Below, piece by piece: positions 1 through 45,321 of a stretch of DNA of 45,321 nucleotides; the stretch's first letter is position 1; each line of letters begins with the position of its first letter. Position numbers and translations under genes: made by a program. This stretch comes from Asterionella formosa (Eukaryota): NCBI GenBank assembly GCA_002256025.1, contig NKIB01014275.1, forward strand, positions 1 through 45,321, given 5' to 3'. A model generated the notes under the pieces. That model had not been told where the DNA came from, searched no databases, and saw nothing but the letters and a program-made list of their open reading frames with translations.

Positions 1-80
1 ACAACGATGTACTTGGAACAGCAATAGAATAGTCATAATATTGTAGTTCACCTTTATTCACGATAAGGTTCCCCTCAACA
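1..80 (+). repeat. 5' LTR (3' part only)
   Basis: 76/80 identical to 5392-5471; ends in ...CCCCTCAACA. Confidence 0.95.
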
Positions 81-92
81 GAACTACAATAT
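81..92 (+). promoter_or_regulatory. Primer-binding-site position; complementary to LTR nt 38-49 rather than to a tRNA 3' end
   Basis: GAACTACAATAT directly abuts the LTR end and is the exact reverse complement of ATATTGTAGTTC (38-49); it does not start with TGG. Confidence 0.75.
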
Positions 93-227
93 CTGTTCTT
101 TCTCTCTTGTCCGCACCTGCGAAGTTGCGGGTTTTGTCGACAGTGCAAACCAGCACTGGTCTCAACAATCAACCGTCCAGCACCGCTTGCCCGTTCGCTG
201 TCCCTGTCTCTCAGGCCTTCTTCCACC

Positions 228-1316
228 ATGACGACTCCAATCGTTTCCGCTGTTTTCCCATTCCCTCATCCGCTCTTGACGCCGATCGAGGGCAAACCTA
301 CAGCCTTCACTGTAACCCGCCTTCGCAAGGAACTCTTTGCCAACGCTCGCTCTGTCCACTGTACCAGTGGTGGTGGTGCCAATGGTTTCCTTGGTATTGT
401 CATGGCTGCTGCTCCTTATCTCTTATGTGCCGGTGAACCCTTTGTACCGCCCGAACATCCCGGCATCCAGCCGACACACAGTGCTACTGCAACACAGTCC
501 CAAATCACTGCTGCCAACCGTCTCTTTGACACCTCCCTTGACGCATTCCGCCGTTACTCCCAAATCCGTGAAATTCTCCGACAACAAATTCTAACAGCCA
601 TTGACCCAACCTACTACAACGTTCTGGAAGATGCTACATTTGGATATGCAGACATCACTGTTCTGACCTTACTTGCTCACTTAGAATCTACATATGCAAC
701 ATTGAGTGCAGATGATTTGGAACTCAATCGCATGCGCTTGGCCGATGCTTGGACACCAGAGGAACCTATTGAGCATTTATGGATCCGCATCAAACATCTT
801 CGTGCCATTGCTGATGCTGGTGGGGAACCTTTCTCTGACAGTACTGTCATGCGATTGACTCTTTCTGCTTTAGAACAGGCTGGTGTATATTCTCATAGCA
901 TTCAAACTTGGCGTGATCGCGCTGAGCTGGACCGTACATGGGTTAATTTTTGCCCACATTTCATGCATGCTGATAAGGAACGATTGCGCCTTGCCACCGC
1001 CACCACTGCCGGTTATCATGGTGCCCATGCTGCCATTCAAACCAGTGGCCCTCCCCCATTGCCAGCTATTGCTGCCGCTGCTCGTGCTGTCCCTTCTGGA
1101 TACACTTACAACAATGTCCAATTAGGCTATTGTTGGACTCATGGTCTTACCAAAAACCCTGACCATACCAGTGCAACTTGCAATCATCCAGCTTCTGGCC
1201 ATCAACTCAATGCCACCCTTGATCGACGTCTGGGTGGCAGCGTCCGTCTGTTCAGTGATGGTCCCCGTCCTACCCGGCCACCCCGTGTTTCACCGCCACC
1301 TTCACCACTTGCTTGA
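228..1316 (+). CDS. gag: Gag-like polyprotein, 362 aa
   Basis: First long ORF after the LTR; C-terminal Cys/His motif YCWTHG...HTSATC...GH; ends in TGA in frame with pol. Confidence 0.9.
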   Translation: MTTPIVSAVFPFPHPLLTPIEGKPTAFTVTRLRKELFANARSVHCTSGGGANGFLGIVMAAAPYLLCAGEPFVPPEHPGIQPTHSATATQSQITAANRLFDTSLDAFRRYSQIREILRQQILTAIDPTYYNVLEDATFGYADITVLTLLAHLESTYATLSADDLELNRMRLADAWTPEEPIEHLWIRIKHLRAIADAGGEPFSDSTVMRLTLSALEQAGVYSHSIQTWRDRAELDRTWVNFCPHFMHADKERLRLATATTAGYHGAHAAIQTSGPPPLPAIAAAARAVPSGYTYNNVQLGYCWTHGLTKNPDHTSATCNHPASGHQLNATLDRRLGGSVRLFSDGPRPTRPPRVSPPPSPLA

Positions 1317-3145
1317 TGTGGAGGGGAGCAAGTTGCTGTCGATAATACTATTAACACAAACTTATCTCCCATCACTTGTCCCCCCGTCACACTCATTGCT
1401 GATTCTGGTAGTTCTGGCAATTACGCCACTGTTGATTTATCTGTCATCAACAAACGACCTACCACCAACCCTATCACCATTCAACTTCCTAACGGCAACC
1501 ATGTTAAATCTACACATGAGGCCGAATTATCTTTACCTATGCTCTTACCTGCTGCTTGTCATGTACACATTGTCCCTGGTCTACACAATTGCTCTTTATT
1601 GAGCATTGGACAACTATGTGATTCTGGCTACAAGGTACTCTTCACCAAACTACACATGTCTGTCTTATCTGATGGTCATTGCATCCTTCAGGGCCATCGC
1701 TCCACCTCCACTCGATTATGGCATGTCACCACCGCCACTATTGATCCACCATTGCCTACCCCTACCCACTACGCTGCTACCGCCATTGGCAGTCCCAATG
1801 CACCAGCCCTTGTTGCCTTTGCCCATGCGGCCCTCTTTTCTCCTGTTATCTCCACTTTGGAAAGCGTATTACTCCATGGGTATCTTGTCAATTTTCCAGG
1901 TCTAACCTTAAATACACTACGCAAACATCCCCCTCATTCCATCCCAACCATCAAAGGCCACCTCGATCAAACACGTCAAAACGTACGATCCACACGTGTG
2001 CCCCCAACTATCATTCAGCCTGAACTTCTTGCATCCATTCCTACCAATGTGATGGGTGATGCTGATTGCCACCCTGAGGGTCTTGCAACCCCTACCCATA
2101 TGTGTTTTGCGTCCATTATTGCACCCACAGGCCAAATTTACACTGATCAAACCGGAAAATTCATACTCCCCTCCAGCACTGGAAACAACTACATTATGAT
2201 TTTATATGATTATGACAGCAACTACATTTTCGTTCAGCCCTTTCATAACCAAACCGCTTCCTGCCTCCTTGCAGCATATAAAACATTACATCAACGTTTG
2301 TGCAAAGCTGGCTTATGTCCCAAACTTCAACACCTTGACAATGAGTGTTCTACACTCCTCAAAGACTTCTTGGACGCCGAAGCTATTGACTTTCAGTTGG
2401 TCCCGCCGGCTGTCCATCGTCGCAATGCCGCTGAACGTGCAATTCGCACCTTTCAAAATCATTTCATTGCCGGTCTATGCAGTGTCGACAAACACTTTCC
2501 TCTCCACTTGTGGGACCAACTATTAGTTCAAGCTGAACTTACTCTTAATCTCCTCCGTGGCTCACGCATCAACCCCAAACTGTCTGCTTGGGCACAGGTC
2601 AATGGAACATATGATTTTAACCGTGTCCCCCTTGCTCCACCTGGCTGTCGGGTCCTTGTTCATGCCAAGCCCCAACACCGAACAACATGGGCACCGCATG
2701 CTCTCGATGGTTGGTATGTTGGCCCTGCTGTGGATTCCTATCGCTGCTACCGCATCTGGATGTGGGACACACGTTCAATCAGAATCTGTGATACTGTCTC
2801 GTGGTTACCAACCAAAGTCCACCTACCCTGTAATTCATCCACTGACCTCATCACAACCAGTTTGCAGGACATTGCCTATGCCTTGTTACATCCCACCACT
2901 CGGTCTCCCGTTGCCCCACTCACTGCAACCCACAAAGCTGCTCTCCAGCAGCTCCTTGAAATTCTCTCACCGCCTGAGCTCACCCAACTACCCATCGCTC
3001 CCCTCCTGCATCACCCCATTCCATCACTGAGGGTGCCCGGTACACCCACAGCATCCACCATCCCCCTTCTCCCTGATCCTGATGCCTGTACACCTTTCCC
3101 GGTCTCTCCCGCCCTTGATGGCACTGCCCAACCACTGAGGGTGCT

Positions 3146-3248
3146 TAACCCTAACCCTACCCCTACCGACCCGAGTGTTGTTAACCCTACCCCAAACCCT
3201 AACCCTCACCTCGCCGGTAACCCTAACCTACCCCTAACCCTACCCCTA
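3146..3248 (+). repeat. Degenerate telomere-like (TAACCC/TACCCC) tract in the IN-RT linker
   Basis: Several TAACCC and TACCCC units in clusters, encoding Asn-Pro/Thr-Pro repeats. Confidence 0.75.
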
Positions 3249-5294
3249 GGGCCCCTCCTGCCAGTGGCTGCACGATCCTTCCAGCACCCCCTTGCACTTA
3301 TCGCGATGCTGTTGTGCTGCCCAGTCCCCTACCACCTTCCCCTTCGGACACTTATGACACTACCACTGTGCCCAAGAGCCGTCGTCGCCGTAAAACCACA
3401 CCACGTGATGCACCACATGCCAGCCGTCCCCATACCCAATCTTTGCTTGCCAACTGTGCTCTCTCCGCCCCTCCTCAAACCAGTGCTATTCCCCTGGCCA
3501 CTCATTTTTGTTTCCATGGCACCGCTATCAACCCTGAAAATGGCAAAATTGCTGGATATCGAGAATTATTGACTTGCAGCACTGCTCCGCTGTGGGCCAC
3601 CGCCAACGGCTTAGAAATTGGCCGGTTATTTCAGGGCTTGGGACCCCATTCTGACATGGCCACGGGTACTAATTGCTGTTTTTTCATTCATAAGCATGAA
3701 TTGCCCTCACACAAACGCGCCACTTACATCCGCATTGTGTGTGCCGATCGCCCTGAAAAAACCATTCCCCAACGAGTTCGTTGGACTGCTGGGGGGGATC
3801 GCATCATTTACACTGGAAATGTCAGCACCAAGACTGCTGATCTCACTACTGCAAAATGTTTGTTCAACAGCACCATTAGTACCCCCAATGGCCGCTTCAT
3901 GACTCTGGATTTATCTGATTTTTATCTGGAAAGTCATATACGTGCGCATCCCTATATGGATGATCCCCCCACACATTTAAACCCTCTACAACCTAGCTCC
4001 AAAAATCATTGATGGGCACATCTATGCCGAAATCCGTCGTGGCATGTATGGGCTGCCTCAGGCTGGTAAACTTGCCAATGATCAACTTGCTCAGTTCTTG
4101 CTCCCGCATCATTACCTCCCCTGCCCAGTCACCCCTGGCCTATGGATGGATACCACCAGTGATCTCATGTTTACGCTTGTTGTTGATGATTTCGGTGTAC
4201 GTTACACCAAACGTAGTGACATGGACCGTCTCCTCACCGCTTTACGTACCAAATACCGACTCACAACTGATTGGACTGGCTCTCGTTACATTGGCCTTAC
4301 ACTGACGTGGGACTACGAACATCGCACAGTTGACCTCACTATGCCTGGTTACATTGTTCGTGCTCTACAACGATTCACGCACACCACCCCAACACACCCA
4401 CAACATGCCCCCCATGCCTGGACTGCACCTAGTTATGGCGCTCGCCAGCAATTTGTTGTTTCTGACGTCACACCTGTCCTTGACCTCCATGATAAAACAC
4501 ATGTGCAAGAGATTCTTGGTACTTTATTGTATTATGCCCGTGCTATTGACTGTACTATGTTGCCGGCCCTTGGTACATTGGCTACACAACAAGCAACCCC
4601 CACTGTGGCTACCTTGACTGCTATTACTCACCTTCTCAATTATTGTGCCACTCATCCTGAGGCCACACTTCGCTTTACTGCCAGTGACATGGTCCTCCAT
4701 GTTGAAAGCGATGCTTCCTATCTCTCTGAAACACGTGGTTGCTCCTGCGCTGCCGGCATTCACTTTCTCAGCTGTAAACCCTTGTCTCCGCCTAGCCTCA
4801 CTACGTCCATCCCTCCTCTTAACGGTGCTATTTACGTACACTGTCAAATTCTTAAGGAGGTTTTATCAAGTGCTGCTGAGGCCGAATTAGCTGCTTTGTT
4901 CCACAATGGCAAAGAGGCATATGCTATTCGCAACATTCTTGTTGAGCTTGGTCATCCCCAACCTTCTACCCGTATTGTCACCAATAATAGCACTGCCAGT
5001 GGCATTGCCAATGATACCGTCCGACAAAAACGCTCCAAAGCTATGGATATGCGTTATTACTGGGTACGAGATTGGGTTCGCCAAGGCCAATTTCTTGTAT
5101 ACTGGAAAAAAGGTAGTTTGAATCGTGCTGATTATTTCACTAAACATCATCCCGCTTCCCATCATATGTTGATGTGCCCGCACTATCTCCATTGCCCTCC
5201 ATCCCTCCCTAGTCCTCCTAACTATTATGCGTGCTTGGCTTCCGATGCTGATCTCATCTCCACCCCAGCTCCTGTTCTTCTGCCTGAATCTGTT

Positions 5295-5304
5295 GGTGAG
5301 GGTG
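5295..5304 (+). promoter_or_regulatory. Polypurine tract
   Basis: GGTGAGGGTG immediately 5' of the TGTT start of the 3' LTR. Confidence 0.75.
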
Positions 5305-5471
5305 TGTTAATATCTGCATATGATGCTCCATACATGCGCCGTACAAACCATACCGGCGCAGCCACCAGATTAGGTACATGCATGAGTGCTAACAACGATG
5401 TACTCGAAACAGCAATAGAATAGTCATAATATTGTAGTTCACCTTTATTCATGACAAGGTTCCCCTCAACA
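5305..5471 (+). repeat. 3' LTR, 167 bp
   Basis: TGTT...AACA termini, preceded by the PPT; last 80 nt match window nt 1-80. The left boundary is inferred from the PPT and the TG. Confidence 0.88.
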
Positions 5472-6444
5472 ATAGAACCTGGCAGTATGGAAAACGACCC
5501 AGCGTCTCGGCAAATAGTTGAAGTGCACTCTAGGAGTGGTACGCATATGTCAAATGATAATCATCTACAGGTACCTGTACTGGATATGGTATCAGGTCCT
5601 GGTAAGAAAAAACTTTAGTTCATAAAATACTATAAAATGTTAAGTACAAACCATCCACATCCGCCAATAAAATGAATGCGCCGCGAAATCTTGATGCTTT
5701 TTAAATTTACTGTGCCTCTTTCTTCACCGACTCAGTGGGAACCGGCGAGATTCGGGTGGGACCTTTGACCTTTGGAGGACGAATACGGCGGCGAGTGGGC
5801 TGCTGAGCTGGTATTCTCCAGTGTGAGCATAACGGGAAATGAAAGCGAGCGATGCATGGCGCAATGGGTGACCGGTGGTAACTGAGATTCAAGTCAACGC
5901 GAACGCGACGGAACGGAATGGGTCAGGTGGCTGGTGGGAGTGCCGCGCTTGTGCTGTTGAGCTTTGTTCGTGTCCGCTATGGAGATTTTCAAGTGGTTGT
6001 ATTGTTTCTTCTGTTCAATGGAAAGGAAGCAAGCAACGGAGCGGAGCAGAGCAGAGCGGCAAAGTCAAAGTCTCTATTGTGATTGCTTATTGAATCCGTT
6101 ATTTGTTCTAGCGTGACTCACTCATGACCTGCCTATCTTGATGATCAACTTTAGCGGATCAGTTTTACCGACACTCGAAAGGAACAATCGAATGCCTCCT
6201 CCTCCCTTGTCCTCGTGACGAATTTTTCCTCTTTTCTTGTATTGATATTATAAATCTATTATTGCAGCACCGACTTTGATTACCGTCAAGGCCAATTCCT
6301 CCGCCGAATACCGGTATGTGCTGCCAGTTATGAGAATGCGATGGGTTGCGATGCGATGCGCTTGCTTTTCACGTCGTCTGATACAAAATTTCCAGCACTC
6401 TCAAATATCAGACGAGTGAACGATTCTCCCTTAAAAACCGTCTT

Positions 6445-8030
6445 CCCTAAGCATGATGTTCACTACGGAATGAGGTAAAGCAAATATTGCAGGTCCTTGT
6501 GTTCGGCTCCCCAAAAAATATGCATGGTTTCTTGAAAAGTAACTGTGGTACCATTGGCATATACTTGAATAATAGAATAAGGACATCGTCCACAGTCATC
6601 CAAGGTAGTAGAATTATCCAATAGGATTAAGATGTCATCACCAACTTTGTAATCACAAGAATGATGAAAGAAATTAGCGCGACATCGACATTTGTCAATT
6701 ATCACTTGTTGACATTGATATCCCAATACTAATTGCAAATCTTTAATCAAAGAAATATTTAACATCATATCATGTTTGGAAAACCCATGCTCATGGTGAA
6801 ATACTCAATGTCCTATAAATAATAGCTCAATCTGCATATGATGCAGCTGCAAAACATGTATCCACGATATTCTGAGCTTGAAATTCCTTGATTGGAGGAT
6901 GAGCCTTTAACATAACTTTTAGACTGTTACTAATAGATTGACGTGAACGTTCACAGATAGCATTTGCTTGTGGATTCTTGACTCTAATAGTCCCATTTTT
7001 AATTCCATTCAACACTAACATGTGAATGAATGGAATACCGGTCAATTCACCTCTATTCTCATGTATACAACGTTCTGGATGGAGATATCTGTCTAACCAA
7101 TCATTTTCAAATTTCATCGCAACATATTCTGATGTCTTAATATTGATATGATGATTACAATTTTTTGGTAAATCGGTGACTGTGTTAACTCAAGTTAGAG
7201 CACGAAATTCAATCGCTTGTGGAGCCACTGTTATCTTCCATGGAAAAATTGAATCCACTGTGACTTCTGAACATTGTAATAACAATGCATTCCTTGGTGG
7301 AAGTTCACCAAAAACCAGCACCAGGTAATTTTGTATGCTTTGACATGCTTCACATGATATCCTTACAATATGTTCCACTCTTGCTTTTAATGTAGGATGA
7401 TAAAAAATGTGTAACAATTGTAGCATTTAATCTGGTCATACTCACATGAGCTAACATCTGATGATACCAATTAATTTTATAATTGGATCCAATAGTGATG
7501 TAGTAATAGCAATATGTCAAGTAGTGTCTCCTGGATTCTTCACAAAACATATTAAATGTAAATCATGAAAGTTGATAGAGGGAAATTTTAACGGATGTGT
7601 TTGTTGATTGAGAATCAATTGTATATCCAGCAATTGTCTGTTATGTATTAAATTATAATCCAGAGGATATTGAATATTGTCCGCCAAGATTGGATGATTG
7701 AGGAAACAGGTAGTACGCAAAGGAGGTGCATCATCTAATTTAATTGAGAAAGTAGAAGTGGATGTTGATGCTGAAGTTTTCGGTCCAATATCATCCCCCA
7801 ACCAAAAGCAAGCCTCGAGAGGCGAGAGATAGAATCTGTAATACTTAGCATCATCAGTACCCTTCACATCGTGAAAAGTAAGAAGATATTCTTCAATATA
7901 AAGCCTCCACCGGAGAACATATTGAGTGTCTGTGTAGGGTATTATAGATAAAAATACGATTATCAGTGTGAACATGAAGAACCGCATTCAATAACATGCA
8001 TCGAAATTCTTTTGAACGTTTTTTAATTGA
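6445..8030 (-). pseudogene. Decayed Ty3/gypsy pol remnant (RNase H end plus integrase)
   Basis: Fragments FKEFRCMLL..LHVHTD, LRWRLYIEEY, YHQMLAH, FENDWLDRY..PERCIHE, KNPQANAICER, YKVGDDIL in RH-then-IN order; many stops and frameshifts. Confidence 0.85.
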
Positions 8031-9099
8031 TAGTCAGAAACATCCGTAAAATATGGAAAGGAAAATTACGATCACAATAATGCAATCCTTGGTTTGCTAA
8101 TGAAATGGGAATGAAATGCAATGAAGCTTATGCATTCTTAGGCAAAGAAAGAAATGAGACCGGAATCAGGATGATATATTGAATCTACCTTCGCATTTTT
8201 AAATATCCTGTGTTACAATAGCGGCGATATCCAACCTGTAATTATCCTGTAAAAAACAAATGTTATCCAAGTAATGATTGACGTAATACATATTCAATGT
8301 GCAATATAAATATATATTTTAAAAATCATAGCATTGCTATCACCGCACATACTTCTGTGAAGGCAATCTGTTCAGCATTCTGCTGGTTTTTAAGGCACAA
8401 TGGCTACTAGCTGACCAACAGGAGGGTTCATGACCACTAAAATTTCCTGGGTAGATTCATAAAAGTCGGCAGGTCTGCTCGCCCTCTGCACAATAACCTA
8501 ACCAGATATCATCATAGGACTAACCCATGGATTTGTATAAAACATACTAGGGTTAGCTGTGTCAGCAGTATGATAATTTGCTCCACATAGAATTTCCACG
8601 CCAGAGGAACATAAACAGGAACAGGGTATTTCGACATGAGTATCAAACAAAGGAAAAAGTAGGCAATTACTTGTTTATATTACAGGAAAGACGCATCAGC
8701 GGTTCCTAAGCTTCCTACATATGTATATTATCTGAGTGGGAAGATAAAATGAAGAGGCTGATAAGAAGTGAAAATCGGGGTCATGATGGTCAATATTTTT
8801 GTGATTGTCATGTGATATCATCTAGTGGTAGTAGTGATTTACCTCAACTATTGAAGAAAGAAGTTTCTCTTTGTACTAGTTTTGATTCCAATAGTAAAGC
8901 TATTATGACTACCATAGTCTAGTAGTAGGAGTAGAATTGAATTCAAGACAAAGGAGAAGGGAAAGAAGCAATTACTACTAGTACTAGTAAATTTATAATG
9001 CTAAAGGGGGACTGATGTTTAATCAGAACCAGCTACTGCTTCATTGTCCCAATTACTGAGAAACGACATCCAGCAGAAACAAACAACCACAACCACAAC

Positions 9100-10148
9100 A
9101 TATTGGGACTCCCCTGAAGCCAAGAAACTTTTCAACCTGCTGTTAAAAGATTAACCAAACAAGGACTCACACTTACCACACATGCACACATTGTCTCCAA
9201 GTGGTACCGCAATTTCCGAAAACACCGAAAATTCCAACTGAGAGTAACTCCAAGGATCTGCCACCCTTCCTGCATGCCAATCCCAAAATCTGCCTGAACA
9301 TTCAACGATATGGGAAAGAATACTTGGATACTCTTTCCATCGAAATGCTTTCGGCATATATACATGACAAGGTCCTACCAGCACTGGTCTATTAGACATT
9401 AAATGAACCTGTTGAGGAAGAAGAGGATCAGAGTATTAGTGTTGCACTTGACTTGGACTCTGAGGAGTACAAGTCAAAGTGGAAACAAATTCTAATCACA
9501 CATGGACTTACCTGCATTAGCCCGCCCTCTACCGTCTATTGCTGGATGACTTGTCTGGGATTCCGATATGCACCAAGGAAGAGAAGATACTATGTTGATG
9601 GACATGAAAAACCTGCAACAATTCAATACCGATGGGATTTCTGCAAATGATCATATCTGCATATCTGGGCTATGAAGAAAGGATGCACAGATGGATGCAG
9701 ATACCAGCCAAGGAAGCAGCTTTCATGGAAGAGAAGGGTGAGGTAACAAGGGGTTCAAGTTGCAGGAGAGGGGATCGAGTGTTCTTGGGGTTTTGCCAAT
9801 CATTTTTAGCATCGGGTTTCTCTGACGAAGAGGAAAAAGTGTCAAGAGAACTTCAGGTCTGTGGTGCAAGAGAGCATTTCAACAGACAAAGCGTTAACAA
9901 CAGAAAGGACAAGACAATTTTCAAGGCAAGCAAGACAATATTTATATCTGCATACTTCAAGATTTAGAAAGATCTGGACGAACAACAACATGACAGGATG
10001 GACGCCGAAGTTGACAAAACAACACATGGAGCGGACCCCAACAGCATTGAGAAGCTCAAAGCTTGTCAAAGAATTCAAAACACACCGCTGTGCTCTCGAT
10101 TTCGACACAACTTTCTGCAAGGCAACCTATGTCAACGATCTATTATAG
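9100..10148 (+). pseudogene. DDE transposase remnant, probably IS630/Tc1/mariner-related, internally deleted
   Basis: Fragments TVYCWM..LGFRY..RKRRYYVDGHEKPATIQYRW, YEERMHRWMQI, FSRQARQY, KLVKEFKTHRCALDFD across broken frames. Family assignment is from memory of motifs. Confidence 0.6.
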
Positions 10149-11943
10149 CGAACAACAGAGCAACAAAGCAAACAAGAAGCAATCAGCAAAATCAAATTCA
10201 TGAACAACGACAACTGATCGATGTTACATACCTTTTGGGGGGAAATGTGCGTAGGGCAATATAAAAATAAATCAATGAATTTGCATCAATTTTTGTATGC
10301 GTCACAATTTTTACTCTTAAATGCAAAAGAAAATCTATATTAAGGCCTACGTATCCTACTATATTGACCTTCAGGTTGCAACCATCCATAGTGTTAGTAA
10401 TGTTAACTCGATGGGCTGTATGTTTGACCATTGTTTCACTATCCCATGCGTGCTGGCAGGCTGCATTAAAATGCATGTGCACTGACATTGTCACTTAGGA
10501 TAAAATTATCATGTACGAAGTTTCGATTGAAATGGTTGTTTTCTTGATGCATGCTCACACGACTGCATTCAGCAATGCAAAGACGATCTTTTGTTAAAAA
10601 TGACACTAATAACGCTTGTTTTCTTGATAAATCACAAGATTGTCTTTAACTTCAACCTTTTTATAGACGATTTTGTGTTAGAAAATTGATACCAGGCACG
10701 CGCGTTCTCTCGACATAACACAAATTGCCTTCAGCGATTCGAAGTCGGTTTCGGATTTTGGTAGAACTCATGCTTGAGGATGTGCTTGAGTTGATCATTG
10801 AATGATTGTTGACTTGTGAAGTAAGTCAAAACCAAGCAAATCAATTGTTTTGTGTTCTTTTTATTATTCCATTCAAACACTTGCTGCCACGCATTGTCAA
10901 TAAAGCAAAATGACAATCAACCTCAAATCTTGCTTCCTTGGTGGAGAACTCTTTATCTTCTGGATGAGGTATCATGAGTTTCAGGAACTTCTTTAAGGTC
11001 TTGAGACAGGCAGCAAAGTTGATCATAAAGATGTTGAAATGTTTCATTGAGTATTATCATGGCATTCACTGATGCTGACTCTCAGAGATATCATGAAGAA
11101 GGTAATCTTCCAGCCACATCACCATGACTTACGCCTATTTAAGCTGCCAATCAAAAACTAATGTGACTATGCATTTGTATATTGGTATTCTAGAACAGAA
11201 AACCCTTCCGTTTTTCCAATCAGCTAGAGTGATAGCTTTCTAATCAATGACACTAGCATCGACATGTCATCTATATTATTTTTCTTCATTTGGAATCATC
11301 TATTACATCAAAATCATCAGTGGTGGATGACAGGTGGGACAGTGGAGTACTGGAAGCACTTGAATTATTGAGATGCAATTGGATCACACCTAATCCCTCC
11401 TTCACTTTGTTCCTTAGACGATATTGCCTTTATTGGCATGAAGCCCTTTGTTAACTGGCGCAACTCTCTTGGATACTTTTTTAATCCTTCAGCTGATTAA
11501 TCGACCATCAACACTGTAAAATGTTACACAATATAACCATGGCATAACTTCACATAATGCTGAGCAGACTTGAGCGTAATGTTGATCTGCAGGCAAGGGA
11601 AGGAGATATCAATACTAGCCAGGGACATGCAGCAGTCTGCCAATGATGACACATCACGGTACATGAGGAACAATGCTGCCTTGACAAAACTAGCACATCG
11701 CTATCAATTGCCGCTCTTGACAGCACCAAATAATCCAACTTTGGTCTCATCTGAAACCGACGATGAATCATCCTCATTGCCTGCTGCTGCTGCTGCTCTT
11801 GTAGCATCTTGGTTTGACGCCAATGGATGACAATATCTTATTGGGACCGTCAAAGACTTGAAGGACAACATTCAGCAAGATGTCATATTTTATGCATGAG
11901 ATGCATTTTTTTATACATAGCTGGTGGTATTTTTATAGACATT

Positions 11944-12007
11944 GTAGCTCCTCTCCTTCACCTCATCGTCAGTGGATAATAGTCATAGTAGCTCCTCTCC
12001 TTCACCT
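11944..12007 (+). repeat. Perfect 20-bp direct repeat GTAGCTCCTCTCCTTCACCT
   Basis: Copies at 11944-11963 and 11988-12007. Confidence 0.9.
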
Positions 12008-12034
12008 AACCCTAACCCTAACCCTAACCCTAAC
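12005..12034 (+). repeat. Interstitial telomeric repeat (CCTAAC)5, i.e. TTAGGG on the minus strand
   Basis: Five perfect hexamers. Confidence 0.9.
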
Positions 12035-12240
12035 ATATATGAGTAATGATTGATTCATGTACATGACTAGATCCAAAAAGGTCATGACTGGGCTAATTTG
12101 GAGACAGAAACAAGATTTACCGGTATTTGACTTGTCTGCTTCAACTAGTAGCTCTATGCCTCGTAAGAACTTCATGAACCTGGTACCCCTCGGAATGTAC
12201 TCCATAATTGCTCAATCTGATCTTATAAAAGCAAACCAGG

Positions 12241-13536
12241 ATGATGCTGACCAAACAAAACCAATTCGCTGTCATCGCTATGTGCGGCTTAGTTGCAGTC
12301 TCTACAATCTTAAATTTTTTCAGTGATTCCTTTCCAGCAATGTGCCAAAAAGTGTCACTGTCCAATGCCAGTGAACGTCAAGGCACCAAGCGGCACTGGG
12401 ATACCCATAATTTACAAATCCGTACTAATGCAGCCATTCCGAATGCCCAAGGGCTCAAACGGAAATTTGTTTCCTACACATCGTCCAAATTAGAAAAGCT
12501 ATGGCTCGATAATGCTGACATGTGGGAAAAAGAAGTTGAGATATGTCATGCCTTGACGGCCTTGCACCCAGCATTAATTCATCAATTGTTAAATGCCACT
12601 TGCACATCGAACTTTGTCGCTCCTTACAGCCATTGGTGCCTCATTGATGACGGAATGTACAAGCTCTGGTACAATAGGGAGAACGATGGAACATTCAACA
12701 AGATGGTCATGACATGGGAGCGACCCCCTGAGGTACCAAATTCAGTTCTACTGCTCCCTGCCCAACCAGTCGTTCCTGGTCCAGACATGGAAGATGTGGT
12801 TTCGAAATTTGTATTTCTAGATGAAACAACTGGAGAAGAATACGTGGAATACATTGAACCCCTAGCATCTCACCTCCGCTTTCCACTATGTCGATGTATT
12901 GACAATATGGGGCCACCTAAAGATCAACTCCCACGGTCTAAAGGGGGGTATGCATATCATTCTGTTGCCTTCAAGGGATGGATCATTCCCCCACCTCCTC
13001 CTGTACGTTACGACAGGTCCTGGTATTTTGATGCAGGAGCATCCTCATGGGACAAGGGAGCCGGTGGGCCATCATTGATATACTTCTACAGCATGTGGGA
13101 ACGCCATGGTATTGATTTCGACAGAATCCTAGCCTTTGAAATGTCTGTGCCAGAAAGCGAATTTTTCTATTCAATGCCACCATATGTTCGATACAGGACT
13201 ACATACCAGCAAACAGCAGTTGTTAGCAATGCCAAAGATCATAGTGTCAAGAATCCATTTTTGCCCACACTCATCAAAGAGAAAGTGACACCAAATGACT
13301 ATGTACTCCTCAAACTTGACATTGACTCTCCCACAATTGAGGTAGGTTCCATTTTGCACATTCTGGATGATCCAGACAATCAAATTGATGAAATCTTCTG
13401 GGAGCATCACATTTCTGGGAACTACCTGTTAACTAGAGAATGGGGTAAGAGAACTCCAAAAACGACAATCCGGGAGAGCATGGACCTCTTTTTGAGAATG
13501 AGACAGCAAGGAATCAGAGCACATTCCTGGATCTAA
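12241..13536 (+). CDS. Type II membrane-anchored protein with C-terminal FkbM-like SAM-dependent methyltransferase domain, 431 aa
   Basis: N-terminal hydrophobic anchor; YFDAGAS, RILAFE, LLKLDID..IE, IDEIFWEHH, GIRAHSW motifs. Confidence 0.75.
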   Translation: MMLTKQNQFAVIAMCGLVAVSTILNFFSDSFPAMCQKVSLSNASERQGTKRHWDTHNLQIRTNAAIPNAQGLKRKFVSYTSSKLEKLWLDNADMWEKEVEICHALTALHPALIHQLLNATCTSNFVAPYSHWCLIDDGMYKLWYNRENDGTFNKMVMTWERPPEVPNSVLLLPAQPVVPGPDMEDVVSKFVFLDETTGEEYVEYIEPLASHLRFPLCRCIDNMGPPKDQLPRSKGGYAYHSVAFKGWIIPPPPPVRYDRSWYFDAGASSWDKGAGGPSLIYFYSMWERHGIDFDRILAFEMSVPESEFFYSMPPYVRYRTTYQQTAVVSNAKDHSVKNPFLPTLIKEKVTPNDYVLLKLDIDSPTIEVGSILHILDDPDNQIDEIFWEHHISGNYLLTREWGKRTPKTTIRESMDLFLRMRQQGIRAHSWI

Positions 13537-15892
13537 TGGTAGGCTCATCAATTGCATTAAATTTTCAAATGTTCATCACTCTTAACTTGTGTTAATGAGA
13601 GATGAGAATTACTTTCCTTGGTATTAATGGCATGAAAACTTTGATATTCTTTTAAGCACATAATAATTCCTGATTTATACCCTACAAAGAACAGCTGAAT
13701 GACATGAAAAATTCGGATTTTGTAGGTTATTGTTAACTTGGAGAAAGTGTTGATGTCCTCCCTCTGTTCCAGTATAGTTGCAACATTCTCAGTGGCTAAC
13801 CTTGCTCAATCCAAGTCTTTCAAAGAAGCAAGATACATTGTATATGCAAGACAATGATCCTCTTTCATATATCCTTCAGATATGGCGAAGCGTCTGAGAA
13901 ATTGCACATTCTCGCGAATAAGCAACTCGAGTCGTTGAAGAGATGAGGAGTACCGCTAGGCCCTAATGCAAGAAGTTGATCAATCTCCATGACATTCAGG
14001 TGAGTAAAAGCGGGATCAAAGTATCAAAGATCAGGCCGGCTTTGGTCCACCTTGATCAGTCGGTTTAAGTGACTATAACAAACCTGCTGAATTGAAGATA
14101 ACAATCAGATGGGAAAGTTTCGTCTGTTGAGATTGCAAGAGGAGTAGGAAAGATTTTTTTTTTCTCTCAACCAGTTTTGTTGAAGATCAGAGAAACAATA
14201 GACTGTGAGGGAAAACAATAGGGTTGAATCAGCAATACCCGCTCCAGCTATCGTCTTGCCATTCAGGTACTTCTAAGTAATTTTTAGTCTCTAAGTAATT
14301 TCTTAAGCAATTTTTTTAATGGGCAATATGGGGCACATCGAATTTTTCGGACATAAAATTGCCGATTTTAGCATGACAACCAGAATAACGTTATTATGCA
14401 TAGAGATGGTACAACAAGCGTATAACACATGAGAATGATTGTAACATGCAACATCAATGAAAATTGAACATGATGTTTGGAGCAACCAAAGTATTAAATG
14501 AGAAATAGAAAAAATTGTTTTGGGCTAGAAATGAAATAAAACATAAGAGTTCCAATGGAGACGTATGCATTGTGAATCATTGTAGTACTTAGTACACACC
14601 AGGCAACATTGCTTGACTTTCCATCACCACACAATCGAAGACCAAAAGAAGAAGAAAAAAAGCTGAACCCAATGTAGACCTGCATCGTTATGTAGCGTAA
14701 ATGGTCTGGTTGCTGCAACCATGCGCATCGCTGTAGTAGCCTGACACCAGTAGCAGTATTTCCGCCACAGCCATTCCTCTCCGCTGCCCACCAAACAAGC
14801 AACCCTGATCAATCCATTCTAAGCAAGTGTGATCGCCACGCTGCTCCAGCACTATTGACTCTCTCTAGCTGAGTATTCATGTAGCTTCTGATACGACCTC
14901 GTAGTTGAAATGTAGCAAAGCGCGTTAGTACAAGAAAAGCATTGCTTGGCGGCAATATTGATATCATTGTCAACGACTATACAAATCAACAAATACAATC
15001 AACAACGGCACAAGACCACATCTTCAATGATTAGTCATTGATAAATGCATTGGTTCTTATGTACTAGATATGTACAATCGAAACAAAACGACAGTGCGTA
15101 ACGACAAACAACGATGGAAGCGATCAAAAAAAACCACAGAAGCAATCAAATCGGAAAGTCGGCCCGATAAATACGATCTACAATCCAGATTCAGTGTTTC
15201 ACTGTTGTACTTTCCGATCCGCTTCAACTAGCATAACAAGCAGCAGACGATGGGATCAAAGAAAGACGAACGTTGCCTATTGCAAGCCCAAATAGAGCAA
15301 AGGCAGGCAAGATAGAGTGAGAACTATATTTGTGAGGGCATACGGTTCGTAAAATCAATGAATATGTGAACGATATAATTCAACATTTCAGGTGTCGTAA
15401 AAATAATACGGAGTCTACAGAGATAATATTATGACGTGTTCAAAGTAAGCGTTAAAGCTAGCTTAAACCATGCATGGTTGTTTTTAGTAACACGTACGTA
15501 CTACGTACGTGGTACTAAATGTAGACTAGATGACTGCCAGTAACCGGTAGAATATCCGTTAAGCATCATTACATACATGACCTGAGCAAAAACTTGCCAC
15601 CAACATCAGATGTATCGATATCATCGTTTGTCTGACGAAAAATGGACGATGCGACTACATGAATGCCTCGAGAAGACAAGCAATCCAACAACCAACCGCA
15701 TCCGTTCGACAACGAATCGCTACTGGCGTCATCACTGAACTGATTTCGCTTCAAACCGGTAATGATGGACGACGATCGGCATGGTGGAAGGTGAATTGCC
15801 GGAGTCCACTTTTCAGGAGACGAACGAAAACGAGGTGAATTCTATATATAAATTATCAAAATCTCCAAAGTTTATAAAATGGTTTCCTTAAG

Positions 15893-16082
15893 TAGACCCC
15901 TTGCCGATTTCGGCAATCCCAGGGCTGGAAAACCGAGGGGCAATTGGCGTCTGTTGTCTTGCCAAAATTCGAACATATGAAATATACAAAATATATTTTA
16001 ATGATGGGCAATATCGGACTTTTGGCAATTTTCGAGGTGAAGATAGGAAATATACGAAATATATTTTATATGATGGGCAATA
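15893..16082. repeat. Repeat cluster: near-perfect 35/36-bp direct repeat, short palindrome and iterated GGCAAT
   Basis: 15979-16013 vs 16047-16082 (one substitution, one indel); TTGCCGA-TT-TCGGCAA at 15901-15916. Confidence 0.7.
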
Positions 16083-19000
16083 GTAAGCTAAAACTGACAT
16101 TTATTTTTTATTTGTAGGCAGTAGGTAAGCGAATGACGCGACGATAGCTAGAGCGGGAATTGCCTCAACAATACTCTTCTTGGCGGCTACTTGCCTCGGG
16201 CGTGTTTTGCCTTCAGCAAGAATCTGCTCAAGAGCAATATTGTATTCGTCAAAGTAGTGAGGGTTGTTGGATCTTCTGAACTGTATAGAGTATGGAAACT
16301 GTGTTTACACATGAAGGATAGGATTTTGGAGATCTGTATTCCACCGAACTGTACAGCGTATTACACTTTCTGTACAAGGTCGAGCACACTAGAGTGTTAT
16401 ACAACTACATACGTAATAATTACAAGGGAAGAAGAAAACAGATGTTGACAATCAGATGCTAGGATAGACCGACGCGTGCCGAGTACAGCGAGGCTGTCCC
16501 GTCTACACAAAAACACGACTTGTACTCAGGCAGGAATACAGCTGACAATCAATGCACAGTAAATAAAATTATAATCAGAACTGGGATTACACAGGACCGG
16601 CTGGAATGTTGAGAAAATGAGGTTAGTTTACAACGTACAGGGATGTAAGTGCCCTCACTAAATATTATGTACAAGAAGAATCACAAAGAACCTCCAGAGC
16701 TTGTATTCTAATCGATGTACTGCCAGACAAGATACATTGAGAAAATTTTTGAGCTGTGACCCATTGAACGCAGAATAACACGTTTTGCTATCAAAACTTA
16801 AATGTAATTGGAAATTCTGAGAGTTCTCTCTCCTTCCTTAGCATGAAGGCTGGTCATCTAAGTATTTAGTTTGAGATTTGGAGTCAGTTGTTCATCTCAA
16901 TAGAGGCCAGAAATGGTGAATCGACCAAAAAATGGAGAACACGGATTAGGGTAAGTTTGGAGTCCTCATTGTCATAAAATATTTACAACAATACATACAA
17001 ATATTTTGATATTGATTTAATCAGTGTCTGATCATTGACCACATGTACAACGATTTACCTTTTTTCTGGTAATGAATTGTACAGAGATGATGGCAAATGA
17101 TATGGGCACACCTATAACAATACACAGATATCACGCAAACCAGTCCCGCCTTGCCAAAGGGAAGAAAATGTCGAGCTTCCAACATCAAGAAGGAGACAGG
17201 CAGAAGCACTTCATTATGCTCAGGTAGTCATTCAACACAACATGCTTGGAATTGTCACAGAACCACCACTTGAAGCCATCAAGGCCAACTATAATGAAAA
17301 GCTCCCATACTGAGCCATTACCAACATGGTGAAGGCTGCTCAGAAGGTAATATGCTTACCTTGGCTGACAAAAAAGAAAGTCGACTAGTGGTTACAACAT
17401 GGCTATGGTATCAGGAGATTTTCGGGCAAACAATGACTTGTGATCATTTATCAATGCGATTAATAGTATTGAATTATTTTCTACAACAATGAATACTGGT
17501 ACTACTGCAGTTAGTGTTCCTGCTGTCATTGTCTCCATGACCACCAAACTTAGTACTACTGTAGGCCTTCTGAAGAGAACCACTCACATGGCATCAGCAT
17601 CAATGCAAAGAAAATCGAGGAATGAATTGTCCAGGTGACCACAGAATGCATGAGGATTAGAGAAGAACAGTAGAAGAATAACAAGAAAGCAAGTAGATTC
17701 ACACCACATGCCTGCATACATCTGCAAATAAAAGTATCATGCATATAGGATTAAGGGTATTGTTCGCTAAGTGGTACAGGATTTTCGTCTATATGATAAT
17801 TTTTGGATCAAAACTAGGATCAAGGTATCCTGTAACTATGATGATTTATTAATATTTTACCAAACTTGAAATATAATGATAATAAGATCATTATCATCAC
17901 ACAATTTCTGTCAACTGATCAACTACATTTCTTATCAATATCATAAACCTTCTCATTTATTTTCACTTCTCGTGATCGCCAAATGTATTACTACAACACA
18001 TCCTAAAATCAGCTAAACTCTATGCTATCATGTGAATTGTTTCATTGTATATCTATCTTAAACATGATCATAATTCTAATCACAAGCATTGTTCAAAATA
18101 GATTGAAATGGATCGTAATTTAACTATCAAATTTAGCAATGCTATCTATGATTCTACAGGCCAGTGACCCAATGTTTCTCTCTCCACTTGGTGGCTCAAT
18201 GTATATTGTCCCTGTCTTGCCTCTGAATCATGTGTCAGGCAGCAGTGCCTACTAATGTTGCATCTATTTCCCTGATGTTGGTGTCACTCTGATCTTGCCG
18301 ACTATTCCGTTGTTTGATTGGTTCTATTGTCCTATGCAGTTACAGTAACAATGAGATGGAATGATTTGTTAGCTAGTCATGTTACACTGACACAACATCA
18401 CGCAATTCCATCATATCCTCCTGCTTCACTTACCAAAATTCAAAGCAACTGATGCATAACTCTGCAATAGTAAATTGTCAGCAGTCAATTTTTGAATAAG
18501 TAAGTTTCAGGTATCCAATGTTGCCAAATAAAACTTACCGATTCATTTTCATTAGCTTAACTTTGAGAGAAGGGAAACGTGGCGTGTCCGTCAGTTATGT
18601 TCCATCAGAAGTGAATCGGTCCAAGGACACGAGCACTAAACAATTTTGTTTTGTTTTACATTGGTGCTCCCCAACAAGCGAAACGAGCTATTGAATCAAC
18701 TGAGAAGAAAGGAAACGTGCGTTTAGTGTACAATTTGTTGTTGTCCTCCCAACGATTGTCATCCATGTACCACATTGATGGCTTCATTAGCTTAAACATA
18801 CTCCATCCTTCGACGGTGCAATGTGTCGAAGCCACAATGTTTTTCGTTATTGCGTAAACTTTCCTTGTCATATGCTTTACTAGCTACGATATTTCTTTTC
18901 ACGAAGCAGGCATTGTTTGTTAATGTAACAAAACGATTTCAAATAAATTTGCCATGCATAAAGTCATAAAATTTGTAAATATATAAATATATTAAGTGTC

Positions 19001-19149
19001 GTACATTTATAAAATTCAAAGGCACTCTCAATATGGCACGTCTGGTGGCATTGTTGAGATGATCATATACGCATAAGAACTCTTAATATCCTTCTGTCCG
19101 ATTGATCATTTCAGGAGTTACATTCGAATTGGTTGTGGTTCCGGCAAGA

Positions 19150-19430
19150 GATGAATTGAGTTGAGTGCTTGTGCTAGTAAATGTACGTATATTTCGGCAG
19201 TGAGAAGAAAGTTATAATAGAGTGGCCATCACCCTCATTATGAGATTACTTTTCTAATTGTTTTTTTATTTGCAAAGCTTTTCCCCAGGCAGTTGAAACA
19301 ATGGCAACAAAATCAGATTTCTCAATAGCAAACGGCAGATCATAATCGGTCTTTTTATTGAGTTTGTCTGCATTGAACTTTCCTCTATGCTTCTTTACCC
19401 ATGCATTCCAGGCATGATAAGAGCACATCG
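19150..19430 (-). pseudogene. Possible pogo/Tc1-like transposase C-terminal fragment
   Basis: IEKSDFVAIVSTAWGKA followed in a shifted frame by WPLYYNFLLTAEI, resembling the post-catalytic region of DDE_1-type transposases; weak. Confidence 0.35.
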
Positions 19431-22400
19431 TCTGCTAATAAAAACTATCATATTTCCATGATGCATCATAGGATTGTGATCATCTGATCATAATTTTTCG
19501 TTATATCATCTAATAATTTTGATAAATGCCCTTGTAATTTATACAGTAACCCTTTTGACTATGTATATTTAATTATTATATGTATTGTTTCTATTAGATT
19601 GCTGTATTTGAATTTATTGGTAGAAAAATGTACCAGCTAAAGTAATGTAATTTGGCTTGTCATTTCCATCTGTCATCGCTCCGATTTTTGCAACAACAAC
19701 GAAATTCTAGCGATGACAAGTGGAATGATTGTTTGCGACAATGACGTCTTCAATTGTTGGTCAAGTGATCATGATATCTTTGAGTAATCGTCATGTGCAG
19801 TGAACCTATGTTCATAATCATTCAATTAAGAGTTTACAGAGAAGAAATTATTCGAACTCGTAATGGTTCCGCACACAGCGCACATTGTGAATCCGTTTCG
19901 TCAACCACCAGCATGACAATCTTGCCAATCAACTCATAAATGACCACATTCTACTTGCTCTCGTTGACATTTTCAATTCTCACATGATACTACATCTACT
20001 ATTGAGATTCAGCATAGAAGGAGATACGAAATTGTAACAGACTACTGTCCACATAGTTTTAGTTATAGAGTGATTCTGATGACAATTTCTTTTTCTGTCC
20101 GTCGCCTCAAACCTGCTTAGCATGTGCATACACACACTGTTGAATTGTTTTAATTGGTATGTTTTTCTTTTATTCACTGTTGAACTTGTCCGCATCTTTG
20201 TTACCATCAATAGAGCGACAAGTGGCTCTCTTCATTGTTGTTTGCTCCTGGAAAAGTCGGTGTCCATGCCATCATCAATAGAGGGAAAAGTGTCCTCCAT
20301 CATTGTGGTTTGATGCTGGAAAAATTGTTACCCATATCTTCATTCGCTCGTTGGAACCACTGTCTGTTGCCTCACTGTGCTCGGTTCAACAATTACTACA
20401 CTCGGTTACCATCACACCAGTTGCACCACGACCACAAGCGCCAAAAAAGCTCCGCATTTCCCTTCCACTGTTTTACATCATAGTCTTCTGGCCCTTTGAC
20501 AACTTTCTAAATGGCATTTCATGGATTTAATGGATTTCATGGAAACAAGAAACATGACTTACTTCCGTCGTTTACAATACACATCTTTATGTTTTCAGAA
20601 ATGAAGATGAAGAAACTTATGAAATCAATCGAAGATTCCTTTGAATAATACACTCAAAGATCAGATGAATTTGAACAGATTCATAATACTCCAGAAAAAC
20701 AATGAATTATGCCGATTCAATAGTGGCAGAGATTGAAAAGAAGGAAAGATTGCTTTCGAAGAGGAAACCCAAACAGTTGTTCTTCGTGGATGAAGACTCT
20801 ATTCCTACAGAGTCAAAGTTCCATCCAGTGTCGTATTTTGCTTGTTCTCCTGACATCGTTGATAATGAAGAAGAATTCATTGATTCTCATTCATTTGATG
20901 AACAAGTGCATGCGATGAATGAAAATACCGGCGGAAATGTGGCAGACATCACTTCTGAAGTAGAAATGGTTGAAAAGTTGCAAAACCAAGAAATATATCT
21001 CACTATTCATCCAGAACGCACATCAAGATGAACATCATGAAAGCAGAGCAGAGAAACTATTGCATTTATAAAATAAAAGGCAAGATATTCAAGAAAAAGT
21101 CTGCGCTAGATCAAGAAGTTGAATTCGAGAAGATCAATGCGCGCAGACAGAGATGTGATGCTGGCGAAGGCAGTTGATGCACTTAGTCGGGAACGATGTT
21201 TGAAGCACAAAATTGAATCTTTTTCCAAATTGTAATATACATTGAAGAAAAATAATTTCTTTGTAAAATCATCAAGAACAAACCCGAAGGCAGCTACTTT
21301 TGTGAAGAGTCGGCATGTGAAATGTGTAGAGTTATTATGCCAAAGCAAACGGCATTTTCCTTGAGATTGCCGAAAACGCATGGACAACTAAAATTGTGGA
21401 AAGAATTGTACACACGTACCCACAAGAAATATTCAAACGAAGTATTTGGACGACTTCCTTGCAATTCATCTTTCAAGAAGGATGATGTGCATTGTCAAAG
21501 TGAAATCCATGATCCAACAAATGAATGCAAACTGTTCCAAGATGAAAGTATGTTGACTTGGTTGGTGGGTCAGATGTAACAGATAACAATTCGTCTGTTC
21601 GATCAGTTGCTGTCCTACCACCTGATGTTTTAAAACTTTCCGGGACTCTCCGTTTGGCGATATACATTTAGCATGCTTCACTTGTATGAAGTGTATGTTT
21701 GACTACTCTGACTTAATATTTTTTAACCCTACCTTGAGCTAGGGGTTCAAATGCAGAAACCTTAACATATTATAAGATTTAATTACCATTGTAAGATGAA
21801 GGAACAAAATATCATACATGCACCCATTAGTTCGAATGATCTGCTGGGTGATCCAGCTATTACATTATTACACTTTCTTCATTTGGCTTCAAACTACCAT
21901 CATTTCCAATTCTCATGAGTATGTGAAGACAATGATGACTCTTGAGTAGACCAATTTGTCTCAAATGGTATTGTATAAACTCCTTTTCCATCAAGGTTGA
22001 ATAATATATGTCCAGGCATAGTTGACAAAGTAGCAAATAATTGTAAATTTACCCGGAAGGACAACAGCCGGGATTCCAATGTGGTACCCCACCATAGTAC
22101 TAACCGGGCCCGACGATGCTGCCTTCGCTATGCATACCGGACGCGGTTTTGTTATCGTAGTATGGTCGTTCCTGTAAAGATATGGCAGCATTTGCATTTT
22201 TACTATATCTGTCAGTACCGACATCGGATAATGGGCGCGCCAATTTTCCTTTGTCTCACCTTCGTTCTTTGGTTTCAGCCATTGCCGCATCAGCAATCAT
22301 TAGGATGTACCGGTACTCTACTACCGGTATGTACAACAGGGACCGTATAGCGGTAAAAGTAGAAAATTATTAGTCGAAGGAGTCTACGTTCATCCGATTA

Positions 22401-22458
22401 TTATTCAGTCCAACTATCATTCCTTCGGTGATGCACTTCTTCCATCCAGAAAGAAACC

Positions 22459-24996
22459 ATGTCACATCAAGCAAGTCTGAATTCCTTCTTTGGAGCCAAA
22501 AATTCAACACATGGATTAGCACCGACGAAACCGGCAACACCACCGAGGGAAAAGGAAAAGGAAAATGCCATGCCTCCCCCCAATGCTCTCGTCGACACGG
22601 ACGACGACTATGACGACCCAGTCGTTACTACCAACAGGTTCAAGAAAAGAACTGCTAGTAAATTGACAGGCAAAGGGCAGGATAAACTCCTCCAGAACTC
22701 AAAGAATCGCACCTCTGGTATTGTTCCTGGCAATGGACAAGAAATGTTGCTTCAGGAGTCCAAGCGTGTCAAGAATGAGATGACGCCTGCATGCGAAGAT
22801 TCAGTAATCAAGAAGGAATCTAAAATTCAGAGTACGGACGAGATCGCCTTTTACCTTGATGAGGACGAGGACGAGGACGCTTTTGAAGGGTCTGCCGCTA
22901 CGGACGACGAATCGGAATCTAAAAGGAAATCCATCAATACCGTCCTCAAATCTTCGTCAAAAGGCTCTAAACCCACAAAGGGGCAACAAACCATTGCGGC
23001 TGCAAAATCGAACGATTCACTCCTCGGTTTAGCCAATTGGAAGACAGGATCCTCTATTCCTTATCTGGCCCTTTGTAACACCTTTGAACAGATCGAACAA
23101 ATCACGTCACGACTTGCCATTCAGGAACTGCTGACGGATCTATTTCGGCAAGTATTGATGCTCACTCCCAAGGATATGTACGACCTTATTTACTTGTCTT
23201 CCAATTCTGTTGCACCTGCTTATGAGTGCATTGAATTGGGCATTGGAGATGCCATTTTGATTAAGGCTATCGGTGAAGCCTACGGGACCAATCCAAGTAT
23301 GATTAGGCAACAATATCAGCAAGAAGGTGATCTAGGAACAGTCGCCAAGGTGAGCAAAGGCAAACAACGTACATTGGGATTTGGAGTTACTCCCAAATCA
23401 CTCTTGGCCAAAGAAGTTTTGGCAGTTTTAAGAGAAATTGCTAATACGACGGGTACCAATTCGCAAAAATACAAGGTGGACAAAATTAAAAAATTGTTGG
23501 TCCGGGCCCAAGGGCCAGAAGCGAAATATATCATTCGGGCCTTGCAAGGTAAATTACGAATTGGATTGGCTCAGAGCACCGTCTTGATTAGTCTGGCCCA
23601 TGCTTTCACGCTGTCACCTCCATCGACGTTGAACGAGGAATCCACGTACAGCAAGGATGACATGCCCCAAGAGGCTAATGAATATGCTAATGCCAAGCAT
23701 GGATCATCGGCTAAACTAGAAGCGGCCGTACAAATTATCAAAAAAGCCTATTCCGAAGTTCCTTCGTACGACGCCATCCTAGATGCTGCTCTGTCATCCC
23801 CCCTCCACCACTTGCACGTTGTGTGCACCCTGACGCCTGGCATTCCTGTGGCACCCATGTTGGCCAAACCTACAAAGTCGATTCAAGAAGTTTTAAAAAG
23901 ATTGAATGGACAGCGGTTCACATGTGAATTCAAATACGACGGTGAACGTGCGCAAGTTCACATGCTGAGCGATGGAACCACACGTGTTTTCTCGCGCAAT
24001 TTGCTCGACACTTCCGACAAGTATCCAGAAGTGCCAATTTACGTAAAGGAAGCATGTCATGAGTGTGTGAAGTCCTTTGTTATGGACACGGAAGTGGTGG
24101 CGTTCAATCCGGTGACCGGAAAGCTGGTACCCTTTCAAATTTTATCAACCCGGAAGAAGTCAGAAGAATCGGCTGAGACGGCTAAGGTACAAGTCATTTG
24201 TCAAGCATTTGACCTAATGTATTTGAATGGTCAATCCTTGCTAAATAAAACCCTTTACGAACGCCGAGACTTGTTACGTGCTCATTTTTCTGCAGTTGAA
24301 TCTAAGTTTCAATTTGCTGTTTCCTTGGACCATGTGGAAGATGGGGATACGACCATGTTGGAAGAATTTTTGGAAACTGCTGTCAAGGGCCAATGCGAAG
24401 GACTAATGGTAAAAACGTTGGATAGCGATGCATTCTACGAGCCTTCTCGTCGATCCTTGAATTGGCTCAAGTTAAAGAAGGATTATTTGGAAGGCTTGGG
24501 GGACAGCGTTGATTTAGTCCCACTCGGCGCCTACAATGGTCGGGGGAAGCGAACGGGATATTATGGAGCATATTTATTGGCCTGTTTTGATCCCGACACT
24601 GAGGAATTTCAGTCGGTCTGCAAGATCGGTACAGGATTTTCCGACGACGATCTCAAAACTCTTCATGATTTGTTTCAAGAGCACATCATCCCGCAAAAGC
24701 ATAACCAGTATATTTCATCAGATACTTTGGATTGCGATGTGTGGTTTGATCCTGTTCAAGTTTGGGAAGTCAAGGCGGCTGACTTGTCGAAGTCGTCGAC
24801 ACACAAAGGTGCACTTGGAAAGCTGGGCGAAGCAGGACGTGGGATTGGCTTGCGCTTTCCCCGGTTTGAACGACTTCGGCCGGATAAGAAACCAGAACAG
24901 GCCACAACAAGTGAACAAATTTTGGAGATGTACTACAATCAAGACAGTGTTGCCAATGAAGGTGCTGGAGAAAATGACGATGATGATGGAATCTAG
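22459..24996 (+). CDS. LIG1: DNA ligase I (ATP-dependent), 845 aa
   Basis: N-terminal PIP box QASLNSFF; motif I EFKYDGERAQ; EGLMVK, WLKLKKDY, LRFPRF. Confidence 0.97.
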   Translation: MSHQASLNSFFGAKNSTHGLAPTKPATPPREKEKENAMPPPNALVDTDDDYDDPVVTTNRFKKRTASKLTGKGQDKLLQNSKNRTSGIVPGNGQEMLLQESKRVKNEMTPACEDSVIKKESKIQSTDEIAFYLDEDEDEDAFEGSAATDDESESKRKSINTVLKSSSKGSKPTKGQQTIAAAKSNDSLLGLANWKTGSSIPYLALCNTFEQIEQITSRLAIQELLTDLFRQVLMLTPKDMYDLIYLSSNSVAPAYECIELGIGDAILIKAIGEAYGTNPSMIRQQYQQEGDLGTVAKVSKGKQRTLGFGVTPKSLLAKEVLAVLREIANTTGTNSQKYKVDKIKKLLVRAQGPEAKYIIRALQGKLRIGLAQSTVLISLAHAFTLSPPSTLNEESTYSKDDMPQEANEYANAKHGSSAKLEAAVQIIKKAYSEVPSYDAILDAALSSPLHHLHVVCTLTPGIPVAPMLAKPTKSIQEVLKRLNGQRFTCEFKYDGERAQVHMLSDGTTRVFSRNLLDTSDKYPEVPIYVKEACHECVKSFVMDTEVVAFNPVTGKLVPFQILSTRKKSEESAETAKVQVICQAFDLMYLNGQSLLNKTLYERRDLLRAHFSAVESKFQFAVSLDHVEDGDTTMLEEFLETAVKGQCEGLMVKTLDSDAFYEPSRRSLNWLKLKKDYLEGLGDSVDLVPLGAYNGRGKRTGYYGAYLLACFDPDTEEFQSVCKIGTGFSDDDLKTLHDLFQEHIIPQKHNQYISSDTLDCDVWFDPVQVWEVKAADLSKSSTHKGALGKLGEAGRGIGLRFPRFERLRPDKKPEQATTSEQILEMYYNQDSVANEGAGENDDDDGI

Positions 24997-25618
24997 GTCA
25001 AAATATATAAGCCACTACCAGAATCCCGGATTTGTTTCTTTGTCCTACTTCTTGCAATTTGGGTTTTGCTTGCTATCATACGGAAAGGGGGGAGGGAATT
25101 CAACATACTTATCTATTCTTTGCTTTCCTGGTACCTAGTACTCGAGTACTAGGCAACACGACAACGAATCCACAAATACGCTATATCCTGCCTGGAATAG
25201 CTATTTTCATGTCACAATATTTTTTCGATGGTGCTACCCTGTTTCAACCACGAAACTCAAAATTTTAGGAGAGCACAGTACCCAGCCCAGTCGTCCACTG
25301 CCACTTCGTCCACTAGTAGCTAATCAAAGGTATAAGAAACGAAATATGTGGTACAGTTGGTCGAAATAAAAATCTTCTCAAGTCAAGCATTTCCTGATAG
25401 TGCCCCTGCTCGTTCGTTGACGGAATCATTCGAGTTCCTAGATCCATTAGCCCTGAAGCCAGTCAAAATAGCACGATAAAATTTGATATTCACTTGCTTT
25501 GTCGTTCCTGTCGGGCATGTACATTTCAGTAGTGGCACTTAATCACAAGACTGTACGGTTGGATTGTCCCCATCACTGGGTGACTGGGAGTGTACAAAAG
25601 AAGCTAAAAGCCAATTGT

Positions 25619-26785
25619 TCAAGGATCCGAAGTGGAGGGGCGATGATCCAAGCCAATGCGACCGGCCTCAAATCCAGGCGGTGGCCCAACCGTCACATCA
25701 TAAATCACACTTAGGCACGTCCGATTTGATGTTCTCCATCTTCGTCTCATTTGCGAAAAGTGGGACATGTTCATATTTTCCCTGTAAATATTCTGTTTCC
25801 CACCTCCAATAGCATCTCGATGTATGAATTCATTGCTTTCCCCTCTGCCTTTCCCAATGATGCGGACACTTCGATTGTACTTTCCCTGATAAAAGCCGGC
25901 CACGACAGGCTTTCCAACCGAAACACCAACATCATGCATAAACCAAGTGAACGCATCCAACAGGGCAAATGGGCCTGTTACTAATGCTGCATCTAAGTTC
26001 CCAACTTCCTTCAGGTTCAATAACTTCAGCAAGGCATGGTGAATCGCATGGTAGAGAATAGGATGTTTTGGACTTACAGCCATCCAGTATTGAGATGGCG
26101 CGTCATAGTGCTCAACAACGAACAGGGCATCATCATCTGGCAAGATGAAGTCTGGTGTCCATGCGTTTGGAGTCGAGTCCAAGTCACTGTAAATTCCGCC
26201 GTATTCCCACAAGACAAGATACCTCCAAACATCAGATATAGCAGTCATGCTATTCACGCAATGAAGAACTGTTTGCAAGTGTGGAAATTCGACCCACCCC
26301 TCGTCGCGATTAATGAGTCGCCACACGGCCGCATCGTCGTGAAAATAATACGAGTAATTGGCCATTTCTTGCCACCGCTTGGTAAGCTCAAAAAACTTGT
26401 CGTGAATGCACCGCGTCTGACTGGTTTGATGAACAATGTTGGGGATTCGTTGGAATGTATCCAAGGGATATACTCGGTTGGCCATCCAAGTTAAATTTGT
26501 CGAGTTATTGCACAATAACTCTCTGTCATGTTGCCATTTTGTTAGGTCGGCAAGAGTTGCCTCCTTGGGTTTGTTTTTAACGATTGTTGGCTGATACTCC
26601 ATAGCTGCCTTCGTTCGAGACGAACCCGTCAAATCAACAGTCTTCATTATCTTCAAGAAGCCGTGGAAATCAGAAATGAAGGTCCATTGAAGCACAACTA
26701 CGAAAGATATTGCTATTAGCTTGATGATCACCCTTGTCTTTCGGGTCTTTGCTCCTACGCTTTTGATATCTTGTTCCTCGATCAT
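25619..26785 (-). CDS. GT32 (Och1/Sur1-like) DXD glycosyltransferase, type II membrane protein
   Basis: N-terminal TM, IPNIVHQT, SDVWRYLVLWEYGGIYSDLD, TGP motif; first ATG at 26785. Confidence 0.88.
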   Translation of the reverse strand: MIEEQDIKSVGAKTRKTRVIIKLIAISFVVVLQWTFISDFHGFLKIMKTVDLTGSSRTKAAMEYQPTIVKNKPKEATLADLTKWQHDRELLCNNSTNLTWMANRVYPLDTFQRIPNIVHQTSQTRCIHDKFFELTKRWQEMANYSYYFHDDAAVWRLINRDEGWVEFPHLQTVLHCVNSMTAISDVWRYLVLWEYGGIYSDLDSTPNAWTPDFILPDDDALFVVEHYDAPSQYWMAVSPKHPILYHAIHHALLKLLNLKEVGNLDAALVTGPFALLDAFTWFMHDVGVSVGKPVVAGFYQGKYNRSVRIIGKGRGESNEFIHRDAIGGGKQNIYRENMNMSHFSQMRRRWRTSNRTCLSVIYDVTVGPPPGFEAGRIGLDHRPSTSDP

Positions 26786-27110
26786 GCCTGACACTAGTGC
26801 TGGTTTTCATGAGTCTGCATTGCTTGTTCTATGTTTTGATTAATTGTGGGATGGTTTTATGATATATCAGGAGTCAGGAGTAGACGGACTACCGGTATAT
26901 TATACCGGTGAGAAATTCATTGCAATAATAGAATTACCTGCTAGACTACCGTAAGTTATCTTACATAGAGTACGTTTCATAAAGCAAATGATACACATGC
27001 AACAATGCCCGAAAGCAAGTGATATCGTCAACATTTTCCTGTTTATACGCACTAGTCTTTCAGTCACAAATGGATAGCAGTGATTGTGCTGCACTTCTTC
27101 TGGGCTGACA

Positions 27111-28202
27111 ATGCTGGCGATGCAACGGCAACCAAGAATTTTCTCCTTGCTAATAATCGTCATGGACCTCTCAGGTGTGCGATTGTTTTCGTCCAAAATG
27201 CCGAAACGTCAAAGAATCCCGTGGCGGACCTCAGAATATTTATTTTCTTCGAGCACTACTTCTCTTCGCCTTTCCCGACACGACGATTCGGATTTATTGT
27301 TCGACAGATGCAGGTACTTGCAATCTACTACTCGGATGTATTCAACAGCCGATAGCGAATTGGAACAACAGGCTCAGCCATCTACTCTAGGGAGAACAAA
27401 TCTGCTGCATACCCAACTGTCCAGAATCGATGTTAACGCTTCATCGCTCCACAATGCTGCTATACAATCTATTCAAGACCCAACTCAAGGATACAATAAT
27501 GAATATGGCAAGTCAGCCATTCGATGCTATAGATCATTTATCTACCCCAAAATAAAAGACGAAAACAGTGTTTCAAATGATTCGATCCAACAAGCAGCAT
27601 CAGCATTACGGTGTGCTCGGCAAATCGACTTTTTGATCAAACGGCACAGGTCGGCCCAATCAGACCTGATTCGTCATGTCGACACAGCCACCGAACGCAC
27701 AGTATATCCTCTCATTGTTGTTCTGGACAATGTACGGTCTGCATTGAATGTTGGGTCCCTTTTTCGCACTGCCGATGCTACCGGTTGTGCTCTACTCGTC
27801 ACGGTGGGCATTACTCCACATCCCCTGGGAAGTGGAGCCGACAAGTTAGCCAAGAGTGCACTTGGGGCTGAGCATTGTGTACCATCGCGACATTTTGAAA
27901 GTCTGACAACTGCCCTCGAGTTTCTGCGCATGGCATATCCACAATATACACTCGTGGGTATGGAAACGACCCATGTTAGTAAGGAGTATACCAAGGTAGA
28001 ATATCCAAGTGATGGGATTGCTTTGCTTCTGGGAAATGAAGTGACGGGGATGGATGTCAATATTTTGCCACACTTAGATCAAGTCGTAGAAATTCCAATG
28101 TTTGGCTTGAAGAACTCGTTGAATATTGCGGCCTGTGCTCCAGTGGTATTGTATGAAATATTGAGGCAATGGAATGCAGTAGATAATAGGGGAATTGACT
28201 GA
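27111..28202 (+). CDS. SpoU/TrmH-family SPOUT RNA 2'-O-methyltransferase with N-terminal presequence/extension
   Basis: VVLDNVRSALNVGSLFRTAD, LLLGNEVTG, EIPMFGLKNSLNIA; start codon uncertain. Confidence 0.9.
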   Translation: MLAMQRQPRIFSLLIIVMDLSGVRLFSSKMPKRQRIPWRTSEYLFSSSTTSLRLSRHDDSDLLFDRCRYLQSTTRMYSTADSELEQQAQPSTLGRTNLLHTQLSRIDVNASSLHNAAIQSIQDPTQGYNNEYGKSAIRCYRSFIYPKIKDENSVSNDSIQQAASALRCARQIDFLIKRHRSAQSDLIRHVDTATERTVYPLIVVLDNVRSALNVGSLFRTADATGCALLVTVGITPHPLGSGADKLAKSALGAEHCVPSRHFESLTTALEFLRMAYPQYTLVGMETTHVSKEYTKVEYPSDGIALLLGNEVTGMDVNILPHLDQVVEIPMFGLKNSLNIAACAPVVLYEILRQWNAVDNRGID

Positions 28203-29985
28203 TAGTATGTTGAACATTTATAGATGTTGGTTTTTTCTATAAAGTATTCAATTCCCTCCCGCGGAAATTTCTACAATTGTCTTCTCCCTCAGTGCCAAGA
28301 ATTTCATTTCAAACATACTGTTGTATTTCTTGACATTTGTACCATATTTCATTCAACATTGTGAGCATGATGGTGTGCGCATTGGGTGGGATATGAATTG
28401 TTGAATCACAAATTGAAACTATTGCGAATGCATAGAATTTATCATTCATGCTATAGTCACAATTCCATTGCATAAAAGCTTGAAAAGGCAGGTAGATTGC
28501 TGAAGGCAAGACAAACCCGAGGTGGTCTTGCCTGTTTGAATACATGTGTTTGAGGCTGAGTGGTGCCCCTGGCGCTGCGAGAAGGTCACCCTAGTATGAG
28601 TGCCATCCCAGCCAAGTACACAGGTACATGAGATGGCAAGAAGTAGGCACCAAGAAGGGTTGTGTTGATGATAAAATTCACAAACTAACTATCGTTGCAC
28701 CATTTACTTACCTATTGCCCGCTCATAAAGCATAAATGACATTTTTAGCTTGCCCATCATATGAAACATAGCCTCACCAGCATGCAGTTTTGCATATACA
28801 ATTATCCAAACTCCTCCTCCATATTTAACAATGCATTTTCTGTTAGTTAGAAGATGGAAAACAGAGTGCAAGTTTCTTGTGAAATTGCTTGAAGGTGAAA
28901 ACATCTTTTGTTGATGATTTTCTAACCCAATAGTTATGCCTTTCCTTTTTTTCGCTCTCTCCCTATTTGAATCATCATCCTGTTGCCTACCTGTTTGTTG
29001 ATGATTCTTTTATTGTATCAAACTTTGATTGCACAAACATGATTCTCAATTTTTGTCATCCATACGTAAGCTACAATCATTTTAGTATGAATTTTTTGAT
29101 GGTCCAACATTTTCCAATCTCCCTCCTGGTTTTCTTGGGCCCCATCATTCACTGCATCATCATCTCAGCCTGACACAATGGATGGCCTGGCTACATACGG
29201 GTATTTGTTCGATTTCGATCAACATTCATATCAAACAATTAATATCGAGACATTCGCATTGCTTGCTTCGTACCTTTCTAGCAGTATTCCCAATATACAT
29301 ATATTTCACGGGAAATACTATGTAATCATTCAGTTGGCATAACCGGGGATTACGTATTTTAACGTTCACAAAATTGGCCAAGTATAGCCGGGAGTCTGGC
29401 AATTCACTATTGCTGGAAACATTGCAGGCAAGGCCGGTGAACTCGAAAACTGTAAGTATCGATGGAATTGAGGTCACAACATCCTGAACAAATTTGGCTG
29501 GCCTACGGAGATTCCCCCGAATCACTTGAGCAAGTAGAAATGGGACCAAAGTGAGAATTAAGCGGCAAGTGTTAAATATGGCGGTCAACCAACGACAGCC
29601 TGTTGGGAAACCGCTGCCCAACACGTTTTCAGGATACTGGCTAGATGCAATTTCGGAGTGTAAATAAATGTATGGAGCATTAATTTTGCTTCATACACGA
29701 AGAACTATGAGGACTCGCGCATGCCGTAGCAAGTCTTGTAAAAATTTTGCTCACAATTTGCCCAAGGGATTTACGCACGTGAGGCTGAACCGATCCATTC
29801 CCCGATTCGGTGAATCCGGGCGAAAAGAGATTATTGCTGCATATGCTTGCATCCCATTTACCCTGTTACCAGGTACTGTTTCATTGAAGTACCAGGAATA
29901 CAAGTTAAAGTAGATCAATAAACACGTCACCTTATAATTGCCTTCCTTGGGACCGAATGCAAATCTCGGAACTTCAAAACAAACC

Positions 29986-32586
29986 ATGAAACAACGACTC
30001 TCAATGAGTAGCGCCATCTCAACGAGTGTTTCTCCACACGTTATCATGGCCGTACCGCCTGCTCCTTCCAAGAATAAAGCTAATATCCTTCCGCCCGTTC
30101 GAAATGGTATCGCGGCTCCAACACGATCGGCTCGCAAAATCAAGAAGGGCGTTTCCTCGCATGGCACCGACGTCACTCATACGGTCCGCGTAACAGTCCT
30201 GGGCTTGGCAGGAATTACAGTGGACCGAAGTAAATGCAATGAAAATACGAAGGATGGTCCACCTCCTCCCTCCAAGATGAAAGCTGTTGTTGCTTTCTCC
30301 AGAAACTCCGTCATTCGAGGCACCACGTCGTTGTCAAAACCTTTGGCAAGGTCGCCAAACGATGACATCCTCATGACGGGATCCAGTGACAAGTCTCGAA
30401 ACGGAAAGAACGATGACACGTACGCGACAAGCAAGTTGGAATCGACAAGACTTCAACGTCACGTTGCAGTTTGGGCGTCGGATAATGCTACCTTGGGCAG
30501 CCTGGTTACGTTTAATGCCAATTTGCACCGATCATCGTCTGCCCACAAGTCAACAGCGTCGTCTGCTTTTGCTCCAATGTCATACGAACTCACAATTGCA
30601 CTTACCGAAGATGAAAGACAAGAAAGCAAGGTGGCATTGCCTTTTGGTATTGCGACCCTGGCCATTAGCGGCGACGAGTGCATCTCTGGACGACCCGTCA
30701 AGATCGACTTGCCTGTTCTACGATTACAAGACGCTAAGCCACTCAGCAGTAAAGGGTATCCCATGATTAAGATTGCACCCAAGCAGATGACAGAATGCAA
30801 CCAGAAGAAGAAGTCGAAGCTGGTTCGACGACTCTTTAAGCGAAATGGCGGAAATGGTCAACCACCTCCAAGCGCACCGAGTGCTGATGCTCAAGCAGCA
30901 TTTGCATCGGCATACACCATGGATGCTGATGGCGATGCCATTATCCGAGTCAGTTTGGAAATTTACGAAAAGGGATCAGAATTAGAACGCCATTTTCTCG
31001 ATCGCCATGCACGGGGCGAGTCTGTCTCGACTATGTCGTCCGTTGATTCCTCATCCAAGCAAGTGAAAACAGATTCACCTTACGATGAAGCACATGCGGC
31101 TGATCTGGCGCATTTCAAATCTAATCGTCGTAATTTGAGACCCATTCAACCTGGTGACAAGTATGATGGACCAAGCGATGAAGACGAAGACAGCGCTTCC
31201 GAATGTACCGGTGATCGGTTATCCGATGCAGGCACGTCCTACGATGGTACCGACAGTTTTGTCAGCACGGACGATGACAACGTAGCATTCTTCCACTGGA
31301 GCGATGGCAGGGTCAAGCAAGGTGACAGTGACAGTATGGCAACGGATCAATACACATTGTCGTTCGAGAAGAAATCCATTGAGCGCGAAAGACCGGATGA
31401 TGAGATGACTTTCAATTCCTTTTCTGTTTTTGGCACCTCCTTTCGCATGCAAACTTGTGGGGCTATGGAAGGGGACAGCAACATCCTCAAGGAAATTCAA
31501 GACGACATGACTCACGTGACAGCCGACTTTTTCGGCAAATCTTACAAAGTTCCCATGTGCTCTGCTTTTGTCCCCCAGGATGACGAGAGCTTGATGACAA
31601 TGGACCAGACGCAGAAAGAGCCAAGAGTTTCTGTTTTTGTTGGCAAGATTTCCGAAAGATTCTGTCAGGGAACGACCCCAAAGGATGATCTGGATTTGTC
31701 AATCAATGATACGTTTTCCACTTTGTCGGATGGACCCAAGATACAAGAATTTACACCGGCCACAACGGTGAAAGATTTTTTGAAGCAGAATCCAAGGACA
31801 GCGGCTGTCAAGCCCCCGCCAGCTGCAACCGGCGACATGAGTATTGTCGGCTATGAAGTTCCCGCCTATGCGGGGAATAAGACATTGCTCGAATCACGCT
31901 CTGATGGAGGTGAATTGGTAGATCAACATCGGACAGAGCAAGACTCGACGGAGAAGAGGTCGACAACTGATGTGTCACCAAAAACGGTTTTGGAGTCGAT
32001 TCCAAACTTCAGCATTCGTTGCGGGCATGCGTTGATGCCGGTCAAGACACCGCCTTGTTCTGATTACACAGATCTGGAGAAGATGATGGAATCGTCACCT
32101 CCAAAACCGAAGAGGCTCAAGGCGCCCAAATCTTTTGTGGACATTTTCAATTGTCGTGTTGGGAAGTGTTCAGAACTTGACGATGGCCTTAGATATGAAC
32201 CTTACCAAACCGAGGTTCCTCCCTTGGTAGTCCCGAAAGCTGTCGACGACATGAGCATTGGCGACTTGACTGCCACCACCCACGAGATGCAGATCGCGAC
32301 CGATTCTCGCCTGTTGGAAATTGCGAGACGACAGTACCATAACGTTGATAAGCAGGAGCGCAAGGGAGCACAGCGGATGAAGGTCCCACTTCCAGTCGCC
32401 TTTGGTGGGGATGGTATTTGCATCGGTATGGGTGTGTGTACCGGAAGCACAGAAAGTGGTCCTTTTCGAGTGCAAAGTGACGACGGCAACAGCATCGTCA
32501 TGAAGCGAATTCCAGACAAGCATAAAGCTGAATTCCATGGGGAGAACTACTTTGCCGAGTACGAAGACCAGCTTGTCAAACTTTGA
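29986..32586 (+). CDS. Hypothetical protein (~866 aa), N-terminal beta-rich possibly C2-like domain and long acidic/disordered tail
   Basis: Uninterrupted 2.6-kb ORF; first ATG at 29986; no recognised catalytic motif. Confidence 0.8.
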   Translation: MKQRLSMSSAISTSVSPHVIMAVPPAPSKNKANILPPVRNGIAAPTRSARKIKKGVSSHGTDVTHTVRVTVLGLAGITVDRSKCNENTKDGPPPPSKMKAVVAFSRNSVIRGTTSLSKPLARSPNDDILMTGSSDKSRNGKNDDTYATSKLESTRLQRHVAVWASDNATLGSLVTFNANLHRSSSAHKSTASSAFAPMSYELTIALTEDERQESKVALPFGIATLAISGDECISGRPVKIDLPVLRLQDAKPLSSKGYPMIKIAPKQMTECNQKKKSKLVRRLFKRNGGNGQPPPSAPSADAQAAFASAYTMDADGDAIIRVSLEIYEKGSELERHFLDRHARGESVSTMSSVDSSSKQVKTDSPYDEAHAADLAHFKSNRRNLRPIQPGDKYDGPSDEDEDSASECTGDRLSDAGTSYDGTDSFVSTDDDNVAFFHWSDGRVKQGDSDSMATDQYTLSFEKKSIERERPDDEMTFNSFSVFGTSFRMQTCGAMEGDSNILKEIQDDMTHVTADFFGKSYKVPMCSAFVPQDDESLMTMDQTQKEPRVSVFVGKISERFCQGTTPKDDLDLSINDTFSTLSDGPKIQEFTPATTVKDFLKQNPRTAAVKPPPAATGDMSIVGYEVPAYAGNKTLLESRSDGGELVDQHRTEQDSTEKRSTTDVSPKTVLESIPNFSIRCGHALMPVKTPPCSDYTDLEKMMESSPPKPKRLKAPKSFVDIFNCRVGKCSELDDGLRYEPYQTEVPPLVVPKAVDDMSIGDLTATTHEMQIATDSRLLEIARRQYHNVDKQERKGAQRMKVPLPVAFGGDGICIGMGVCTGSTESGPFRVQSDDGNSIVMKRIPDKHKAEFHGENYFAEYEDQLVKL

Positions 32587-33495
32587 GTAAGTCGCGACGA
32601 TCAAGTACGTCCACAAAACCGTGTACAAGGTGTCACGACGAACGTTAAAGTATGAAGCTGTTCACGGCAATGATGTTTTCCCCACCCCCACGAGCGAGCA
32701 GACCATCATTGAATATTTATCGATGCTTTCCTACTGGCTTCCTGAGACGAAGCCATCTATATTGTTACTTTTCTATTAGTAGAATCTTTCATCTATTTCC
32801 AGTATTCACTCATTTTCCCTCCTTGGTAAGGCAATAAGTTTTCAAAACGTGGGAGTTGGCTAGTTTATAGGTAGATAGTAGAGGACACGGAGGGATAAAC
32901 GAGCATGTACCATCACATCTTGTACGACTAATACTACCTGGTGTAAGGTCTTACAATGGAGTGGTGCATACTTCCTCGAAGTTGTTCTGTGGGGCAAGGA
33001 AGATGTACATTCATTTCAAAATTCAAGAACTCTCCTGTTCTACTTTTACGCATCGACCTCCCGACCAAGTGGAGTTGCTTTTAGAAGTCAGAGTTTGTTT
33101 CGAATTATGGTACCTGAAGAGGAGAACCAGGTAGATAGATCCAGACTACCGGCATTTTTAGTTTAGGATTAAATTGTGCCGCCAAGTAAAATACGACAGG
33201 TGGGTATTGCTGGAAGCCACCGGTATACTATACGAAGTGTTGCATCAGTGAGATCAGGAGGTACATCAAATATTTTAGAGTACCAGTACCAGGGGTACAC
33301 TGGTGGCACCAGGTACCAGTATTTCCTTTTTCCATTACCGGTAGCTACATAAGTTGATTAATGTCTTTTTATAATCAAACGCATCGGCTGCCTCTGTTCA
33401 TCACTGAACACTGGCTGAGCGAGCCAACACATCGTCTACCCAACAATACAATGACGGCGATTGATCCCACAATCAGTCGTTCTTGCACCACTACA

Positions 33496-34803
33496 ATGAA
33501 AGGACAACAACCAATCCTCTGGACCATGTTGTTCTTCGCTTCCTTCGTCTGTTCTTCAACTGCAGCCTTTACATCTTCTAGTGCGTCGCCTGGCGTCTCG
33601 CACGTCGAGAGACGGAGGCTCGCTTTGTCCTCGTTCAAAGACGCATCAAGCGCCGCTGCTACCGTCCAGCCGGGTCCGCTATCCATGTCAATAGACGAAC
33701 TTGCCATTCATCTCGGAGGGTATGGACGAGCTAGAATTGCTTGGGATTGTTATCTCCTCGGCGTCGATCCCCTCGTCTACTTTAAGGCAGACCAGGAGGC
33801 GGACGAGGCCATCCAGGCGTTGCTACCCACCGGACGTCGGTCCACCACACTAGGAAAGGACGCCTTGCAACGATTGGCAGACCTTGGAGGGTTAGTGGAT
33901 GGAGGCATCGCCACCTTATCACACGTTTCTACCAGCTCGGACAAGACAACTAAGTTGCTTTTGCGGTTGGGCGACGGATTGCAAGTTGAGACTGTCATTA
34001 TTCCGTGGAATGATGAAAGGTCGACCTTATGTATTAGTTCGCAAGTTGGCTGTCGTCAGGCTTGCACGTTCTGTGCGACTGGCAAGATGGGGATGGTACG
34101 GAATCTCACGTCGGACGAAATGGTGGCTCAAGTATTTTTTGCTAATCGCATCACTCGTCTGAATCAACTTCCTGCCATCACTCACGTTGTTTTTATGGGG
34201 ATGGGTGAACCCTCAGACAACGCCGCCGCTGTAGTAAAGACAGCAAAGCAATTGACTACACGAGAACTATTTCAATTAAGTCGTACCAAGGTGACCATTT
34301 CGACAGTTGCACCCACTCCTGGTGTATTTGAGACATTGGCTCAAGCTAACGTCATGTTGGCATGGAGCGTTCATGCCAGTGATAATGTGTTACGAAATCG
34401 ACTAGTACCAACAACGAAGTATACCATGGAGGAATTGCGACAGGGTTTGATTGCAACAATGCAGAAACGACACCCAACGTCACTCAGAACTGTCATGGTA
34501 GAAATGGCACTCATGGCCGGGGTGAACGATCGACCAGAAGATGCAGACCATTTAGCTGAATTTCTATCACCTATTTTTAGTCTAGTGCCTGGTGCAAAAT
34601 TGGCCGTGAATCTCATTCCGTTTAACGATATTGGCCATGGGAGCACGTTCAGGACGCCCACTCAAGACGCAGTGATTGCCTTTCAACAACGATTATGGAA
34701 GCATGGTATAGCCGCTTTTGTACGAGCAACGAGAGGAGATGATGAGTCGGCAGCCTGTGGACAGTTGGCAACGAGCAAGAAAAAGAAATTGATTTTTTTA
34801 TAG
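33496..34803 (+). CDS. rlmN: RlmN-family radical SAM RNA methyltransferase, probably plastid-targeted
   Basis: CISSQVGC, CRQACTFC (CX3CX2C), MGMGEP, NLIPFN, AACGQL; signal peptide ending ...STAAF. The ORF is open from 33361. Confidence 0.92.
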   Translation: MKGQQPILWTMLFFASFVCSSTAAFTSSSASPGVSHVERRRLALSSFKDASSAAATVQPGPLSMSIDELAIHLGGYGRARIAWDCYLLGVDPLVYFKADQEADEAIQALLPTGRRSTTLGKDALQRLADLGGLVDGGIATLSHVSTSSDKTTKLLLRLGDGLQVETVIIPWNDERSTLCISSQVGCRQACTFCATGKMGMVRNLTSDEMVAQVFFANRITRLNQLPAITHVVFMGMGEPSDNAAAVVKTAKQLTTRELFQLSRTKVTISTVAPTPGVFETLAQANVMLAWSVHASDNVLRNRLVPTTKYTMEELRQGLIATMQKRHPTSLRTVMVEMALMAGVNDRPEDADHLAEFLSPIFSLVPGAKLAVNLIPFNDIGHGSTFRTPTQDAVIAFQQRLWKHGIAAFVRATRGDDESAACGQLATSKKKKLIFL

Positions 34804-35242
34804 GATTTTTATCGTGAAGTGCCAATGTAACAACTACTCTAAAAAAGCGGAAGAAGTGGGGTAAGAGCAGCAAAATCTTTTTGTTTAGGACATGGGTGAT
34901 GCGAGTTCCTCAGAAAGTTTCCCGCATTAAATCAAGTTGCACCTAATTGTTGTTGTTCCTGCAGCAGTTATGATCGTGATTGCTTCTCCTTCTACTTCTT
35001 TGCTGTGATGCCAATTCAGCGTCATTCCTAGGAGTTACGACATCAAAGTTCATAAAGTGCTTTCTGAGGATGGCTTCATTCGTTTTCCATGTTCTCGTTT
35101 TTCAGGGAGGCTGTTGGGTTCATAACTGTAGCCATCCATTCATTAATCCTTTCGAAGCAACGATGAAAAAGCAAGACCAGGAGACTACGTCGTAGGAACA
35201 GCAAACGAGCAATGAATGAAAGCTATAACATGACATGATACG

Positions 35243-36133
35243 TTACAACACTTTCCTCTTTCTTGCTGTATTTTGGTATGGACGTGACACAAACTCATTG
35301 TCCGCTTCTTTCTGTTCCAAAGTGCCCAATCGAATTTGATACAATTTCAGTTCAAATCGAGGCCCCACTTCATGCAAGACTACTGTATCATGGCCTTGTT
35401 TAGCATACATGTGATGACGGAAACTGATATAGTCCTCTTGATTGCAAAAGGTCACCACACGCTTCGAATCTTGCTTTGGCACGGGGAACAAACATTTGAG
35501 AATATTCCCTACCCGCTTTCCCATTTTGGAATCAAATCCCTCCAAGAGTATATGTGGATAGGCTTCACTCATGGGCGCTGATCCCCCCTCCAAATCGTGT
35601 CGAAGGACGGCGTTGGTAATGGTAAAGAAGGCAGTGGGTCCCATGGGCAAGTGTGAAATGACAAGTCCATCCGGTTCTCCTCTTGTTTCTTGTACCATAA
35701 CAAGATCTGTGAATTCCGCCTGCTTGCAAGATTCCATCAACTCGTCTACTCGGTTGTTTCCTCGATTGATCCGTGTTGAATTAGGAAATAAGAGTTTGAT
35801 TTCTTTACAAAACTGTTTCAGTCTTGACGAAGGGTCACGGGAGGTTGTAACACAGACGCTGGGTTCGATGAGTCCGGCGTCTCCATATTCATCGTCAACA
35901 TGCGAATGAGGGGTTTGAGTCTTGCTGTCTTCCAAATCTATTTCCGTCTTGAGCTTGTCAAAGGACGCTCGGACTTCGGTGGGAAGGGGTTTGCCCTTGG
36001 CGAGTGCTTCACGCACTAGGCGCTTTTGTTCGTACGTTGTTTGTTCTTTGCCCTCCAGGGACTTGCGGTACAAATATTCACGGCGGAGGCGAGTGGACCG
36101 TCGTTGTGATGCGGCAGTTGCAAACGAAGGCAT
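35243..36133 (-). CDS. IMP4: U3 snoRNP protein Imp4 (Brix domain), 296 aa
   Basis: RLRREYLYRKS, TTSRDPSSRLKQF, SHLPMGPTA, DYISFRHH, EVGPRFELKLYQI. Confidence 0.97.
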   Translation of the reverse strand: MPSFATAASQRRSTRLRREYLYRKSLEGKEQTTYEQKRLVREALAKGKPLPTEVRASFDKLKTEIDLEDSKTQTPHSHVDDEYGDAGLIEPSVCVTTSRDPSSRLKQFCKEIKLLFPNSTRINRGNNRVDELMESCKQAEFTDLVMVQETRGEPDGLVISHLPMGPTAFFTITNAVLRHDLEGGSAPMSEAYPHILLEGFDSKMGKRVGNILKCLFPVPKQDSKRVVTFCNQEDYISFRHHMYAKQGHDTVVLHEVGPRFELKLYQIRLGTLEQKEADNEFVSRPYQNTARKRKVL

Positions 36134-36828
36134 GGTGGCGCGGAGGGCGGGGTTGTGTTATACCGGTAGATGCTTTGCTGTCCTAAACCAACTTGTTTCA
36201 GACAACCCAAATTGTGATCATTCCGTCTTGCTTTGTTTGGAAATTACATGCCGGTCTCAGAGTAACAGGTTACCTGGTACCAGTACTATCCAATATTTAT
36301 TACTGTGGTTATGGCTATATTTTATTGCGCATGTAGAAACGGTCATTCGTAGGCAGAAAACCGGGTACCTGGTACCAGTAATAAAACCCAGAGGAATCGA
36401 ATATATTATTACCGGTGTGTTTGCATGGTGATCGCTTGATCAGGACCGGTTGAATTATTATTTCTGTACATTATGTCATTTCGGTTTTGGGGCGGAGGAG
36501 GTACTTTGGTTGGCTCTGCACAATGGCTCAACACCAATTAAGGAAGTATGGTAAATACTATGCCAGTATACCGGTATACACCGACATGTATTCTACCGGT
36601 ATGGTACCTGGTACCTGGTACCATGTACCAGGAACCTGGTCCCAGTACTAGAGCTAAAGCATATACCAGTATTACGAAGTACCAGTAATCATACCGGTTG
36701 GCTTTTATGTTTTGATTTGTCCCTTCCTTCCTTACTTACAAATAACAAACAACAACAACAACAACAACAACAATAATATTAACGTGTTATTGATTCGACA
36801 ACTGACTGCTACTACTCCTGAAGGCAAC
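36134..36828. promoter_or_regulatory. Putative bidirectional promoter between IMP4 and TRM8, rich in GGTACC/TACCGGTA/GTACCAG
   Basis: Head-to-head genes; dense palindromic motifs, e.g. TGGTACCTGGTACCTGGTACCA at 36602-36623. Confidence 0.55.
36748..36771 (+). repeat. (AAC)8 microsatellite upstream of the TRM8 ATG
   Basis: Direct reading. Confidence 0.9.
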
Positions 36829-37668
36829 ATGGCAGAACCCAATACTATGAATAACACGAAGAAGCGCTCGTTGGACGACGACGATGACGACGATGATGAT
36901 ATCATTACGCCCATTACTGCCGAGGGCGACATGCCGAAAAAGAAGTTTTATCGATCCCGGGCCCATTGCAATCCACTCAGTCACAATGACACGTTCGATT
37001 ATCCTATGGATCCAACTCACATGAATTGGTGTGAATCGCACTATCCAAACATGGCTCCAGGCACGGTCCCTACCGTATTGGACATTGGATGTGGTTTTGG
37101 TGGCCTTACTGTGGCCTTGGCCACTCTGCTTCCCACCGAAAGAATTTTAGGGATGGAAATTCGGGCGAAGGTGTCAGAATATGTCCGATTGAGGATTGTT
37201 GCGCTTCGCAAGGACCATCCCGGAGACTATAACAATGCATCTGTCCTACGGACCAACTCCATGAAGTTTCTTCCCCATTACTTTCAACCGGCATCATTGA
37301 CCAAACTGTTTTTCTGCTTTCCTGATCCACATTTCAAACGCAAGAATCATCCACGTAGGATCATATCAGAACGATTGTTATCAGAATATGCTTACTATCT
37401 CAAGGACGGTGGGAAATTGTATTGTATTACAGATGTCCAAGAATTGCATGAATGGCATGTGGAAAAATGCGACGCTCATCCACTTTTTCAACGGATTGCC
37501 GACTGTGAAAGTGACATATGTGTCGAAGCGATGAAAACAAAAACCGAAGAATCACAAAAAGTAGACAGGGCTGGAAGTAGCAAATACTATGCAGTCTACG
37601 AGCGGATAGGGAATGATCAAGTCAAGCAAGTAACGGCAAGCAACTTTTTCCAACTCAACGAAATATAG
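36829..37668 (+). CDS. TRM8: tRNA (guanine-N7)-methyltransferase catalytic subunit (Trm8/METTL1)
   Basis: KKFYRSRAHCNPLS, DIGCGFGGL, GMEIR, FPDPHFK, TEESQKV; first ATG at 36829. Confidence 0.96.
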   Translation: MAEPNTMNNTKKRSLDDDDDDDDDIITPITAEGDMPKKKFYRSRAHCNPLSHNDTFDYPMDPTHMNWCESHYPNMAPGTVPTVLDIGCGFGGLTVALATLLPTERILGMEIRAKVSEYVRLRIVALRKDHPGDYNNASVLRTNSMKFLPHYFQPASLTKLFFCFPDPHFKRKNHPRRIISERLLSEYAYYLKDGGKLYCITDVQELHEWHVEKCDAHPLFQRIADCESDICVEAMKTKTEESQKVDRAGSSKYYAVYERIGNDQVKQVTASNFFQLNEI

Positions 37669-39452
37669 AATGTGGGCGTTCCAAGGGAACTGCAACTAGA
37701 AATGGATTCCAAAAATAAGAAAAAAACAACTGCATTAGTTTTTGAGTTTCTCTCTGTTGTTTTAGCTAAAATCCCGGGCTGCACAAGTTATAGGGTTCAG
37801 TATCAGACAAGATACCCTTTCCCCTCTTATGTCCCCTGAACTCAATCTGCTTGATCAACAGAATAGCACAGGGTAAAATGTGCATACTTTTATCCTCATG
37901 CACCCCACTATCAGCATTGAGACCAAGGTACAATGCTGCTGGTTTAATGACATTTGATGGTAAAATAAGCATTTGGCCATTCATGAAACAGGTACCAGCA
38001 ACCAGGAAGTTGGAGAAAAGAGGTAGATGAGCATTATAATTCTAGATATACTAGAGTATTTGTATGACCTGCTACCCTTGTTTTTGTTATCGAGTTTACG
38101 TTTTCTGGCTGATTAGATTTTCTCAACATTATCTACATCAATTGCTTCCTTTTTGACCATTGTATCAAGGAAGAAAGATTGGCCACTCCAAATCTACGTA
38201 CACTCTTTCGCCAAATCACAACATCGAAAGAGTTTTCCGATATCTCCTGCATCTCAGCATACTTACCAAGGATGTATTTTTGCCATTTACATTTAAATGC
38301 CTGCCAATTAAACCAAAATGATAACAAGCCGAGCCATCGCTCCTCCACCCCTTGTTGTGCTCTCCCCACCATTGTTGTCTCCCAACAAAATGATCGCAAT
38401 CGCAGTCTCCACTTTATCAGTTAAGTCATCTAGTATAATACTTTGATGGAACCCAATCATGCTCCTCCTTGGCACACATTGCGTCTATAGACATGATTAA
38501 TGGCATAGGTACACCCATTGTTGTTGGCATTGTGGCCTAAGCCTGCTTGCTCATGCATCGATTTTCCTTTTTCTTGTGCCAAATTTTTTAGTGAGGCCTT
38601 TTTGCTATTCTTTGTTGAATTTGTAGTCAACTGATCTTGCTTGAATATCGCATATCGGTCCATGTAATGGTAAACCCCAATGCTGTTTAGAGAAATTCAA
38701 GTAATCCAATAGCCCTAAATGGTGCTCATTTATTACTATTTAGTGTTATAATTGCCTAAATTTACTAAGCTAACCAACACACCTGTCGTCCACATTGTCT
38801 CGCATAGGCTTATTATGGAGCTTCTACAGCGGCCAGGTCTAGCAAAAGTGAGATGCCTAGCAGCACTGTTTAAGGGTCTTGCTTGCATTCTCTGAGGAAA
38901 ATTTAAAAAACTAAAAATTCCCTCACAAGTATCCTATTCCAATGAAGAAATATCAGTGGATTGTGATTATTCCAATATTTGCTTGGAGACCGAAAGGCTG
39001 ATTTGGTCGAATTTTAACATGATGATTGCTCAACATTCTTGGTTGGGTAAGAGGGCAAATAAAACACACCAAATAGGATCAGTTTAAATTCTGGCGAGAA
39101 AGTACAGAAAGGAACTTCTGATCTGCTACTATGCCAAAAACGCCTTCCCCCCTTTTTTCTAGCCTTTTTAGCATAGTAAAAAGACACAAACTAAGCCGTT
39201 TAATGCCCTGGGATTTAAGATGACCTTCAGCAAGGGTAATTGGAATGCTAAAGAGTAAACTTATTGGAAATAAATAGAGCAATAGATGCAAGCAATGAAA
39301 AATTTGTTAGTATGAGTCATGTATACTAGAATATCAACTGGTGCTCATAGTGGACGTATGTTGCTTGGCCTCGATAAAATCATCATCAGAATCGATATCA
39401 TTAGTATGCACTTCAAGGCTGCGCATCGATCCATTTGTGACCACCTTCCAAA

Positions 39453-40132
39453 TCACAAATGCAACAAGTTGGAGAATATCCACGCCATTTTATCTTTACT
39501 GACAACTGTTTCCATCATATGGCAATAGTTTTTCAACTTTCCCGACCTACTGGATCTTCCACCTCCATAGTTGTAATTATCGGCATTGCAAGCAATATCT
39601 GCAGGAAAACAGAGCTCAATGGTTTTGTCACTATGATTCTTAGTGTCATCAATCTCAGATGCTACCATTTTCTTAATCATCAAGATAGTAGCACACATTT
39701 CAGTTCCATCCAGTTCATGCATCTTTTTCAAATCCTTCGTCATGTATGTAACAACAGCAGGTTCCTTGATCATGATTGAGCATCCATCTGTATTAAGATA
39801 TGCCTTTGTTTGCTTGTAATCCCTCAAGTTGAAGAGAGACTTGAATATGAGAATCACATCAAGAACATTTTGGTGATACAACCAAGCAAGGTGAAACAAA
39901 AGATCATCATTCCACCTGGATTCTTTTCTGGGTGCACGAGACAGATTGTATGCACCTCTTGGTATGGGTCATTGTCTGGAGGTTCTTGAGGTGGATCATT
40001 GTTACGGCAAGCATTGGAGGAATGAGTGGATGGAGGTGGTGAAGAAAAGCAATTTTCTAGGAAGGCACGATTGTTGCTGTTAGAGAGCATGATAGTAGTG
40101 CTAGATTTAACTTTCTCTGGGAGTAATAGCAA
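39453..40132 (-). pseudogene. Frameshifted ORF remnant of unknown function, likely TE-derived
   Basis: Two overlapping minus-strand ORFs (39854-40132, 39453-39899) read as one protein-like sequence within a CpG-poor interval. Confidence 0.3.
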
Positions 40133-41402
40133 GCAACAATGGCACAGCAGTAGACAAAGGCGACTGGTTGGCTGGGAACTTCTTTATTGTTGCCTCAAAA
40201 AGAACTTTCCGGATTTTCACTCCCCTCCTCGTCTAGCTCGTCGTTTTCTTTCAAGTCCTGGATTAGGATGTTGCGTTGGTGACAAAGATCAATGAATCTG
40301 TCAAAGTTTAGTTTTCTCAACGATATAAAAAAGTCATGCCAGTGTTGGACTTGTCGCCTGAATATACTTCCTGCAGCCCAAAAAACGACAGGATTGTTCC
40401 TACAAATCTTTGAAAACTTGGTAAATCGAAGATGCGAAAGTAAGCTTGTTAAGATGGCCTTGTCATAGCTATTTTTGATTTTGGTACAACTGCTGCCTGC
40501 TGTCTCGCCACTGGAAAGTTCATTCTATGTTTGCACAGTCATGGTAACCGAAAATGAAATCATGATAGAGTCATCTGATTTCTGTTTCTTGCTGTTGTAG
40601 TACACACTGATTTGGGAAAAGTCTTGAAAGCAAGGTAATTATTTATATAGCTTCAGCTTCTCCTATCATGTCTTGAAAAAGTCAGCATGCATGCTCAAGC
40701 AATGGGGTAGAAGTGATTTGGACCAAAAAATGTCAACAGCCACTTTTGGGCCATTACAGATAAAGAACTGGTATGAGATTGCAGTGTTCAAGTATGAACA
40801 ATGCTGTTCCTTGCTTGCAAAGGAAGAATTTTGTGTAATACAGGTTTATTTTATTGCAAATATTTGTCTCAAACCGTGTGATTACCCGTTATTGTTTTGA
40901 CTATCAGTACAAAACTGAAAGGTTTTATGACTCTCAGTTTATAGGTGGTGGTGGTGGTACTGTTATAAGGAGGGACGACTTTCCCGCATCTCCCTGGAGA
41001 CGAGCCATCATAGTACGTAAACAGAATGTTTGGCTGAGCGATGTATGAACAAGAGGACCTTCGCGCTTCCTCAAAGATGTTCTTGCATCTCATTCATCCC
41101 GCGTTAATACCCGGTAGTTGGGAGCTTCCAGGAACCACGTGATTCAGATCATTATGACACTTGAGTGTACACACGGACCAGAGTTGTCAGCTGCACCATA
41201 CTTACATTCTAATTTCTATGTATGTATTGATGTTGTATCCTTGTATCTAATAGACTGGAATACCGGGTATTAATCCCATGTGATTATTACACACGATTTA
41301 TTTGTTTTCTGTAGAAGCAGCAGCATCATCATTTCTGTAATATATGGTATCATATTTTCTTCCATCATCAGCTTTAACCAATCATCAGTTCAACTTGACG
41401 CA

Positions 41403-43025
41403 ATGACCAAGCTTTGTTTGATTGTCTTGCTCCCTCTGCTTTTCTCCGGACAGGTGAATGCAGCATTTAACGCTACTTCAGCCGCTAACTCAACTTCATC
41501 AAACATCACCAACATTTCCTCTTCGGAGTCACCAAGTCAAGCACCTTCTTACTATGACCCTTTCGTGCCTTTAACGGTTTTCATTCCACCATGGGGCGAA
41601 ACAGCTTTTGGAGGATTTGGAAATTCGGGTTATCGCTTTTCGGGATTGTCAGACATTCGTCGCAATGGATGGAGCTGGACGTCGTCGTCTCTCAGCAAGT
41701 CAGCTCCCTTCTGTTACGACATCCAACCTCGGCCATTTGGGGAAGATAACGGTGTCGGCAATTCTGGGACTGGTGGCCTCACTTCTACTTGCTACACTAC
41801 CGGAGTCATCGAAATGTGCAACAATCTTGGGGGGACCGCGTCCTATGCCAATACAATGTGCATTGCAGATCCGAGCAAGCCCTTCGAAGTAGTGGGTCCA
41901 GTCTGCTGGAATCAAACATGCTACAATGAAAAAACATTTGCAACATGCAAGGCTTTGGGTGGTCAGTTTGTGGGTGGACAATACAACTCGAGATATAATG
42001 GCCATATCATTAATACCACCGATTACCGCGAACCTCCCTATTCTGATGCCGCCTGGTGCGCTGTACCGGGCAAACATACAGTTGTGGGACCAGCTTGTTA
42101 TGGGCAAGAGTGTTTCAAAGATGAATTAGCAACTGCCTGTAAGTCTTTGGGTGGAACTAGCTTTGCTGACATCTTTTGCCTCCTTGATGATTCATATACA
42201 GTGATTGGACCCATTTGCAAGCCCACAGAGAATTATACTGAGAACGCCAGCGTGTGCTATCCGGATGAGACAGCCAAGTTGTGTCAAGAAATGGATGGGA
42301 CGAACATTGGCGACATTTTCTGCATTGTCAAGGGTGAATATTCTGTACTTGGTCCATTCTGTCACGTTGACTATGTTAAGGATGATGCAAACATAACCGA
42401 AACAGTCTATCCAATATGCACCAATGGAACTGATGTATGCACCAATCTTGGTGGTAAATCGATGGCTGATGGAACATTTTGTATCTTGGAAGAAAATGAC
42501 TACACTTTGATGGGGCCATTTTGCTTTGTTTCTGGGTGCTATTCTGTACCGACGACAGAGGAAGGTTATACGGAGTCAACTTGTGATTCGCTCTTGGGGG
42601 GAACTACTCTTGGCGATTTTAGTTGCATTTTGAAGGGTGATTACACTGTCGTCGGTCCACTTGCTTGGGGTGATGGTACTGACCTATTGTTTTTCAATGG
42701 GTATGAACTCGGGAAAGACTTAGACCAATCCAGTATCATCTTCCCTCTGAAAGGTGCAATGCCGGCTTGGATCCTTTTGAACGGAAAATTCTCTGTTTAT
42801 GGGCCTACCTGCTATGGAAGTAGTTGCAATACCGGCAACGAAGACTGCATGGCAGCTGGAGGGTCAAATTTTGGCAACACATTCTGTCTAGTCTTAGATG
42901 TTTCCACCTCTCCCACAAGTGGACCTATCTCTCTCACAAGTGGAGCAACATTCACTGTTGCCAGTCCAGCTTTTGGATTGCTCTACGTGATGGTCTCCAT
43001 GTCCATGATTTTTGGTATTTGGTAA
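41403..43025 (+). CDS. Secreted/membrane-anchored cysteine-rich repeat protein (~540 aa)
   Basis: Signal peptide MTKLCLIVLLPLLFSGQVNA, Ser/Thr stalk with N-glycan sequons, about 7 GPxC..C..C..LGG..FC repeats, hydrophobic C-terminus (GPI signal or TM). Confidence 0.88.
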   Translation: MTKLCLIVLLPLLFSGQVNAAFNATSAANSTSSNITNISSSESPSQAPSYYDPFVPLTVFIPPWGETAFGGFGNSGYRFSGLSDIRRNGWSWTSSSLSKSAPFCYDIQPRPFGEDNGVGNSGTGGLTSTCYTTGVIEMCNNLGGTASYANTMCIADPSKPFEVVGPVCWNQTCYNEKTFATCKALGGQFVGGQYNSRYNGHIINTTDYREPPYSDAAWCAVPGKHTVVGPACYGQECFKDELATACKSLGGTSFADIFCLLDDSYTVIGPICKPTENYTENASVCYPDETAKLCQEMDGTNIGDIFCIVKGEYSVLGPFCHVDYVKDDANITETVYPICTNGTDVCTNLGGKSMADGTFCILEENDYTLMGPFCFVSGCYSVPTTEEGYTESTCDSLLGGTTLGDFSCILKGDYTVVGPLAWGDGTDLLFFNGYELGKDLDQSSIIFPLKGAMPAWILLNGKFSVYGPTCYGSSCNTGNEDCMAAGGSNFGNTFCLVLDVSTSPTSGPISLTSGATFTVASPAFGLLYVMVSMSMIFGIW

Positions 43026-43750
43026 ACGCAATTTGTAACTCGACTTTCTGAAGCATGGACACAGTGATGGAAAATGAAATGTCAAATGAGATTGATCCAT
43101 GACCACATGCAACCATGATGTGAAATCATTTATTATTGTTGCCGTTGTAGCTTGATATGAATGACAATTGACCTTTAGCCACTTCATGATAAATTATCTT
43201 TACTCCTAGATCAGCTCCAAAGCTTCCCTTTAGCTAGCTTGTGTGATTTTCTATTACCGGTCATCTCAAGAATCTAGAAATATGGTACTTGTTGGGCATC
43301 TTCTTAACAACGACAGCAATTACCGATTAATTGACAAGCAATGAAGCACATTTAAGCTTCGCTCTAATACGCAATTGCACCTTTCCATACGGCTCCTATA
43401 CTTCAAGCCATGCCTCGATCTAGTACACCAACACTACCATACCTATTGCATATTTCTAATCTCTAGCAAATGACAATGAAACCATCACATCGGTCCTCCT
43501 AAGAATTGACAAAGTAGAATTCATCCTGTCCTCTGCCACTTTCAACCAAACAGTATGTTCCTATCTCCTGTTGATGGTCCTTAATGCCAGTTTCAAATGA
43601 CAGAGAACTTGAAGTGTTGAGTTCTGAATAGCTAGAGACAGACGAGAATTCATTCAAAGTTGATGGATTTATTTATATATGAGATTTTTCACACTTTTGT
43701 CACGTGGTTCATTCAACGCGACTCACTCACACCCACACAGTGCATTAACC

Positions 43751-44500
43751 TTAGATGACTTCATTTTCTTCGATTTCTTCCACAGTAATATCTTCATGGC
43801 CCTTCTGGGCATTTCCGACAGTAGTCACCTTCTGAATTGTAGAACTGCCGTCCGCATCCAAGGCACCGGCATCCATTCCCTCACGGAGCGGACGGCCTTT
43901 GCTGTTGCGACGAGCCATAATGCCCACCCCAAGGAGTAATCCAATGGCCAAACCAACTCCCAAAGCAATACCTACGGACTCACCAGGCGAGAATTTTTTG
44001 CTCGACGATGACAATGACGATGCCTGCTGGTTCTCTTGGATTCTCTGTTTGATCGCTGCCGTCTTGATCGTTTCACAAAAGTCCCCTCCATGATCTGGAT
44101 CACATTCACATCTATAGGTAACTCCTGGGGCATCGTCCGAATCATCACTGATAGCGCACACCGCACCATTCAAACACTGCTTGCCATCCTTACATTGAAC
44201 ATACGAGATAGTGCAAGAACTTCCTTTCCATCCAGTAGGACAGTCACAGGAGTAGTCCGATAGGAGAGGTTCTCCTTGCGAGTGCTCGGTCGATTTCAAT
44301 TGACAAGTCCCACCATTCGAGCAAGCCAAAAGACATTTGGTATGGCAAAACGCACCAGTGAAATTTGTAGCGCAGTGACATGAATTGTTGGTACACGTCC
44401 CACCATGCAAGCATTGGGTGTGAGAGGTGCACGCACCGCCCCCAGTTTGAGCCGATGTGAGAGAAACGAAGAGTGCGACGAGGAGGAAAACAACCTTCAT
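43751..44500 (-). CDS. Type I membrane protein with three EGF-like repeats, 249 aa
   Basis: Signal peptide, three six-Cys units (CLHGGTC, CSNGGTC, CLNGAVC ... CxC...GxxC), TM SVGIALGVGLAIGLLLGVGIMA followed by RR. Confidence 0.92.
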   Translation of the reverse strand: MKVVFLLVALFVSLTSAQTGGGACTSHTQCLHGGTCTNNSCHCATNFTGAFCHTKCLLACSNGGTCQLKSTEHSQGEPLLSDYSCDCPTGWKGSSCTISYVQCKDGKQCLNGAVCAISDDSDDAPGVTYRCECDPDHGGDFCETIKTAAIKQRIQENQQASSLSSSSKKFSPGESVGIALGVGLAIGLLLGVGIMARRNSKGRPLREGMDAGALDADGSSTIQKVTTVGNAQKGHEDITVEEIEENEVI

Positions 44501-44684
44501 GGTTTACGTATGATAATTTTGAAAGAGTATTCTACCTTGATCGGAATGTAGAGAGCTGGAATGGGTTTCAACTGGATACCTGGTAACAAGGCAGCAACAA
44601 GAATGAGAGCAAAGGTGTCGTCGATTATTCGATTATATCCGTTCAAATTTGCATAATCGCGTCTGTGCAGTTTTCAACAAAAAC

Positions 44685-44937
44685 GTGGTACCTGGTACCG
44701 CAACTTGCAGGTACCAGGTCAATTATATTTACCCTGGGAGTACCAGTACCAGTAACGGTACCAGCACCCGGAGCCAGGAACCAGGTACCAGGTACTCCGC
44801 CGGAGTCCCTGCAACAGTTCTGTATGCTGTACACGATATTGTTAGTATAAGTAAACCAACAATATTTCAACGCATGTGCGTCCCGGCTTCCCAGCACACC
44901 GGTAGACTACTACCTGGTACCGGTACCGGTACCGGTA
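44685..44937. repeat. GGTACC/GTACCAG-rich low-complexity tract upstream of the EGF gene
   Basis: Many copies, including (GGTACC)3 at 44916-44933. Confidence 0.75.
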
Positions 44938-44953
44938 TTCGTTACTGTGGTTG

Positions 44954-45000
44954 AAACATGAATAACAAAGGACTAAACATGAATAACAAAGGACTAAACA
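44954..45000 (+). repeat. 21-bp tandem duplication AAACATGAATAACAAAGGACT (2.2 copies)
   Basis: 44954-44974, 44975-44995, plus a partial third copy. Confidence 0.9.
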
Positions 45001-45321
45001 AGAAAAAAACAAAGGGCATGAGTGAATCATGGGACATGAAACTTCCACCCGGTATATCTTAGAAGTATTTTAGGGTACGCCAGTTCCAGATACCCTGGGG
45101 TCATTTATTCAGGACCCATCATGCCAACTCATATTTTCTTGTTTCCTCCCAAGATCGAAACCTAAATGAATTTGTCATTCGGTTATTAAATACGAACGAT
45201 ATGTGACAAACCAATTTGTCCGATTGATTCGTTCGACCACTCAAAACTGCACAGAAACAAATCTGCAAGCGATTGGCAGAAGGAGGGGAAAGTCCACCGA
45301 GCAAAATTAACACCCTGTGGT

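Follow-up and report, generated by a model that had tools for sequence, protein, structure and literature searches.

A Ty1/copia retrotransposon at the beginning of the window, i.e. of the whole stretch of 45,321 nucleotides analysed here, carries in its LTR a short sequence that pairs perfectly with the predicted primer binding site (PBS) directly behind the LTR, and this LTR/PBS complementarity is preserved by compensatory change across its relatives. The element probably uses Tf1-like self-priming in place of a host tRNA, and the same would apply throughout its Ty1/copia clade. What is likely to be new here is a clade-wide and covariation-backed prediction of self-priming in a copia lineage whose hosts are probably diatoms.

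The inverted repeat was recovered by a repeat search of the window. Its arms, ATATTGTAGTTC at 38-49 and GAACTACAATAT at 81-92, are 100% complementary over 12 nt and are separated by 31 nt; pairing stops at both ends of the 12-bp helix, as positions 37/93 and 50/80 are unpaired. The direct repeat that defines the LTR ends at 80, so the PBS follows the LTR without a spacer. A preliminary description had pointed out the perfect reverse complement, the zero spacer and the lack of TGG at the PBS, all of which are borne out by these searches. It had also noted that the small stem between the arms (ACCTT at 50-54, AAGGT at 65-69) is unchanged in the 3' LTR, and indeed no mismatch between the LTR copies falls into it. 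The position "LTR nt 38-49" given there for the arm had to be corrected, as these are window coordinates: the 5' LTR is truncated by the window start, and window base 38 is therefore LTR base 125.

An anchored 12-nt complement was found in 2 of 200,000 LTR shuffles, and a 12-mer whose perfect reverse complement lies at most 167 nt upstream occurs at only 4 of 45,209 window positions. The RNA from 33 to 100, containing the helix and the inner hairpin, folds with -15.2 kcal/mol (z = -4.17), and none of 200 shuffles was as stable. A chance origin of the 12-nt complementarity is very unlikely. For the copy of the arm in the 3' LTR, the repeat search detected no complementary partner downstream, and the helix can consequently form at the 5' end only.

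The features of the element are compiled in Table 1. It is about 5.56 kb long and has an LTR of 167 bp, in which the arm occupies bases 125-136. Three lines of evidence place the LTR start at 5305. A DNA contig from a public run links 5391 to 1 and extends by another 87 bases on its short side, and five contigs from the same run set diverge just before 5305. In the near-identical metagenome copy L003 (L numbers denote loci), flanking sequence is followed by the LTR start TGTTAATATC, 124 nt ahead of the arm. Finally, 21 of 38 scanned loci have GGTGAGGGTG followed by TGTT at a distance of 120-205 nt upstream of the 3' arm, 9 have a shorter or variant form, and 8 lack it. Where both LTR copies are covered by the window (1-80 and 5392-5471), 76 of 80 positions are identical (95%). 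The mismatches, at 14, 16, 61 and 64, all lie outside the arms and the ACCTT/AAGGT stems, the last two being in the loop of the inner hairpin.

Table 1. Predicted features of the Ty1/copia element, in window coordinates.
Feature	Position	Strand	Basis and remarks
3' part of the 5' LTR (LTR bases 88-167)	1..80	+	Direct repeat with 5392-5471; first 87 bases cut off by the window start
TCATAA, initiator-like motif; predicted start T36	33..38	+	Suggested by invariance and fit to a diatom motif
LTR arm, proposed self-primer ATATTGTAGTTC	38..49	+	Covaries with the PBS in relatives; 3' end C49 would pair with G81
Small hairpin ACCTT/AAGGT, 10-nt loop, stacked on the long helix	50..69	+	Minimum-energy fold
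Primer binding site (predicted) GAACTACAATAT	81..92	+	Adjoins the LTR, without TGG
gag ORF, 362 aa	228..1316	+	In-frame TGA at 1314-1316; 54 homologues
pol: protease (DSG), integrase, RT, RNase H; broken in the window copy	1317..5423	+	Domain matches, translation
Polypurine-tract-like GGTGAGGGTG	5295..5304	+	Directly 5' of the 3' LTR; inside the pol frame (Gly-Glu-Gly-Val)
3' LTR, 167 bp, TGTTA...CAACA	5305..5471	+	Direct repeat; pol overlaps its first 119 nt
Primer-arm copy in the 3' LTR	5429..5440	+	No complementary partner downstream

By its predicted pol order (PR-INT-RT-RH) and its copia-type RT (RVT_2), the element is assigned to Ty1/copia (Pseudoviridae). The SH3_retrovirus match, which represents the integrase C-terminal domain (ORF 1539-3572), is located upstream of RVT_2 (ORF 4044-5423), with Pfam scores for the integrase and RT domains of this broken copy that fall below the curated cut-offs. 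In the ESM Atlas, the RT is closest to a cluster named 'Ty1/Copia family ribonuclease HI' (score 0.97). Translation of pol continues in the frame of gag behind the TGA and reaches a TAG at 5421-5423, so that U3 is mostly coding. L001, a copy of 97.6% identity, is intact, with 397 codons in gag and 1377 in pol. Against it, the window copy shows losses of 6 nt after 3160, of 1 nt after 3226 and of 20 nt after 3937, which are also seen against contigs of public runs. These losses shift the pol frame, and the window copy could therefore move only with proteins supplied by intact relatives.

A single in-frame stop separates gag and pol in the 13 sequences compared (the window and 12 loci); it is TGA in 10 and TAG or TAA in 3. 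A conserved GAGGGGAGC-like word (variants GAGGGAAGC and GAGGGGACC) follows 4-6 nt behind the gag stop in 11 of the 13, and is replaced by GCGGCGGGAGCC in L008 and L009. This pattern, seen at 1314-1329 of the window and in L001, L003, L026, L028, L034, L038, L040, L043 and L050, suggests stop-codon readthrough with a downstream signal.

Homologues of gag number 54, with identities of 22-99%. A 16-row gag alignment retrieved 58 loci on metagenome contigs, a wider 38-row alignment being too little conserved for such a search. In a scan of the 450 nt preceding gag that did not use the window sequence as a guide, perfect inverted repeats were sought with arms of 9 bp or more, 10-90 nt apart. At least 100 nt upstream of gag are available at 49 of the 58 loci, and 9 are shorter. 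Of the 49 assessable loci, 38 have a perfect inverted repeat of 9-14 bp at the homologous place and three (L019, L039, L056) a version with one mismatch, which means that the helix is kept in 41. The gap between the arms is 20-41 nt, mostly 30-32 nt, and in the 38 loci with a perfect repeat the 3' arm sits 73-211 nt ahead of gag. L034 and L040 contain both LTR copies, and in each of them the LTR is followed directly by the first base of the 3' arm. Among the aligned relatives, the helix always ends at the LTR border on its inner side and has a variable outer end.

The helix is absent in the remaining eight assessable loci. The contigs of L015 and L035 begin 11 and 3 nt before the LTR end and contain the 3' arm only, and those of L030, L031 and L044 begin downstream of the LTR end. 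L058 is a distant relative with only 232 nt upstream. In L013, 14 nt of contig precede the conserved ACCTTT; part of the arm is retained there, without a downstream complement. L016 has an unrelated upstream sequence. Two further arrangements were observed among the loci. L028 (1-8911) consists of two related, different elements arranged head to tail that are 79% identical over 3 kb, and its first 143 nt, which are part of an LTR, are repeated with 93% identity at the element junction (5482-5624). A second conserved leader hairpin, CTTATAG...CTATAAG, occurs shortly after the PBS in a single subgroup, namely in L005, L011, L017, L018, L039 (495-548) and L045.

Looking for complementarity that covaries in related families had been proposed in the preliminary description, and such covariation is found. 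The alignment comprised 34 distinct rows, the window and 33 loci; eight rows were dropped because they start near the contig start (L001), equal the window in this region (L002, L003), are duplicates (L009, L024, L038, L045) or contain N (L028). Both sides have changed in 11 of the 12 helix pairs. Paired cells amount to 90.4%, even with the outer pairs misaligned in two rows, and sliding the partner by 1-3 columns reduces this value to 25-40%. The covariation score was reached by none of 500 shuffles. In helix 1, the pair types beyond the commonest number 23, which sets a tree-independent floor on the number of changes. RNAalifold, given no structure, predicted the same helix with 10 pairs, 9 of them compensatory, and the helix is present in the minimum-energy fold of all 34 rows. 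Arm haplotypes number 21 among 42 sequences; an LTR arm pairs on average at 9.7 of 10 positions with its own PBS, compared with 6.2 of 10 with the PBS of another element.

A PBS of the type that matches a tRNA 3' end was not encountered in the clade. The PBS haplotypes start with GAG (11), GAA (6), GTT (3) or TAC (1), and none of the 21 with TGG. No TGG occurs within 60 nt after the PBS in 19 of 22 representative leaders. These leaders also contain no alternative conserved PBS-like block: no 10-mer is common to more than three of the 22, and the 8-mer with the widest distribution, found in 5 of 22, covers the ATG of gag. ARAGORN predicted no tRNA gene in the window or in 26 loci. The only Rfam match in 1-400 is RsaOG, which was rejected as a chance hit at 19 bits against a threshold of 50.

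CATAA is present in 34 of 34 aligned rows, 0-5 nt 5' of the arm, as TCATAA in 22, CCATAA in 10 and GCATAA in 2; the U3 sequence upstream of it cannot be aligned among the relatives. In the L014 group, the 14-bp arm begins directly after CAT. A coding constraint on CATAA was considered and rejected, since the relatives have their pol stop at positions between -143 and +3, counted from the start of the arm. An Inr-like consensus, TCAH+1W, has been proposed for genes of Phaeodactylum and for promoters of diatom viruses, as far as described in the available text of PMC4686930. The initiator-like TCA at 33-35 singled out in the preliminary description turns out to be part of an invariant motif, and TCATA of the window fits this consensus. 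On this basis, +1 would fall on window T36 and the arm would begin at +3, about 3 nt away from where the 5' end of the RNA is predicted. Conservation and fit to this degenerate motif hint that transcription may start at CATAA, around base 36, and CATAA could instead be a poly(A)-type or other signal. The public runs compared, one DNA and three RNA-library runs, all consist of assembled contigs, which are unable to show transcript starts or poly(A) sites.

In the proposed mechanism, transcription would begin in the 5' LTR at the conserved TCATAA, and RNA bases 38-49 would fold back over the 31-nt U5/R stretch and pair with 81-92. For this fold-back step, the evidence consists of the pairing potential and its conservation. 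By analogy with Tf1, the RNase H of the element would then cut the RNA after C49, and the freed 3' end on G81 would be extended over 80 down to 50, yielding a strong-stop DNA of 31 nt. This strong-stop DNA would be transferred to the matching stretch in the 3' LTR, and plus-strand synthesis would copy the attached primer, such that the PBS would be rewritten from the LTR arm in each cycle. Such a renewal would explain why the arms are perfect in 38 of 41 copies. Both primer cleavage and primer use in the window element are thus envisaged on the model of Tf1.

Two features of the clade count against self-priming. R plus U5 would comprise only 20-41 nt, which would be short for strand transfer. 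The inner hairpin, which is important in Tf1, is not clade-wide here. The ACCTT/AAGGT hairpin is found in a closer subgroup, and in the L026/L029 group its place is taken by another stem. No inner hairpin is present in the L014 and L032 groups, in which the arms are only 20 nt apart, or in the RNAalifold consensus of the 34 rows, and the hairpin was therefore rejected as a clade-wide feature.

Covariation proves that the arms pair, but not what the pairing is for. The helix could thus be a structural or regulatory RNA element, with priming carried out by something unrecognised, which we regard as unlikely. In variants of this explanation, the helix could mask a poly(A) signal or a cleavage site, exclusively at the 5' end, could contribute to packaging or dimerisation, or could mediate circularisation via the 3' LTR arm and the 5' leader. 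Masking restricted to the 5' end would be possible because the partner lies outside the LTR, and a helix that forms only there, with no partner after the 3' LTR, agrees with such a function; moreover, CATAA is readable as a poly(A)-type signal and the transcription start is predicted from sequence only. A structural role does not account for the place of the 3' arm, which always begins at the first post-LTR base, i.e. where a PBS is located, in leaders that have neither another conserved block nor a TGG-type PBS. Nor does it account for a helix with a fixed inner and a variable outer end; a fixed inner end would follow from a need for the arm's 3' end to face the last base of the LTR.

It is also conceivable, but highly improbable in our assessment, that the primer is a host tRNA-derived fragment or another small RNA with the sequence of the LTR arm, in which case the arm would be a by-product or would mimic this RNA. 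At its inner end, the arm has a conserved TAGCTC with an A behind it (alignment columns 23-30; TAGTTC in the window, 44-50), which we take to resemble the start of the D-arm of many tRNAs and which may reflect chance or a trace of a tRNA-derived origin. Half-tRNAs are used as primers by copia elements according to the available text of PMC6317226. However, each of the 21 PBS variants matches its own LTR and a separate host RNA would thus be needed for each of them, the outer half of the arm is A/T-rich and variable, Rfam returned no tRNA-like match in 1-400, and a tRNA fragment gives no reason for the LTR to carry the primer sequence. Priming in trans, by a short promoter-proximal LTR transcript of the same or another copy that anneals to the PBS without fold-back or cleavage, shares the sequence evidence with self-priming, and would suit a clade in which the inner hairpin that supports fold-back in Tf1 is not conserved. 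Here, it is the short and fairly constant spacing of the arms (20-41 nt, mostly 30-32 nt) that suggests an intramolecular fold, and we give priming in trans very little weight. Self-priming, the reading already put forward in the preliminary description, is the best explanation and probably correct; its evidence is a helix that is kept and covaries in the relatives.

More tentatively, and with considerable doubt about the sum of its parts, a broader picture can be drawn. An entire and widespread aquatic copia clade, probably of diatoms, would self-prime without any tRNA primer, with a primer fused to the initiator, so that only transcripts from the LTR initiator replicate, and with a strong-stop DNA of 20-41 nt. 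This mode would have arisen independently of Tf1/sushi and plant TAR elements or else would represent an ancestral priming mode of LTR elements, and the D-arm-like TAGCTC may link tRNA priming and self-priming.

The hosts of the clade are probably diatoms; the one pointer to them is the label of the nearest ESM Atlas RT cluster, in which all four labelled members are Bacillariophyta. The cluster names of four gag relatives were not informative. In viral contigs, no relatives of the intact L001 pol were found, and a terminal poly(A) or poly(T) run was absent from all 58 loci. The large ORFs at 22459-44500 of the window contain domains of DNA ligase (22459-24996), glycosyltransferase, SpoU and Methyltransf_4 methyltransferase, radical SAM, Brix and EGF type, a gene neighbourhood that is consistent with an ordinary eukaryotic host. 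Window positions 1-1400 are present in 20 of the 24 public runs listed, from 15 studies, and 18 runs hold at least half of the sampled words. Among these runs are freshwater, lake, river, estuary and marine metagenomes and six RNA libraries, in which presence is no proof of transcription. The host or the element family thus seems to be widespread in aquatic samples.

Self-priming would make these elements independent of host tRNAs and would tie their replication to the choice of transcription start. Such a dependence has been shown for Tf2, where a downstream start gives an RNA that is unable to prime (PMC5341516, available text). If the prediction is correct, self-priming is the route taken by a large copia group of abundant algae in aquatic habitats, and LTR annotation tools that seek a tRNA-type PBS would score such elements poorly. 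The 21 covarying arm pairs represent natural compensatory mutants.

Self-primed reverse transcription has been shown experimentally for Tf1 and Tf2 of Schizosaccharomyces pombe, which belong to the Tf1/sushi group of Ty3/gypsy elements. According to the available text of PMC7175516 and PMC5341516, the PBS of Tf1 adjoins the LTR and complements the first 11 bases of its own RNA; the two are brought together by RNA structure, and an RNase H cut frees the primer. As in Tf1, the window element combines a PBS beside the LTR that is complementary to the predicted RNA start region with the lack of a tRNA-type PBS. Different from Tf1, in which the arm starts at base 1, the arm of 9-15 bp begins 0-5 nt after the predicted start, only 20-41 nt separate the arms, and the inner stem-loop is not conserved; moreover, the window element is known from sequence alone. 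Elements of Tf1/sushi have the order PR-RT-RH-INT, whereas the integrase precedes RT in the window element, which therefore does not belong to this group.

Retroviral U5-IR and U5-leader stems around the PBS support the initiation of reverse transcription. A U5/leader helix near the PBS is mentioned for Rous sarcoma virus (PMC5445492, available text). Unlike these stems, which flank a PBS complementary to a tRNA, the helix described here belongs to a clade without such a PBS. In fungal GalEa copia elements, a Conserved Hairpin Site replaces the PBS, and the authors found no complement in the LTR, as stated in the available text of PMC5445492. The window element resembles GalEa as a copia element with a conserved structure at the PBS position and without a tRNA-type PBS. 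It differs in that the GalEa feature is a local palindrome and hairpin, whereas 81-92 is not palindromic and has its partner in the LTR.

The CoDi elements of diatoms (Maumus et al. 2009) are described in PMC2806351 as 5.2-8.1 kb long, with LTRs of 153 bp or more and with at most one stop separating gag from pol. Compared by description only, the window element is similar, with about 5.56 kb, a 167-bp LTR and one in-frame TGA. The main text of the CoDi paper (PMC2806351), as far as available, is silent on self-priming, tRNA and primer binding. Nor is self-priming described for elements of diatoms or other stramenopiles in the main texts of the papers searched. The preliminary description had proposed self-priming in the copia superfamily and had been aware of no such description for diatom CoDi elements, which agrees with this literature. 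Within the superfamily, self-priming has already been predicted for plant TAR elements (available text of PMC6317226), and the window clade is thus not the first.

In that study (Neumann 2019), self-priming was predicted for the Ty1/copia TAR lineage of plants, and an earlier proposal was cited for Houba and Osr-1. For Houba, it was the only source of self-priming in the papers searched, and a covariation analysis for TAR was not found in the available text (PMC6317226). The criterion used there requires complementarity over at least 10 bp between the LTR and a region whose first base lies 0-5 bp behind it, and the window element has an LTR complement of 12 bp that starts 0 bp after the LTR. 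TAR elements reside in land plants, and their likeness to the window element is one of published description, as no TAR sequences were compared. Whether hairpin or self-priming preceded tRNA priming in LTR elements is a question raised in PMC3601003, on which a second copia lineage would bear. Like Houba and Osr-1, the window element is a Ty1/copia element with such a complement beside its LTR, and its clade would add to the plant TAR prediction a second and far-removed copia lineage.
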